Assembly (NCBI GenBank): GCA_043757265.1 | Contig: JAYUQP010000018.1 | Location: 27,620 to 91,619, forward strand | Length of the DNA: 64,000 nt | Direction of reading: 5' to 3' | Origin: Bdellovibrionales bacterium | GTDB taxonomy: Bacteria > Bdellovibrionota > Bdellovibrionia > Bdellovibrionales > JAGQZY01 | Part shown: positions 1 to 64,000 of the stretch, one piece after another | Position numbering within the stretch: the first letter of the stretch is position 1 | Layout of the letters: each line of letters begins with the position of its first letter | Notes under the pieces: generated by a model | Told to the model about the DNA's origin: nothing | The model's input: only the letters and a program-made list of their open reading frames with translations | The model's database searches: none | Made by a program: the position numbers and the translations under genes

Positions 1-868
1 TCTCTAAACCAGCATGCAGTTTTTGCGTGGCATCGCCTTCTTCCAAAACATCGTCGTACTCAATGGTAAAAGTGCCGCGCGTGTATTTGCTCCAAATTGG
101 AAAAACTGCAAGCGCTACATCTAAAGTCATTGGCACTTTGGTTGGCGTGCCGGTTGTAAGATAGTCACGCATGCCGCTACTCATGTTGAAAGACGTGTCG
201 CCGATATCTTTCATCATTACGCTCAGTGTTGGTAGCCAGTCGGTCGGTGACGACAAACTTACACCGAGGTCTCCGCCAAATCCCGCGCCTTGCACGGCTA
301 AGGATTTCATGTCCAAGAAGTTTACCGAAGGATCCACCGTTCCAATGTATTGCACGCGGTCCACCCAACGGCCAGCAGCTCCCATTTTGATTACGCCACC
401 ATAAAAACTTTTGTTGAATCCAAATACACCCACCCAATCGTAGACATAATTGACATCAAGACGTTGAGTTGTACTGGAACGAATCGCCGTGACTTCTTCT
501 TTGAGTAAAACTCCAAAACCATAATGGCGATCAACGTAAGAGGGAAAAAGTTGTGTGCGTACAAAGTAACGTTGATCCAAATTCGTAGCAAGTTCACGAT
601 AGATCTCGGCGATATTCGAGGAATTAAAGGCCAAATCTTGCACAGTGTTTATACTTTTTTCGTTTGTAGTGATCTCAGGATCGATGAGAGTTATGTAGGG
701 AACGCGCAGTCGACCTAATCCGATAGGATTTAGCAACAATGACGTTTCATCGTTTACAACCGCAACCGAGGCTCCCCCCATTCCCATCTGTCGAATACCT
801 TGATAGAAATCAGCTTGAGCCTGCGACCACGTTAAACCTAAAATACTGAGAATTATCAAACACTTCAT
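1..868 (-). CDS. Outer-membrane beta-barrel protein, 3' end cut by the window edge (paralog of 2884..4029)
   Basis: Not in the ORF track because it runs off the window. My manual minus-strand translation from the ATG at 866-868 stays open to position 1: MKCLIILSILGLTWSQAQA/DFYQGIRQMGMGGASVAVVNDETSLLLNPIGLGR...QKLHAGLE. It has a signal peptide. It shares the MGMG-x-A-x-VAV-x-D[DE]...NP-x-G motif and the LHAGLE motif with the 381-aa ORF at 2884..4029. Confidence 0.7.
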   Translation of the reverse strand, partial: MKCLIILSILGLTWSQAQADFYQGIRQMGMGGASVAVVNDETSLLLNPIGLGRLRVPYITLIDPEITTNEKSINTVQDLAFNSSNIAEIYRELATNLDQRYFVRTQLFPSYVDRHYGFGVLLKEEVTAIRSSTTQRLDVNYVYDWVGVFGFNKSFYGGVIKMGAAGRWVDRVQYIGTVDPSVNFLDMKSLAVQGAGFGGDLGVSLSSPTDWLPTLSVMMKDIGDTSFNMSSGMRDYLTTGTPTKVPMTLDVALAVFPIWSKYTRGTFTIEYDDVLEEGDATQKLHAGLE

Positions 869-996
869 GTCTCAATTTAGTATCTCTTATGTTGCGATAA
901 AAAGCGTTTCAGAGAGAGAAAATTAGACGTTGGATCAGTGTTCTTATTGCCGTTGTAGTACGATAAAGTTGTACACACTCTGAAGGAGCATTTCGA

Positions 997-1662
997 ATGA
1001 AAAAGTGGTTGTGCCTGTTAGCTGTTAGTTGTGTTTTTATTGGTTGCGAAGAAAAAGAAGACGACCAAATCTACTCAGCTCAAATCTGCCTCAACACGGC
1101 AACAGCAGGAACTGTTGATGATTGCCTGGCAAAAATTGACGGTGTCTCTTCGTCCAGGGCTTACGTACTGAGATGTTCAGCAGAATTTATTCGTGCCAAT
1201 ATCACGACCTCTAAAATTGTCGCTGCCATTACGAATATCGAAGCCAACGGAGCGGGCAATACAGTGGACCCGACCATTGAATTCTACAATCAGTTTAGCT
1301 TTGCCTCGACCGCGTCTGCAGATGTGGCAGTGACCAACTGTACAGCCAGCGGCTCCGAAGGTTTAAAGCTTCTTGCACTCACCGCAAAAACTGCCACGGT
1401 GATTAAATATGATGTGTTAAATGGAACTTTAGATTCGGTTACCATTGGGTTCCTCGTTCCATCAGCGGCCAATCCTGCAGATTTGCAAGCCATTGGTACA
1501 TCCGTTTTACTTATGCATCCCATTGCATGTGGTGAAGGTGGTTCCTTGAAAAATACCGAAGTTTGCGACAACATCAATGCGGCGATTTTGAGCTCCGGTG
1601 GTAACCCACAAGCTATTGGCGAAGCCTATTTGAATTCATTAAAAAATCCCAACAGCAATTGA
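997..1662 (+). CDS. Hypothetical lipoprotein
   Basis: 221-aa ORF. GAAGGAG Shine-Dalgarno about 8 nt upstream of the ATG. Signal peptide with lipobox (MKKWLCLLAVSCVFIGC). I recognise no family. Confidence 0.65.
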   Translation: MKKWLCLLAVSCVFIGCEEKEDDQIYSAQICLNTATAGTVDDCLAKIDGVSSSRAYVLRCSAEFIRANITTSKIVAAITNIEANGAGNTVDPTIEFYNQFSFASTASADVAVTNCTASGSEGLKLLALTAKTATVIKYDVLNGTLDSVTIGFLVPSAANPADLQAIGTSVLLMHPIACGEGGSLKNTEVCDNINAAILSSGGNPQAIGEAYLNSLKNPNSN

Positions 1663-1685
1663 TGCACGAACGTGAATTCAAACGT

Positions 1686-1753
1686 CAACCTGAGTGCGCA
1701 CTTCGAAGAATTTTATTGCTGCAATTGTGACGGTACGAGTTCCTTCGCTGCGC
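1686..1753. repeat. REP-like hairpin (degenerate copy of the element at 57954..58012)
   Basis: tccttcgctgcgctcaggatgac (1731-1753) is identical to 57991-58013. A degenerate inverted partner, cctgagtgcgcacttcgaagaa, lies at about 1688-1709. Confidence 0.55.
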
Positions 1754-1786
1754 TCAGGATGACTGATGGGTGATTGGCCATTTAGG

Positions 1787-1819
1787 AAAAAAAGCCAAGG
1801 GTTTGACCTTGGCTTTTTT
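1787..1819. terminator. Bidirectional rho-independent terminator between the lipoprotein gene and rpsD
   Basis: aaaaaaagccaagg-gtttga-ccttggctttttt: a GC-containing stem flanked by an A-run on one side and a T-run on the other, sitting between convergent genes. Confidence 0.65.
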
Positions 1820-1854
1820 CGTTTTCTCTGAATTTTAAAATTAAACGCTGCCGT

Positions 1855-2487
1855 TTAAACGCTTCTGAGAGAGTAGTATTCCGCAAACAAATTCGCAGAG
1901 AATGGGAATGGGAAGAATTCCGTTCCAGGAATGGACTTCACTTTCGCTACATCTTTTCCTGCAACTTCAGATCTTTCGATGTAATCTGGAAGTTCGAGGC
2001 GCGGAGATTGTTTTGATTTTAAATAGCACTGGTGTTGATAAGAATCTTCTCTCAACGAAACCGTGTCATTCAATCTTACTACTACCGAACCAACAGTCAC
2101 CTTCTTGCCATTCACGAGAACATGACCATGGCTCACCATTTGACGGGCAGACATGATACTAGGAGCAAAACCGGCTCTAAAAACAAAATTATCAATCCGC
2201 AGCTCTAAACGACCCGCTAATTGACTAATCCAGTTTTTGTCGGCGCTACCTTTTTGCGCGTCACGGATAAAGCGACGCAGCTGTTTTTCGCGAAGCCCGT
2301 AGTGAAACATGACTTTTTGTTTCTCTTCGAGCTGAAGGGCGTAGTTCGAAAACTTTTTACGCTTGTTTCCATGCTGTCCAGGAGGATAAGGACGTCGTTC
2401 TAGGGCACCGGCTTTTCCAAGTCCGGGAAGTTCTACCCCAAGTCGTCTTTGAATTCTGAAACGAGCACGTCTTTTTTCTGATGCCAT
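1855..2487 (-). CDS. rpsD: 30S ribosomal protein S4
   Basis: 210 aa. The N-terminus ARFRIQRRLGVELPGLGK...RRPYPPGQHG and the S4 domain are unmistakable. The gene appears monocistronic. Confidence 0.97.
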   Translation of the reverse strand: MASEKRRARFRIQRRLGVELPGLGKAGALERRPYPPGQHGNKRKKFSNYALQLEEKQKVMFHYGLREKQLRRFIRDAQKGSADKNWISQLAGRLELRIDNFVFRAGFAPSIMSARQMVSHGHVLVNGKKVTVGSVVVRLNDTVSLREDSYQHQCYLKSKQSPRLELPDYIERSEVAGKDVAKVKSIPGTEFFPFPFSANLFAEYYSLRSV

Positions 2488-2701
2488 TACATACCTTTCA
2501 TTAACTGCAACCGGCTTAATTTCGGCGCAGATTTACGGAAGGGTCTGTATCCCATAAAAGCTGATAAAACGTCAACTCTTAGGCAGGCTATTTTAGAGGA
2601 AACCAAATACGGTAAGAAGCGCATGGAATCTGACCTCCATGCGAGAAATCCGTAGCAGCAAAAAAACGCCATTTTCAACAAATTAGAAGCTTTTAGCCTG
2701 T

Positions 2702-2789
2702 CAGATCGCGTATATTACCGGAAAAGGTACTTGGTACCTTTTTTCAAGAAACGGTACCAAGTACCTTTTCCGGCAATATACGCGATTTG
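2702..2789. repeat. 88-bp palindromic element (37-bp arms, 2 mismatches) containing two GGTAC-TTG-GTACC cores
   Basis: cagatcgcgtatattaccggaaaaggtacttggtacc (2702-2738) pairs with ggtaccaagtaccttttccggcaatatacgcgatttg (2753-2789). The loop is 14 nt. Confidence 0.9.
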
Positions 2790-2883
2790 AGCAGCTGAAA
2801 ATTTCGATCGCCCTCGAAGCAAGGGCCATTCATCTGAAGTCCAGAGCCTCGTTTACAAACCAAACTTAGCTGCGGTCCACCTT

Positions 2884-4029
2884 TTAAAAATCGATACTGG
2901 CAGTGGCCATGTAAACTCGATCTTCCTTTTTCTGCGCGGATGTACCCACTTCGCGACCAAAAGTCGAAACATCAAGTTTAAAAACCCACATCTGACCGGT
3001 AAAGCCAGCAGTCCAATACATTTGGTTCATCCCCACTCGCCAGCCACCCTTCCACCAGGAGAACATTTCCCAGTTGAACTCGAGCCCGGCATGAAGACCC
3101 TTTTCGATGGTCCAATTGGGGTGCAAAATATCACGTACATCGATCGCCAGCTGCGTCGACCAGAGCCACCATTTTGGCATCTTGAACGCAGTTCCCACAT
3201 CGATCACGCGATGAAGTTTTTCAGGGTCTCCGTTTTTATCATCAGAGTAGAGACCCAAGTTTGAAAAGTAACCGTAATCCAAAATATTTCGAATATTCAT
3301 TCCCACTGAAGGCTGCAAGTAGCTAAAAAATCCCGAGCTGTATTCGGGAGCCTGCCAGAGCATTCCAAAATCAAAGTCCGCAGTCAGCCCTTCATTGCTA
3401 TCTTCCGCCTCCAGTACTTTTCCGGTTTGGATATCAACAAGGTTCACAATCTTATCTAAGTGACCACGGTAAATAAGCTTTGCTGTCGCTCCAAGATCAA
3501 ATCGGCCATACTGGATTTTTTTAACGTTCCAGGCGCGTGAGTATGCGAGCGTGGTGTCTTGAAAAGCCACTAAATTGACGGACGGGCCCACACTCCGTTG
3601 TAAGCCCATTTCAACAGTGACGTCTGCCGGTATAAACGCCAATGACCATCGCGGAGTGGCCCAAATAAATCCCAAAGATGGAGCGCGCAATGAATAGTGT
3701 TCGCCGTATTTTGACTCGATAAGATCCGCAATTTCTTGCGTGGTCGCGTTTTCCGCTGCATCAAGATCGTCCATAAAATCTTTCACATCGGGATCTCCTC
3801 CCGCCTTGAGAAAAAAATTCATCTTGCGCTCAGTTTTGCGTGCACTTCCTGCTGGATTATAAAACAAAGCATTTTCGTCGTCTGCCACGGCGACGTGGGC
3901 GTTACCCATTCCCATCGCTCGCGTCGACATAAATTGTTGGTGAATTCCAAAATACAAAGCTTCTTGGGCCATTGATGTTCTAACGCCGAAATAAGTAATT
4001 GCGAATATGATAAAAATCCAACGAAACAT
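2884..4029 (-). CDS. Outer-membrane beta-barrel protein (unknown family; PorV/TraF-like N-terminal motif)
   Basis: 381 aa with a signal peptide. Motif RAMGMGNAHVAVADDENALFYNPAG. Alternating beta-strand pattern. C-terminal aromatic residue (...ASIDF), typical of OMP beta-signals. Confidence 0.75.
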   Translation of the reverse strand: MFRWIFIIFAITYFGVRTSMAQEALYFGIHQQFMSTRAMGMGNAHVAVADDENALFYNPAGSARKTERKMNFFLKAGGDPDVKDFMDDLDAAENATTQEIADLIESKYGEHYSLRAPSLGFIWATPRWSLAFIPADVTVEMGLQRSVGPSVNLVAFQDTTLAYSRAWNVKKIQYGRFDLGATAKLIYRGHLDKIVNLVDIQTGKVLEAEDSNEGLTADFDFGMLWQAPEYSSGFFSYLQPSVGMNIRNILDYGYFSNLGLYSDDKNGDPEKLHRVIDVGTAFKMPKWWLWSTQLAIDVRDILHPNWTIEKGLHAGLEFNWEMFSWWKGGWRVGMNQMYWTAGFTGQMWVFKLDVSTFGREVGTSAQKKEDRVYMATASIDF

Positions 4030-4133
4030 CGCTCACGTCCTTGTGCTGTTTGAAAAGGTATCAAGTATTTAGAGGGCATGCGATGAATTACAAAACTATT
4101 CTAGACAGTTTTTTAATTCACCGCATCCCCTCT

Positions 4134-4151
4134 AGGTACTTGGTACCTTTT
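4134..4151. promoter_or_regulatory. Solitary copy of the aGGTACTTGGTACCtttt motif in a divergent promoter region, followed by a TATAAT box at 4157-4162
   Basis: An exact 18-nt match to the core of the 2702-2789 palindrome. TATAAT lies 6 nt upstream of the ATG at 4169, and no Shine-Dalgarno sequence is visible. Confidence 0.3.
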
Positions 4152-4168
4152 AAGAGTATAATAGATTT

Positions 4169-4789
4169 ATGACGAAACAACTTTTTCTTGTCGTACAACT
4201 AGGCATTTGTTTGTATTCAGCAGATCTAATCGCAAAGCCGCCGACTGACACCGTTTATGTAGCGCCTTCACCGAAAGAAGAAACTCCCGCGCCCCCGACG
4301 AAGGAAGTGGATTTACAACAATCAGGACTTGATCCTGATCAGCCCGTGAGCTCCCCTCCAAGCGCCCCGACCTATCATTTAGAACCGCGCCCGAGCGTGA
4401 CTTTTGCACTCAGTCGCGGATACGAAGTTTCGGAAGAAGACCACAGCGGTTGGTTTGGATTTCATGCAGCTCCATGGATGACGGCAACAACGCGATTTCA
4501 ACTTGGCGTTGATTTGCATGAAGATATTGGGTGGATTCAAGCGGCCGCTCACTCGCTTCCAACGCGCAATCTATACCGGCTTTACTGGGGCGGTGGAGTC
4601 AGCTTAATTTTTGACAGTGATCGCCAATTGCGTCCGATTGTCGACTTAGACGTTTATCATTTGTTTTTAACTACAGGCTGGGAGTTTCAGCTGCTCGAAA
4701 GGCAAAATGCCCGCTTTGAATTGAGCTTTCATCAGGGGATTGAATCCGCTTATGGAAAAGCTCTGCTCGGTTATACTCTGCAATTCTAA
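4169..4789 (+). CDS. Small secreted/outer-membrane protein with a Pro-rich N-terminal region
   Basis: 206 aa with an N-terminal hydrophobic signal and a Pro-rich linker. The C-terminal ~120 aa have a beta-strand pattern ending ...LGYTLQF (terminal Phe beta-signal). Confidence 0.6.
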   Translation: MTKQLFLVVQLGICLYSADLIAKPPTDTVYVAPSPKEETPAPPTKEVDLQQSGLDPDQPVSSPPSAPTYHLEPRPSVTFALSRGYEVSEEDHSGWFGFHAAPWMTATTRFQLGVDLHEDIGWIQAAAHSLPTRNLYRLYWGGGVSLIFDSDRQLRPIVDLDVYHLFLTTGWEFQLLERQNARFELSFHQGIESAYGKALLGYTLQF

Positions 4790-4792
4790 ATT

Positions 4793-4890
4793 AAGGTACG
4801 GCGAAAAAAACATCACGCCCTTTTCTTATTGTACACAAAATCTCCGGTCCGATTCAGGCTTTAAAAAGCTTTTAATTTTTCGCCGTGCTT
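4793..4890. repeat. Short palindromic intergenic element beginning AAGGTACGG (related ends to 37522 and 42395)
   Basis: aaggtacggcgaaaaa (4793-4808) pairs with tttttcgccgtgctt (4876-4890). It lies directly after a stop codon, between convergent genes. Confidence 0.45.
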
Positions 4891-4905
4891 ACAAAACAAG
4901 CCCAT

Positions 4906-5499
4906 CTAAAGATGTGGAAGAATGGCCAAAACATTATTTTTTAACTCATCAAGAGTGCCATTGTTTTCGATGACAAAATCGGCCTGACGTACTTTCTCGC
5001 TCATCGAAAGCTGTGCAGAAATTCTTTGTACAGCTTCCTGTTCGCTCAACCCGTTACGTTTTATTAGACGCTGCTTTTGCGTTTGTGTGTCGCAGGTAAC
5101 AACGATGATTTTATTAAAATTATTTTGCATATTCTTTTCGAACAACAAGGGCACATCGTAAAATGCTAGCCTTTGGCCTGCATCGGCTAAAGTTTTCTTA
5201 ATGGCGGCAACTTGCAAGCGCACAAAAGGGTGGACGATAGAGTCCAGTTTGAGGCGCAAATCTTTATTTGCAAAAATCTTCTGCCCTAAAATGACTCGAT
5301 TTATATGCCCCTCTGGTGCAATAATATCCTGACCAAAGGTCTGTACTATTGTTTTGAAAACGGGACTCGACGGGACCAAAGCCTGGTGTGCAATCTGGTC
5401 CGCATCCACCACAGGGAGGCCCTGATTTTTTAAAATTTCGGCGACTGCTGATTTGCCAGTGGCGATGCCACCCGTTAGTCCAATCCATTTCATAATCAC
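4906..5499 (-). CDS. coaE: Dephospho-CoA kinase
   Basis: 197 aa. P-loop IGLTGGIATGKS followed by VVDADQIAH, the typical CoaE N-terminus. Confidence 0.9.
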   Translation of the reverse strand: MIMKWIGLTGGIATGKSAVAEILKNQGLPVVDADQIAHQALVPSSPVFKTIVQTFGQDIIAPEGHINRVILGQKIFANKDLRLKLDSIVHPFVRLQVAAIKKTLADAGQRLAFYDVPLLFEKNMQNNFNKIIVVTCDTQTQKQRLIKRNGLSEQEAVQRISAQLSMSEKVRQADFVIENNGTLDELKNNVLAILPHL

Positions 5500-5572
5500 G
5501 TCATAATCATCGATAAAAACTCATATTTCTGGCGATTTGAGCCGATAGTGAAAGAGTAAAAGAGGACCGCAC

Positions 5573-7462
5573 TTGGCACAAGAAAAATTTGAAAGATTTG
5601 GAAATTACATCCTTCTCGAAAAACTTGCCGCTGGCGGGATGGCCGAGATTTATCTTTCAAAAAAGTTAGCAGCCGAAGGCCTACAAAAGTTTGTGGCGGT
5701 TAAAAGAATCCTCTCTCAGCATTCAAACTCCGAAGACTTTATCAGAATGTTTAAAGATGAAGCCAAGATTGCAGTGAATCTATCGCACAGTAACGTGGTT
5801 GGCATTCACGATTTTGGTGTCGAAACGAAGCAACTTTACTTAGTGATGGAATATGTCGAAGGAAAAAATCTCCGACAAATTCTCAATCGTCTCAAGCAAC
5901 TCAACAAACGCCTTTCTGTAAGTCACATTGTTTATGCCACAAAGATGATCGCAGCAGGACTCGATCACGCCCATCGCTTGATCGATGCAACAACCGGTCA
6001 ACCCCTGAACATTATACATCGTGATATGAGTCCGCAAAACGTCATGGTGAGTTTTGAAGGCGAAGTAAAAATCATCGATTTTGGTATCGCGAAATCAACC
6101 ACCCAAGAAGAAAACACCCGAGTGGGAACGCTTAAAGGCAAATTTGGCTACATGAGTCCCGAACAAGTGGACGGCCTCGAAGTCGATGCCCGAACAGACA
6201 TCTTTGCCCTAGGAATTATGCTTTGGGAAATGCTGAGCGAACAGAGACTATTTCTGAGCAACAACGAAATGACCACTCTGCGTAAAATCCGTGACTGTAA
6301 AATTCCAAGCTTACGACAAATCGATCCAAATATTCCCATCGAATTAGAAAAGATTGTGAACAAAGGACTCACGCGTAATAAAACTCAGCGCTATCAAACG
6401 GCCGCTGAGCTACAAAAAGATCTGCAAAGTTTTTTGAATCGGTACAATCCCGACTTTTCGAGCCAAGATTTTAGTGAGTTTATCAAAGAAACTTACGCCG
6501 AAGAAATCATCGACGCTCGTAAGCGCCAGGTGGCCTATTCGAAAATTGACATTCCACAGGTCGTGGAGCCCCAGCATGAACGGTACAGTCCACGTTCTGA
6601 AGCGATAACACAATCCATGACATTCTCAAGAAACACGACCGAAAAAATGAACTTTGAGGATTTAAAAATTGAGCGACTCGGAATTGTCACGCAGCCGTCA
6701 ATTCCTGCACAAATCCCAGTTACGCAACTTGGCGAAATGAGCGAATCCCACCTTAGTGTAAGTAAGGCTCCAAACTTTTCGGGCTTAGGTACCAGCGCAA
6801 CCCGAGAGGCTGCAAACACCAAGAAAACCGGCTCTGGGATAAAAGTGCAATATGCCCCGGAGAACAATTCGTCGACTCTGTTTGGGGCTATTTTCTTGAT
6901 GTTTGCAATTGGCATCGGCGGTTTCGGTGTCATCAACGAAATGCGTCCGTATTTAGTTGCTAAACCTTGTGCTCAACTTCAATCCATCGGTTTTCCTCTC
7001 ACCTGCCATCAAGAAGGAGCCGGGCAATCACAGATGGCTTCCAAAATTCAGCCCATTCTAAAAGTTACAAGTGATCCCATCGGGGCACATATTTACATCA
7101 ACAACAAAGCCACAAATCAAATGACACCGGCCGAAGTTGAGCTTGATGGGAGTAAGCCATTTACGCTTTCTTTATCGTTGGGCGGATATAAGAGCGAGTC
7201 CCGCCATTACAACGGTCTTCCCCCGGGCAATTTTTTATCATTAAAGCTGACTAGCATACCTTCTGGTTCAATCGTCGTGCGCGTTGTCGGAGGCGAAGCC
7301 TTTTTGGGGAAACGCAAACTTCGAAATGGCGAAAAACTCGTCGTTGATGCCAACAAAGAAGTTGTGCTGACTACTGTCAACCCCATTTCCGGTACCAGCA
7401 AGGAAACGCGCGTGAAGGTAGATATTAACGAAACCAAAGAAGTTATCCTGTCGCCCAGATAG
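5573..7462 (+). CDS. Hanks-type Ser/Thr protein kinase with a TM segment and C-terminal PEGA-like beta-sandwich domains
   Basis: 629 aa with a TTG start and AGAGGA Shine-Dalgarno. Kinase motifs VAVKRIL, HRDMSPQNVMV, DFGIAK and GYMSPEQ. TM segment LFGAIFLMFAIGIGGFGVI. The C-terminus (SDPIGAHIYINNKATNQMTPAEVEL) resembles PEGA. Confidence 0.9.
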   Translation: MAQEKFERFGNYILLEKLAAGGMAEIYLSKKLAAEGLQKFVAVKRILSQHSNSEDFIRMFKDEAKIAVNLSHSNVVGIHDFGVETKQLYLVMEYVEGKNLRQILNRLKQLNKRLSVSHIVYATKMIAAGLDHAHRLIDATTGQPLNIIHRDMSPQNVMVSFEGEVKIIDFGIAKSTTQEENTRVGTLKGKFGYMSPEQVDGLEVDARTDIFALGIMLWEMLSEQRLFLSNNEMTTLRKIRDCKIPSLRQIDPNIPIELEKIVNKGLTRNKTQRYQTAAELQKDLQSFLNRYNPDFSSQDFSEFIKETYAEEIIDARKRQVAYSKIDIPQVVEPQHERYSPRSEAITQSMTFSRNTTEKMNFEDLKIERLGIVTQPSIPAQIPVTQLGEMSESHLSVSKAPNFSGLGTSATREAANTKKTGSGIKVQYAPENNSSTLFGAIFLMFAIGIGGFGVINEMRPYLVAKPCAQLQSIGFPLTCHQEGAGQSQMASKIQPILKVTSDPIGAHIYINNKATNQMTPAEVELDGSKPFTLSLSLGGYKSESRHYNGLPPGNFLSLKLTSIPSGSIVVRVVGGEAFLGKRKLRNGEKLVVDANKEVVLTTVNPISGTSKETRVKVDINETKEVILSPR

Positions 7463-7514
7463 CGCACTGATCAAACTCTTCCACTCGTAACAGGTTCGTG
7501 CTAGCCTTCGAGGC

Positions 7515-9548
7515 ATGAATCTACAATCCTTTTCACTCAGCAACGGCCTCCCTCATAATGCGATCCCTTTTAATCAAATAAAAAATGATGAGTTTGCAAG
7601 CCTCATTCAAGGCGGAATCGCAGAGGCAAAAACTGCGATTGCAAAAATTAAAAGCCAGCGAGCTGTTCCTGATTTTTCAAATACCATTGAAGCCTTGGAG
7701 TTTGTTTCGTTGTCACTCGAACGAGCCTCAGGAGTGTTTTTTAATCTCATGCATTGTTGCACAAGCCCCGAAATCGATGCACAGGCTGATCAAATATCAG
7801 CCATGTTGGCAGAGCACGGGAACGATATTCAGCTGGATGACGTTTTATTTTCAAAAGTAAAAGTTGTTTATGATCAACGCGGAGATTTAAATCTTTCTTC
7901 CGAACAACAGATGCTTCTTAAAAAATATTACGAAGATTTCGCACGCAATGGCGCATTGTTGAACACTGAGCAAAAGAATCAATTGCGAGAACTCGACAAA
8001 GAGCTTGCCCAAATCACTCCGCGCTTTGGTCAGAATCTTTTGAAAGCCACAAATGCGTTTTCTTTAAAAATCAAAAATGTGAAAGACTTGGAAGGTCTGC
8101 CCGACAGCGCAATCAAAGCTGCGCAGGAAACGGCAAGGGAAAATGGCACTCCTGAGGAATGGCATTTTACCCTGCATGCACCAAGTCTTATGCCTTTTAT
8201 GACCTACGCGAGCCAACGCGATCTGCGCCAACAAATGTGGACGGCGTCAAATCAACGTGCGTACCTAGGGGAATTTAGCAACACGGCACTTTGTGAGCGT
8301 CTTGCCACATTGCGTGCCGAGCGCGCTCAACTTCTTGGGTATAAAACCCATGCCGATTTTGTGCTCTCACGCCGCATGGCTAAAAACTCCACTACTGTTC
8401 GAAATTTTATAGACCAACTGCTCACCCCTTCGATGGCCGCAACAAAAAGAGAGATTGCAGATATTCGAAAATTAGCCCAAGAGCTCGAGCAAGTTTCGGA
8501 AATCATGCCCTGGGATTTTGCTTACTACTCCGAAAAACTTAAAGAAAAACTTTATAACTTTAGCGAAGAGGACTTGCGTCCTTACTTTCAAATGGAAAAA
8601 TGTTTAGAAGGAATTTTTCAGCACGCACAAAAACTTTTTGGACTTACATTTAAAGCGAATGACCAACTGCCAGTTTATCATCCCGACGTCAAACCCTTCG
8701 AGGTCCACGACGCCAATGGTTTTGTTGGACTACTGTACTTTGATATGTTTCCCCGTGCCAACAAGCGCGGCGGTGCGTGGATGACAACGTTTTTAGATCA
8801 GGGTTCTGATGGTAAAACACTTTACCGCCCGCATGTGAGCATCGTTTGTAATTTTTCGAAACCTACGCAAGAAGAACCGTCCCTGCTTACCTTTGGCGAA
8901 GTGCAAACTCTGTTTCACGAATTTGGCCACGCGCTACACAGCCTGCTTTCCAATTGCACCTATCCAAGCATTGCGGGCACAAATGTCCTTTGGGATTTTG
9001 TGGAACTGCCCTCACAAATCATGGAAAACTGGGCGCTCGAAAAAGAAACGCTCTCGTTATTTGCCTCGCATTATAAATCGGGCGAACAGCTTCCAGACAA
9101 TCTTTACACACAACTGAAAAAGAGCAAAAACTTTAATGCGGGCTTTGCAAGCTTTCGCCAGCTCAGCTTTTGCCTGCTAGATCTCGCGTGGCACGATGTG
9201 AAACCGGGTACTGCGCTGAGCACTTCGACACTTGAAGACTCGGTTCTTGCTCCCCTCGCTGTATTGCCACGCATTGAAGGCACTAATTTTTCTGTGACGT
9301 TTTCGCATATTTTTGCCGGAGGATATTCGGCGGGTTACTACAGCTACAAGTGGGCTGAGGTGTTAGATGCCGATGCGTTTGAAGCCTTTCTTGAAGAAGG
9401 CGTTTACAACAAAGACGTGGCGCAAAGATTTCGCGACAACATCTTAAGTCGCGGTGGCACCGAGGATCCCGATGTTCTCTATCGCAACTTCCGCGGCCGC
9501 GATCCGGACCCCAAGGCTTTGCTTCGCCGATCCGCTTTGATTCCGTGA
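7515..9548 (+). CDS. dcp: M3-family zinc metallopeptidase (peptidyl-dipeptidase Dcp-like / oligopeptidase A-like)
   Basis: 677 aa. HEFGHALH zinc motif in the expected position. Length and N-terminal helical region are typical of M3A. I cannot distinguish Dcp from OpdA with certainty. Confidence 0.85.
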   Translation: MNLQSFSLSNGLPHNAIPFNQIKNDEFASLIQGGIAEAKTAIAKIKSQRAVPDFSNTIEALEFVSLSLERASGVFFNLMHCCTSPEIDAQADQISAMLAEHGNDIQLDDVLFSKVKVVYDQRGDLNLSSEQQMLLKKYYEDFARNGALLNTEQKNQLRELDKELAQITPRFGQNLLKATNAFSLKIKNVKDLEGLPDSAIKAAQETARENGTPEEWHFTLHAPSLMPFMTYASQRDLRQQMWTASNQRAYLGEFSNTALCERLATLRAERAQLLGYKTHADFVLSRRMAKNSTTVRNFIDQLLTPSMAATKREIADIRKLAQELEQVSEIMPWDFAYYSEKLKEKLYNFSEEDLRPYFQMEKCLEGIFQHAQKLFGLTFKANDQLPVYHPDVKPFEVHDANGFVGLLYFDMFPRANKRGGAWMTTFLDQGSDGKTLYRPHVSIVCNFSKPTQEEPSLLTFGEVQTLFHEFGHALHSLLSNCTYPSIAGTNVLWDFVELPSQIMENWALEKETLSLFASHYKSGEQLPDNLYTQLKKSKNFNAGFASFRQLSFCLLDLAWHDVKPGTALSTSTLEDSVLAPLAVLPRIEGTNFSVTFSHIFAGGYSAGYYSYKWAEVLDADAFEAFLEEGVYNKDVAQRFRDNILSRGGTEDPDVLYRNFRGRDPDPKALLRRSALIP

Positions 9549-9740
9549 GTTTTTTAAATTAACGGCGTCATTGAGGTGAGGCGAATCCGCTTTGCGGATC
9601 TGCGCTTCACAAGTTTCGCTGGGGATGCGCCTTTAGGCGAAAACAGGAAGAATGGCTGCCTTAAAAATGGGCAGCAACGCCGTCTGTAAATCGCACTTCC
9701 GCTTTACTATTTGGGGACCACGTCCTACTCTGGCTTTCGT

Positions 9741-10595
9741 ATGAAGATTCAAAATGTTGCCATCATTTATCGAGATAAAACGCCGCGCGCAAAGTCCCTT
9801 GCTAAGGACGTTTGCGAGTGGCTTAAGAGTAAAAAAATAAATGTGTTCTTCCAAAAAGGCGAAGCCACCCATAAAGACGCCAAAATAATTGATACGCCTG
9901 CGCAGATGAAGAACCTGCACCTCGTTTTAGTTTTAGGTGGCGATGGCACCTATCTTGAGGCCGTGCGTTTTTTAGGCGACCAGCAGGTGCCTGTTTTGGG
10001 TGTCAACCTGGGTTCGCTTGGTTTTTTAACCGAGAATCGTGTGGACGAAGTTTATGAGGTTCTTGAAAGCGCTCTTAACGGAAAAATGAAAAAAGAACCT
10101 GTGGCTTTGATGAGTGTGCAGGTAAAAACAGACAAGGTGCAAAAGTTTATCGCGCTCAATGACATTGTTATCGAACGTGGACAGAGCACTCACCTTCTTA
10201 ACATTGGAATGTACTGGGATGGCGATCTCGTAACCGAAACCAAAGCGGATGGCATGATTATCTCTACCCCCACTGGGTCCACCGCTTATAACTTGGCAGC
10301 TGGCGGTCCCATCCTTCAGCCGAATGTACATGCCATTGTGGCGACTCCGATTTGCCCCCACAGTTTGACTTCGCGGCCTATTATTTTTCCGGATGATAAG
10401 ACTCTGTCCGTAAAAATTCTCGGACAGAAACGCGCTGGCACTTTGTCCATCGACGGACAACGAAGAGCGGACATCAATGAAGATTGTGAAATTTTAATTC
10501 AGCGCCACAAGTTGGAGCACATTGTATTGCGTAAGGCCTCACATAACTTTTTTTCGCTTTTACGCGAGAAACTTAAATTTGGAGAACGAGATTAG
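9741..10595 (+). CDS. nadK: NAD kinase
   Basis: Motifs VLGGDGTYL, NDIVI and ADGMIISTPTGSTAYNLAAGGPI. The track ORF begins at a TTG (9711). I prefer the ATG at 9741 (MKIQNVAIIY...), but the start is uncertain. Confidence 0.9.
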   Translation: MKIQNVAIIYRDKTPRAKSLAKDVCEWLKSKKINVFFQKGEATHKDAKIIDTPAQMKNLHLVLVLGGDGTYLEAVRFLGDQQVPVLGVNLGSLGFLTENRVDEVYEVLESALNGKMKKEPVALMSVQVKTDKVQKFIALNDIVIERGQSTHLLNIGMYWDGDLVTETKADGMIISTPTGSTAYNLAAGGPILQPNVHAIVATPICPHSLTSRPIIFPDDKTLSVKILGQKRAGTLSIDGQRRADINEDCEILIQRHKLEHIVLRKASHNFFSLLREKLKFGERD

Positions 10596-10671
10596 CCGAG
10601 GCGCAGGCTGAGAGCAAAAGGCGCAGCTAGATGCCGAGGCGACGGCCGAATGCAAAAGGCGCAGCTAGATT
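10596..10671. repeat. Tandem direct repeat, 2 x 38 bp, between the nadK stop and the recN RBS
   Basis: ccgaggcgcaggctgagagcaaaaggcgcagctagatg is followed by ccgaggcgacggccgaatgcaaaaggcgcagctagatt. The second copy abuts AGGAGAGAA-ATG of recN. Confidence 0.85.
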
Positions 10672-10680
10672 AGGAGAGAA

Positions 10681-12372
10681 ATGCTAGTAGAGCTTAAGGT
10701 TTCAAATTTCGCAATCATCGATCAGATTCAGCTGGAGTTTGGTACCAACCTCAATATCATCAGCGGAGAGACCGGGGCTGGGAAGTCGGTTATCGTCCGT
10801 GCTCTCGGCCTTTTGATGGGAGCCAAGTCGCAAACCGAGGACGTGCGCGAGGGGCTCGAGCAATCTGTGGTCGAAGGACACTTTGATCTATCAAGTCGAA
10901 AAGATATTTTAAGCTCGCTCAAAGAGTTTGGAATCACCTCGTCCGAACAGGAACTTCTTGTTCGTCGGATCATCAGCCGGGATGGAAAAAATCGTGTTTA
11001 TATTAACGGCCATCTTTCCACTCTGGCAGACTTAAAAAACATCGTAGCTCCTATGGTCGAAGTCACGGGGCGAGGCACACCACTCATCGAAGTGACCAGC
11101 CAGAGCGAAAATAAAAACCTTCTCTCTTCGCAATACCACCTCGATATGCTCGATCAATTTTGTAAAACTTGGGAATTGCGTAAAAAGGTTCACAGCTTAT
11201 TTTCGCGAATTCAAAATATCGAAGACTCGATCCAAGATTTACGAAATTCTTCGCGCGACCGCAGTCAGCGAGTTGATTTTATTAAGTTTCAAATTGATGA
11301 GATTTCTAGTTTGGAATTGAACGCCGAAAAAGATGCGGACTTAGAAGATCGATTGAAAATTCTAAAAAATCAAAGTTCTCTAACGTCCTTTTATCATAAC
11401 TCGATTGAGGTTCTTGAAGGAGATAGCTCAAGCGTGCTGTCACTTCTCGATAAGGTTATTAAATCAGCAACGAACCTCAAGCACCGGCCCGAGGTGATTG
11501 AAAAATCAATTCAGGACCTGCAATCGGCCAAACAACTGGTTTCCCAAGCAGCTTTTGATATTAACCAGCTGGCCCAGCAAACTCTCGACGAGGGCGAACT
11601 GGATACGCTGGAATCTCGTCTCTCCGACATTCGTCGTCTGCAAAAAAAGTTTGGTCCTCTCGTACACGATATACTCAAAGCCTACGAAGAGATGAAGAGC
11701 GAACTGGATACATTGGAAAATAGCGATGAAAAAATTGCTCAGCTGGAAATAGAAAAAAAAGCTATCACAGTAGAACTGTCACCTGTTTTGCAAAAACTTT
11801 CTCAGCAACGGGCGAAAGGTTCCAATAAATTATCAGACCTCGTAAATCAGGAGCTTGCTGAATTAAATATGAAAGGCGTGCTGTTTTCGATCAGTACCGA
11901 GACCGTTGCGGTCAACGGGACCGGCCAGGATTCAGTGATGTTTGCCATTCAGAACGGGGCAAAGGGCGAGCAGAGGCCCTTACAAAAATCGGCAAGCGGT
12001 GGAGAATTGAGTCGTATCCTTTTATCGTTAAAAGTTGCCGTCGGAGAAATCGATTCGCCGCGCACATATCTTTTTGACGAAGTGGATACTGGAGTTAGCG
12101 GACCCACAGCGCAAAAAGTGGGGAAAAAACTAAAAGAGATCGCGCACGGACAGCAGGTTATTTGTATAACTCATTTACCTCAGGTTGCATCATACGCTGA
12201 TCAACATTATTTTATTTCTAAAAAGTCCGTTAAGGGTCACATGAACATGACAGCTGTTGCACTTCAGGGAAAAGAACGGGTTGAAGAGATTGCTCGACTA
12301 ATTTCGGGGGAAAAGTTGAGCTCTACAAGCCTTGCCCACGCCAAACAGTTGTTGAGTGACGCTCGCGCTTGA
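10681..12372 (+). CDS. recN: DNA repair protein RecN
   Basis: 563 aa. N-terminal Walker A GETGAGKS, a long coiled-coil middle, and C-terminal SGGELSRILL plus FDEVDTG (SMC-like signature and Walker B). Confidence 0.95.
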   Translation: MLVELKVSNFAIIDQIQLEFGTNLNIISGETGAGKSVIVRALGLLMGAKSQTEDVREGLEQSVVEGHFDLSSRKDILSSLKEFGITSSEQELLVRRIISRDGKNRVYINGHLSTLADLKNIVAPMVEVTGRGTPLIEVTSQSENKNLLSSQYHLDMLDQFCKTWELRKKVHSLFSRIQNIEDSIQDLRNSSRDRSQRVDFIKFQIDEISSLELNAEKDADLEDRLKILKNQSSLTSFYHNSIEVLEGDSSSVLSLLDKVIKSATNLKHRPEVIEKSIQDLQSAKQLVSQAAFDINQLAQQTLDEGELDTLESRLSDIRRLQKKFGPLVHDILKAYEEMKSELDTLENSDEKIAQLEIEKKAITVELSPVLQKLSQQRAKGSNKLSDLVNQELAELNMKGVLFSISTETVAVNGTGQDSVMFAIQNGAKGEQRPLQKSASGGELSRILLSLKVAVGEIDSPRTYLFDEVDTGVSGPTAQKVGKKLKEIAHGQQVICITHLPQVASYADQHYFISKKSVKGHMNMTAVALQGKERVEEIARLISGEKLSSTSLAHAKQLLSDARA

Positions 12373-12386
12373 ACGGATTTCTTTGA

Positions 12387-12444
12387 GAGTCAGCCATTGC
12401 CACTGACTTCGCTGTTCAAAGAGTCAGCCATTGCCACTGGCTTC
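12387..12444. repeat. Tandem duplication (34-bp period) spanning the 3' end and stop codon of lpxH
   Basis: gagtcagccattgccactgActtc (12387-12410) and gagtcagccattgccactgGcttc (12421-12444). The second copy encodes the terminal ...SQWQWLTL* of lpxH. The first is a non-coding duplicate just downstream. Confidence 0.85.
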
Positions 12445-13150
12445 CGTGTTTGCGAAGTAGACGGCAGCCATCATCCCAACTTCCAAGATTGTAGCTAGTC
12501 ATTTTCTGCCCGCCTACAATAAACGTGGTTTCATCACGTAAATGCACGTGTCCCGTAACAATGGCTTGAAAAGGTCGTTCAGCAAAGACTTTGTTTGCAT
12601 GATTGTGAATGGTTTTTAGAATTCTTTGCGGATCCCGCAAGGAGTTTGTATATGCACGACTTGTTTTGCTCATGGTCCTACCAAGCCATGCAATAAAAAA
12701 TCCGGGCAGATAGAGGGCAATGGCCGTCATCACCGGGGTACGTAATAACCAGCGTAAAAATAAGTAACCTTTGTCGTCGGGATCCATTTGGTCGCCGTGC
12801 TCAACGCGCACGATTTCGTCGCCCATGTGAAAATACTCAGGATCGCTATGCACGATAATGCTGAGATCATCTTGCCAAAATTTTTTGAGGTGTAAATCAT
12901 GGTTACCCTCGAAATAGTGAATTTCCGAGCCTAAAGAGATCAATTTTTGCAGCTCTTCAATGAGCGGTTTGTATTTTTGAATAAAGTAATCGTGCTTGCC
13001 TATCCAAAGGTCAAAAATATCACCAACTAAAAATATAATTGATTGTTTTGCCTGGGACTCGAGGGAAATAAAAAAGCGCAGAAGAGTCTGCGCTTGGTCG
13101 TCATTCATATCTCTCAGATGTAAATCCGAGAGAAAATAATAACTTTTCAT
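12416..13150 (-). CDS. lpxH: UDP-2,3-diacylglucosamine pyrophosphatase (LpxH-type metallophosphoesterase)
   Basis: 244 aa. Motifs FLSDLHL, VGDIFDLWIG, GNHD and GHVH. Length and order of motifs match LpxH. Its start overlaps the ftsZ stop (TAATG). Confidence 0.85.
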   Translation of the reverse strand: MKSYYFLSDLHLRDMNDDQAQTLLRFFISLESQAKQSIIFLVGDIFDLWIGKHDYFIQKYKPLIEELQKLISLGSEIHYFEGNHDLHLKKFWQDDLSIIVHSDPEYFHMGDEIVRVEHGDQMDPDDKGYLFLRWLLRTPVMTAIALYLPGFFIAWLGRTMSKTSRAYTNSLRDPQRILKTIHNHANKVFAERPFQAIVTGHVHLRDETTFIVGGQKMTSYNLGSWDDGCRLLRKHGSQWQWLTL

Positions 13151-14691
13151 TACATCCCGTCCTGAGACTCCTCATTGCGCTGCTTGCGGCGCAAATAAGT
13201 AGGGACATCCAAATTTGACTGATCGAAAGGTGAGCTCAAATCCGCAGCGGCTCTTGCCGCATTGTGATCTAGGCTCATTTCCATGCTCAGCTGCTCAGTG
13301 GGTAGCTCTTTTTGTTTTAATGCCTGTTCGCGATAAGCTTTTGCTTTTGCGATCAACATATCACGCGAGTTTGCCGCCGCTGCATGAGCTGCTGCCTCGG
13401 CCTGATATTGCGCATTTGATGTGTCTATCGGTGCAGGCATCTCTTCAACAGTCGCTGTTGGAATCGCCATCGGAGTTGCTACAGGAGCCGCACCTGGATG
13501 GGCCATCGGCGCCGCAATCACAGAATTTACCGCGGTATTTGCTACGATCGGTTGATACATGTGTGCCGGCTGTGGAATAGGTGGCATTGGCTGTTGTGCA
13601 ATTGCCTGCGGTGGAACCGGTTGCTGATACTGAGGTTGATAATACTGTGGTGGTTGCTGTGACTGCGTTACGTAAATCGGTTGCTGCTGCTGAGCCTGGT
13701 ATGAGTAATGCTGGGGCACCCCCAATTTTACCTGATCCACACCAAATCCAGTTGCAATCACAGTGACGCGAACTTCGTCGCCAAGAGTTTCGTCAATCAC
13801 AGCCCCAAAAATGATTTCCGCCTCTTCGTGGGCAGCTTCGGTGATCAATGTTGATGCTTCGTTCACTTCGTGAAGGCTTAGATCTCTACCGCCCGTCACG
13901 TTAATGATAATTCCAGTAGCTCCATCAATCGAAATGTTTTCAAGAAGCGGCGATGAAATGGCTGCTGTTGCAGCTTCCACAGCGCGATTTTCACCGGTAG
14001 CTGATCCTGTTCCCATAATAGCCATGCCTTGCGTCGACATTACGGTGCGAATATCTGCAAAATCGAGGTTGATCAAACCGCGAATATTAATAAGATCAGA
14101 AATTCCCTTTACAGCCTGAAGTAAAACTTCATCAGCTTTGCGGAACATGTCTAGTAAAGATGTTTTTTCGTGCGAGATCGAAAGGAGCTTTTGGTTTGGA
14201 ATGACAATCAGTGTATCAACACTCTCGCGCAATTCGTTAAGACCACCAAAAGCGTGGCGCATTCTCTTTTTGCCCTCGAAGCTAAATGGCTTTGTGACCA
14301 CGCCAATTGTAAGAGCTCCTAGTTCTTTCGCGATCTTTGCAACGATCGGTGCTCCGCCAGTTCCTGTTCCGCCGCCCATACCAGCAGTTACAAAAACCAT
14401 GTCTGCGCCTTCAAGGGATTCTACAATATCATTGTAGGACTCAATAGCTGCGCGTTTTCCAACTTCAGGATTTGCGCCCGCTCCCAATCCTCGCGTGAGC
14501 TCTTTCCCAAGCTGTATTTTATTTTGTGCCTTATGCGCTTCAAGAGCTTGCCGATCTGTGTTTGCAACAACGAACTCCACCCCTGTAAGGCCGCCCTCGA
14601 TCATCGTTGTTACAGCGTTATTTCCGCCCCCACCAACGCCAATAACTTTGATTGTCGCGCCAATATTTACGTTTTCTTCTAACTCAAACAT
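13150..14691 (-). CDS. ftsZ: Cell division protein FtsZ (long Q/P-rich C-terminal linker)
   Basis: 513 aa. Tubulin signature [10 protein letters not shown] and N-terminal [15 protein letters not shown]-terminal peptide [15 protein letters not shown] Shine-Dalgarno upstream. Confidence 0.97.
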
Positions 14692-14708
14692 AGGTTCCCC
14701 TTTGTTGC

Positions 14709-15941
14709 TTATAATAAATTCTCAAAATAATTTTTGACCCTTTTCAAAGTTTCTTTAAAAGTGTCCAACGAAAACTCGCCAGTTTCAAAGTTTTGCCGAA
14801 CTCTGGCGTGCTGCAAAAGACCCACTGTCACCGACATTGCAGGACCTTGGGCCAGTGGATTCGTTGATAAGACATTGGTCAAACCACCACGGCGAACTGG
14901 AATATCAAATGTAAACTCGCCAAGTTCAGCTAAGCCCGGCAACTGACTTCCGCCGCCAGTTAACACCAAGCCGCCTTTGATGTGACTAAGCAAGCCCTCA
15001 TCATTCAATTTACGCAAAATCAGGCCCAGAGTTTCTTCGGCACGCGCCTCGAGAATTTCAGCAACGAGTTTAGATGCAACGATCTGAATGCCCTCGCCTT
15101 TGAGCGATTCCACTTCGACTTGTTCATCGTCGCTGATCAAATCAACCAGCGCCGCTCCATTGTTCTTTTTAATTTTCTCTGCCGCTGCCTGAGGTGTTCT
15201 TAGTCCCACGGCCAAATCATTGGTAAAGTGCGACCCGCCGATCGGCAATGTCTGACAAAGGGTCATTTTACCCTCTTTGAACACGATAAGTTGGGTCATC
15301 GCGCTACCAATATCGACCACGGCAATCCCCATTTCGCGATCATCAGCGGTCAGGAGAACTTCGCTACTGGCAATGGGCTGCGGAACAAATTCGATAATGT
15401 TTATTTTTGCTTGAGCGGCACAATCGCGAATGGTCTGCATGGTTTTTTTAGCGCCGATGATTAGCTGCGAATGAATTTCTACAGATGCTGCTTTTTGACC
15501 CACTGGTGATTTTGATTGTTTCTGACTGCCTAATTTGAAAAAGTGGGGTGCATGGTGAAGGATTTGCCGGTCGTTCCGCAGCGGCACTAATTCCTCGGCC
15601 ACTTTTTTTACAAGCTCAATATCCTTGGCACTCACTGTCTTTTTGATGGAAAGTACGCCTTTTGCGTAAAGGCTTTCGAGCGTGATGTCGGCTACGGAAG
15701 CATACACATCGCTGATAATCACATTTTGAGTCAGTTCCAGTTCGTTTTTGATTTTTTGAATGGCAGTGGTGATTTCGCGTGCATCGATGATCTGGCCTTG
15801 ATGAAGACCTTTGTGTGCAACTTGGGCTACGGAAACGATTTCTAATTTCTCACCAGAAATACGCCCCAAAGCCATAACCACTTTGGATGAACCGACTTCA
15901 AGACTTGTAAAATATTGCTCTTTCTCTTTCGACATCCGCAT
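14709..15941 (-). CDS. ftsA: Cell division protein FtsA
   Basis: 410 aa with an actin-like ATPase fold. Motifs [18 protein letters not shown] and [11 protein letters not shown]. Lies between ftsQ and ftsZ. Confidence 0.95.
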
Positions 15942-16001
15942 CCTTGGATTTGCCTACTATACGAACAATACTGTCCATTAGTAGAGCATCTATACCTTAG
16001 C

Positions 16002-16745
16002 CTACGAATGCTTACGCAGCCTGACAAGAACTTTTTTTGCAAAGCTCGCATCGATGACGCGCCATTTTTGATTTTGACTTTCCAAATACTTTAAGACGTT
16101 TGCAACACGTTTTGCTTTTAAGTAGACATCGCCGTGACCTAAAACGATTTCGCCTTCGACGCCGTCACTCATCTCGAGAACCAAACCTTGCGCGTCACTC
16201 CAATCAATCTCGGCCACCTCAGATTTAGAAATGACACCTTCGTTGGGAATCAATTGGTAATGCTCAATAATCTTTTTTCTAACAATTTCGTTTTTTAAAA
16301 AAATTGAATTCCGTACAAATGGAACGTCAGGAGCATGCACTAAATCCATGAGTGGAAGAAGCGAGCCATCTTCGGTTGCAGCACGCACTCTTTTTTTGCC
16401 TTCAAAAAACACCAAGACTACAGTTTTTAGAAGAAGTTTTACTTCGACCCGGTCAGGCCACACTCTCTCCACGCTGACTGATTGTACGCTGGGATCTTCT
16501 AACAGATTGCGACGGATTTCCTTAAGTGGAACTTGCCAAAGATTTTTATCTTTGTAAGCAAGAAATCGAACTAACCATTTTACTTGGGTCTGGCGCAACA
16601 TTTCGGGATGCCACTGGTCGCCCGTCACCGATACCTGGACATCATGAAATGCAAAAATCGTCTGATCAAAATGAAAAATATACGCCGTCATACTCAACAC
16701 GCTCAAAACCGAAGCAGCAATAAATATCTTTACAGATTTCGACAT
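16002..16745 (-). CDS. ftsQ: Cell division protein FtsQ (POTRA domain)
   Basis: 247 aa with a single N-terminal TM and a POTRA-like region (VQVSVTGD...). Position immediately upstream of ftsA. Confidence 0.8.
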   Translation of the reverse strand: MSKSVKIFIAASVLSVLSMTAYIFHFDQTIFAFHDVQVSVTGDQWHPEMLRQTQVKWLVRFLAYKDKNLWQVPLKEIRRNLLEDPSVQSVSVERVWPDRVEVKLLLKTVVLVFFEGKKRVRAATEDGSLLPLMDLVHAPDVPFVRNSIFLKNEIVRKKIIEHYQLIPNEGVISKSEVAEIDWSDAQGLVLEMSDGVEGEIVLGHGDVYLKAKRVANVLKYLESQNQKWRVIDASFAKKVLVRLRKHS

Positions 16746-16897
16746 AGTAATAGAATAATTTTGAAATCTTAAAAAAACAACGAAACCTCGGGTATGATCT
16801 CATTTGCCTGGACTATTGCGAAGAAAACGGCACGAAAATAGGCGAGAAACAATAGTCTAGGAAAAGCAGAGCACACCTGAGACTTTAAGGATTTTCT

Positions 16898-18031
16898 ATG
16901 CTTTCGATTTTCTGTATTATTTTTCTTTTTGCGCACACGTCCTTTGCAACGGGGCCGGCAACGGAGTTCGCATTTAGTGTGCAAGAAGAAACAAGTCTTT
17001 GGCAGCAACAGGTGCAAAAATTTCTGGCTGACAATCCGCAAGCTCAGCTTCTCACTCACGAGTCTTTACAAGCACTCTTTTTGCCCGCTAAAACTTCCGA
17101 CGCACCATTATTCATATTGTCATCGGGAATTCATGGCGCCGAAGCTTATGCCGGCGGCGCTTTGCAAAGGCTCTTTTTACAACAGTGGCAACTCACACCA
17201 AGAACCAGCGGACTCTTAATGATACACATCCTAAATCCCCACGGGTTTTCTCACTTTCGCCGTACCAATGCCTACAATGTTGATTTGAACCGCAACTTTT
17301 TTGTAGAGCCGCTACCAAACAATCAGGAATATAGAAATATGCAAACTTTGTTGGAACCAAATGCGCCAGCCTCCACATCGTTCCTTTCGAAATGGAATTT
17401 CTTTGTAAAAGTGGGTTGGTATTATTTGATGAATGGAAAAAAATCGATTCTCAATACGCTCGCTGGTCAAAGTCATGCTCCGAAAGGTTTGTATTTTTCG
17501 GGAACCGAAACACAAGCCGAAACTGTCGTCGTACAAAATTGGATTTTGCAGATCGCTAAAGACTTTTCCACAGTTTTACATATAGACCTCCACACCGGCT
17601 TCGGAGAGCGCGGAAAATTGCATTTTTATGGAAGCGAAGACTTTCGCCAGCCAGAACAAATTAAATCTCTTCAGAAGGTTTTCCCACACGTCAGAATTGA
17701 TACCGCTCATAATGCCGATTTTTATCCAACCCATGGAAATTTTATCGATTGGACCTGGAAAGCCTTACCGGAAAAAAAAATCATTCCCATGGTCTTCGAA
17801 TTTGGAACAAAAGACAGCCAAACCCTGCTGGGTGGAATGGAATCTTTCTGGATATCGGTGATCGAAAACCAAGGCTTTCATTTTGGATATAAAACAGACG
17901 AAGACAAACAAAACACCCGCGTGCTTTTTGAATCGTTGTTTAATCCCCAGGACGAAGCTTGGCGGAGGGCTGTACTTGAACAAGGCCAGGAAGCATTGAC
18001 CGAAGCCCTGCGGAACCTCGAAAAGAATTAG
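16898..18031 (+). CDS. Secreted M14-like zinc carboxypeptidase family protein (DUF2817-type)
   Basis: 377 aa with a signal peptide (MLSIFCIIFLFAHTSFA). Metal-ligand-like motifs GIHGAEAY (HxxE), DLNRNF and IDLHTGFG. Confidence 0.75.
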   Translation: MLSIFCIIFLFAHTSFATGPATEFAFSVQEETSLWQQQVQKFLADNPQAQLLTHESLQALFLPAKTSDAPLFILSSGIHGAEAYAGGALQRLFLQQWQLTPRTSGLLMIHILNPHGFSHFRRTNAYNVDLNRNFFVEPLPNNQEYRNMQTLLEPNAPASTSFLSKWNFFVKVGWYYLMNGKKSILNTLAGQSHAPKGLYFSGTETQAETVVVQNWILQIAKDFSTVLHIDLHTGFGERGKLHFYGSEDFRQPEQIKSLQKVFPHVRIDTAHNADFYPTHGNFIDWTWKALPEKKIIPMVFEFGTKDSQTLLGGMESFWISVIENQGFHFGYKTDEDKQNTRVLFESLFNPQDEAWRRAVLEQGQEALTEALRNLEKN

Positions 18032-18369
18032 AGTTATTCATTCCTTTAAGTTCTCTAGTAAATATTGGCCATTATTTCAATTGGCCCATCGCATTTCGTT
18101 TCAACTGGTGATAAAAAAAGTTTACGGGTTTTTATATCTTTTAGCTGGGCTGTGTTTGAATTTCGTTCTTGCTCTGGCAACTCTTGCACACTTTAAAAGT
18201 TCCGGCGGCCTAGGCTGTTTGTGAGTGTTACGCTTTCGACGATGTGTGTTTTCAAAACCTATTCTTTTTCGAAAAAAAATCAAAATCAGACCGTTCGGTA
18301 AGCACACTTGCTGATGTCGTGGCGGTTTGCCATGCTCTATGACCAACCGCCAACGTCAGTGCAATTTAA

Positions 18370-18693
18370 TTACATTCGCTCGGCAGGAACAATATAGCTC
18401 TGGAAGAAATCATCTTGGAAAACTTTTCCACTAAGACAAACTTCTTCGCCATCGACAAGGGCGTTAATAATTTGCGACGCCTTTTCGATATTATTGAAAT
18501 CGCCCGATGCCACGATTTCGTAAGTTTCGAACGCGGGCAAAAAGTCGCCAGCCGGCACTTCGAGTTTGTAAACCATCACTGTTGCCATCCCATTTGAAGA
18601 TTCGATTCTTACGGTTCCGCACAGTGGCTCATTCGCGCTCGCGTACACGTTTATTGAAGCCAAAAACACTATTACTACTGACATTATTTTCAT
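18370..18693 (-). CDS. Small secreted protein, unknown function
   Basis: The track ORF is 124 aa. An internal start gives MKIMSVVIVFLASINVYA/SANE..., a clean signal peptide. I recognise no family. Confidence 0.5.
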   Translation of the reverse strand: MKIMSVVIVFLASINVYASANEPLCGTVRIESSNGMATVMVYKLEVPAGDFLPAFETYEIVASGDFNNIEKASQIINALVDGEEVCLSGKVFQDDFFQSYIVPAERM

Positions 18694-18879
18694 ATCCCCT
18701 CCCAAGGTTGCAGATGTAGTATAGATAAAAAAAAGCTTTAGCAACGCCTCTACGAAAGCGGCCGTACACTTTGTAAAGTTGCTAAGGCCCTAACAGAACC
18801 CTGATGTTCGTAAATTCCCCTTGTCTCCAGTCTGTCCGTCACGGAGGCCTATTTAACATGGCACAATACCTGCACCAAC

Positions 18880-20490
18880 TTGACCGAGAATGGAAAAAGA
18901 ATTGCGGTTCGCTTGAATTTATTTTGGAGTCTTTTGTTCAGTACTTATCTTGTTGAAGACTGGGCCATCGTTGCAAGTTTGCTTGCTATTGCAGAGGGTA
19001 AGATCTCTTGGGGCGCGGCTTACGCTGCCTGCTTTTTTGGAATTTTAAGTGGTGATATTTTGCTCTACTTGCTGGGAAGATCCGCGAATATTTCTCCATG
19101 GCTGATGCATTGGTCTCTTTTTCAGAAAGTGCGCACTTTTATTAAAGAACCACGTCACCTCAATGCCATTGGGTGGGCCATCATTGTGGCCAGGGCTGTG
19201 CCTGGTACTCGATTTGTTACTTACACTGGAGCGGGGCTTGTCGCCTATTCTGCATGGCGATTTTTTATTTTAATTCCTCTTGCTGTCGCGGCCTGGGTGC
19301 TTCTCGCCTTTACCGGCGGTGGCGCCCTTCTTCAGTTGATTTCGACCCATTGGTTTTTTGGGTTGATGGTACTCCTGTCGACGTTCACTTTTCTACGAAT
19401 TCTAGTGCCAGTGCTTATTGACCCTTGGAATCGCAAATCGCTCATGCACACTTGGCGGCGCTGGTTTATTTTTGAATTCTGGCCTGCATGGTTCGCCTAC
19501 GCACCTCTTGTTCCGTATTATATTTACCTCTCCATCAAAAACGGCAGCGTATTTCATCCGTTCTACGCGAACCCAAGTATTCTTAACGGCGGACTCATTG
19601 GCGAAGCCAAGTGGGATATCCTTGGATATTTAGACCCTAAGGATCCCGCCACTTTGACAGTGATAAACATTCCCGCGGCCGCCCAATTCGAAAAAATAAA
19701 GACAAGGCTTGTGGAAAATTATTTTGAGTTTCCCTTAATTTGTAAGCCAAATGTCGGGCAACGCGGATTTGCCGTGCGGATCATTAAAAACTGGGAAGAG
19801 CTTGAGTCTTACGCCGAACATGCAAACTTTGATTTTTTGATTCAGCAAAAAAGCCGGTTTCGCCGCGAGGCCGGGATTTTCTACATCCGCCGACCTGGTG
19901 AGGACGTGGGCGAGATTTGCTCGATCACAGATAAGGATTTTCCGTTTGTTGTGGGCGACGGAAAAACAAAGCTAGGTGACCTCATTTTAAATGACCGTCG
20001 AGCCCGCATCATCGCTCCTATTTATTTTGGTCGACATCGTAAGGCTCTTGAAAAAATAATTGCTGCCGACGATGTTTTTTATCTTTCTGAGTGCGGAAAT
20101 CATTCCCAAGGAGCTATTTTTATAGATGGTCAGCATTTGCGCAGCGAGCCCCTGCGGAAACGCATCGATCAACTGGCTCATCGGTTACCACATTTTTATT
20201 TTGGACGTTTTGATGTGCGCTACAGAGATCATGAAAGTCTGATGCTTGGCCATGATTTTGAAATTGTTGAGATCAATGGTGCTGGAGCCGACATCACCCA
20301 CATCTACGATGAACACACCAAAGTTCGTGAAGCTTACCGAGTGATGTTTGGCCAGTGGCGTTCTTTGTTTGAAGTCGGCAAAGCCGCCCGCGCCATCCAT
20401 GGTGCTACGGCCTTGGTCGACACTCGCGCTTTCTTAAAGGAGTGCTTACGAGTGAATCTTCGCAAAAATGATTTATCAGTATCGACTTAG
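18880..20490 (+). CDS. Fusion protein: N-terminal DedA/VTT-family membrane domain plus C-terminal ATP-grasp ligase-like domain
   Basis: 536 aa. The N-terminal ~200 aa are polytopic, with DedA-like FGILSGDILLYLLGR and ARAVPGTRFVTYTGAG. The C-terminal part has ATP-grasp-like ICKPNVGQRGFAVRII and FEIVEINGAGADITHIYD. The TTG start is uncertain. Confidence 0.7.
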   Translation: MTENGKRIAVRLNLFWSLLFSTYLVEDWAIVASLLAIAEGKISWGAAYAACFFGILSGDILLYLLGRSANISPWLMHWSLFQKVRTFIKEPRHLNAIGWAIIVARAVPGTRFVTYTGAGLVAYSAWRFFILIPLAVAAWVLLAFTGGGALLQLISTHWFFGLMVLLSTFTFLRILVPVLIDPWNRKSLMHTWRRWFIFEFWPAWFAYAPLVPYYIYLSIKNGSVFHPFYANPSILNGGLIGEAKWDILGYLDPKDPATLTVINIPAAAQFEKIKTRLVENYFEFPLICKPNVGQRGFAVRIIKNWEELESYAEHANFDFLIQQKSRFRREAGIFYIRRPGEDVGEICSITDKDFPFVVGDGKTKLGDLILNDRRARIIAPIYFGRHRKALEKIIAADDVFYLSECGNHSQGAIFIDGQHLRSEPLRKRIDQLAHRLPHFYFGRFDVRYRDHESLMLGHDFEIVEINGAGADITHIYDEHTKVREAYRVMFGQWRSLFEVGKAARAIHGATALVDTRAFLKECLRVNLRKNDLSVST

Positions 20491-20544
20491 CCAAGACTTC
20501 GATGAGTTCTATATAAAATTGGCCATTTTTTAGTATCCACGAGT

Positions 20545-21438
20545 TCAGCGACCTAAAAAAATATACTCGGTCTCAAGCTCGACGCCGTTGTGAGCTTTCA
20601 CTGTGGCTTGTACATGCAGTCGAACGCTTTCGATATCCTTGGCTGTGGCGCCGCCTATGTTCACAATAAAATTAGCATGCTTTTCTGAAACCTGCGCGCC
20701 ACCCACTTGATAGCCTTTGAGCCCACACTCTTCAATCAGCCGTCCTGACTTATTTCCTGGAGGGTTTTTAAAAACCGAACCGCAACTTGGCAAGTGCAAT
20801 GGCTGCGTCGCCATTCGTCGCTTGTTGCTCTCTTGCAGTCGCTTTAGCACAGTATCATCAGCAGGTTCTTCCCACGTAATCCCAACACGAGTGATAATTC
20901 CAGGCTGCCAGCCATTTGTTTTTCGATAGAGCCACTGCAGGTCTGATTTGTTTTTACGAACAATATTGAACTCTTGCGATGACAGATCAACCCACTCCAC
21001 CCACTCCACAATTTCGCAAAATTCTTTGGGATGAATTTCATGTCCCACACCTGCGTTCATCACCACACCACCACCTACATCACCGGGAAGGCCTGCTAAG
21101 AAAATGGCTGCGCTTTGTCGTTGTTTGATGAAAACTTTCAACAACTCAGATTTCGGCATCCCAGCCTGGCATACCGCGCTTGTCTTATCACCTGCGATGT
21201 CCACGCTTTCAATCTTTGCAAATTTCGTTAACAGAATGACCAAACCCGCAACACCGTCGTCGCTGACGAGCACATTACTTCCACCACTTAGCACAGTTAC
21301 CGGCATTTTTTTGTCGCGCGCCCACCGACACGCTTTTTGAATGTCTTGAACGGATTCTGGAAACACTGCCCAGTCCGCGCTCCCGCCCACTTTCCACCAA
21401 GTGTGCTCCGCTAATTTGTAATTCTGTTTAAATTCCAT
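20545..21438 (-). CDS. murB: UDP-N-acetylenolpyruvoylglucosamine reductase
   Basis: 297 aa. FAD-binding domain (WKVGGSADW, LSGGSNVLV). C-terminal SCGSVFKNP and GGAQVSEKHANFIVN. Confidence 0.93.
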   Translation of the reverse strand: MEFKQNYKLAEHTWWKVGGSADWAVFPESVQDIQKACRWARDKKMPVTVLSGGSNVLVSDDGVAGLVILLTKFAKIESVDIAGDKTSAVCQAGMPKSELLKVFIKQRQSAAIFLAGLPGDVGGGVVMNAGVGHEIHPKEFCEIVEWVEWVDLSSQEFNIVRKNKSDLQWLYRKTNGWQPGIITRVGITWEEPADDTVLKRLQESNKRRMATQPLHLPSCGSVFKNPPGNKSGRLIEECGLKGYQVGGAQVSEKHANFIVNIGGATAKDIESVRLHVQATVKAHNGVELETEYIFLGR

Positions 21439-21462
21439 TTACGCTCCTTTTATACCAAATGG

Positions 21463-21676
21463 GCTTTTGAGATTTCTACATGGATATTTTGAATTTGAGA
21501 TCTTTCTTTTTATGACCTCTGTTGAGCGGCCCCCCGGAACGAGCTTGCTCGTGAACGAGCGCGAAGCGCGTGGGGACTTGGACGCGATCGCGAAGCGACA
21601 ACAGTTGAGACACGGAGGTCGTGTCATAAAAAGGAAGATCTCAAATTCAAAATAGCCACGCAGAAATTCCCAAAAG
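21463..21676. repeat. 214-bp palindromic element filling the murC-murB spacer (about 54-bp AT-rich arms, about 100-bp GC-rich centre)
   Basis: The left arm gcttttgagatttctacatggatattttgaatttgagatctttctttttatgac (21463-21516) pairs with 21623-21676. The inner 31 bp have 1 mismatch; the outer part has a few mismatches and a 1-nt indel. The centre contains sub-palindromes cgagcttgctcg, gcgcgaagcgcg and gcgatcgc. Confidence 0.9.
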
Positions 21677-21687
21677 CGTTTGTACAC

Positions 21688-23022
21688 CTAAATGAAATCG
21701 TAAAATTTGTTAACGTCGCCGGCGCCAAAGCACACTAAAACATCTCCTAGTTTGCATTCTTTGGTCAAAAGTTTTCGGGCCGTTGCAAACTCTCCAACCC
21801 ACTCTCCACGCCCGCCTTCGATCTCCGTTGCCAGTCTTTGCGCCGTGATGCCTTCGATGGGTTTTTCGCCAGCGGCATAAACTTCCATCAACCAAACTCT
21901 TTCGGCCACCGAGAAGGACTGAGTAAAATCTTTCCAGCAGGTTTGAGTTCGCGAATAGCGGTGCGGTTGAAATAAGACGTATATCTTTTGCGTAGGATAT
22001 TTCTCGCGAAAGGCTTGAAGCGTGGCTTTGACCTCGGTGGGATGATGTCCATAATCATCGTAAATTAAAACACCGTGTTTTTCGCCGCGAAGCTGAAAGC
22101 GTCGGTCTACACCTTTAAACAGGCCTACTCCGCGCAAACAGTCGTCCCACGGGACATCAGCAAAGTGACTGGCAATGACTGCGGAGAGTGCATTTAGGGC
22201 GTTGTGCCGTCCGGAGACTTGCAGCTTCATCTCGCCTAGGTTTTCTCCAAGCTTATCAAAAACAATATAGTTTCCATCTTTGCCTTCAAGATAGTAATCG
22301 TTGTTTTTGTTCATTCCGTAATAAATGATTTTTTTTGGAAAATCCTGATAGATCTCGCGAATGATGGGATCATCTCCGCAAACTACGGCTGCTCCGTAGA
22401 ATGGAACCTTTAAGGCAAATTCGTAAAAGGCTTTTTTGAGAGCGTCCATGGACTTGTAGTAGTCCAAATGGTCGTTATCGATATTTGTTATGATGCATAT
22501 CTCATGATTCAAACGCGAAAAACTGCCATCGCTCTCGTCGGCCTCGGCAATCATCCACGCCCCTTTACCTAAAAGCGCAGTGGACTTGATTAAATCCAAA
22601 CGACCGCCCACGGCAATGGTCGGCTCTTGCTGAGCATGTACAAAAATGGATGACGCAAAACTTGTGGTTGTGGTTTTTCCGTGGGTCCCTGCAATGGCAA
22701 GGCCTCGCTTCAAGTTCATAATCTCGGCGAGCGCCTCGGCGCGGGGGATTCTTGGAATGGCTCTACGCTTGGCCTCAAGCATTTCAGGATTGTCGCTTTT
22801 GACCGCGCTCGAATAAACCACCACATCACAGTTTTGGATATTTTCTGCTTTATGACCAAAATAAATTTTCACGCCCAATGATTGTAATCTTTTTGTCTGA
22901 TCGTTTTCCTTCATGTCGGTGCCAGAAACTGTAGCCCCCATTTTGTGCAACAGCTCGGCAAGGCCCGACATACCGATGCCGCCAATACCCAAAAAATGGA
23001 ATTGCGAGTTTGCAAATTTCAT
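21688..23022 (-). CDS. murC: UDP-N-acetylmuramate--L-alanine ligase
   Basis: 444 aa. HFLGIGGIGMSGLA N-terminus, GTHGKTTTT P-loop, Mur ligase central and C-terminal domains. ATGA overlap with murG. Confidence 0.95.
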   Translation of the reverse strand: MKFANSQFHFLGIGGIGMSGLAELLHKMGATVSGTDMKENDQTKRLQSLGVKIYFGHKAENIQNCDVVVYSSAVKSDNPEMLEAKRRAIPRIPRAEALAEIMNLKRGLAIAGTHGKTTTTSFASSIFVHAQQEPTIAVGGRLDLIKSTALLGKGAWMIAEADESDGSFSRLNHEICIITNIDNDHLDYYKSMDALKKAFYEFALKVPFYGAAVVCGDDPIIREIYQDFPKKIIYYGMNKNNDYYLEGKDGNYIVFDKLGENLGEMKLQVSGRHNALNALSAVIASHFADVPWDDCLRGVGLFKGVDRRFQLRGEKHGVLIYDDYGHHPTEVKATLQAFREKYPTQKIYVLFQPHRYSRTQTCWKDFTQSFSVAERVWLMEVYAAGEKPIEGITAQRLATEIEGGRGEWVGEFATARKLLTKECKLGDVLVCFGAGDVNKFYDFI

Positions 23023-24137
23023 AAATTCATTTCCTTAATCAAAGTCTGGGCAATGGTTTGAGTGGATTTGGAAAAATCAAAATTTTCCAAATTTTTTTTC
23101 ATGCTGTCTAGTTTTGTTGGATTCTGCAAAAGACTTTGAAGCAGCTGATGAAGTTCTTCTGGATTAAGATCTTTTTGCTCTAGCAAGTAAGCGCCTTGTC
23201 GATCCACAATCACCTTTGCATTCTTAAACTGATGGTTATCTGCCGCGGTTGGAAGCGGAATAAAAATAGCTGGTTTCCGGCATGAAATCACTTCGGCTAC
23301 AGTGCTCGCACCTGAGCGGCAAATTACGACATCAGCACGTTGAAGTTCCTGTGGCATATTATGAATGTACTCAACCAGCTCGATTTTTTCGGACAAAACG
23401 CCGTACTCTGTTTTCATTCGCTCATAATCGCGAGCGCCCGTTTGATGTTTGATCGAAAGCTGATCTAAGATTTCTGGATAAGTTTTTAAGTATTTTAAAA
23501 AACCGTCATTGATAGCGCGAGCACCCTGGCTGCCACCAAAAACCAACAATCGAGGGCGACCGCCCTGCGCCGCCGTTGAGTTTGCAGGGCCACTCAAGTT
23601 TTCATTGCTCTGAAAAAATTCCGCACGCACCGGCATCCCAGCTTCGATGATATTGGCCGAAGCCAAAAACTTTTTTGCCTCAGCAAATACAATAAAATTT
23701 GTATCCACCCATCGGGCTAGCCACCGGTTTGTAAGCCCAGGATAGGCGTTTGCTTCCCAGAGCGCGGTTTTAGCCCCTAAGAGTTTCGCAATCGCAATGA
23801 AGGGACCCGAAGCAAATCCACCCACTCCCAGTACCAATTGCGGACGAATTTTTAAAAAGATCCAAGCGGCATGGAATAGCGAAAACGGCATCTGAAAGGT
23901 TGTTTTCAGTTGTTGCCACCGCCCTACTGAGGAGTGCAGTCGGCCGATCTGAATCAAATGAAATGGATACGAGTATTGCGCCCATATTTTTTCTTCGAGG
24001 CCACCTTGCGCTCCTACAAAATGAATTTGCAATTGAGGGTTTTGTTTTAGGAGAGCTTGCGCGATAGCGAGACCGGGATAAATATGGCCTCCAGTACCGC
24101 CACCTGTAATTACAATGGTTTGCGTACTCATTGTCAT
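23019..24137 (-). CDS. murG: UDP-N-acetylglucosamine--N-acetylmuramyl-(pentapeptide) pyrophosphoryl-undecaprenol GlcNAc transferase
   Basis: 372 aa. GGGTGGHIYPGLAIA N-terminal motif and C-terminal CRSGASTVAE. Confidence 0.95.
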   Translation of the reverse strand: MTMSTQTIVITGGGTGGHIYPGLAIAQALLKQNPQLQIHFVGAQGGLEEKIWAQYSYPFHLIQIGRLHSSVGRWQQLKTTFQMPFSLFHAAWIFLKIRPQLVLGVGGFASGPFIAIAKLLGAKTALWEANAYPGLTNRWLARWVDTNFIVFAEAKKFLASANIIEAGMPVRAEFFQSNENLSGPANSTAAQGGRPRLLVFGGSQGARAINDGFLKYLKTYPEILDQLSIKHQTGARDYERMKTEYGVLSEKIELVEYIHNMPQELQRADVVICRSGASTVAEVISCRKPAIFIPLPTAADNHQFKNAKVIVDRQGAYLLEQKDLNPEELHQLLQSLLQNPTKLDSMKKNLENFDFSKSTQTIAQTLIKEMNL

Positions 24138-24183
24138 TCCTCCTTGAATAGAATCAGGAATAAGCGATTGAGATGAACTTTTA

Positions 24184-25296
24184 TTAACTACGACACTGCC
24201 GTTGGATGTTCAATAAGATTCCAAAAAGGACACACGACATTACCAAGGAAGCACCTCCATAACTGAGGAATGGAAGGGTAAGGCCCTTCGTTGGCAACAG
24301 TCCTAAAACCACGCCTGTGTTGATCATTACCGAGTAGGCAAAACACACAACAAGGCCGAGCGAAAGCACTTTAAAAAAAAGAGAGTCCACCCGATGCGCA
24401 ATTTGCAAACCGCGAACAACTAAGTATCCATAGGCGAGCATGAGTGTAAAAAAACCTAAAAAACCCAACTCTTCGCCAAGCACTGCTAATGTAAAATCGG
24501 TGTGTGCTTCGGGTAAAAAGAACAGTTTTCCCTGACCATCTCCCAAGCCGGTTCCCAAAAGCCCGCCTGAGTTAAAGGTGAGCATACTTTGAATCACCTG
24601 AAAACCTTTTCCGTTGGGATCTTGCCACGGATCGATAAAGGTCATCAATCGCGCTTTACGGTAAGGCACACTCATTACGAGGAAGTAGAACAAGGGCATT
24701 GCAAGCACGGTGGCCGCAGCTAAGTATTTCCACGGAAAACCAAAAACAAAAATCACTGTGGCAATAACCAAAATGCACATGGTGAACGAACCAAAATCAG
24801 GCTGCCGCATAAAAATCACTAGAGGCAGAATAATTGTTAATGCGCGCACGACCCATTTCCAGCGCCCGAGTCTCTCTTGGTCATAAGCAAAAAAAATCGC
24901 TAACAAAAATGGTAATGCCACTTTATAAATTTCGCAGGGTTCGATCCGCACACCCATCAATCCAGGAAGCCAGCGCGTAGATCCGCCGACTCTTATGCCG
25001 ATGCCAGGAACGATTGTTAAAAAAAGGGCGATGATAGCTAAAGGTGCAAGGTAAATACCGAGCACTTCAATCCAGCGGCTAGGCGCGCGCCATAAACCAA
25101 TGAGCGTTACGAACCCGAGCAGTGCAAAAACAACTTGGCGCTTAAAAAAATAAAGACCGTCACCAAACTTTTCGTGCGCAAAGATAAAGCTTGAGGAATA
25201 CACTTGGATCAAACCGAAAACGATGAGCGCAAAAACAACGAGCAGCACTTCTTGTGATTTGTCTTTCAACATTTTGTCATTGTCCCACGCTCTCAT
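24184..25296 (-). CDS. ftsW: SEDS-family peptidoglycan glycosyltransferase FtsW
   Basis: 370 aa, about 10 TM segments. Motifs QPDFGS, EAHTDF and LPFLSYGG. Position between murD and murG. Confidence 0.92.
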   Translation of the reverse strand: MRAWDNDKMLKDKSQEVLLVVFALIVFGLIQVYSSSFIFAHEKFGDGLYFFKRQVVFALLGFVTLIGLWRAPSRWIEVLGIYLAPLAIIALFLTIVPGIGIRVGGSTRWLPGLMGVRIEPCEIYKVALPFLLAIFFAYDQERLGRWKWVVRALTIILPLVIFMRQPDFGSFTMCILVIATVIFVFGFPWKYLAAATVLAMPLFYFLVMSVPYRKARLMTFIDPWQDPNGKGFQVIQSMLTFNSGGLLGTGLGDGQGKLFFLPEAHTDFTLAVLGEELGFLGFFTLMLAYGYLVVRGLQIAHRVDSLFFKVLSLGLVVCFAYSVMINTGVVLGLLPTKGLTLPFLSYGGASLVMSCVLFGILLNIQRQCRS

Positions 25297-25345
25297 TGAG
25301 GCTGTCTAGAGAGAGTATCTCCCTAGACCAAAGCCCATGAGCACA

Positions 25346-26005
25346 CTATGGATAGTGCGCTGAAACTGCACGAACAATGCGATCACACATGATCTCATAG
25401 CCGTCATCGTTTGGATGAAACTGATCAGCCATTTTAGAGGCGTCATTCCACAACCCATCCATCCCATTAACAATGATGGCTCCATTTTCCCGGGCTACTT
25501 GCGCCATATCTTGCAGTCGCTTTGCAGCGGCCGGATCGTATGGCGGGTTAAGAGCTAAATATACAACAACAGCCCCGGCTGTTTGAAATTGAAGAATAAT
25601 GCGCTTGAGTTCGCGAACACTCTTGTCCGCAGGATAGGAACCGGGAGTGTAATACTCAGAAATCGCGTCGTTTCCACCGGTGCTGATAAAGGCAAGTTTA
25701 GGCGGTCGGTTGAGATAAAAAGGAACGTTGTCGACAAGCTCGTCTGTTTTTAATCCTGGGATTCCATAACTCGAAACCGTCGCACCAGAAAACTCGTTTT
25801 CCAAACACGCAGCGGGCGTGTAAACAAAATCTACGGATCCTGATCCATGGGCCAAACTATCGCCCATCACATGAATTCTACCCGCTCCAGGCTTTGAGTT
25901 TGTTATTTTTGGCCCCGTGTCCGTGGCGGCGTCTTCCGAGCTTGAACACCCGGCAATTAGAGATGCAAACACTAGCGAATAAAAAAGATTATTTATAATT
26001 TTCAT
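25346..26005 (-). CDS. SGNH/GDSL-family hydrolase lipoprotein
   Basis: 219 aa with lipobox LIAGC. Block I HVMGDSLAHG, block III STGGNDA, block V DQFHPNDDGY (DxxH). Confidence 0.8.
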   Translation of the reverse strand: MKIINNLFYSLVFASLIAGCSSSEDAATDTGPKITNSKPGAGRIHVMGDSLAHGSGSVDFVYTPAACLENEFSGATVSSYGIPGLKTDELVDNVPFYLNRPPKLAFISTGGNDAISEYYTPGSYPADKSVRELKRIILQFQTAGAVVVYLALNPPYDPAAAKRLQDMAQVARENGAIIVNGMDGLWNDASKMADQFHPNDDGYEIMCDRIVRAVSAHYP

Positions 26006-26169
26006 GATTCTCCCCCTTTAGAAAATTAAAGGGAGCATAGCAGTGACGTTTTAATTTAAAAGTCGCAGCGCAAAATTCACCTATCCAAGTCTAGTAGAGG
26101 CAAAAAGATGAGGGACTTATTGGAACCGGACTTGTGGCGATTGGACTCGCGAAGAATACTGGAAGGAGC

Positions 26170-27558
26170 ATGACGATATTTTTTATTTTCATTCTCTCAC
26201 TATCTTCTTACGCTCAGCAACCCGCCCCTGCAGCTTTTGACTGTCGCCAGGGAATGGTGGAATTTGGTGGCGCTCCCAATCGGGGAGTTGCCAATCGACA
26301 ACCCCTTTGCACTCAAGATCCAGGGCGAATGGTGGCTGAACTCAAACAAGCAATCACGCAGTACCTTTGCCTTTACCACGCGGATCTTGAGTGTTTACAG
26401 AAAAACCAGGCTTTTTTGGCATCAAGAAGAAACCAACAGGGCAACTTTGCACAGGACTTTGAAAGAATGGTCGGCAGTCAGTATTTGAACTCTTGGCTGC
26501 GAAATTCGAACAATCACTACTACCATCCGGGTCTTGCTTCCGAATCATCTCTCTTTCCCGACGAAACCCAGCAAAACAGTGGGATCACCACGGATGTGGT
26601 GCAAATCCTCGCGAACTTTGTCCCTGGCGGCGTGGCAAGACTCGCTAGCATTGGCACATCCGTTTTTGGAACTTTTCAAACCATGGGACGTTCGTCCACG
26701 GGTACCGATCCGGGCAACGACTGCACAATTCCCAGAAACAGGTTTATCAATGCGCAGCCCGTACCCGACTCACGGGGTTCAGCAAGTAAGATTTGCTCCC
26801 CAAGCTATAACTTCAATTCCAATCCTGTTGCAGACTTTCTCAAGCAGGATCCGCAACTCCAAGCAACGGGTTTGGTTTGCGCGGATGTTTGCCTCTACTA
26901 TGCCCAACTTCTTAGCCATATGAATCTTGCCAATTTGCAGATCCTTGGAAGCGTGATGCCTATTTTCAGTCAACGCCCCCAGTGCCTTGCGGGGGGCAGA
27001 GCAAGTTTCAGTTTCTGCGCCATGAGAGAAAGCTTAGGAGGGTTTAGCGGAGACGTGAACTGGAACTGCCTGGACAACCGAGGCCAGCATATTTCGCACA
27101 CAGGCCGCATGGTGCTTCCTCTCGAATGGAGTGTCACAACCGATCTGATCGCCCGAAGCGAAGTTCAAGCCACTGTGAGCCCCACCTACAATCTGGATTC
27201 AGATAGAGTCACCATGCGAGTGCCCACTATTCCCCGCATGCGAGCCGGAGCAAGCCCCCCTGCCGCCGTGGCTGCACCCATCGGTGGGCTTGCATCATAC
27301 GAGACCCGTGAAGGAATCACGCTTCGCGATGCCTTCCACCGCACTCAATATGCCATTGGTAGCGGGCCACAGGTACCACTTTTATCGCTGCGCGGTGACC
27401 CTGCTCTTCGAGGAATGGGTATTGCTTCCGCCGTTGTTTCGGGTTGTTGCTCTGTGCCCGAGCCAAATCGCGAACAATGTTTACGAGCTCTGCCCACCAC
27501 CGAAATGTATCGCCCGCGGGACCGCAACGAAGAAACAGCAATCCCTACAAATAATTAA
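26170..27558 (+). CDS. Secreted cysteine-rich protein, unknown function
   Basis: I chose the ATG at 26170 because GGAAGGAG lies 2-9 nt upstream. Signal peptide MTIFFIFILSLSSYA/QQ. About 16 Cys are spread through ~460 aa. I recognise no family. Confidence 0.6.
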   Translation: MTIFFIFILSLSSYAQQPAPAAFDCRQGMVEFGGAPNRGVANRQPLCTQDPGRMVAELKQAITQYLCLYHADLECLQKNQAFLASRRNQQGNFAQDFERMVGSQYLNSWLRNSNNHYYHPGLASESSLFPDETQQNSGITTDVVQILANFVPGGVARLASIGTSVFGTFQTMGRSSTGTDPGNDCTIPRNRFINAQPVPDSRGSASKICSPSYNFNSNPVADFLKQDPQLQATGLVCADVCLYYAQLLSHMNLANLQILGSVMPIFSQRPQCLAGGRASFSFCAMRESLGGFSGDVNWNCLDNRGQHISHTGRMVLPLEWSVTTDLIARSEVQATVSPTYNLDSDRVTMRVPTIPRMRAGASPPAAVAAPIGGLASYETREGITLRDAFHRTQYAIGSGPQVPLLSLRGDPALRGMGIASAVVSGCCSVPEPNREQCLRALPTTEMYRPRDRNEETAIPTNN

Positions 27559-27935
27559 AAGTTGAAGCCTTGGTACTCGCAATCCGCCTTCAGATCTACA
27601 AGACGCTCTTGAGAAATTTCGCTGCACTCTTGTATCGAAGACAAAATTACTTCTACGAGCGTGCAATAATCGGCCTTTTCCTGGTAAGGCGGCGGATACC
27701 AGCTTGTATCTTGGAGGTTAGTTCGAATGATATAACGGAGCTGCAAAAAATTTTCTGCTCGTGAAGGAGTGAGCCGGTGGGGCTCAATGAATCTTTCCAC
27801 GTTTTCATTGTCTAAACAGATAAGATCTGTAAGAAACTCCGCTTCGACTTCCAAGCCATTGGTAAGAAGTACGCGATCGGCAAAGACGACCGAAGTGGTA
27901 AAAGACAATATAAGAAACAGAGCGAAAAGCTTCAT
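27555..27935 (-). CDS. Small secreted protein (4 Cys), unknown function
   Basis: 126 aa with signal peptide MKLFALFLILSFTTSVVFA. Its 3' end overlaps the convergent gene by 4 nt (TTAA). Confidence 0.5.
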   Translation of the reverse strand: MKLFALFLILSFTTSVVFADRVLLTNGLEVEAEFLTDLICLDNENVERFIEPHRLTPSRAENFLQLRYIIRTNLQDTSWYPPPYQEKADYCTLVEVILSSIQECSEISQERLVDLKADCEYQGFNF

Positions 27936-28121
27936 ACAAACCTCTTTGCCTCACTCTTATAGTAAAGAACTGCCCGTTAATCCTGCTATTTATATGCCCG
28001 TGAAAAATCACCACTACTGTTGATGTTTTGATCAGTATTTACGTAGCACCCTACCGTTAAATCGATAGGCAAGCTGGCTTTCGCTTTAGCGCTGGAGCTC
28101 GCGTCTTACTCGCTCCTCAGC

Positions 28122-29510
28122 TTACTTAAAACTAGTTACGATGTCTTTGTAGTAGTTTCCGCGCTCAACATAGCTATCAAACATATCGAAGCTTGAGCAA
28201 CCTGGTGAAAGCAGAACTGTGTCGCCGATGCGCGACTTTTGATAAGCAATTAACACAGCTTCCTCGAACGTGCCGATCAAATAGGTTTCGCAGTAGTCGC
28301 CGATATCACGGTTGATGCGCTCTTTAGCCTCGCCCACAAGGATCAGTGACTTTACTTTTTTACGGACCATGTCGCGCAAAGATTCATAACTTAGGTTGGT
28401 GTCTTTTCCACCCATAATTAAGATAACGTTTTCTTCGAACGCATCTAGTGCGCGTTTGACGGCGTGCACGTTGGTGGCTTTGGAGTCGTTAAAGAACTCC
28501 ACTCCGCCCACGCGTCGAATATATTCGAGACGGTGTGGAATGCCTTTGAAGCTGTTAATCACACTGACGATGGCTTCGCTAGTAGCGCCATGCTCACGAG
28601 CTGCGAGGATCGCTGCCATCATATTTTCTACAGAGTGCTTTCCACGGGCGCGCATGCCTTTGATACTTAGGGATTCGATGTCAGGGCCTGTGCGCACACG
28701 GAGCTCGTCTGCGATGTTCACGATCCCGCCGATGTTCATGATCTGCGGTTCAAGAGCGGCTTTGCGAGAGAAATAAAAAATTCGACCGCGTTGAACCGCT
28801 GGATCCCGCGCTAGCTCAATCACCGCGTTGTCGTCGGCATTAAGAATGCTGGTCGTCGTGGGGTTGGTGTTTGCAAAAATGCGCCTTTTTGCATTGATGT
28901 AATCTTCCATGGACTTGTAACGATCCAAATGATTTTCGGCCAGGTTTGTAAATACCACATTTTTCGGATTAAATTTTTCGCAATGTTCGAGTTGAAAACT
29001 CGAAACTTCGAGAACTAAGACTTGCGCTTTCTTTCCAGAAGCAACGTACTCGATCACCGGAGCCCCATAGTTGCCACCAATCCACGCATCAATACCCGAC
29101 TCTTTTAACATTTTGTGCATAAGATAGGTCGTTGTGGTTTTGCCGTTAGTTCCAGTGATCGCAATGACGGGTTCTTTGATAAACCAGTTTGCAAATTCGA
29201 ATTCGCCGGTGACCTTTACGCCATTATGGCGAGCATAATCAAAGATTTTTAGCTGCGGAGAAACTCCTGGGCTTAGAATAATTAGATCTTGCTCGATGAA
29301 TTTTTTTGGCGTGTGGCCGCCCAAGTCGTATTCCAACTGAAGGCTTTCGATCTGCTCTAACGAATTCGATAACTCAGCTTTTGATTTGTGATCCGACACC
29401 GTCACCTTGGCGCCTTTTTCCACAAGGAAGCGCACTAACGCCACTCCTGATTTTGCCAGGCCAATCACCATGATTTTTTTATCTTTTAACTCAGAAACTT
29501 CGCTAAACAT
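28122..29510 (-). CDS. murD: UDP-N-acetylmuramoylalanine--D-glutamate ligase
   Basis: 462 aa. N-terminal Rossmann VIGLAKSGVA, GTNGKTTTT P-loop, Mur ligase domains. Position after mraY. Confidence 0.95.
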   Translation of the reverse strand: MFSEVSELKDKKIMVIGLAKSGVALVRFLVEKGAKVTVSDHKSKAELSNSLEQIESLQLEYDLGGHTPKKFIEQDLIILSPGVSPQLKIFDYARHNGVKVTGEFEFANWFIKEPVIAITGTNGKTTTTYLMHKMLKESGIDAWIGGNYGAPVIEYVASGKKAQVLVLEVSSFQLEHCEKFNPKNVVFTNLAENHLDRYKSMEDYINAKRRIFANTNPTTTSILNADDNAVIELARDPAVQRGRIFYFSRKAALEPQIMNIGGIVNIADELRVRTGPDIESLSIKGMRARGKHSVENMMAAILAAREHGATSEAIVSVINSFKGIPHRLEYIRRVGGVEFFNDSKATNVHAVKRALDAFEENVILIMGGKDTNLSYESLRDMVRKKVKSLILVGEAKERINRDIGDYCETYLIGTFEEAVLIAYQKSRIGDTVLLSPGCSSFDMFDSYVERGNYYKDIVTSFK

Positions 29511-29513
29511 TTT

Positions 29514-30590
29514 TTACCTCAATTTTAATGTACTTAAACACAATACAGCCAATAGAATCGCGACAATCCAAAATCGCGCGATGATTTTTGTTTCATCAAG
29601 ACCTTTTAATTCAAAATGATGATGGATCGGCGCCATCCGAAACACCCGTTTGCCAGTGAGTTTAAAAGACGCCACCTGCATAATCACCGACACCGCTTCG
29701 ACCACGAACACGCCACCGAGTACCACGAGTAAAAGCTCGTTGTGAGTGAACACTGCCATGACTCCTAAAAACCCACCAATGCTTAAACTTCCCACGTCTC
29801 CCATGAACACCTGCGCCGGGTACGCGTTAAACCACAAAAAACCCAGTCCTGCAGCCATCATCATCGCCGCAATGGGTGTGAGTTCAGCCGCTTGCTGAAT
29901 AAATGGAATTTGCAAATAATGCGCAATTTGCGAATGGCCAGAAACATAGGCAAAAATTGCGAGGGTTCCAGCCGCGATGATCACCGGCACAATGGCAAGA
30001 CCATCTAAACCGTCAGTGAGATTTACCGCATTGGCGGCGCCCACGATAACGGTTGCGCCGAAAAAAATGTAATACCAACCCAGGTCGATCTGCAGTCCTT
30101 TAAAAAAGGGAATGGGAACGATTGTGGAGAATTGAAAGTACTGAATCAAAACTGCAAGCACTGCACCTGCCAGAGCGTATTCTAAACCTAGTCGCACTTT
30201 TCCTGGAAGACCTTTGCTGTTTTTTTTGCTGATTTTTAAATAATCATCGATGTAGCCCACAAGTCCAAATCCCAAAGTAACCACTAGCGTTCCAATCACG
30301 AGCGGATTTGTAAGATCCAGCCAAAGCAATGAAGGGATTATAAGACTTAAAAGAATAAGGCCGCCACCCATTGTTGGTGTTCCCGCTTTTCTTTGATGTG
30401 ACTGAGGTCCATCGTTTCGAATCGACTGACCCATCTGCAAACGTTGCATGCTTTGAATAAAATAGGGGCCCCATAGCAAACACAAAAAGAAGGACGAGAA
30501 AAAAGCAATAAACGCACGGAATGTGATGTAGCGAAAAATATTAAAAAAAGAAATTTGATCTGATAAAGAATAAAGCCACTGGTAAAGCAT
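29514..30590 (-). CDS. mraY: Phospho-N-acetylmuramoyl-pentapeptide transferase
   Basis: 358 aa, polytopic. Motifs [20 protein letters not shown] and MGDVGSL, with HHHFE near the C-terminus. Confidence 0.97.
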
Positions 30591-30598
30591 GTTTTGTC

Positions 30599-32068
30599 TT
30601 ACTTTGTTGTAAAATTTTTGGGCCCAAGACCAACAAGCACTTTCTCAAGCGCGCCGCCTCGCGATCCCTTTATAACCACCAAAGTTTTATTATTTAGCAT
30701 ACTTTTTAATTTCAAAGCAAGAGAATCTTCGTAACTATCCGATATGAATAGATTTTTACCGCTTTTTGCAGCCTCAAATCCAGCCTTAAAATGAGCTTGC
30801 GACGCGCCGGCAAAGTAGCACTCGTGGATGGGGGAGGATGCGATGTTTTTTCCAAGTTCAAAATGCTCGGCCGATGCCTGCTCACCGAGTTCGCGCATCT
30901 CACTAAAAATGCCAATCATTTTTTGATCGGCTTTGGCCACTGATGGAAGATTGCTAATCAGCGCTGCAAAACTATCGGGATTGGCATTGTAGGCATCAAA
31001 CAGAGCCTGTGCCCCCGAATGCAACATCACCCATTGGTTTCGCCCCCAGCCGGTTTGACATTTTTCAAGTTGGGAAAAAATGACCTCAACTTTTACGTCT
31101 GCAAGCAGAGCCAAACTGCTCGCCGTCATCAGGTTGAGCACATTCTGTGCGCCGAACAACGGAATCATCAAAGTTTGTTCGTAATTATAAAGGCGGCAGT
31201 GAATTTTCAATCCGCCGACTTCACTTGAAAAAAGTCTAAACTCCACATCGGATTCTGCTGTTCCAAATGTGATCGTGCGTGAAAAATTATCTTTAAGCCT
31301 TGCGTGCATGTCAGCTGTGCGTGGGTCGGCTAAATTAAACGCCGCCTTCGTCGATTTTGGAAGATCTTGATAGATCTCCTCTTTGGCTTTAGCGATTCCC
31401 TCAACAGTGCCAAAATGTTCGATGTGGGCGCGCCCCACATTATTCACCACAACGATATTTGGCTGCGCAATTCGGCATAGATCTGTTATCTCGCCCGCAT
31501 GATTCATTCCCATTTCGAGCATGGCGACTTCATGTTCGGGGTTTAACTTTAAAAGCGTAAGCGGCAATCCCCAATGGTTATTAAAACTGCCCTCATTTTT
31601 GAGCGTGCAGAACTGTCCCTCAAGCAATGTTGTTGCGAAATCTTTCACTGTGGTCTTCCCATTACTGCCAGTCACCGCAATCACCGTTTTGCCCCACTTC
31701 TCACGCCAAAACTGTGCGAGATTCTGTAAAGCCTTCAACGTGTCATCGACTTGGATCCACGTGGTCTTTGTTAAAAGTGGCGCATCGTCTACCGTCCATT
31801 CGTGAGAAATGATGGCGCTAGCTCCATTTTCCACAGCTTGCATTATGTACTGGTGTCCATCATGGGTATCGCCTTTTAGCGCGATAAAAATTTTACCTCG
31901 CACATCTTTGCGCGAATCAGTAACAATCTCGGAAAATTCATTTCCATGCTGACTTCGAAGTTTTCCACCAGTGCCACGAACTAAGTCGTCAGTACTCAAC
32001 CCGACACTCAACCCGACACTCAACTCGCTACTCAATCCAAGACCCATTCCGCCACTCGACCCATTCAT
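30599..32068 (-). CDS. murF: UDP-N-acetylmuramoyl-tripeptide--D-alanyl-D-alanine ligase (with repeat-containing N-terminal extension)
   Basis: 489 aa. GSNGKTT P-loop and [21 protein letters not shown] overlap with the murE stop. The first ~26 aa ([25 protein letters not shown]) are encoded by 12-nt tandem repeats. Confidence 0.93.
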
Positions 32069-33570
32069 AAGGTATCCTTTTCTAATAACGACTTCATTTT
32101 CTCGAAGTCACTAAATGGCAGCGTTGAATCGCCGATGATTTGATAATCCTCATGTCCTTTTCCGGCGATTACCAAAATATCTTCAGCGTGGCTCAGATCG
32201 AGCGCTTTTCGAAACGCGCGCTCTCGGTCCACTTCGGAATACGTGTTGGCTGGCGAAGAGCCACCGGCTAAAATTTGATTTATTATATTTTGTGGATCTT
32301 CCGAGCGCGGATTGTCAGAGGTGACCACGGAGTGTGTGGAATATTTTTGCGCCATTTGCATCATGAGGGGGCGCTTTCCCTGATCGCGATCGCCGCCGCA
32401 GCCAAACACGGTGATTAACTGGGCGGATGGTGCTTTGATATTTGAAACTGCTTGCAGAACTTTTTCTAAAGCATCGGGTGTGTGCGCGTAATCGATAAAA
32501 ACATGACGTCGGTGCTTGTTTGGAACGCGCTGTAGGCGACCCGGCACACCGTTGAATTGCTGAAGCGCAAGCTTGCAAGTCTCTTGCGTGATACCCAGGC
32601 AGCGCGCAACGGCAATCGAGCCCACGCAGTTTGCCACATTGTGTTCGCCGATCATGGATGTTTTATACTTGGTTGTTTTGTTTGCGCTGGAATTTTTTCC
32701 GCCGGAGGTTTTTTCCCGTATCTCAAACTGCATTCCATCTACGGTGGCTTGTAAAATCTTAAACGTGAAGTCGCAGTCATCTGTCTGCCCAAAGGTCAGT
32801 TTTTGCGCACGGCGGTCCACCCGAACGCTTTTCACCTTTGCATCGTCCGCATTCAAAATCGCGAACACATCGCCCTCTTGCTTAAGGTGATCGGTGAAAA
32901 GTTTTTGCTTACTTTCGAAGTAGTCATCCATCGTTGGATGATAATCCAAATGATCTCGCGTAAAGTTTGTAAACAACGTAATGTCAAATTGCGTGGGTAC
33001 ACGTTTTTGTTTCAAACTATGGCTCGAAACTTCCATCACGTAACTTTTGGCACCAAAAAAAATAAAATCCTGCAGTCGCTGATAAAAGGTCGCCGCGTCG
33101 GGAGTGGTAAGAGAACTTTTCCAAGTATGGTTTTTAAAATGATGATCAATGGTGCCCATCACTCCGCAGGGGACCTGTGCCCAGTTGAGGATCTGCTCGA
33201 TCATATAACTGGAACTGGTTTTTCCGTTGGTTCCGGTGATTCCTACAGAGATTAATTTTTCTTCGGGATGAGCGTAAAATTCGGAAAGCACGGACGCATA
33301 GGCAAGCGCAGAATCGAGAACTTGGACAGTGACACCTTTAAAGTCTGATGGGATTTTTTGTGGGGCCTCTACCACTACGGCGCAGGCGCCTTGATCGATG
33401 GCCTTTTGCAAATAATTGTGCCCGTCGCTGCTTACACCTTTGATCGCCACGAAGACAAACCCGGGCTCAACTTTGCGTGAGTCCGATGTCACCCCTTTTG
33501 GCACAAAATCAGGTGATATTTGCTGCCAGTCGATTTTTCCAAAGAATGTGAGAAGGTTTTTAAGTGTCAT
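32065..33570 (-). CDS. murE: UDP-N-acetylmuramoyl-L-alanyl-D-glutamate--2,6-diaminopimelate ligase
   Basis: 501 aa. GTNGKTS P-loop and TSDSRKVEPGFVFVAIKG. DNPR motif (TSDNPRSEDP), typical of meso-DAP-adding MurE. Confidence 0.95.
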   Translation of the reverse strand: MTLKNLLTFFGKIDWQQISPDFVPKGVTSDSRKVEPGFVFVAIKGVSSDGHNYLQKAIDQGACAVVVEAPQKIPSDFKGVTVQVLDSALAYASVLSEFYAHPEEKLISVGITGTNGKTSSSYMIEQILNWAQVPCGVMGTIDHHFKNHTWKSSLTTPDAATFYQRLQDFIFFGAKSYVMEVSSHSLKQKRVPTQFDITLFTNFTRDHLDYHPTMDDYFESKQKLFTDHLKQEGDVFAILNADDAKVKSVRVDRRAQKLTFGQTDDCDFTFKILQATVDGMQFEIREKTSGGKNSSANKTTKYKTSMIGEHNVANCVGSIAVARCLGITQETCKLALQQFNGVPGRLQRVPNKHRRHVFIDYAHTPDALEKVLQAVSNIKAPSAQLITVFGCGGDRDQGKRPLMMQMAQKYSTHSVVTSDNPRSEDPQNIINQILAGGSSPANTYSEVDRERAFRKALDLSHAEDILVIAGKGHEDYQIIGDSTLPFSDFEKMKSLLEKDTL

Positions 33571-33798
33571 TTTTCAGCTTTATCCTACTGAATAAAGCCC
33601 AGTAGAGTCACCGCCGATCGCCGATTACGACGAGGTGTGCTAAAATTCCATGTGAATTCAAAGGGTTACATTTTGCGAGTTGAAACCGTCGCTGGTTCCG
33701 TAATTGCAAAACACGCAGAGACTCTTCGGGTTGAAAAATTCGCAGGGATCTTTCGGTGAGGAATTAGAGTTCCTGGCCGAAAACGAAAGGCTGTACGT

Positions 33799-34524
33799 AT
33801 GTTCCGCTCCGCTCACACATTGCTTTATTGCATGCTGACTCTTTTAGGTTCGGCTTGCACACATCGACCGGATACCGCTAAGACTCGCTCCGTTGTCGTT
33901 GAGACCTCGCAGATTGAAAATCTGAATCAAGCATCCGCTCAGCTGAAAAACCTCAAACAAAGTTTAGTGCGTCTACGTGTGAGCCGCGGGTCGGGCGATG
34001 ATTCTTTTGGTACTGGATTCTTTTATAAAAACCGAAATCTTTTAGTAACAGCACTCCACACTTTTGAGGGCCACGCTTGCCTTAATACGGAGGCCTGTGA
34101 AATCATTATCGGTCGAGTGGAAAACGCGACGACCGTAAAGGAAGTTAAGGTCCTCGCAAAAATCGCGCTTAAAGATCCAACGTCAGATCTGGTGTACTTC
34201 GAAATTAGAGATTCCTCGCAGCTTGCAGACGTTATTCCGCTGCAAAAATCTTCTCCCTCAGCCAAAGAAAAAATGACCGCGGTCGGCTTTTATCAGGATT
34301 CGCAAAGTCTGACCTTCTCGCACGGCATTCAACAGCGCTCCACCAAAATCAGCACTGCTCTCGGGGTGCAGCAAGAAACAGTCACAAACATCATAGTTAG
34401 TCAGGGTTTTAGCGGTGCCCCCGTTGTGAACACCAAGGGCGAAGTGATCGGCGTTGTATCGTCGTATCACCCTCTCGTCACCAACAAAGAGATCGGCATC
34501 GCCCGCTTTGTTGATTTGAACTAG
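33799..34524 (+). CDS. Trypsin-like (S1/chymotrypsin fold) serine protease lipoprotein
   Basis: 241 aa with lipobox LLGSAC. His region GTGFFYKNRNLLVTALHTF. Ser region GFSGAPVVNTKGEVIGVVS. Confidence 0.75.
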   Translation: MFRSAHTLLYCMLTLLGSACTHRPDTAKTRSVVVETSQIENLNQASAQLKNLKQSLVRLRVSRGSGDDSFGTGFFYKNRNLLVTALHTFEGHACLNTEACEIIIGRVENATTVKEVKVLAKIALKDPTSDLVYFEIRDSSQLADVIPLQKSSPSAKEKMTAVGFYQDSQSLTFSHGIQQRSTKISTALGVQQETVTNIIVSQGFSGAPVVNTKGEVIGVVSSYHPLVTNKEIGIARFVDLN

Positions 34525-34557
34525 TTAATTTGAACGAGTTGATTTGTTTCAACAGAC

Positions 34558-35703
34558 TTACTTATTAACTCTTGCCCGGTCTTGTAAATCGCGAAGTCTA
34601 CGAACTTCCACCTCGGGCAGGACCATCCCGCGAGATCCACTATTTTTCATAATAAGGCTTTCGTTCAAACGATTCACACATCGAGTAGCGATGGCGGAAT
34701 GAGGAAGGGTGTCTACACAAAGTTCGTAATAAAAATCGGATAGATCCCAAAAACCGCCCACGGTAAAGTATTCGTAAACACGTCCTAAAATATAGTAGCT
34801 CTCTGCGATCCCGGCTACGTCCTTTTCCTGCGAGAGACCTTCATGAATCATTAAAGCAGCGACAATAGCTTGTACAAATTGGGTTTCGTTAATTTCGAAG
34901 GAACTTTTTTTCACTCCCAAAGCTTTTTTTGCGCTCTGCAGATTATGTGGAATATTTTTATAGTTTTTTGCCCAGTAGGTGAGGTCTCTTTTCCAGGCAT
35001 TTAAGTTTTCCTGGAAATACTGTGACAAATTTTTATTTCCAGTCTGCTGAGAAATAAAAAGGTTTGCTTCGTTGAATTGCGACTGACCACGAACGGCGAC
35101 GAGTAAATAGTATTTTATATCTTGTTCGCGGAGCAACGTGAGGTTGTCCTGCGGACTTGATCGTTCTACATGCTGAACCAAAGTTGCTTTGGCTTTATCA
35201 TATTGGCGCATGGCCACATAAATCTGGGCTTTTTCGTAGGGTTCAAGGACATAGCTATCAATATTAAATTTATTCCAAAAAAGATGCTGCGGACCAGTCG
35301 GTATGCGTGTGTGACATTGAAAGCAGTATTTTGCCGACTGTTTTAATAGATTTTGTGCATAAATGGTTTTACCTAATTGGAAGTAAGACAACGAGCGCGA
35401 CGCAATTTCTTTGAGGTTTTCTAATCCCTTAACCATCAGAGGATCAGTTCCGTAAAGCTGTTTCGCCTTTTCCGGAGAAATTTGGTGTATATTTTTGCGG
35501 AAGTCTTCGATCTTTTTTTGAATCTCCTGCTTGTTTATGGGATTCTGAAATTTATTCTCGCTATAAACAAACGGAATCAGTTCTTCGAAGGACTGTGCTA
35601 ACTTTTGCATCTCCGTGGACCACGAAGTCGCATCTGGTGCGGTTTTGGGGTTTTGGCAAGCGGCGGTTACAATAATCATGAGACTGCACAAAAGCTTATT
35701 CAT
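34558..35703 (-). CDS. Helical lipoprotein with a single CXXCH motif (possible c-type heme site), unknown family
   Basis: 381 aa with lipobox VTAAC. Sequence AKYCFQCHTRIP contains C-F-Q-C-H. The rest is predicted helical and TPR-like by composition. Confidence 0.55.
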   Translation of the reverse strand: MNKLLCSLMIIVTAACQNPKTAPDATSWSTEMQKLAQSFEELIPFVYSENKFQNPINKQEIQKKIEDFRKNIHQISPEKAKQLYGTDPLMVKGLENLKEIASRSLSYFQLGKTIYAQNLLKQSAKYCFQCHTRIPTGPQHLFWNKFNIDSYVLEPYEKAQIYVAMRQYDKAKATLVQHVERSSPQDNLTLLREQDIKYYLLVAVRGQSQFNEANLFISQQTGNKNLSQYFQENLNAWKRDLTYWAKNYKNIPHNLQSAKKALGVKKSSFEINETQFVQAIVAALMIHEGLSQEKDVAGIAESYYILGRVYEYFTVGGFWDLSDFYYELCVDTLPHSAIATRCVNRLNESLIMKNSGSRGMVLPEVEVRRLRDLQDRARVNK

Positions 35704-36332
35704 AAACTCCTTTAGATGACAACATTGGACACCCTACATCTGATTGTTTGCAATAACACACAGTTTCTTCGAAAACTTAGTCCGTGTTAAAAGAAGCTAT
35801 TTCAAGAATATTAAACTTGCACATCTCTTTTTCCTCATTCTATTTCTGAATGCGTTTAAGAATTTTTGCCTCGTGACTCACGAGTTTTTGGCGAATGAGT
35901 CAGCGATCTTTCCTGGATAATGACATTAGACCAGAAAAAAAAAGCTCCTATTCATTTGGAGAATGGATGTGCTCTAGCTTTTACATGATTCGACGGTGGT
36001 TGTTTATCAACGGGGGACCGGACTATCAAGATGGGTGTTTTGGGGGCCAAAAAGTGATTACAGACGTAAAGAGTCTTTTGCGGAATATTAATGCTCAAAT
36101 AAGTTCGAACCCCGCTGACACGATGAAATTCTAAACTGAAACAAGATTGGCACAACTCCTTGGGGAACTGGACATTTTATAAAAGGGCTTCGACGAGATT
36201 CGCCCAGCCTACGAACCTCAGTATCCCTTTAGAAAGTATTAAAGACATTATTTATGGATTTGAGCACTTTCGAATGAAATGCTCAAATATTTCAATTAGG
36301 AACTTTTAAATTTTCCTGCTATCGTTTGTAGA

Positions 36333-37523
36333 ATGAAAACAATTAAAAATTCAATCGCGTTACAAATTTTTCTGGCTGTGATCCTAGGCGTAGTTGTTGG
36401 TCTTTGGGCGCCGGGCGAACATTTAGCCATCTTTACGAAGCTTGCTAAGATGATTTTGCACTGGGTGCGTTTGATTGCTGGGCCGTTTTTATTTTTCTCT
36501 GTGGTTCTTTCTTTGTTACAAATCCAAGCGAAATGGTCTTCAGGAATTAAACTGATCGGTATAGCACTTTTCAACACAGCTTTGGCACTGGTAATCGGCA
36601 TCACAATGACCATGGTTTTTTTAAACGACATTTCTATTCCCCTCCCAGCTGAGACGAAAACCGAAAAGCCGGTGGCCACACTCAGCACAGATGGCTGGGT
36701 GCAAACGCTCAGTCCTGAAAGTTTATTTGCACCACTGGTTAAAAATGAAATTCTTTTGATTGCGCTTCTTTCGCTCCTGGTTGGGTTGGCGGCTAGACAG
36801 GCCTTTAAAGAACAACCCGATACGTTAAAAAAAATCGCATTTGGCTTCGAAGCCGTTCGCAGTATTTTAGAACAAATGCTGTTATGGATTTTAAAAATTA
36901 TTCCGCTGGCTGTATTTTTAGTAATTGCAGGATCCGTCGCGCAGTATGGGTTTGACGTTTTTTCGAAACTTGCAATGTACGTAGCCGTAGTAGTAAGTGC
37001 ACTCGCGTTGCAATGTATTTTGGTGTATGGGACCTGGATAGTGGCTGTGGTAAAAATTCCGATGCGCCGTTTTTGGCAAGAAGCCAAGGGCCCGTTGATT
37101 TACGCTCTCGGAATCAATTCGAGCCTGGCGACGCTTCCCCTCACACTGAAGGCCCTCAAGCAGCTTCGAGTATCGGATAGCGCCGCCTCATTGGGTGCCG
37201 GTGTTGCGACCAATCTAAATAACGATGGAATCGTTCTTTATGAAGCCTCGGCAATATTTTTTATTGCGCACTTACATGGTTTACAGTGGGACCTTTGGCA
37301 AATGATCACGGCAGCACTTGCGTGCGTCGTCGCAGCCGTGGGTATCACGGGCGTTCCCGAAGCAGGATTTATTTCGCTCACGGTAGTCGTCACGAGTTTA
37401 GGCCTGCCCATGGAAACGCTTCCGCTGTTACTATCAGTAGATTGGGTCATGGCCCGCCTGCGCTCGTGCGTAAATGTGCTTAGCGATATGACCCTCGCCA
37501 TCGTTCTTGACCACTTCGAGTAA
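36333..37523 (+). CDS. Dicarboxylate/amino acid:cation symporter (DAACS/SLC1 family)
   Basis: 396 aa, polytopic. N-terminus LQIFLAVILGVVVG. Motifs TSSSAT-like INSSLATLP, and VATNLNNDGIVLYEA and ITGVPEAGFISL. Confidence 0.88.
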   Translation: MKTIKNSIALQIFLAVILGVVVGLWAPGEHLAIFTKLAKMILHWVRLIAGPFLFFSVVLSLLQIQAKWSSGIKLIGIALFNTALALVIGITMTMVFLNDISIPLPAETKTEKPVATLSTDGWVQTLSPESLFAPLVKNEILLIALLSLLVGLAARQAFKEQPDTLKKIAFGFEAVRSILEQMLLWILKIIPLAVFLVIAGSVAQYGFDVFSKLAMYVAVVVSALALQCILVYGTWIVAVVKIPMRRFWQEAKGPLIYALGINSSLATLPLTLKALKQLRVSDSAASLGAGVATNLNNDGIVLYEASAIFFIAHLHGLQWDLWQMITAALACVVAAVGITGVPEAGFISLTVVVTSLGLPMETLPLLLSVDWVMARLRSCVNVLSDMTLAIVLDHFE

Positions 37524-37712
37524 GGTACGGACACACTTTTGGGACTCACTGCATATAGAAAAGGAACTGGATTGTCCGATGCCAGGTCCTGTTTATGTCC
37601 GAGTGGGACGCTTCCGAACATAAACAGGACCTGGCACCGGAGACCGTATACCGTTTAAGGTACGCCGTTCCTTTTCTTTATGCAGTGAGTCCCAAAAGTG
37701 TGTCCGTACTTT
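37522..37712. repeat. 191-bp nested palindromic element (44-bp outer arms plus 26-bp inner hairpin) filling a convergent intergenic region
   Basis: The outer arm aggtacggacacacttttgggactcactgcatatagaaaaggaac (37523-37566) pairs with 37668-37711 (2 mismatches). The inner stem ccgatgccaggtcctgtttatgtccg pairs with cgaacataaacaggacctggcaccgg. The element starts inside the symporter stop codon and ends 3 nt from the cfa stop. Confidence 0.9.
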
Positions 37713-37714
37713 AC

Positions 37715-38890
37715 TTAAACCGGGGCGATCCAGTATTGGCTGACGCTGATTCGTTGCGCGCGGAACGCACCCTCGCAGTAGCTGAGATACAAATTCCATA
37801 GGCGAATAAATCGGTCGTCAAAACCCATGGCCCGTACATGCGGCAGAGCATTCATAAAATTCTCGCGCCATAACTTGAGCGTATGTGCATAATCCAAACC
37901 AAACTCATAGGAGTCGTATACAGCCAGTCCGTTTTGTTCACTCACCTTGGCAACAGCTTTGTCAGTCAAAAGCATTCCTCCCGGGAAAACCGATTGCTGA
38001 ATAAAATCTGTCCCTTTTTTGTAAGAGTAAAAAAGATCTTCGCGAATCGTGATTCCTTGAATGGCTGCCTTTCCTTTTTCTTTCAAAGATGATCGCATTT
38101 TTGAGAAAAAGGCATTCCAATACTGTTCGCCCACCGCTTCGATCATTTCGATGGAGACCACTTTGTCGTAGCGTCCAGAGATATCGCGGTAATCTTGTTG
38201 AATCACATTGACGTGGTCTTTCATGTTTAATTTTTCAATTCTCGTTTGGTTATAGCGGATCTGTTCCGGGGAATTTGCCACCGCCGTTACTTTGCAACCA
38301 GTACGCTCAATGGCACGGCTGAAAAACCCGCCCCAGCCACAACCAATTTCTAAAAGATGATCTCCTGATTTGATTTCTAAAGAATCAATAATCTGATCGT
38401 ACTTTTGGTTTTGCGCCTCTGCTAAACTCTGCTTCTCGTCTTTGAAAATTGCGGCTGAGTACGTCATGGATTGGTCGAGCCATAGACTATAAAACTCATT
38501 GCCTAAGTCGTAATGAGCCATAATATTCTTTTTCGCACCTTTGCGATTGTTGCGATTTAAAAAGTGGTGGACTTTCGAAGCGATGGTGCCGTACCACGAC
38601 CCGTAGATGACTTTAGCTAAATCTTGATCGTTGCGGCACGCCCACTCCACAAGCGCCGCCACATCATCAACCACCATAAGCTCGTCGACAATCGCCTCGG
38701 CCAAACCGATATCACCTTTGCTAAAAAGCAAATCGAGCGCCGTCCAATTTTTGAGATGCACATGAATGCGGGGCAAGCCTTCTCCGTACTGGTCGCGGCT
38801 CCCATCGGGCAATATTATGTCGAGTGTTCCATGCTTTGCGTTTTTGAGGACTTTGAGGAACATTTGTCCACGGAATGATGGGGCTTTCAT
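37715..38890 (-). CDS. cfa: Cyclopropane-fatty-acyl-phospholipid synthase family SAM-dependent methyltransferase
   Basis: 391 aa. SAM motif LLEIGCGWGGF and HYDLGNEFY upstream, with C-terminal YLSYCEGAF. These are classical CFA/mycolic acid methyltransferase motifs. Confidence 0.88.
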   Translation of the reverse strand: MKAPSFRGQMFLKVLKNAKHGTLDIILPDGSRDQYGEGLPRIHVHLKNWTALDLLFSKGDIGLAEAIVDELMVVDDVAALVEWACRNDQDLAKVIYGSWYGTIASKVHHFLNRNNRKGAKKNIMAHYDLGNEFYSLWLDQSMTYSAAIFKDEKQSLAEAQNQKYDQIIDSLEIKSGDHLLEIGCGWGGFFSRAIERTGCKVTAVANSPEQIRYNQTRIEKLNMKDHVNVIQQDYRDISGRYDKVVSIEMIEAVGEQYWNAFFSKMRSSLKEKGKAAIQGITIREDLFYSYKKGTDFIQQSVFPGGMLLTDKAVAKVSEQNGLAVYDSYEFGLDYAHTLKLWRENFMNALPHVRAMGFDDRFIRLWNLYLSYCEGAFRAQRISVSQYWIAPV

Positions 38891-39636
38891 TTTGTGACCT
38901 CCTTATGAGGTGGTGAAGGTTTAGAGTGAAAACGAATTCTACGAATCCATAATTTAAATGCTTGGTAATGTATTCGGAGAACCACCAAAGGCGTAATCCA
39001 TCCGTATTTGAAAAAAAGACTAAAAAAACCGTGCTGAGCAAGCGGCGTGAGATTGCCATTTACCCACGTCGCGAGACGAATTGATCCATTTGGATTGTAG
39101 TAGTTGATGTCGATTTTTATGCGACTTGGGCAAAACTGAAAACGAAATTTGTAAAATCCATCCACCGGGAAAAATGGCGACACATGAAATACTTTTTCTG
39201 AAGTATACCATTCAGAATCCGAAATACCTTGCGGAGGATTGATAAAATAAAAGTGACGTTCGCCAAAAGTGTTGTGAACTTCTACTAAAATAGCGTCGAG
39301 CTTAAAGTTTTTATAACAACACCAAAAAGTTACCGGATTGAATGCATAGCCAAACATACGCGGCATTGAATAAAGCCAAATTTTCTCGGGCTCGTAGCTG
39401 CATTGAACTCTGAGGAAGTCTTTAGCCGCCGTCGCGAGCGGTTGAGACGTTTGATTGAGATAATCTTCCGTTTTGAATGAAAGCAGACCAAAAAACTTTT
39501 TGCGTAAAACATTTAAAAAGTCGTTTTCCTTTTCACAATCAACGAAAACAAAAAAAGTAGGATAGCGAAATTTCGACTTAATGCCCTCTTTGCGGCTATG
39601 GTAAACAAAACCTTGGCTAAGCTTTAGACTACTCAT
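38887..39636 (-). CDS. DUF1365 family protein
   Basis: 249 aa. The N-terminus GFVYHSRKEGIKSKFRYPTFFVFVD fits the DUF1365 G-x-V-x-H-x-R...F-x-Y pattern. ATGA overlap with cfa, and an 8-nt overlap with the upstream flavoprotein gene. Confidence 0.8.
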   Translation of the reverse strand: MSSLKLSQGFVYHSRKEGIKSKFRYPTFFVFVDCEKENDFLNVLRKKFFGLLSFKTEDYLNQTSQPLATAAKDFLRVQCSYEPEKIWLYSMPRMFGYAFNPVTFWCCYKNFKLDAILVEVHNTFGERHFYFINPPQGISDSEWYTSEKVFHVSPFFPVDGFYKFRFQFCPSRIKIDINYYNPNGSIRLATWVNGNLTPLAQHGFFSLFFKYGWITPLVVLRIHYQAFKLWIRRIRFHSKPSPPHKEVTK

Positions 39637-40888
39637 TCGTCACCGTCCACGGAGTTGTAACCCCGAGCATCTCAGCCACCTGAACAGCGCTCAATAATCC
39701 GTCCTCGTGAAATCCATAACGGGTCCATGCCCCGGCATAATATACTCCACCATTTCCTTGAATTGAAGGCAGAAGGCGCTGAGCGCGAATAGCGGCTTGG
39801 TTAAACTGTGGATGCGAATAATCAATCTCACGCTGATAATCTTTTATTTCCGTTGCGGGGTTTAAGGTCAAAAAATAATCTTTCTTGCTCGGCAGCTTCT
39901 GCAGCTCATTCAGATGGTAGGTTAAGGAGACTTTGCTGCTTTCGCCACTGGCATCTCCATAAACGTTCCATGCAGACCAGCAGCGTTTTGTCCGTGGCAT
40001 TAATTCTTCGCGGTTGTGCAGGTAAGCCTTATTCGCCTCGTAGCAAATGGCCGAAAGGACGTTTTTCTCCTCAGCAGATTGATCCTTGAGAATCTTTGCG
40101 GTGATCGGCGCGTGAGTGGCAAGAACAACGCGGTCGAATTCGAAAGATTCCCTCGGAGTTTTTAAAAACACTTTGTTAACTGCTCGTTGAACATCGACGA
40201 CCGGAGACGATAGATGAATGTGTTTAATTTGCGCTGAGGCTTTTTTAACGTACTCAATACTTCCATTTTTTACAGTTCTCCAAACGGGGCGGTTGTTTAC
40301 TTGCAAAAGTTTATGGTTGATAAAGAAGGTTAAAAATGTGGACGCCGGAAACTCAAGCATCTTGTTTTCTGGCGTCGACCAAATGGCAGCACCAATCGGC
40401 AGAAGATAATCTGTTTTAAACACGTCCGAATATTTTCGAGCCTTTAGCATTTCACCCAGCGTCCAGGCATGGCGAAGCGCCGATTGGCGGTTCGTCTCAG
40501 CCTCTTTTCCGAAGCGCAAGATTTCTAAAAGCATTTTATAAAAACTGAGTTTAAATAAATTTTTTCGCTGGCCAAAAATCGTATTTAAATTTCCGCCACT
40601 CCACTCGAGATTTTTTTGCAAAACCTGAATGGATAGTGACATGCTTGAGTCTATGGTTTCAACATTGAGATGTTTGAAAAATTGTGTGAGGTGTGGATAC
40701 GTCAATTCGTTGTAAACCAAAAAACCGGTATCCATGGGTATGCTTCGTTCAGATTCGTTCATCTCAACTGTATGGGCATGTCCGCCGAGGCGAGAATCCG
40801 ACTCAAAAAGATGCACTTCGTGTTGCTTTGAAAGGAGCCATGCTGCGCCTATTCCGCTTATGCCTGAGCCAACCACTGCTATTTTCAT
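39629..40888 (-). CDS. FAD-dependent oxidoreductase (amine-oxidase / phytoene-desaturase-like)
   Basis: 419 aa. Dinucleotide-binding N-terminus MKIAVVGSGISGIGAAWLL...LFESDSRLGGH. It is the first gene of the three-gene operon. Confidence 0.85.
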   Translation of the reverse strand: MKIAVVGSGISGIGAAWLLSKQHEVHLFESDSRLGGHAHTVEMNESERSIPMDTGFLVYNELTYPHLTQFFKHLNVETIDSSMSLSIQVLQKNLEWSGGNLNTIFGQRKNLFKLSFYKMLLEILRFGKEAETNRQSALRHAWTLGEMLKARKYSDVFKTDYLLPIGAAIWSTPENKMLEFPASTFLTFFINHKLLQVNNRPVWRTVKNGSIEYVKKASAQIKHIHLSSPVVDVQRAVNKVFLKTPRESFEFDRVVLATHAPITAKILKDQSAEEKNVLSAICYEANKAYLHNREELMPRTKRCWSAWNVYGDASGESSKVSLTYHLNELQKLPSKKDYFLTLNPATEIKDYQREIDYSHPQFNQAAIRAQRLLPSIQGNGGVYYAGAWTRYGFHEDGLLSAVQVAEMLGVTTPWTVTNE

Positions 40889-40969
40889 GGTTTTATTCCA
40901 TTCGTATTAATGTCACACATGCTGACATTAAATCATTGATCTTTTAAAAGAGGAAGTGCAAAATAACTT

Positions 40970-41593
40970 ATGGCTCAGATTAAGAAAAGTATAAACGAAT
41001 GCACAACAACGAAACGAAAGTATAATAATTCGTCACGGGCCGAAAAATCGACGCAAACTCAGAAGGCTATTATCGAAGCATTGATCGAACTACTGGTCGA
41101 ACGTCGAGGCGGCGATGTGCAGCTTCAGGATGTGGCAAAAAGAATCGGAATCACTCAACGAACTATCTTTCGCTTTTTCAAAGATAAAAAAACACTGCAT
41201 GAAGCGATGGATACCTACCTTTTGGGTTACCTTCAATCGAGCACCGAGCAGATGGAAACACTTAGCTTTATCGGCTTTGCAAAAAACGCCTTTAAACTTT
41301 TTGATCATCATGAATCTCTCACCATGGCTTATGTTCTTTCGCCTTTTGGTCAAGAAGCCCGAGCGTTGCTACGAAAAAAATTAACGCATTTAATGATTGC
41401 GCGGATTGCTGCCGAGAAAAAAATCAATATGAATCCACAGATTTTAAAACGCTTAGCTCTTGTGACCTGTTTAGTGAATGCAAAAATTTGGTATGATCTG
41501 CGTGAAGATTTTGGATTCAACGGCGAAGAAATGGGCGAAGCCGTTGATTGGGCCCTGCAAAAACTAATACATAGCTGCGAGGAAAACATATGA
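40970..41593 (+). CDS. TetR/AcrR family transcriptional regulator
   Basis: 207 aa. N-terminal HTH LQDVAKRIGITQRTIFRFFKDKKTL. Divergent from the flavoprotein-DUF1365-cfa operon. Confidence 0.85.
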   Translation: MAQIKKSINECTTTKRKYNNSSRAEKSTQTQKAIIEALIELLVERRGGDVQLQDVAKRIGITQRTIFRFFKDKKTLHEAMDTYLLGYLQSSTEQMETLSFIGFAKNAFKLFDHHESLTMAYVLSPFGQEARALLRKKLTHLMIARIAAEKKINMNPQILKRLALVTCLVNAKIWYDLREDFGFNGEEMGEAVDWALQKLIHSCEENI

Positions 41594-42396
41594 TACGAAG
41601 AAATTTTTTGATTTTGACTTTGGTGCTCTCTGCTGGCATTTTTTTTGGCTGCGCGAGTCTTTTACATGCGAACAGGTATGATGTAAAAAAAGACGTCGCG
41701 TTCAAGACCGTCGAGGGTTTAACTCTAACAGCTGATTTGTACATTCCCAAACAAGGAAATAATCGTCCTGCAGTGGTGGTGGTTCACGGTGGATCGTGGG
41801 CGAAACGCAGCGGCGATATGGAAAGTCTCTGCAAAGATCTTGCTGCTGAGGGATTCGTTGCAATGAACGTGACGTATCGACTTGCTCCGCAGAACCTATA
41901 CCCAAAGGCTTTGGATGACGTGCGTGATGCTGTCACATGGCTCAAAAATAATTCACCCCGACTGAAGGTGGATGCAAAAAATATCTCGATTTGGGGTTAT
42001 TCCTCGGGCGCTCACCTGTCATTGCTCACAAGCCTGGATGGCACTCTCGGCATCAAGGCTGTCGTAGCTGGTGGAACGCCAGCGAATCTGACAGCGTGGC
42101 CCAACTCGCCGCTCGTGAAAACATTTTTGGGCGCAACCTACGCGGAGGCTCCGCAACTTTGGGAAAAGGCTTCGCCCGTGTTCAACGTGACCGATAATTC
42201 GCCGCCAGTCTTTTTATATCACGGCGCCTGGGACAGCCTTGTTGAACCTGAACAAATGGACATGATGGCTGAAGCATTGCGGAAAAAGAATCGCGAAGTA
42301 ACAACCTACCGCGCGCCGTTTTTTGGCCATATCGCAGTTTACTTATTCAGCTTCTCGTCCGTAAATCAGGGAATCGAATTCATCAAAGCGCACTAA
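41590..42396 (+). CDS. Alpha/beta hydrolase lipoprotein (esterase/lipase-like)
   Basis: 268 aa with lipobox FFGC. Oxyanion-region VVVHGGSW and nucleophile elbow GYSSGAH (GxSxG). ATGA overlap with the TetR gene. Confidence 0.8.
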   Translation: MIRRNFLILTLVLSAGIFFGCASLLHANRYDVKKDVAFKTVEGLTLTADLYIPKQGNNRPAVVVVHGGSWAKRSGDMESLCKDLAAEGFVAMNVTYRLAPQNLYPKALDDVRDAVTWLKNNSPRLKVDAKNISIWGYSSGAHLSLLTSLDGTLGIKAVVAGGTPANLTAWPNSPLVKTFLGATYAEAPQLWEKASPVFNVTDNSPPVFLYHGAWDSLVEPEQMDMMAEALRKKNREVTTYRAPFFGHIAVYLFSFSSVNQGIEFIKAH

Positions 42397-42589
42397 GGTA
42401 CGGAAAGACTTTTGGAACTCCGTTTGTTGGACTTCTAAATTTGAAATCGTTCTTTTGATGAGAAGATCCTCCTTGGCTCATTTGCTTTCGTTCCACGATC
42501 GTATCTCGGACAATCCGGTGCCAGGTTCTGTTTGTGTCCGGAGACGTGGTGCCCGGACACAAACAGGACCTGGCACCGGATTGTCCGGA
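42395..42589. repeat. 195-bp intergenic element related to 37522..37712 (same 5' end and same inner hairpin family)
   Basis: It starts aaggtacggaaagacttttggaactc (compare aaggtacggacacacttttgggactc). It contains a 35-bp stem: cggacaatccggtgccaggttctgtttgtgtccgg pairs with ccggacacaaacaggacctggcaccggattgtccg. It lies between the convergent hydrolase and ftsI stops. Confidence 0.85.
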
Positions 42590-42590
42590 G

Positions 42591-44507
42591 TCATTCTAAA
42601 TAGACTTTAAGTTTTTTGTCGTCAGTCCATGCTTCGCCGACGGCGGGAGATGTTTTAACGACGCGGCCTTTGCGGCCCACGAGATTTAAATCCACTTTTT
42701 CTTTTTGTACGAAGCGAAGCACATCGCGAAGGGCCCAGCCTTTCATCTCCGGAACAAAACCTTCGCCCTCGGCGCCTGCGAGAACTTCATGAACTTCTGT
42801 GCGTGGCTTAATCAAGTCCTCCACTGCAAACTGCACTGGCGCGAGACCTCGCTTGTTAATTGCATAATGGGCAATCTTTGCAAAAATCGGAGCTGCAGTT
42901 TCTGCCCCGTAGTATCCGTTATTCCTGGGATTATCCACCACGACATAAATTAAAAATTCGGGATCATTGGCAGGTAAAAATCCTATGAAACTCGAGATGT
43001 ACTGTCCCTTCAAATATCCCCGGCCATTGGGATCTACTTTTTGCGCAGTCCCCGTCTTACCTGCAACTGGGAATCCCCGCACGCGGGCCGATTTACCGGT
43101 GGCTGTTTCGGCAGTGGCCGCGACAAGCATCATTTTAACTCTCTCAGCTTCCTTTTCCGAAAGAACACGGCCGAGAGTGCGCTCCTGCGCGGCTTTTCCA
43201 TCTAAGATTTCTTTTTGCGATTTGACTAAAATCGGTCGCTGCAAAACTCCCTTATTAGCAATGGCGGCGTAGGCATTTGCCATTTGCAAAGCTGTTACGG
43301 CCACACCGTGACCAAAAGAGATATTCGCCTTATGATGATCGCGCCATGGAGGAGTTAGTAAAATTCCTTTAGACTCCCCTGGCAAATCAATACCGGTTTT
43401 TTCGCCGAAACCAAATTTTTTATATTCGCTAAAAATTTGTTGATCTTTCATCTTCAGCGAAATTTTCGAAATACCAACATTGGACGAGTTTGCTAAAACT
43501 TCGGTGGTAGAAAGTTTTTCGTAAGTATGTTGCGCATCAGATTCGCGAATCATTCGCTTATCGATTTCGATCTGCCCGGTAGATGTATCAATCACCGAAT
43601 TGCCTTGGATGATTCCGTTTTTAAGAGCGGCGGCCAAGAACATGGTCTTCATGGTGCTGCCGGGTTCGTAAACATCAGTCGAAATACGATTTCGTCGAGA
43701 CTCTTTACTGGCACCGCCCGCATTGTTAATATCAAAGTCAGGAAGCGAAGCCATAGTCAGGATCTCACCCGTTTTCGGGCTCATAACCACGGCCCATGCG
43801 GCCTCGGCATTATGATGCAAGATTGCCTTTTTGAGTTCTTGCTCGGTGTAGTACTGCAAATCGGCGTCGATGGTTAAATACACATCTTCACCGTCCCGAT
43901 TTTGCATAAACAGCCAACCGTCTTCAACGAGAAATCGGCCGCGCGCATCTTTTGGTAAGTTCATCACTTTTTCTTCGGCACTTAAGCGCGCATCATAGCG
44001 TGCTTCGATACCCTCAAGACCGTGTCCGTCCGCTCCCACAAAACCAATGGTGTGCGCCATAAGATTTTTGTTCGGGTAAACACGTTTGAATTCATCTTTG
44101 AAGCCTAGGCCTTTTTCGTTGAGCGCTAAAATTTTCTTTTTCGTATTTTCGTCGAGCAAACGTTGCATCCAAACAAAACGCGAGTTTTTTTTAGTTAATT
44201 TTTTATAAATAGTTTTTTGCGAGAGTGGAAGAATCTGCGACATTTTTTTTGCCAAGCGCCGCGGCGTTTTAATTAAGAGCGGGTCGGCAAAGAGCGAGGA
44301 TGAAGGCACCGAGATTGCAAGTTCTTGGCCGTTCCGATCAAAGATGTCTCCCCGCTTGGAATAAAGCTTTACGATTCTTTGATATTGTTTTTGGCTGGCG
44401 AGATCCAAATTATGACTAGGATACAACTGAATTTGCAAACCGCGAAAAACTAGTAATGACCAGATTGCGAAAAACCAGATGAGGAGAATAGATAAACGAT
44501 GCTTCAT
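42591..44507 (-). CDS. ftsI: Peptidoglycan D,D-transpeptidase FtsI (class B PBP) with a C-terminal PASTA domain
   Basis: 638 aa with an N-terminal TM. Motifs STMK (GSTMKT), SSN (NSSNVG) and KTGT (GKTGTAQ). The last ~60 aa (VPEMKGWALRDVLRFV...GRVVKTSPAVG) look like a PASTA domain. Confidence 0.93.
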   Translation of the reverse strand: MKHRLSILLIWFFAIWSLLVFRGLQIQLYPSHNLDLASQKQYQRIVKLYSKRGDIFDRNGQELAISVPSSSLFADPLLIKTPRRLAKKMSQILPLSQKTIYKKLTKKNSRFVWMQRLLDENTKKKILALNEKGLGFKDEFKRVYPNKNLMAHTIGFVGADGHGLEGIEARYDARLSAEEKVMNLPKDARGRFLVEDGWLFMQNRDGEDVYLTIDADLQYYTEQELKKAILHHNAEAAWAVVMSPKTGEILTMASLPDFDINNAGGASKESRRNRISTDVYEPGSTMKTMFLAAALKNGIIQGNSVIDTSTGQIEIDKRMIRESDAQHTYEKLSTTEVLANSSNVGISKISLKMKDQQIFSEYKKFGFGEKTGIDLPGESKGILLTPPWRDHHKANISFGHGVAVTALQMANAYAAIANKGVLQRPILVKSQKEILDGKAAQERTLGRVLSEKEAERVKMMLVAATAETATGKSARVRGFPVAGKTGTAQKVDPNGRGYLKGQYISSFIGFLPANDPEFLIYVVVDNPRNNGYYGAETAAPIFAKIAHYAINKRGLAPVQFAVEDLIKPRTEVHEVLAGAEGEGFVPEMKGWALRDVLRFVQKEKVDLNLVGRKGRVVKTSPAVGEAWTDDKKLKVYLE

Positions 44508-44510
44508 ACT

Positions 44511-44807
44511 CTACTTTACAGCGACAGTGCCTTGGCCGGCCACACGAATAATTTGTCCCTGTTTTGCGTTTTGAAAAGTGAGTTGTGTGGTGGCAATTTT
44601 TCGGACGCGCTCGGGGCTTGTCATCTTGGCTAAGCTCACCATACCAAGGCGCTGCCTTTGAGTAGCGCGCTTCTCTTTTTCGGCGAGATCCAACAGAACA
44701 TATCCCATCCGACGATTTTCCATTTTTACGTAAACGATTGCAAAGAGTGACAACAGAAGAATAAAAACGCTCACAAACGGTTTTATATTTTCACTCATTT
44801 TTTTCAT
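44511..44807 (-). CDS. ftsL: Cell division protein FtsL-like
   Basis: Small bitopic protein (TM FVSVFILLLSLFAIVYV) between rsmH and ftsI. I chose the ATG at 44807 because GGAGG lies 5 nt upstream. This start overlaps rsmH by 17 nt. Confidence 0.7.
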   Translation of the reverse strand: MKKMSENIKPFVSVFILLLSLFAIVYVKMENRRMGYVLLDLAEKEKRATQRQRLGMVSLAKMTSPERVRKIATTQLTFQNAKQGQIIRVAGQGTVAVK

Positions 44808-45687
44808 CCGACCTCCGTAAAAATCCGCGTAACTTCGCACTCCGAGATCGAGGATTCAACTTCTGCTCCTCATCGCTGGCGACAATTACCTTCTTATTAA
44901 TACGATACCCGAACTCTTCATGATCCTTAAAGATATTTTTAGCAATCCGATCCTCCAGCGAGTGAAACGTCATCACCACGAGCACTCCGCCCGGGACTAA
45001 AGCCTGGATCATGCGCGGCAAACTCTCTCGCACACTCTCGAGCTCCTGATTGACTCGCAACCGAAGTCCCAAAAAATACTGAGTGGCTGGGTGTTTGCCT
45101 TTCTGTCGCCAGCCCTCAATACGCTCAATCAAGCCCGCAAGTTGAAGTGTGGTTGTAAATGGCTTCGTTTGTCGGTCAAATAAGATGGCGCGAATCACGC
45201 GATACGGGCTATGAACTTCGCCGTAATTTTTAAAAATATCGATGAGGTCCTCCTCATCCCATTCGTTGATCATGGTAGCCGCGGAAATTTTCTGATTTTG
45301 GTTCATCCGCATGTCTAAAGGTCCATTGTGATAAAAGCTAAAGCCGCGCTCAGGATTATCAAGTTGGGGCGAACTCACTCCAAGATCTAGTAACATCAAA
45401 TCGAACAGCTCCTGATTTTGTTCGGTGAATTTCGCAAACGTTCCATGGAACATGGTGAGGCGTTTTGGAAATAGCGGCTCGATGATCTTTTCGCCGTGTT
45501 CGATGGCCGTTAAATCCTGATCCACCCCCACAACGTGCAGATTTGGAAATTTTCGCAACAGTTCCGAGGTATGACCCCCGCGCCCGAAGGTGCCATCGAG
45601 CATTTTGCGTGGATCTGGTGGCCCGGCCTTAAACAGTTCGATAATTTCATTTAACATGACGGGAACGTGCAAATTGGATTCTGACAT
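44791..45687 (-). CDS. rsmH: 16S rRNA (cytosine1402-N4)-methyltransferase
   Basis: 298 aa. HVPVML N-terminus, DGTFGRGGHT, DLGVSSPQLD and FHSLEDR motifs. Confidence 0.95.
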   Translation of the reverse strand: MSESNLHVPVMLNEIIELFKAGPPDPRKMLDGTFGRGGHTSELLRKFPNLHVVGVDQDLTAIEHGEKIIEPLFPKRLTMFHGTFAKFTEQNQELFDLMLLDLGVSSPQLDNPERGFSFYHNGPLDMRMNQNQKISAATMINEWDEEDLIDIFKNYGEVHSPYRVIRAILFDRQTKPFTTTLQLAGLIERIEGWRQKGKHPATQYFLGLRLRVNQELESVRESLPRMIQALVPGGVLVVMTFHSLEDRIAKNIFKDHEEFGYRINKKVIVASDEEQKLNPRSRSAKLRGFLRRSDEKNE

Positions 45688-45825
45688 TTTTTGATTTTAC
45701 GCTCGCTTACAAACGAAGTCAGTTAGACCATAGGCGAGGAGCGTCAACTCTCTTTAGCCCATCACAAAACAGTATGTTAGTCTGTTTTTAGGGCTTGTTT
45801 TCATTTTGCCATAGTAAGGATCTTT

Positions 45826-46761
45826 ATGATTAAGTGTCCAAAATGCGACTTTGAACAGCCAGAAGATATCTATTGCGCCCAATGCGGCGTTAATATGAAA
45901 AATTTTGTGCCGCCAAAAAAATCCCTTATTATTTCCCTATTCACAAATCAAGCCTTGGTGGTTGGCATTTTATTTTTGGGCATTATCATCTTTGTTTTGT
46001 ATGACTATGCACTTTCTAAAAAGCCAAAAGCCGCAACTGTGGCTACATTTACCAAGCAAACTAGTGAGCGAATCGAAGGTCCCGAATCCGAGACTCCTTC
46101 CAGCTATAAACCACAGATCGAACCCCAACAGACGCAACCGACGGAAGCACCTGTAACAGAGAGCCAACCCACCCCGGCAGCGCGTAGCGTTCGAGAAGCT
46201 CCCGCAGCCGCTACTGTTGCTACAAAATCGGCCTTACAGGTTTCGTTCTATCAAATCTCGCGAAGCCTCCTTGCTGAAATCCAAAAAGAAACCAACGCAA
46301 GCCCGTTTAATGGGGACGGTTTCGGTGGAGTTGTTTCTAAAAAGCGACTGGCGGCTCTGCGAAAAAATCCCGATTTAAAATCCATTTCCACCAATCGCTA
46401 CAAGCTCGATGGACTTCCGATAAGTATCTTTAAAGGACAAAAAAGCGGAGAGTCCGCAAAGAGCATTGGACTTTATTTTCAGATAAACCCTTTAAAAAAT
46501 GACACCACTTCCACGCAGATCGAAGTGAAAAGTTGGGGCAGTCTAAAGATGCAAGAAAACGATGAAAATCTCTTTACTAGCGAAATGACCCTCAACAGCC
46601 ATTATGCGGCGATGATTGCAGGATTTTTGCCAAAAGATAAGGTTTTTGGCGACGAAGAGAAATCAATTTTCGAGTCTGATCGCGCGCTTAAGATTTACAA
46701 CATGGAAGACTTTTGGAACGGTGAAGTTGATTTAATCATGTTTGTTGAACTTCCGGATTGA
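45826..46761 (+). CDS. Zinc-ribbon membrane protein with a Pro/Thr-rich linker, unknown function
   Basis: 311 aa. N-terminal CPKCDF...CAQCG zinc ribbon, one TM, a P/T/Q-rich linker and a ~170-aa C-terminal domain. Divergent from rsmH. Confidence 0.6.
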   Translation: MIKCPKCDFEQPEDIYCAQCGVNMKNFVPPKKSLIISLFTNQALVVGILFLGIIIFVLYDYALSKKPKAATVATFTKQTSERIEGPESETPSSYKPQIEPQQTQPTEAPVTESQPTPAARSVREAPAAATVATKSALQVSFYQISRSLLAEIQKETNASPFNGDGFGGVVSKKRLAALRKNPDLKSISTNRYKLDGLPISIFKGQKSGESAKSIGLYFQINPLKNDTTSTQIEVKSWGSLKMQENDENLFTSEMTLNSHYAAMIAGFLPKDKVFGDEEKSIFESDRALKIYNMEDFWNGEVDLIMFVELPD

Positions 46762-46779
46762 GCAAGATATAACGCCTCC

Positions 46780-47571
46780 ATGGGGTACAAGTCTTGCGAA
46801 ATTGAGCACCGTTATCCAGCCACCGTGCATATTCTGCGACACCCAACTATCAACTCACTGCTTACAAAACTCTGCTCCCCCGAAACATTGCAACCCGAGT
46901 TTAATCGCTTGGTGGCAACCATTTACAGCACGCTCTTTATCGAAGCAATCAACAACGAATGGCCGCGGGTGGCTGTGAAAAGTGCCACACGCATGACGTC
47001 TGCTCATCCCCAGTGTTTTTACACTGGCGAAGTTTTAGATAATAAACAAAAAGCAGTGATTGTTGATATCGCTCGCGCAGGAATGTTACCCAGCCAAGTG
47101 GGGTTCGATTTACTCTGCCACACAGTCAATCCGCATCTCGTGCGCCAAGATCACATTTTCGCCTCCCGCGTAGTCAATGCCCAAAACAGCGTGACGGGCA
47201 CTGATCTTGCTGGATCTAAAATTGGCGGCGATGTGACAGATTCCATTGTGATCCTTCCTGACCCCATGGGGGCTACGGGTTTGTCATTATCCACGGTTCT
47301 TGATCACTACAAAAAACATGTGCAGGGCCCGGCAAAAAAGTGGATCGCCGTTCATTTGATAATCACGCCCGAGTACATCCGCCAGCTCACGCAAACTCAC
47401 CCTGATGTAATTATTTATACGGTCCGCGTAGATCGTGGACTTTCCAGCGAGTCGGTTTTAAAAACAATACCAGGCGAGCGCTGGGCTGACGAGCGTGGCT
47501 TAAACGATCAACAATATATTGTGCCTGGCGCTGGTGGCGTCGGTGAATTGATAAGTAACTCATTTGTATAA
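46780..47571 (+). CDS. upp: Uracil phosphoribosyltransferase family protein (long form)
   Basis: 263 aa. PRPP-binding ILPDPMGATG and C-terminal YIVPGAGGVGE, matching the UPRTase signature YIVPGLGDAGDR. Confidence 0.78.
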   Translation: MGYKSCEIEHRYPATVHILRHPTINSLLTKLCSPETLQPEFNRLVATIYSTLFIEAINNEWPRVAVKSATRMTSAHPQCFYTGEVLDNKQKAVIVDIARAGMLPSQVGFDLLCHTVNPHLVRQDHIFASRVVNAQNSVTGTDLAGSKIGGDVTDSIVILPDPMGATGLSLSTVLDHYKKHVQGPAKKWIAVHLIITPEYIRQLTQTHPDVIIYTVRVDRGLSSESVLKTIPGERWADERGLNDQQYIVPGAGGVGELISNSFV

Positions 47572-47584
47572 AAAAGGGGAAACC

Positions 47585-48115
47585 ATGGTGCCATTAAAAC
47601 TTTCAAAGCTCATCGACGAAAAAACTCTGCAGGAACGCGTAAAGCAATTGGGAGCGCAGATCACCAAGGACTTCAAAGGCGAAGACGTTGTCGCGATTTG
47701 TATTTTGAAAGGCTCCTACATGTTTTACTCCGATCTCATCCGCGAAATCGACGCTAATGTTACCTGCGAGTTTTTTGGCGTTTCAAGTTATCACGGCGAC
47801 ACACAATCTTCCGGCGAAGTGAAAGTGACGTTGGATCTTACGAATCCACTTGAGGGCAAAAACGTTCTGCTAGTAGAAGACATTGTGGATTCCGGACTAA
47901 CTATGACGTACTTAAAAACCTGTCTGTTGGCACGTCAGCCTAAAACTCTAAAAACTGTTTCGTTGCTGGTAAAGCCCGATGCCATGAAAGCCGATGTACA
48001 GTTGGATTACTTTGGCTTCGAAATCAAAAACGAATTCGTCGTAGGCTACGGTCTCGATTATCAAGAGCTGTACCGCAATCTTCCCTACATCGCCAAAGCC
48101 GATAATTTAAATTAA
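47585..48115 (+). CDS. hpt: Hypoxanthine(-guanine) phosphoribosyltransferase
   Basis: PRPP motif VLLVEDIVDSGLTM and FVVGYGLDY. I chose the ATG at 47585 with AAGGGGA upstream. Confidence 0.92.
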   Translation: MVPLKLSKLIDEKTLQERVKQLGAQITKDFKGEDVVAICILKGSYMFYSDLIREIDANVTCEFFGVSSYHGDTQSSGEVKVTLDLTNPLEGKNVLLVEDIVDSGLTMTYLKTCLLARQPKTLKTVSLLVKPDAMKADVQLDYFGFEIKNEFVVGYGLDYQELYRNLPYIAKADNLN

Positions 48116-48129
48116 TCACCTTTGTTTTT

Positions 48130-49488
48130 TTAAAAAGTGCCGTGGCGAAGGATGTTGTCGAAAACGTCGCGGACTTGGCTGTCGTATTTAGTTGGGCCAT
48201 TGTACATAAACACGAATGCCTTTTGCTCACCATTTTTTTGATAGTATCCAGCAAGGCCGATAATTCCGTCCAAGTAGCCTGTCTTCGCACGCACTTCGGT
48301 GGTTTTGTCTTTTAAGCGTTTTTTGAGCGTGCCGTCCACACCCGCAATAGGCAGCGAAATCAAGAACTCTGGAAAAATCGCAGGCTGAGAGCGAAGGCCC
48401 ACTAACAACTGACCTAGATCCTGCGCTCGAAACTTATTGTCATGAGAAAACCCAGAAGGATTTTCAAAAACGAAATTCTTTTCTTTCCAACCGTTAGCGA
48501 CCAACCATTGACGAATTCGCGCTACACCTTTTTTGAGTGTGGCAGGTTTTTGTGGTGAAAGTGCTTTGGTGAGCATCTCAGCCACGTAGTTATTCGAAAA
48601 CTTTGCCATGTCCGTCACTATCTCGCGCAGGGATTTGCTTTTAAAGGTCACAAGCAATTGCGCAGTGGTGGGCGGTGATTTTTTTTCCACCGTTCCGCTG
48701 TATTCGATCCCTTGCTGGTTGAGAAATTTTTTAAAATTTTCGCCAGCCCAATAGTCAGGGTGAGAAATACTTTTGTAAATTACTTGCTCCACAGCGCCCA
48801 AAGCTATGGTGCCGCTCACTATCACCACGTCGTGTTTTTTTTGCGATCGACGCTCCACCCGCAAATCGGTTTTCGAGCCCGTCTTCACCTGATTTTTTAA
48901 CTCAATGTAGTCATTTTGTGGGTCGGCGTACACCACTGCTGCTTCGGCTTTTTTTCCGGGACGAACAAATATATTTACAGAATTCCAATTGAACGAAAGA
49001 GCTGCCACGGGGGCGTCGTAGGCTCTGTCCACGCGCACACTTTGCCGTGAGTCGGAAAAATACTCCTCGTCGAACAAGGAACTATCAACGTAAAGCTGAC
49101 CCTTAAGGGACTTTATCCCCGTGCGCTTGAGCTCGTTGACGATGGCCCAATAGTTTTCCGAAACCAACGAGGGATCTCCACCGCCTTGAAGGTAAAGGTC
49201 GCCTTTGAATTCGGACCCAGAGATCAGTTCCGACGCCCACACGCGGGTTTCGAATTGATGACCCAACCCCAGCTCGCCAATAACAGCTGCGGCTGTGGGA
49301 ATCTTACTAAGCGATGCCGGCGTCATAAGCACATCGGCGTTGTGCGTCCACGTTGTCTTTTCGCCTTCCATCCACACGGCGAAATGCTTTACGGGAATCT
49401 GGCTCCGCCGCAATATTCCGTCAATGGGCTCGGCACTCACGTTGATACTAATAAAGAATGTGAGCGCGATGAAAGCATATTTTGCCAT
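48130..49488 (-). CDS. dacB: D-alanyl-D-alanine carboxypeptidase/endopeptidase, PBP4 family (S13)
   Basis: An internal start gives the signal peptide MAKYAFIALTFFISINVSA. SxxK motif PASLSKI. The C-terminal KTG motif (VRAKTGYLDG) and ~450-aa size are typical of PBP4/DacB. Confidence 0.85.
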   Translation of the reverse strand: MAKYAFIALTFFISINVSAEPIDGILRRSQIPVKHFAVWMEGEKTTWTHNADVLMTPASLSKIPTAAAVIGELGLGHQFETRVWASELISGSEFKGDLYLQGGGDPSLVSENYWAIVNELKRTGIKSLKGQLYVDSSLFDEEYFSDSRQSVRVDRAYDAPVAALSFNWNSVNIFVRPGKKAEAAVVYADPQNDYIELKNQVKTGSKTDLRVERRSQKKHDVVIVSGTIALGAVEQVIYKSISHPDYWAGENFKKFLNQQGIEYSGTVEKKSPPTTAQLLVTFKSKSLREIVTDMAKFSNNYVAEMLTKALSPQKPATLKKGVARIRQWLVANGWKEKNFVFENPSGFSHDNKFRAQDLGQLLVGLRSQPAIFPEFLISLPIAGVDGTLKKRLKDKTTEVRAKTGYLDGIIGLAGYYQKNGEQKAFVFMYNGPTKYDSQVRDVFDNILRHGTF

Positions 49489-49548
49489 GAATATAATTAT
49501 GCCCGATCCCCTCTTGGCATTACAACATTTATTAGCTAAGCTTTTGGA

Positions 49549-51093
49549 GTGATAATTTCGGGACGTTGGCTGATTCATATTTTACTATTTTGTGCGTTTG
49601 TCTTCACGCTGACAAATTGTAAAAAGCGTTCGCAAACTTCACCCGACACCGTTGTAATCGGAATTCCAGCAGTACCTCCCACGCTCGATCCAAGAATTGC
49701 ACGAGATTCAATTGGCAGTAATGTACGCAGTCTTATTTTCACATCCCTTGTGCGAGTGATTACCGAAACCCCAACTTCGCCAATCAGCATTCAGGGCGAC
49801 CTTGCAGAGTCTTGGACGTATAAAAATAATGTTTATCATTTTAATCTGAAGCCGGGGCTCACCTTTTCGGACGGCGCGGCTATGACCGGCAACGATATTG
49901 AGTTCTCGTTTGCTGAATATCAGAAAGACTCTTGCCCGTTTTCTCCAGCCTTTAAGAAAATAAAAAAGGTTGTCGCTAAATACGATGGGGCCGAACATTT
50001 TGTCGATATTACCGTGGACCGTTTTGAAAGCACTTTTTATCTCGATCTAGCCATTGTTCATATGTTGCCAAAAAAAATTGTTCAGGCTCACGACAAAGAT
50101 TTTTACGAGCACCTTGTTGGTTCGGGTGCGTTTGAGTTGGTCACCGCTACTGACAATGAGCTTCTGCTGAAAGCACGGGCGAATCATTATCGAGCGCCGA
50201 AGATTAAAAAGCTTCAATTGAAAGTCATACGCGACGACAACACGCGGTTTCAGAAATTGTACAAAGGATCTGTGGACCTCGTACAAACCGATATTCCACT
50301 TTCTAAAATGGCAGTTTTTAAAAGTTCACCCCGCTTTGATGTGTACGACATGCCCGGCGCGAATGTGACCTACCTGCTATTTAATTTGCGTGATCCATTG
50401 TTAAAGCGAAAAGAAGTGCGCGCCGCCATCAACTACGCCATTAACCGCGCGGAGATTATCAAATACAAGCTTGAAGGCTACGCCACACCTGCAAGCACGT
50501 TTGTGATTCCGAGCACTCCCTATTACGATGCCACAATTCAACTTCCTAACACCGATATCCAAAAGGGCATCGAATTGTTGAAAGATCTGCCAAAGCCACT
50601 TGAGCTAGAACTCAAAACCTCCAACCAAAAACATGCCATCGAAAACGGTCGCATTCTCGCTCATCAGATCGAAAAAATTGGAATTTCGGTCCGCATGAAA
50701 AGTTTCGAATGGGGAACCTATTACGACGATATCTCAAAAGGTAATTTTCAACTGGCCACCATGCGCTTTGTGGGCATTTGGGACCCCGATCAGTACCGCC
50801 TGGCGTTTCATTCCGAACAGGTTCCACCCAAGGGAGCGAATCGCGCATTTTACATCAATCCGCAATTTGATGCACTGTTAGTGCAGGGACAGCAGATTGA
50901 AAACGTAGAGCAGCGCGTACAGCATTACAAACAGATACAAAAAATTATTTTGGCGGATATGCCAGTTCTCCCGCTGTGGTACGACCAGTATGTGGCGGTG
51001 GTTAATAAACGCATTAAGAACTTTGTGCCTTCGCCACTTGGTGGATTTCAGTTTGTTTTTAACATTGAGAAGGAATTGGAAAAAAATGAATAG
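49549..51093 (+). CDS. ABC-transporter family-5 (peptide/nickel type) substrate-binding lipoprotein, orphan
   Basis: 514 aa with lipobox LTNC. The overall pattern is OppA/DppA-like (LDPRIARDS..., GSGAFELV, DLVQTDIP). There are no permease or ATPase genes nearby. Confidence 0.82.
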   Translation: MIISGRWLIHILLFCAFVFTLTNCKKRSQTSPDTVVIGIPAVPPTLDPRIARDSIGSNVRSLIFTSLVRVITETPTSPISIQGDLAESWTYKNNVYHFNLKPGLTFSDGAAMTGNDIEFSFAEYQKDSCPFSPAFKKIKKVVAKYDGAEHFVDITVDRFESTFYLDLAIVHMLPKKIVQAHDKDFYEHLVGSGAFELVTATDNELLLKARANHYRAPKIKKLQLKVIRDDNTRFQKLYKGSVDLVQTDIPLSKMAVFKSSPRFDVYDMPGANVTYLLFNLRDPLLKRKEVRAAINYAINRAEIIKYKLEGYATPASTFVIPSTPYYDATIQLPNTDIQKGIELLKDLPKPLELELKTSNQKHAIENGRILAHQIEKIGISVRMKSFEWGTYYDDISKGNFQLATMRFVGIWDPDQYRLAFHSEQVPPKGANRAFYINPQFDALLVQGQQIENVEQRVQHYKQIQKIILADMPVLPLWYDQYVAVVNKRIKNFVPSPLGGFQFVFNIEKELEKNE

Positions 51094-51973
51094 ACCACTT
51101 ATTCTCTGCATCGACGACGACATTCATATTCTCGAAGCCTTGCAAAGAGATTTACGTCAGTCATTTGATATCGCGCTTGCTACCAATTTTTCTGATGCTC
51201 AAAAAGCATTTGCACAAAAAATTTCTATCGTGATCTGTGACTACAATCTCAAAACAACGAATGGCTTAGAAATACTGAATTGGGTCAAGGACACCCACCC
51301 GCAAACCCTGCGCGTTCTCCTCACTGGCGAAGTGGGCCTTACAGATATTTCAAGCGCCATGGAATCAAATCTGATTCACAAATTTATTCTCAAGCCGTGG
51401 GAGCCCGATCTTTTGCGGCTGCATATGCGTGAGGCCGAAAGCACCCTGCGACTTTTAAATGAGCGCGATAAATTTAAAGAGCTTTCCATTACCGATCCAG
51501 TAACCGAGCTTACAAACCATCGGTTTTTTCAAGAGAAACTACGCATTGAAATCCAAAAAGCCAAACAAACCAAAACCGCAGTGTCGCTAATTATGATTGA
51601 TGTGGATCATTTCAAAATTCTTAATGATCAGTTTGGTCACCCCCGGGGTGACCAAATACTTTCCCTGCTAGCGCAAAAGCTGGCGGGCGAAATGAAACCC
51701 AATTACTCGCTGTCGCGCTATGGTGGCGAGGAATTTGCGGCGATCCTTCCGAAAACACCTTCCGACTTTGCTTTTGCATTTGCAGAAACCCTGCGCACCT
51801 CGGTAAGTCATATCCCATCTCTGCAGTTTCGATTAAGCATCAGCCTGGGCGTCGCAAGCTATCCCGAGCACGGTCTAGACGCCGACGAGATCGTCGCCGT
51901 GGCAGACCAGGCGCTTTACCTTGCGAAAAAGCAGGGACGCAATATGACCGTCATCGGGCAAGACATCGCTTAG
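51086..51973 (+). CDS. Response regulator receiver domain - GGDEF diguanylate cyclase
   Basis: I chose the start at ATG 51086 (MNRPLILCIDDD). REC residues DDD, VICDYNL, LLTG and KFILKPW are present. GGDEF domain with active-site RYGGEEF; I see no RxxD I-site. 8-nt overlap with the SBP gene. Confidence 0.9.
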   Translation: MNRPLILCIDDDIHILEALQRDLRQSFDIALATNFSDAQKAFAQKISIVICDYNLKTTNGLEILNWVKDTHPQTLRVLLTGEVGLTDISSAMESNLIHKFILKPWEPDLLRLHMREAESTLRLLNERDKFKELSITDPVTELTNHRFFQEKLRIEIQKAKQTKTAVSLIMIDVDHFKILNDQFGHPRGDQILSLLAQKLAGEMKPNYSLSRYGGEEFAAILPKTPSDFAFAFAETLRTSVSHIPSLQFRLSISLGVASYPEHGLDADEIVAVADQALYLAKKQGRNMTVIGQDIA

Positions 51974-51984
51974 TGATTCTGCCG

Positions 51985-52320
51985 ATTTATTTTTGAATCC
52001 TCGGGAAATGGAAAACCTCTTTTTCCAAACGCGTCCATCCTGGACTCACTTGCAAGACGAAACTTCCTGTTTGCAAGAGGTTTGAAAAAAAGAGATTTTC
52101 CATTTCCCAAGTATCCAAAAATAAATCCAAAAGTGCGAACTGAATAGCTCTAACCTCGTATAATAAAAACGGGTCTGGGTGGGAGAATCTGCCTGGGCTT
52201 TCTCAACTCTCAGCAAATGTGAAATGGTATTTTTTTAAACCTCTTGCAAACAGGACGTTTCGCTTTGCAAGTGAGTCCAGGATGGACGCGTTTAAAAAGA
52301 ACTTCTTTCCACTTCTTTCT
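51985..52320. repeat. Composite nested inverted-repeat (MITE/BIME-like) element
   Basis: 40-bp TIRs B (51985-52024) and B' (52087-52126) flank a 65-bp core A (52027-52091). An inverted, ~90% identical core copy A' lies at 52230-52293, flanked by degenerate B-like sequence. A TATAAT box is at 52159-52164 in the spacer. Confidence 0.85.
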
Positions 52321-52402
52321 TAATTAGGAATGAGCCTAGCACTGCGTCCAGTAGGACCTTTTAATGTTTTACCGATTTTGCCAAATCTTTTATTCTAAAT
52401 GA

Positions 52403-53377
52403 ATGAAAAAGCACGAATGGTTCTATGTCCTCGCCCCGATGTTCTGCACGGTAGCAATTGATCAGCTCACCAAGTGGTGGGCACTGGGACTTGCTGGCAC
52501 TCTCCAATACGGTCCTCTTGGTTTTGCCTTGCACTTTAACAAGGGCGCCATGCTTGGATTATTTTCAAGTCTTCCACCGATTTTAAGAATAGTCTCTCTT
52601 TCCACGGGTGGTGCGTTTTTACTTTTTACGTTTGTGATCATTCAATATTTGCTACCCATCAAATCGCTTCTTCTGAGAGTGGGCATGTCCACTCTTATGG
52701 GGGGGATCATTGGCAACGTGATCGATCGCACAATCCAAGGCTACGTGATTGATTTTATTTACTTTCAGGTGGGCAGCTGGCACTCGCCGGTGTTGAATCT
52801 TGCAGATGCTCTGCAGTGGGTGGGTTACATTTGCTTGGTAACCGCACTGTTAAAGGATGGCGAGCTGTTGTGGCCACAAAAGAATATTCGCAAATACTAC
52901 TGGATCAATCCCGCGTTTCAGTTGCGATATTGTTTCACGCTGATGTTTATCGGTTTAGGATTTGGTTTGATCGCCGGTGTGTTTAGCTATACCTTTTTGC
53001 GCTTTATGGTTGTGGACCTAATTGGAAACAATCAAAAGCTTTTGGATCAGTTTTTAATTCCTTTTGTACAAACATATACGGCATTTACTCTGGCGTTTGG
53101 TGCTTTTTTGTTTCTCATCGGTCGTACTCTTTCGCATCGTGTGGCTGGACCCGTTTATGCCTTTGAGCGCTTTGTAAAAAACTTTATCTCTGGCAAACCG
53201 CAAAAATTGAAACTTCGCAAAAGCGACGAGTTTTCACAATTGGAAAGTTTATCGCAAATGATGATGGACAATATGGCTGTGATTGAAAAATCAGAGCGCG
53301 AGATTGTTCCGATTCTCCCAAAAGGCTCGGCAAATCCCGGCCTCTCCGACCACCCAAATGTTGCTCAGGTCGGCTAA
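52403..53377 (+). CDS. lspA: Lipoprotein signal peptidase II fused to a C-terminal 2TM + HAMP-like extension
   Basis: 324 aa. Residues 1-155 carry LspA motifs IDQLTK, FNKGAMLGLF, GGIIGNVIDR and VIDFIYF...LNLADA (both catalytic Asp). Residues ~165-324 add two TM helices and HRVAGPVYAFERFVKNFISGKPQKLKLRKSDEFSQLESLSQMM, which is HAMP-like. Confidence 0.85.
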   Translation: MKKHEWFYVLAPMFCTVAIDQLTKWWALGLAGTLQYGPLGFALHFNKGAMLGLFSSLPPILRIVSLSTGGAFLLFTFVIIQYLLPIKSLLLRVGMSTLMGGIIGNVIDRTIQGYVIDFIYFQVGSWHSPVLNLADALQWVGYICLVTALLKDGELLWPQKNIRKYYWINPAFQLRYCFTLMFIGLGFGLIAGVFSYTFLRFMVVDLIGNNQKLLDQFLIPFVQTYTAFTLAFGAFLFLIGRTLSHRVAGPVYAFERFVKNFISGKPQKLKLRKSDEFSQLESLSQMMMDNMAVIEKSEREIVPILPKGSANPGLSDHPNVAQVG

Positions 53378-53443
53378 CTGAGACTCACCCGTTCAGTATT
53401 GAAGTAAAGCTTTACCGACGTATTGGAGTAAAGCTTCTCAGCT

Positions 53444-53731
53444 TTACCTTCGCATTCGCATTCTATTACCCACATAGCCTTTTTCGGCGAGGACTTTATT
53501 TTTGTCGGGGGTATTGCTGACTGCGTGGTTATCATCCTTCGTTGTCGGTGGGACTTTAATATCGATAGATTCATTTCGTCCCTCATGGAGAGAATTGGCA
53601 CGGCGAGCTTGCATCGTTCTCCCTATGCGGTTGTTACCTCGATCGCCGGCGGCGTATCCCGAGGCATCGTCTTCAGGTCCGCAGTAGGTCTCTTTTGGAA
53701 TTCTTAGATTTGGAATTTTTGGATCTGGCAT
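53444..53731 (-). CDS. Small hydrophilic protein, unknown function
   Basis: An AAGGAG Shine-Dalgarno lies 7 nt upstream of the ATG at 53731 (MPDPKIPNLRIPKE...). 95 aa, charged, with no TM. Coding status is unproven. Confidence 0.4.
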   Translation of the reverse strand: MPDPKIPNLRIPKETYCGPEDDASGYAAGDRGNNRIGRTMQARRANSLHEGRNESIDIKVPPTTKDDNHAVSNTPDKNKVLAEKGYVGNRMRMRR

Positions 53732-54029
53732 TAATGGTCTCCTTGTTTGTTTCAACACTTTAGAACGGTATTGTTAACGTTTGATATAGCAAATCAAAAG
53801 CAACATTCTTGCCACGTTCTAGAATGCTTTAGTTCGGTCTCACGAAATGAGTCGTAGAAATTTTCCCCACGAACCGCCTTAGCTGAGTATTTTCCCAGAA
53901 TAACGGGAGTCCAATACGTGAAGAAATCTAAACACTGGTTAATTTGACTTCGCAATTTGCAAATTTTAGACTTTCGGTGGTCTTCGTAATTATAACGGTT
54001 AGATCTTTTCGCTCCCAGATAAGGAAAGC

Positions 54030-55268
54030 ATGCACGACAACTCATTCTGGTATCTTACCATTGGTATTGTTTTAGGTTTGATGTCGGTGATTTCTAATAA
54101 AATCGAAAAGCTTCCGATCTCAAGCTCGATCATTTATTTTATAATTGGAATTTTTCTTGGACCTTGGGGATTAGGAAAAGTCGATATCAGTTTTCGCGAC
54201 AACACACGTCTGCTGGAGGTAGTTGCCGAAATAGCGGTGCTGATCTCGGTGTTTGCTGCGGGGCTAAAACTCAAAATTCCAACTGAAACAAAAAAATGGT
54301 TCCTGGCTCTGCAACTAGCGACGGTGTCCATGATTTTTATGATTGCTGGAATTTCGCTGTTCAGCATCACCATGCTTGGGCTCTCTACTGCGTCAGCAAT
54401 TCTATTGGGTGCTATCCTAGCTCCAACAGACCCGGTGCTCGCCTCGGCCGTTCAAGTAAAAAGTCCTGAAGACAGCGATTGGCTTCGATTCAATCTGAGT
54501 GCGGAGGCTGCGCTTAACGACGGCACGGCATTCCCATTTGTTATCCTCGGGCTCGGCCTCCTGGGCCTCGAGTCTGTCGGAAGCACCGGCTGGGAGTGGT
54601 TGCTGGTGGACGTATTGTGGGCGATTTCTGGCGCTGTATTTGTTGGAATTATTTCGGGCATCGCCGCAGCTCAGGTGATCGCCTACTACCGCGATAGATC
54701 GTCGGGCAACGCCATCTTCGAAGACCTATTTAGTTTGGGCTTTTTGTGCACCGTCTACGCAGCGTCGGTTTTTTTACACACCTACGGTTTCGTGGCCTGC
54801 TTTTTTGCAGGACTGGCTTTTCGCAGAGCGAACAATATTTTTGAAGACTCAAGTCAACGGCAACTTCCAAAAACCACAAAGAATGTTTTACTTTTTAATG
54901 AGCAATTGGAACGTTTGGTAGAATTTTTAGTTGTTATTGCTCTTGGGATTATGATCTCGAATATCGAAATTGGCTGGCGGGAATTTCTTCTAGCCATCGT
55001 TATCTTCTTTGTGATTCGACCCCTTTCCATTCTGCTACTCGTTTTGCCGGGCTCACTCGAATTGAAATGGAAACGGATTGCACTGATGTCATGGTTTGGC
55101 GTGCGCGGCGTAGGGTCGATCTATTACCTAGCGTTTGCTCTAAACCACGGACTAAAAACAGGAGCGCAGCAGTTTACAAATCAGGTCGTCGTGGTCGTCG
55201 CCTTCTCAATTCTCCTGCACGGATTAACATCAGGACCGCTGATGAAGTGGTACGAGGCCGATAAGTAG
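54030..55268 (+). CDS. Cation:proton antiporter (CPA1 / Na+/H+ exchanger family)
   Basis: 412 aa, about 11 TM. Motifs GAILAPTDPVLA and ESALNDGTAFPF-like (AEAALNDGTAFPF) are typical of the NhaP/CPA1 family. Confidence 0.85.
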   Translation: MHDNSFWYLTIGIVLGLMSVISNKIEKLPISSSIIYFIIGIFLGPWGLGKVDISFRDNTRLLEVVAEIAVLISVFAAGLKLKIPTETKKWFLALQLATVSMIFMIAGISLFSITMLGLSTASAILLGAILAPTDPVLASAVQVKSPEDSDWLRFNLSAEAALNDGTAFPFVILGLGLLGLESVGSTGWEWLLVDVLWAISGAVFVGIISGIAAAQVIAYYRDRSSGNAIFEDLFSLGFLCTVYAASVFLHTYGFVACFFAGLAFRRANNIFEDSSQRQLPKTTKNVLLFNEQLERLVEFLVVIALGIMISNIEIGWREFLLAIVIFFVIRPLSILLLVLPGSLELKWKRIALMSWFGVRGVGSIYYLAFALNHGLKTGAQQFTNQVVVVVAFSILLHGLTSGPLMKWYEADK

Positions 55269-55323
55269 TTTTCTGGTCAGTAATTTTCTGGCAAAATCTT
55301 GAAAAGTAATGTTTAGCCAATAA

Positions 55324-57099
55324 CTACGGATTGAGCTTTTTAAGACGAGCCATCATAGGCTCGATCTCTTCGAATCCGGTGAGAGTAAGATCTTTAACCA
55401 CTGTGCCGTTTTTATCAATAAATACGATTGTTGGTAGGCCGTAGACTTCATACCTCTTTTGCAGATCTGCAAGTTCTGGAAAATTTTCGCTGGCGTCGAC
55501 TTTTAAGAGCACAAAGTCTTTTGTAGCTTGAACAAACTGAGGCTTGGTAAACGTTTTTTCATCAAGCTCAATACACGCTGCGCACCAGTCGGCAAAAAAA
55601 TCGATGATGACGGGCTTTCCTTGCGCTTTTGCTTTGGCGAGCGCTTCGCCTGAGTAGTAGGTCCACCCATTTTTTAGCGCCGCTTTTTGCACCTCTCCCG
55701 CAGTGCGAGAGGCTGGTAACTTTAAAACAATCGGGCTTAAAACCATCAGCACGCAAAATACAAACGGCATGTAATGCCAAAACTTATGATCCACCTTTGG
55801 ATACACCTTAGCGATAAAGATAAATACCGCCGCAGCTGCCATGAGCGATAAGCAGATTAAAAACCAAGCTTCTGGTAAAAGAGGCTTGATGTAATAAAGC
55901 GCAACACCCAGCATGGTTGTACCTAGCACAAACTTAACCACGTCCATCCACGGGCCCGAGCGCGGAAGCTTTTTGAAGTACGAGCTGAATGTTCCCAAAA
56001 ATAAAAATAACATTCCCATACCCATAGCAAAGGTAAACAACAGCCAAAAACCAAGCACCATGTTTTGCGTCTTAGCGATATAGGCAAGTACGCCCACTAG
56101 CACAGGACCCACACAGGGACTCGCTACAATGCCGGCGATCAGACCAGAAGAGAATGCGCCCATATAGCCACGATTGTCGGTGGCGGTTTCTAGGCGACGG
56201 CTGATAAAATGCGGAAGACGAATTTCGAAATAGCCGTAAATACTCAACGCCATTAAAACAAAAATGACAACGAAGCCTAAGACCACAGGCTGATAGCTCA
56301 GAGCCTGACCAAACAGGGCCCCCGTTTTTGCGGCCACTACACCGAGTAGCGAATAGGTGGCCGAGATGCCTAGCACATAGACCAAACTTAAACTAAACGC
56401 CTGAGCCTTAGATAATTGCGATGCGCGGGCACCGATCACAGCCAGCGTGATGGGAATAAGGGGATACACACAGGGCGTGAGCGAAGTGAGAAATCCAAAG
56501 ACAAAGATAAGCACAAACGCCCACAGCAGGTTCTTTGAAATCTGCTGCTCGATCATTGAAGAGTCATTTACTGACGAGTTATTTACCGACACGTCATTTA
56601 CTGACGAGTCATTGGCTAAGGATTTTTTTTCGACTCTTGATTCAATGTTTAGCGGGAGTTTTACCTCAAGCTTGATCGGCGGCGAACAGTACTTGGTTGT
56701 GCAAGCGATGTATTCCAAATCCATGGCGAAGGTTTTTAATGGCAGTTCAATATCTTTTGGAATTTCGGCAAAAAAATCAAGCTTGGCTGTTTTTTGTAAA
56801 CCGCGGTGCTGCTTTCCCGAAAAATCAATAAACTCCACAAGTGGAGTCAATTGCAGTCCACCTAAAGCCATTCCGTCTGGCTCAAGGGGAAAAAGTTTAA
56901 GTTTATCCTCGTAAACCGAAAACCCTTGGTTGATGGCCACATCGATGGAAACCGTAATCCGACTTCCCGGTTTTATTTCCAGTGGCGATACGCGGGCCGA
57001 GGTCACCTTCATCGGTCGAGCGTCGTCAGACGGCGCAATGTCCAGAGCGTGAGTTGCACTGCCAAAAAGAAACAACGTTAAAATTAAAAGTGCTTTCAT
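55324..57099 (-). CDS. dsbD: Thiol:disulfide interchange protein DsbD
   Basis: N-terminal periplasmic alpha domain, a central CcdA-like TM domain (LTPCVYPLIP, ASPCVGP) and a C-terminal thioredoxin FFADWCAACIEL. I chose the ATG at 57099 (MKALLILTLFLFGSATHA); the track start is 57111. Confidence 0.9.
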   Translation of the reverse strand: MKALLILTLFLFGSATHALDIAPSDDARPMKVTSARVSPLEIKPGSRITVSIDVAINQGFSVYEDKLKLFPLEPDGMALGGLQLTPLVEFIDFSGKQHRGLQKTAKLDFFAEIPKDIELPLKTFAMDLEYIACTTKYCSPPIKLEVKLPLNIESRVEKKSLANDSSVNDVSVNNSSVNDSSMIEQQISKNLLWAFVLIFVFGFLTSLTPCVYPLIPITLAVIGARASQLSKAQAFSLSLVYVLGISATYSLLGVVAAKTGALFGQALSYQPVVLGFVVIFVLMALSIYGYFEIRLPHFISRRLETATDNRGYMGAFSSGLIAGIVASPCVGPVLVGVLAYIAKTQNMVLGFWLLFTFAMGMGMLFLFLGTFSSYFKKLPRSGPWMDVVKFVLGTTMLGVALYYIKPLLPEAWFLICLSLMAAAAVFIFIAKVYPKVDHKFWHYMPFVFCVLMVLSPIVLKLPASRTAGEVQKAALKNGWTYYSGEALAKAKAQGKPVIIDFFADWCAACIELDEKTFTKPQFVQATKDFVLLKVDASENFPELADLQKRYEVYGLPTIVFIDKNGTVVKDLTLTGFEEIEPMMARLKKLNP

Positions 57100-57125
57100 A
57101 ATAATCCCCATGATACAAGATTCGC

Positions 57126-57944
57126 ATGATCACGACCAGTATAAATTCTATTTTTATCGGCTTTGACACAGAGACCACCGGCCGCTACCCCATCGAATCT
57201 GAGATCTGCGAAATCGCCGCGGTTAAATATCTTAACGGTCAAATCATCGATAAATTTCAGTCACTCATCAAGCCAATCCGGCCAATGGGTGAAGAAGTGA
57301 TCAAAATACATGGGATCACGAACGAAATGGTGCAAGATGCGCCGCCGATCAAAGATGTGCTCCCACAGTTTCACAAATTTATACAAGATGGCACGCTGGT
57401 CGCCCATCACGCCCCGTTTGACATGGGGTTTATCTCTGTGGGCTTTGAAGCTATGGGACTTGAGCTTCCGTCGAAGCCGGTGATTTGTAGCAGCCGTCTG
57501 TCACGAAATGTGATCACCGATTCTAAAAACCACCGTCTGCAAACATTGATTCCGCACTTAGGTATCCCGCAAGGCACTGCTCATCGCGCTTTTGATGATT
57601 CCACAGCGTGTTTGGATGTGGCATTGCACTGTTTTGAAAAGGCGCAGTTAACAACACTTGATGCGATTTTCGAAATGCAAGGCGGAGCTCTCTATTGGAA
57701 AGACTATTCCATGGATGAGCTTAAATTTAAAACCAAAAGTTTAGGAATACTCATTGAGGCAATGTACCTGCGTACGCGAGTTCGCATGACTTACCTCAAT
57801 GGTTCCAAGCCCGGTCGCGAACGGGTCATTGAACCCATCGGCCTTGTGCGCTCCCCTGACGGAGACTTCTTCGTCGCCTACGATGACAGCCCCATCGCCA
57901 AGCGCTTTTACATCAGCAAGCTTGGCGAGGTTTCTAAAATTTAA
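57126..57944 (+). CDS. DEDDh 3'-5' exonuclease (DnaQ/epsilon-like) with a C-terminal WYL-like domain
   Basis: 272 aa. Exo I FDTETTG, Exo II HHAPFDMGF, Exo III HRAFDD. The C-terminal ~70 aa (RVRMTYLNGSKPGRERVIEPIGLV...FFVAYDD...KRFYISKL) fit the WYL-domain pattern. Confidence 0.82.
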   Translation: MITTSINSIFIGFDTETTGRYPIESEICEIAAVKYLNGQIIDKFQSLIKPIRPMGEEVIKIHGITNEMVQDAPPIKDVLPQFHKFIQDGTLVAHHAPFDMGFISVGFEAMGLELPSKPVICSSRLSRNVITDSKNHRLQTLIPHLGIPQGTAHRAFDDSTACLDVALHCFEKAQLTTLDAIFEMQGGALYWKDYSMDELKFKTKSLGILIEAMYLRTRVRMTYLNGSKPGRERVIEPIGLVRSPDGDFFVAYDDSPIAKRFYISKLGEVSKI

Positions 57945-57953
57945 CATAGCCTT

Positions 57954-58012
57954 CGTCCTGAGCGTAGCGAAGGATCTCACATACTCAGATCCTTCGCTGC
58001 GCTCAGGATGAC
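57954..58012. repeat. REP-like hairpin between convergent genes
   Basis: cgtcctgagcgtagcgaaggatc (57954-57976) pairs with gatccttcgctgcgctcaggatgacg (57988-58012). One arm recurs at 1731-1753. Confidence 0.8.
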
Positions 58013-58063
58013 GGGTGGATGCAAGGGATGACGGAGGGTGCGCTCGGACTGACAGCTCACCGA

Positions 58064-60208
58064 TTACTTATTGATGCTTTCAAGCCAAACTAAAAACGCA
58101 TACTCATCGGCGATTTCGCGGGTGCGGGAGAAACGGCCTGTCACACCGCTGTGGCCTGCGCCCATTTCGGTTTTCATCAGAATGAGAGTATTTGCCTCAT
58201 TGTTTTCGCGAAGCTTCGCCGCCCACTTTAAGGGCTCCCAGTATTGCACTTGAGAGTCGTGGTAGCCGGTTGTGATCAGCAAATGGGGATACTTTTGAGC
58301 CGTCACGTTATCGTAGGGCGAATAACTTTTGATGTAGGTATATGCCTTCTTTTCATTGGGATTTCCCCACTGTTCATACTCGCCCGTCGTTAGTGGAATA
58401 GTCGCGTCAAGCATCGTGGTAAGCACATCTACAAACGGAACCGCGGCATGCACACCGTGATACAGATCAGGACGAAGATTCATCACTCCGCCCATAAGTA
58501 AACCACCGGCGCTTCCTCCCTGCATGTACACGTGACCTGGTTTTCCATAACCAGCCTTTAACAAAAATTCTGTGCTATCGATAAAATCAGTGAACGTATT
58601 TTTTTTGTGCATCAGGCGACCTTTTTCGAACCAGTCGCGCCCCAACTCCTGTCCACCGCGAATGTGAGCGATGGCGTATACAAACCCACGATCAAGCAAA
58701 CTGACGACATTCGGCCGAAACTGAGCTTCCATAGAAATCCCATAGGATCCGTAGCCGTAAACAAGCAGAGGATTTTGTGCGGCTTTAAAAAGATCCTTTC
58801 GAAAAACTATAGAGATGGGAATTCGCGATCCGTCTTTTGCCTTTGCCCAGGCTCGTTCGGAGGAATACTTTTTTGCGTCGTAAGTGGGAATTTCTTTTTG
58901 TTTTATTAACACCGATTTTTGTGTTTTTACGTTGTAATCAAAAACTGCGTCGGGCTGAACGAGCGAGCTGTAGGCATAGCGCAAAATAGAAGTGCTGTAC
59001 TCTTCGTTTAGACCGATTCCGGCCAAGTAGACAGGATCTTTAAAGCCAATGAGGGTTTTCTTTTTGTCTTTGCGGTTCCGAATTTCAATCTGGGTTAAAC
59101 CCTTCTCCCGAGCTTCGGTGGCAAGAAATGATTCGAAGATGGCAAACGATTGCAAATAAACCGTCTTTCGATGAGCAACAACCTCGCCCCACGAGTTTTT
59201 GCTCACTTTTCCATAGGCAGTTTTCATCAGCCGAAAGTTAACGGCTTTCCAGTTTGTTCGAATATAAAAGCCATCGCCGCCGTCTTCTAAATCGTACTCA
59301 TGGTTTCTCTCCCGCTTCAGAAAAATTTTAAATTCCTCTGTGGGGCGATCTGCCGAGGCATACAAATACTCTGAGCTATTCACGCTGCTTGTTTCGATAA
59401 ATATAGTTTTTCCGTTGAGAGATTTACCAACGCCAACGTTAAATATTTCATCTTTCTCGTGGAAAACTTCGGTGGACTTATTGGCATCAAGCGCATAGCG
59501 GAAAACTTTTTCGGAGCGCAAGGTATCGGGATGTTGTTGACTGTAAAACCCGGTGTTGTTGTCGTTGGCCCATGTCCAACTTCCGGTGGTGTTTGCAATT
59601 TTTTGTTTTAAGATTTCGCCAGTTTTTAAATCTTTAAAATGAATTGTGTAAAAACGTCGCCCTACATCATCGACGATAAAAGCTAGTAGCTCGTGGTTGG
59701 TGGAGATGTCAGCCACCCCCGCAGAGAAATATTTTTTCCCTTGTGCAAGAACATTGATATCAAGGAGCACTTCCTCCGTTGCCGTGAGCGATCCTTTTTT
59801 TCGACAATAAATAGCGTACTCTTTGCCCTTCTCGTAGCGCGTATAATAAAAGTAGCCACCCTTGCGGCTGGGGGCGGATGAATCGTCTTCCTTAATTCGC
59901 GCCTTCATTTCGCGAAAAAGAATATCGGCCGTTGGCTTGCTCGGAAGTAGATTCGCTTTGGCGTATTCGTTTTCTGCATTCAATTGCTTTAGAACGTTTT
60001 CGCTGTCGCGTTCGCGCATCCAAAAGTAGGGATCGGTGCGAACATCACCGTGCAGTTTCATTTCATGGTTTATTTTTTGAGCAATCGGTGGGGCTTGATT
60101 TTTTGCTTTCATCGTTTGACAAGATAGCAAAAGGACCGCGCCACTGAACAGCATTAATACCTGACGCACTGTAAGCCGCGACGCAGAGTTTGGTGAAAAT
60201 AGGGACAT
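58064..60208 (-). CDS. ptrB: S9A prolyl-oligopeptidase-family serine peptidase, oligopeptidase B-like (lipoprotein/secreted)
   Basis: 714 aa. Signal sequence with LLLSC. N-terminus DPYFWMRERDSENVLKQLNAENEY and catalytic-Ser motif GGSAGGLLMG. The beta-propeller plus alpha/beta-hydrolase size fits. Confidence 0.88.
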   Translation of the reverse strand: MSLFSPNSASRLTVRQVLMLFSGAVLLLSCQTMKAKNQAPPIAQKINHEMKLHGDVRTDPYFWMRERDSENVLKQLNAENEYAKANLLPSKPTADILFREMKARIKEDDSSAPSRKGGYFYYTRYEKGKEYAIYCRKKGSLTATEEVLLDINVLAQGKKYFSAGVADISTNHELLAFIVDDVGRRFYTIHFKDLKTGEILKQKIANTTGSWTWANDNNTGFYSQQHPDTLRSEKVFRYALDANKSTEVFHEKDEIFNVGVGKSLNGKTIFIETSSVNSSEYLYASADRPTEEFKIFLKRERNHEYDLEDGGDGFYIRTNWKAVNFRLMKTAYGKVSKNSWGEVVAHRKTVYLQSFAIFESFLATEAREKGLTQIEIRNRKDKKKTLIGFKDPVYLAGIGLNEEYSTSILRYAYSSLVQPDAVFDYNVKTQKSVLIKQKEIPTYDAKKYSSERAWAKAKDGSRIPISIVFRKDLFKAAQNPLLVYGYGSYGISMEAQFRPNVVSLLDRGFVYAIAHIRGGQELGRDWFEKGRLMHKKNTFTDFIDSTEFLLKAGYGKPGHVYMQGGSAGGLLMGGVMNLRPDLYHGVHAAVPFVDVLTTMLDATIPLTTGEYEQWGNPNEKKAYTYIKSYSPYDNVTAQKYPHLLITTGYHDSQVQYWEPLKWAAKLRENNEANTLILMKTEMGAGHSGVTGRFSRTREIADEYAFLVWLESINK

Positions 60209-60370
60209 TGTTGCAGCTCCTGGTTACGATGGAGCGTTTGATACTGCTCTCATGAATGCCGGAGCTTTGAAAAAAACTCCTATTGATAACGGAGCTTAAA
60301 TTAGAAGCTATTTATGTTGAAGGCAAGGTTTTAGCTTTAGGCCGGAGGCTAATCAGGCCGGAGGCCAATT

Positions 60371-60817
60371 TTAATAGCTCGCGCGGCTTTCAAGGATCTC
60401 AAGAGATTTATCGAGAACCTTCATCTCAATAAATCGGGCACGGTTTCGCGGGTCGATGGAACCACGTCGAATTTTCGAGTCTACGTAGCCTATCACTTGC
60501 TGCTTAAAGTGAAAACGCTCCCGCGAGGTTAAACCTTTTAATGGTCCGAAAGGACTGAATAGCTCATTGATGGCTGCGGCGTGCGAACTTGCAAGTCGAC
60601 GGCCTTTCACTTTTGATCCTGTTCGAACAGATTGCCCGTGATTGGGTTTAATGATCTTAATAAGGCTGACTTTTGAGGGATCCAATTTCACATGCTCTGC
60701 GTGATAGCGTGGTCTCGGCTTCGCAGTGTAGGATTTAAAAATCAACGCTCCGGCCAAAAGTATTCCAACGAAACTGGTCGAAAAGATAGCGCCGTGCCAC
60801 AAGCTTTGTGCTTTCAT
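60371..60817 (-). CDS. Membrane-anchored hypothetical protein
   Basis: 148 aa with one N-terminal TM (AIFSTSFVGILLAGALIF) and a G-rich Shine-Dalgarno upstream. I recognise no family. Confidence 0.5.
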   Translation of the reverse strand: MKAQSLWHGAIFSTSFVGILLAGALIFKSYTAKPRPRYHAEHVKLDPSKVSLIKIIKPNHGQSVRTGSKVKGRRLASSHAAAINELFSPFGPLKGLTSRERFHFKQQVIGYVDSKIRRGSIDPRNRARFIEMKVLDKSLEILESRASY

Positions 60818-60969
60818 TTTTTCCCCCCGGAAAATCTATGGAAAGACTTTTTCAAGACTTTCCATCTAGACTTTCGGCACCCTCGACCAAAGACTTGAGG
60901 TGAATTCGGAAAAAACATCTATTATCTCGACACGATACACTGTTCGACTCAACTTGAAACAGCCCCAGC

Positions 60970-61002
60970 TTAAAAATAAATACCCCTCTGAGAACAGAGG
61001 GG
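60970..61002 (-). terminator. Rho-independent terminator of the 61034..62329 gene
   Basis: On the minus strand: cccctctg-ttct-cagagggg followed by tatttattttt. Confidence 0.65.
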
Positions 61003-61033
61003 CGGGGTGCGGATGGATTGCAATTGAATAGGG

Positions 61034-62329
61034 TCAGTGGACTGTGCCGTTTGTAGATTCGGCAAACAAGGTGCTTTTATGAATCAAGTATTCAATGGCT
61101 GATTTTACCTTATACTTAGCATTTCCCATTTGAGCATACACCTGCTGAACTCGTCGCAAACGCGGTTCTGCAAAACGCCCAAGACTTGCAATGTCTAATT
61201 GCTCACCTTCTTTTTCGACTCGATAAATCAGCTGCTCTTCTTGAAACTTTGGCATTACTTCGATTCTGGCGACGAATGCTCTTTCCACTGCATCTGGAGT
61301 CGGAGTGATCTGCAAAGGCAACAACCTATCCACTTCAGCTCTTGGCACCACGTACAGTAGTCGTAAACCTGGAGTCTGAAGATAACCATGCTCCCATGTT
61401 TTTATCATAGCTTGGGACTCCTCCATTTTAAGTCCAGCCGCAACCAAAGATTGCACCAAATAACTGCGAATGGTCATCGGGTCCACCACAAGCTGCGGTA
61501 ACGTTGCTGGCTTGTTCTCCATCATCTGTTGCAAATGCCGAGTTGCAATCATAAAGCCTTTTTTGCTTTGCACGCTGTCAGTTGGCACAGGCAGCATTTG
61601 CGTGTGTCCTTGTTCATTCACTGCGATTAAAAAAAGCGCCGCAGGAACATCTGCTCCTTTTGCCTGAATCTTTAAGTGCAAACTGTCGGACGTGATGGCC
61701 ACTCTCGGCTGAAACCTACCAATCCCACGATAAAAAATAAATTTCTCGCGCTCACCATTTGTGCTTACGATTTGGCTCATTGTTTTTCTCGCGTGGATAT
61801 AAATGTTATTTGCATCCACATGCGGCACTTTGCCTTCGGTTTCAGCAGAAATTTTGACATCAAACGTTGCTGTTCCATTGCGAATCGACACGAAATCGGT
61901 GTTCATTTTAGGTGAACTCGAAATAGGAGCTGGATACGTCTCGGTAATCACGCCCTCTGGAAAATCCACCTTCACCTGCACACGTCGATCGAGGCTCGAA
62001 GGAGTTCCATAAAAATAAATAACGGGAGTCTCCATTTTTTGCGTGATCAGATTGTGTTGAAAAGTGTTTATCGAAAAACATCCCTTGAACATGCACGGTT
62101 CAAGGGCGGGATTTGCGGGTACAATGATAGGATTTTCCGGCCCTGTTTGCGTCTCTCCAAAGCCATGCACAAAATCGGGAAGTTTTTCGTCTTCGTGATA
62201 GAGGCCGTGCTGCGAAATTCCATCGGACCCAACAAGAGACGTGAACGTCCCCCATTCATGGGCCTCAAATTTGGCCTGGGCCTGCGTCATCATCATTGTG
62301 AACAGTAAAAATGCTATGTAGGGTTTCAT
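61034..62329 (-). CDS. Secreted protein of unknown function
   Basis: 431 aa with signal peptide MKPYIAFLLFTMMMTQAQA and an N-terminal KFEAHEWGTFTS motif. Terminator downstream. Divergent from a LysR regulator gene. Confidence 0.6.
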   Translation of the reverse strand: MKPYIAFLLFTMMMTQAQAKFEAHEWGTFTSLVGSDGISQHGLYHEDEKLPDFVHGFGETQTGPENPIIVPANPALEPCMFKGCFSINTFQHNLITQKMETPVIYFYGTPSSLDRRVQVKVDFPEGVITETYPAPISSSPKMNTDFVSIRNGTATFDVKISAETEGKVPHVDANNIYIHARKTMSQIVSTNGEREKFIFYRGIGRFQPRVAITSDSLHLKIQAKGADVPAALFLIAVNEQGHTQMLPVPTDSVQSKKGFMIATRHLQQMMENKPATLPQLVVDPMTIRSYLVQSLVAAGLKMEESQAMIKTWEHGYLQTPGLRLLYVVPRAEVDRLLPLQITPTPDAVERAFVARIEVMPKFQEEQLIYRVEKEGEQLDIASLGRFAEPRLRRVQQVYAQMGNAKYKVKSAIEYLIHKSTLFAESTNGTVH

Positions 62330-62401
62330 AACCCTCCTTTCATGTTGAGCCCTCTAACAGAGAGCACCAACAGAATTAGCGTTGGTCATCGTAAAATAAA
62401 A

Positions 62402-62416
62402 TTGAATTATTATCAA
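62402..62416. promoter_or_regulatory. Candidate LysR-type T-N11-A box in the divergent promoter region
   Basis: ttgaattattatcaa (TTGA-N7-TCAA dyad, T-N11-A spacing), 21 nt upstream of the LysR gene start. Confidence 0.25.
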
Positions 62417-62436
62417 TAACTGTTAACTAAAAGGTT

Positions 62437-63318
62437 ATGGACATTCAAAGACTTCAATACTTTATAACTGTGGCACAAACTCAAAACCTGCGCGAGGCCA
62501 GTGAAATTCTCTCGGTCACACCGCCCGCACTTTCCAAGGCAATGAAGGTTCTCGAAGAAGAGCTTTCTGTTTCCCTCTTCGCACGCGATGGCCGTGGAAT
62601 CCGACTGACCGACACAGGAAAACGTCTTTTAAAAACCGCCCCCCGCATCCTCAAGGATCTTTTTGATTTGCGTGACAATTTACAAAAACAAAAAGATTCC
62701 GTCTCATCCGTGCGCATTGGCACGTTCGAAGTTTTTTCTACGTATTTTTTATCTTTTCTCAAAGTACTCGACTGGGAAAGCACGCCCATGGAACTGCATG
62801 AATTTTTACCGGGCGAAATTGAGCGCTATTTATTAAATGGGGATATTGATTTTGGAATCTCCTATATGCCAATTCCCGATCCGCAGTTGGATTATTTAAA
62901 AGTAACCGCAATCGAAATGGGCGTTTACACTCGTCAAGGAGCCTTTAAAAATGTTCCACAACAAGAACTTCCGTTTGTTGTCCCAGTGATGCCTCTGCAG
63001 GGAGTTCCTACAAAAGTGCGTGGGCTTGATGGCTGGCCAGACGACGCCTATCCGCGCAAGGTTCTTCACCAAGTGACACTCATGGAGTCGGCACTCGAGC
63101 TCTGCCGACAGGGACGTGTGGCTGGTTATTTTCCGGCTTTTATTATCAACGAGCACAATCGTCGCTTCCGCGATGAATATCATCTCGAACGCCGTCGAAG
63201 CCCTTATTCAAGCCGCATCTGTAAGGCCGATGTTTATATTGTAAAACGAAAATCTAGCGAAGAATCTAAAACCATCAAGCAGATGGCAAAAGCCATCCGC
63301 TCGGTTTGTCAGTCTTGA
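62437..63318 (+). CDS. LysR family transcriptional regulator
   Basis: 293 aa. N-terminal wHTH MDIQRLQYFITVAQTQNLREASEILSVTPPALSKAMKVLEEEL, followed by a substrate-binding domain. Confidence 0.9.
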   Translation: MDIQRLQYFITVAQTQNLREASEILSVTPPALSKAMKVLEEELSVSLFARDGRGIRLTDTGKRLLKTAPRILKDLFDLRDNLQKQKDSVSSVRIGTFEVFSTYFLSFLKVLDWESTPMELHEFLPGEIERYLLNGDIDFGISYMPIPDPQLDYLKVTAIEMGVYTRQGAFKNVPQQELPFVVPVMPLQGVPTKVRGLDGWPDDAYPRKVLHQVTLMESALELCRQGRVAGYFPAFIINEHNRRFRDEYHLERRRSPYSSRICKADVYIVKRKSSEESKTIKQMAKAIRSVCQS

Positions 63319-63334
63319 TTGTCAGGCTTGATTA

Positions 63335-64000
63335 TTAGAGACTATAACAACGATCAAACGTGAGTGACTCTGAATCGTCTCCGATGGCAATTGTCCCTGT
63401 ACCGCAACCTGTGATTACCACAGAAGTGGCTTTGCCGTCCGAGCAGGAGCCTGCCCAACTACCCGAGGTGGCGCAATTGCATGTGGAGGCCCAAGTCACG
63501 TTTGTCGGAACATAGTTGCATATCACTCCCGACAAGTTGTTGGTGACTCGCAGTTGCCCGCCAGTCATCACACGATCTGTGCGCGAGGTTCCTGTCACTG
63601 TGATGTTAGATGTTGTATCGGCGGTGTAATCAAATAATGTTTGGCTGGCAAGAGTGAACACCCGGCGGATGCCTGCATTGGATAAAGTAAAATTTCCTGC
63701 TGTAACCCTGGTAATTCTTTGACCAGTTGCTATTTTAGAAACTGTAAGCACCGCTCCTCGCCGTCCTGTTACCGTAAAATTCGGCTCGCGATCCACCATG
63801 TCTCCATCACTATCGATGACACAGGCGGCATCACTAAAGTTCAAAGCGATATTTCCGGTGAATGTTGCGCTACCGATAGTGCATCCCGATAGATCACGCA
63901 CTTTTTGTGAAGCTGCACAGGCCGTAAAAGTCGTATCCTTGCATGCCACGGCTTGCGCTGTTGGCAACAGGCCCAAGGAATTTAAAAATAACAGCGCAGC
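63335..64000 (-). CDS. Secreted Cys/Thr/Gly-rich beta-rich protein, 5' end outside the window
   Basis: The reading frame stays open upstream of the track start to the window edge (...AALLFLNSLGLLPTAQA/VAC...), so a signal peptide continues beyond 64000. About 12 Cys. I recognise no family. Confidence 0.55.
   Translation of the reverse strand, partial: AALLFLNSLGLLPTAQAVACKDTTFTACAASQKVRDLSGCTIGSATFTGNIALNFSDAACVIDSDGDMVDREPNFTVTGRRGAVLTVSKIATGQRITRVTAGNFTLSNAGIRRVFTLASQTLFDYTADTTSNITVTGTSRTDRVMTGGQLRVTNNLSGVICNYVPTNVTWASTCNCATSGSWAGSCSDGKATSVVITGCGTGTIAIGDDSESLTFDRCYSL

Follow-up and report, generated by a model that had tools for sequence, protein, structure and literature searches.

Why should a signal peptidase II (SPase II, LspA) carry about 170 residues beyond the point at which the known enzyme ends? 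The question arises at 52403..53377 on the plus strand of the 64,000-nucleotide stretch of Bdellovibrionales DNA analysed here (the window; contig JAYUQP010000018.1 of assembly GCA_043757265.1), where the ORF list of the window gives an ATG-initiated frame of 324 codons plus stop. Canonical LspA has about 150–190 amino acids and ends after its fourth transmembrane (TM) helix. Two antibiotics, globomycin and myxovirescin, target it, and it is considered a monomeric enzyme that works alone and without regulation. A sequence-only reading of the ORF had proposed an LspA core followed by two TM helices, a HAMP domain and a short tail, with no output domain. The interpretation that we favour, with a probability of roughly 0.6, is that the gene encodes a competent SPase II, a lineage-specific Bdellovibrionales paralog (the Bd3246/Q6MIB9 family) with a fused 2TM-HAMP module, and that the protein is likely to be dimeric and to act on itself.

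The trivial explanation for such a frame is that a frameshift, as allowed for at the outset, or an assembly error has merged two neighbouring genes; it is refuted. Core and extension form a single uninterrupted ORF in 81 of the 81 independent loci examined, complete chromosomes included, and more than 120 protein clusters are full length. Nine unique peptides of Q6MIB9, the Bdellovibrio bacteriovorus ortholog Bd3246, are reported in a 2025 proteome, in which the protein is present at all time points of the predatory cycle and its level dips slightly at 3–4 h (PMC12546842). Scanning the surroundings of the gene for promoters and terminators revealed no signal beyond that expected from shuffled sequence, and the window has no Rfam or tRNA match.

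The fusion is widespread within its lineage. A search of 5.8 billion proteins returned over 1000 matches to the fusion protein, and the best 120 of these are all 300–375 residues long, include the extension, come from Bdellovibrionales or Pseudobdellovibrionaceae and are labelled only 'signal peptidase II'. The extension is 50–90% identical across more than 120 protein clusters, which chance comes nowhere near explaining. In a collection of 185,579 species with one genome per species, relatives are encoded in 261 genome stretches, complete B. bacteriovorus chromosomes among them; the window is closely related, with 89–90% protein identity, to MAGs of uncultured Bdellovibrionales and Pseudobdellovibrionaceae. 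A profile restricted to the extension retrieves 3580 cluster representatives at E≤1e-3, of which 327 reach E≤1e-10, and Peptidase_A8 is present in 116 of the best 150, most of the others being fragments. The sequence-only reading had asked whether relatives share the fusion, and had allowed that it might be common and annotated already. It is shared and it is common; the annotation goes no further than 'signal peptidase II'. Predatory bacteria of the Bdellovibrio type share this conserved design.

The first part of the protein (aa 1–155, 52403..52867, plus strand like all features below) comprises four TM helices and a periplasmic beta-cradle. Residues 14–150 match PF01252 (Peptidase_A8) with 85.9 bits against a cutoff of 25 (E=3.9e-24), spanning profile positions 3–141 of 142; Pfam returns no other domain at E≤10. 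In phmmer searches of PDB sequences, aa 13–153 align to S. aureus LspA (6RYO) and aa 88–149 to P. aeruginosa LspA (PaLspA, 5DIR), with the G-N-V-I-D-R, V-I-D-F and N-L-A-D motifs in register with both. The alignments to these structures identify the catalytic dyad as D117 in V-I-D-F (PaLspA D124; codon 52751..52753) and D135 in N-L-A-D (PaLspA D143; codon 52805..52807). The conserved D108 of the G-N-V-I-D-R motif does not belong to the dyad. Of 232 relatives, 227 have Asp at position 117 and 231 at position 135 (both >97%), and 40 homologs show no variation at D20, K24, N46, G48, G104, N105, D108, R109, V115, D117, F118, N132, A134 and D135. The AF2 model of the full protein (pLDDT 75.9) matches 6RYP, 6RYO and 5DIR in Foldseek with a probability of 1.00 and target TM-scores of 0.69–0.76, and superimposes on the LspA structures with an rmsd of about 3 Å over about 150 columns. 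The four-TM core, the beta-cradle, the Asp dyad and the signature residues therefore correspond to those of canonical LspA (5DIR, 6RYO/6RYP). Because of the profile match, the structural match and the conservation of the signature residues and of D117 and D135, the LspA core looks complete and active, in agreement with the initial description.

The extension starts with a linker (aa 156–176, 52868..52930) that contains the basic pre-TM motif LWPxxNxRKxxWINPxFQLRY, in which W157, P158, R163, W167, Q173 and Y176 are invariant among the 40 homologs. Hydropathy indicates two further TM segments, TM5 at about aa 174–202 (52922..53008) and TM6 at about aa 221–243 (53063..53131), joined by a short loop of aa 203–220 (VVDLIGNNQKLLDQFLIP; 53009..53062). 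AF2 was run on the monomer, as the whole protein and as aa 155–300 alone (pLDDT 82.8). Both models contain a short pre-membrane helix, TM5 (helix 170–207, pLDDT about 80–95), a turn (208–210) and a single long helix (211–262), in which TM6 continues through the next 20 residues into AS1, the first helix of the HAMP-like segment. A 16-residue loop (263–278), a helix (279–290) and a low-confidence tail (aa 295–324, 53285..53374; pLDDT below 60) follow.

Both termini of LspA are cytoplasmic, as established from the 5DIR and 6RYO crystal structures. Since the extension adds two more TM helices, and since the linker and the segment after TM6 are rich in Lys and Arg and the 18-residue loop is acidic or uncharged, the protein is predicted to have six TM helices with both termini inside, which places the loop in the periplasm and the hairpin after TM6 in the cytoplasm, just under the membrane. 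The arrangement read from the letters, two TM helices, then a cytoplasmic helix–connector–helix and a tail, is thus recovered by hydropathy and AF2. The periplasmic loop, at aa 203–220, is too short to hold a ligand-binding domain.

Is the cytoplasmic hairpin a HAMP domain? The HAMP-like string quoted in the sequence-only reading is present at aa 246–288, within a segment of aa 244–294 (53132..53284) that can be divided into AS1 (aa 249–263, G-P...G264), a connector (264–274) and AS2 (275–294, D-E-F...). Pfam PF00672 and HAMP_2 give no match to the fusion protein at E≤10, none of 150 relatives matches Pfam HAMP at E≤1, and neither two family consensus sequences nor the isolated segment match it. 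The extension profile finds no HAMP chain, nor anything related, among PDB sequences at E≤10. Foldseek with the monomer model of the extension gives no significant match, the best being a WalK model (E=1) and McpB (E=7.6). Aligned directly to a HAMP profile by hhalign, the extension scores 1.4–7.8% (P=0.004–0.035), in the correct register; this small profile comprises six sequences and was validated by its retrieval of Af1503, CpxA, Tsr, HtrII and NarQ from the PDB. NCBIfam yields a weak match of aa 222–291 to the TM2-HAMP portion of the model for the histidine kinase PorY (E=0.019), and weak yet coherent matches of extension-only sequences to TM-HAMP sensors, namely PorY (8/22), the MCP CtpM (4), DgcN/YfiN (3), VicK, AdeS and CreC. 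For the ortholog, the authors of PMC6561027 give a PHYRE2 assignment of '99% signaling protein'.

The residue pattern of the segment is strongly maintained. Among 150 relatives, the G-P at the start of AS1 is kept as G in all 150 and as P in 147, Gly stands exactly at P+14 in 133, and the D-E-F that opens AS2 has D in 148 and E in 80; the landmarks denoted G, P, G109, R117 and D120 are kept in 133–150 of the 150. Hydrophobic residues recur at the heptad positions P+1, +4, +8 and +11 and E+1, +4, +7/8, +11 and +15. The HAMP domains of sensors (Af1503, Tsr, CpxA, NarQ, HtrII) share with this segment a cytoplasmic location straight after a TM helix, a length of about 50 residues, Pro at the start of AS1, Gly 14 residues on, D-E at the start of AS2 and the heptads. 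They differ in their connector, which has 13–14 residues compared with 11 here; the connector of the fusion is thus 2–3 residues below canonical length and lacks the hydrophobic residue of G-x-L.

A second protein family connects the extension to HAMP domains. The flanks of one of the related loci encode a free-standing 217-residue protein (L011:19171-19941) with a segment resembling the LspA extension, a member of a Bdellovibrionales family of about 100 clusters and 200–230 residues (further examples are P0271-P0376). Pfam HAMP matches 10 of the 10 members tested (best E=7.1e-6), PF00672 is precomputed for 21 of 106, one is called 'HAMP domain-containing protein' by NCBI, and hhalign scores the family at 90.7–94.1% against the HAMP profile. 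Between the LspA extension and this family hhalign gives 97.7% (E=1.4e-12), rising with larger alignments to 99.2% (E=5.7e-20, 132 columns). The alignment takes in the whole extension, from the basic R..FQx(R/K)Y motif through the two TM helices to the helix–connector–helix, and linker residues 156–176 correspond to the N-terminus of the free-standing proteins (R..FQW(R/K)Y motif, family A4). A plain HMM of the free-standing family detects the window protein at E=2.8e-8 and matches 85 ORFs in 81 of 81 sources (80 loci and the window).

By these comparisons, the whole extension is clearly homologous to the free-standing 2TM-HAMP proteins of Bdellovibrionales. Both share an (S/T)xRIxGP helix, the Gly and an L-x-L-R-x-x-D-E-F helix. 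The free-standing proteins lack LspA and have a longer periplasmic loop (YFLNQNYDIF...ERxW), a connector longer by two residues and a helical tail of ~60 residues after the HAMP domain, and they match Pfam HAMP, whereas the LspA fusion does not. Because of this transitive homology, the weak matches to TM-HAMP sensors and the landmarks and heptads, we read the segment as a divergent, non-canonical HAMP domain descended from a small 2TM-HAMP protein. The original HAMP call does not survive direct Pfam, PDB and profile tests, and it is supported in part, by way of homology to the 2TM-HAMP family, the sensor matches and the landmarks. A failure of the extension to score as HAMP had been named as the outcome that would count against the proposal; in the narrow sense of a Pfam match it does fail, and the transitive homology counters this.

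HAMP domains of sensors lead into a kinase, MCP or cyclase output, and no such output follows the HAMP-like segment of the fusion. The tail here is a disordered stretch of 30 residues, and in most distant representatives only 0–10 residues separate AS2 from the C-terminus, so the missing output domain pointed out in the sequence-only reading is characteristic of most of the family. A relay to a C-terminal output is impossible for the family at large because most members have nothing downstream. A purely structural extension, which would stabilise, oligomerise or localise LspA and perhaps have HAMP-like ancestry without conformational signalling, would account for relatives that stop right after the second helix, for a segment missed by canonical HAMP models, for the shortened connector and for a periplasmic loop of about 18 residues without a sensing domain. 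We nevertheless hold this to be possible rather than probable, since conservation of the HAMP landmarks in 133–150 of 150 relatives goes beyond the needs of a simple anchor and since some relatives carry enzymes directly after the segment, as in sensor architectures.

These additions are a minority. An AhpC/TSA-type redoxin with a CPLC motif follows the HAMP-like segment in 13 of 150 relatives and a SAM methyltransferase in three; there are also proline-rich tails of 300 residues and, once, a Peptidase_S74 chaperone domain. In a set of 82 representatives, AhpC/TSA domains, methyltransferases or long tails are found in about 12. Two proteins considered as LspA-less 2TM-HAMP-AhpC proteins (P0164 and P0208) were rejected, as they are N-terminally truncated fragments that start inside LspA TM4. 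The tail in the window contains the motif P-I-L-P-K-G (aa 303–308, 53309-53326), and this PILPxG motif is specific to one clade, being present in 67 of 120 close homologs vs 1 of 121 distant representatives.

The order of membrane module, HAMP and enzyme in the AhpC/TSA and methyltransferase fusions invites a different view, in which the LspA-like part would receive the input, with the HAMP domain transmitting to a fused domain or to a cytoplasmic partner recruited by the tail, the whole serving as a sensor of lipoprotein traffic that reads substrate or lipid occupancy. The clade-specific tail motif would fit, as would an RR-GGDEF gene found immediately upstream of the fusion in 30 of 80 loci. 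However, most family members are tailless, the tail motif is limited to one clade and no partner is known. The catalytic dyad, moreover, is invariant, which argues for proteolysis as the primary role, and we regard such a sensor as improbable.

If the protein is primarily a protease, could it be no more than the housekeeping enzyme of these bacteria with an appendix peculiar to the lineage? Every LspA signature residue is intact, the ortholog is expressed at all stages and nearly all the Bdellovibrionales loci retrieved encode a member of the family. On the other hand, the fusion protein scores 63.4 bits with the NCBIfam lspA equivalog TIGR00077, under its cutoff of 73.95, and falls far under the cutoffs of all PRK-type LspA equivalogs. 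Nor does the gene lie in the usual ileS-lspA context. In 69 of 80 loci it has the gene of a PBP4-type D-Ala-D-Ala carboxypeptidase as a neighbour. Genes for TetR, an SLT transglycosylase and PBP4 precede it in B. bacteriovorus strain Bd5 (L068), and the matching order in strain 109J (EP01_RS01450, RS01455, RS01460, then RS01465) identifies EP01_RS01465, that is Bd3246/Q6MIB9, as the ortholog by gene order. No second LspA and no other copy of the extension was found by tblastn within the window, and in 80 flanking loci an LspA-core HMM matched nothing but the fusion gene.

Published genome-wide data on B. bacteriovorus bear directly on this point. Duncan et al., working by Tn-seq (Data Sets S2/S4), recovered Bd3246 insertions from a host-independent strain grown axenically (PMC6561027). 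In these pooled screens, which used the host-independent strain and did not include complementation of the gene, the fitness value W of Bd3246 mutants was 0.19 on V. cholerae in the full screen; in mini-Tn-seq it was 1.27 (planktonic) and 0.26 (biofilm) on V. cholerae, and 0.0095 (planktonic) and 0.018 (biofilm) on E. coli (PMC6561027). Scores for attachment (1.5) and prey rounding (0.85) were normal, and a separate 109J gene annotated 'signal peptidase II', EP01_RS01995, showed no defect (PMC6561027). RNA-seq supplements contain no entry for Bd3246. Bd3246 is thus dispensable axenically and contributes to predation fitness and, since EP01_RS01995 is annotated as 'signal peptidase II' (PMC6561027), B. 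bacteriovorus has at least two SPase II genes, the fusion and a second one by annotation, which the sequence-only reading had not anticipated. Tolerance of transposon insertions in axenic culture and the second gene in 109J make a decorated housekeeping enzyme improbable as well, and together mark the fusion as a probable lineage-specific LspA paralog.

How might the 2TM-HAMP module serve such a paralog? LspA has been crystallised as a monomer. In the interpretation that we favour, a small but complete 2TM-HAMP module, consisting of the basic pre-membrane motif, TM1, a short periplasmic loop, TM2 and a HAMP-type helix–connector–helix, would have been fused to the cytoplasmic C-terminus of LspA. 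By analogy with other HAMP domains, the hairpin would pair with that of a second subunit to give a parallel four-helix bundle, so that the enzyme would be a homodimer with TM5, TM6 and the HAMP domain at the dimer axis. The hairpin would then most likely act on the LspA core through the packing of TM5 and TM6, tuning access or activity; alternatively, it may be a platform for dimerisation and docking. Either would allow the predator to control one SPase II separately, for lipoproteins that it needs while growing on prey.

A more specific proposal is that the HAMP domain works in cis, or 'backwards', and gates the LspA dimer, with a membrane condition or a cytoplasmic partner switching signal-peptide cleavage on and off in a lipoprotein maturation pathway dedicated to predation. 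Unlike the HAMP domains of sensors, which lie downstream of a ligand-binding domain, the segment sits downstream of an enzyme. We consider full gating of this kind rather unlikely; were it true, this would be the first HAMP domain with an upstream intramembrane enzyme as its output.

Additional SPase II genes are known from another predator. Myxococcus xanthus has four lspA genes, two of which are tied to the TA/myxovirescin cluster and confer self-resistance. M. xanthus and B. bacteriovorus are both predators with more than one SPase II, one copy of which is dispensable for growth; in B. bacteriovorus, the fusion ortholog is non-essential and stands beside another SPase II gene by annotation. 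To our knowledge, no M. xanthus LspA paralog has a 2TM-HAMP extension, and no antibiotic cluster was found beside the fusion gene in the loci examined. Literature searches on LspA with HAMP, on Bdellovibrio lspA and on Bd3246 found no paper that describes the architecture in its main text. The sequence-only reading knew of no description of an LspA–HAMP architecture, and this is nearly right: in the literature searched, the description goes no further than a line in a supplementary table (PMC6561027).

The combination of a conserved LspA with a HAMP-type transducer suggests that dimer-dependent or conformationally controlled maturation of lipoproteins is possible. If this is true, an intramembrane protease would join kinases, cyclases and chemoreceptors among the partners of HAMP domains. 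Bd3246 offers a tractable case: it is non-essential, its protein has been detected and its mutants have a prey-dependent defect in predation fitness, and the role of the extension is therefore open to direct complementation with truncations and point mutants. The finding also draws attention to a related, uncharacterised family of small 2TM-HAMP proteins without output domains in the Bdellovibrionales.

Directly 5' of the LspA-HAMP gene, on the same (+) strand and separated from it by a spacer of 430 bp, lies a response-regulator-GGDEF (diguanylate cyclase) gene at window positions 51089–51973. The longest open reading frame for this gene starts at 50990 and shares approximately 100 nt (50990–51093) with the end of an SBP_bac_5 gene (49549–51093). 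Since the protein supported by Pfam begins near 51089, this mechanically assigned start is probably too far upstream. An RR-GGDEF homolog occupies the equivalent upstream position in 30 of the 80 related loci, whereas in Bdellovibrio bacteriovorus the upstream neighbour is a divergent PBP4 gene.

Across loci, the LspA-HAMP gene is accompanied by a loose cell-envelope neighbourhood, whose members in the window are found at 48130–49578 (−), 55324–57111 (−) and 57126–57944 (+); the order of these genes is rearranged relative to Bdellovibrio. Of the 80 loci, 69 contain a gene for PBP4/DacB (Peptidase_S13), 60 encode a fusion of an RNase_T exonuclease with a WYL domain and 39 have DsbD. Two of the fusion-gene loci, L053 and L076, come from metagenome-assembled genomes labelled 'Bacillota bacterium' and 'Streptomyces griseus'. 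Because they show 51–52% identity to the query and their content is Bdellovibrio-like, both are probably mis-binned contigs and not true occurrences outside Bdellovibrionota. The window itself has a GC content of 45.7%, and neither tRNA genes nor Rfam families at the gathering threshold were found across its whole 64 kb (1–64000).

Some relatives with an LspA-2TM-HAMP-like architecture carry an extra domain at the C-terminus. In 13 of the 150 representatives that best match the profile of the LspA extension (e.g., P0153, P0156, P0157 and P0190), this is a redoxin of the AhpC/TSA type that contains a CPLC motif and is predicted to be cytoplasmic. Other C-terminal additions are a SAM methyltransferase (P0128), an endosialidase-chaperone domain (Peptidase_S74; P0135) and proline-rich tails of 300 aa (e.g., P0127).

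Homologs of the extension also occur without LspA, as free-standing 2TM-HAMP proteins of 200–230 aa that form about 100 clusters in Bdellovibrionales (e.g., P0271–P0376; L011:19171–19941, L012:19261–20031, L081:6001–6615 and L082:2339–2953), none with a recognisable output domain. Their genes have smpB, ksgA and tsaD as conserved neighbours, with dsbD and a PseudoU_synth_2 gene also in the vicinity; at loci L011 and L012, only 9 kb separate the free-standing gene from the LspA-HAMP gene.

The tail of the window protein contains the motif PILPKG (residues 303–308; window 53309–53326), which conforms to the consensus P-[IL]-L-P-x-G and is located approximately 51 residues past the G-P of AS1, the first helix of the HAMP-like segment. 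This consensus, which 67 of 120 close homologs keep, occurs in just one of 121 distant representatives and may represent a clade-specific docking motif.
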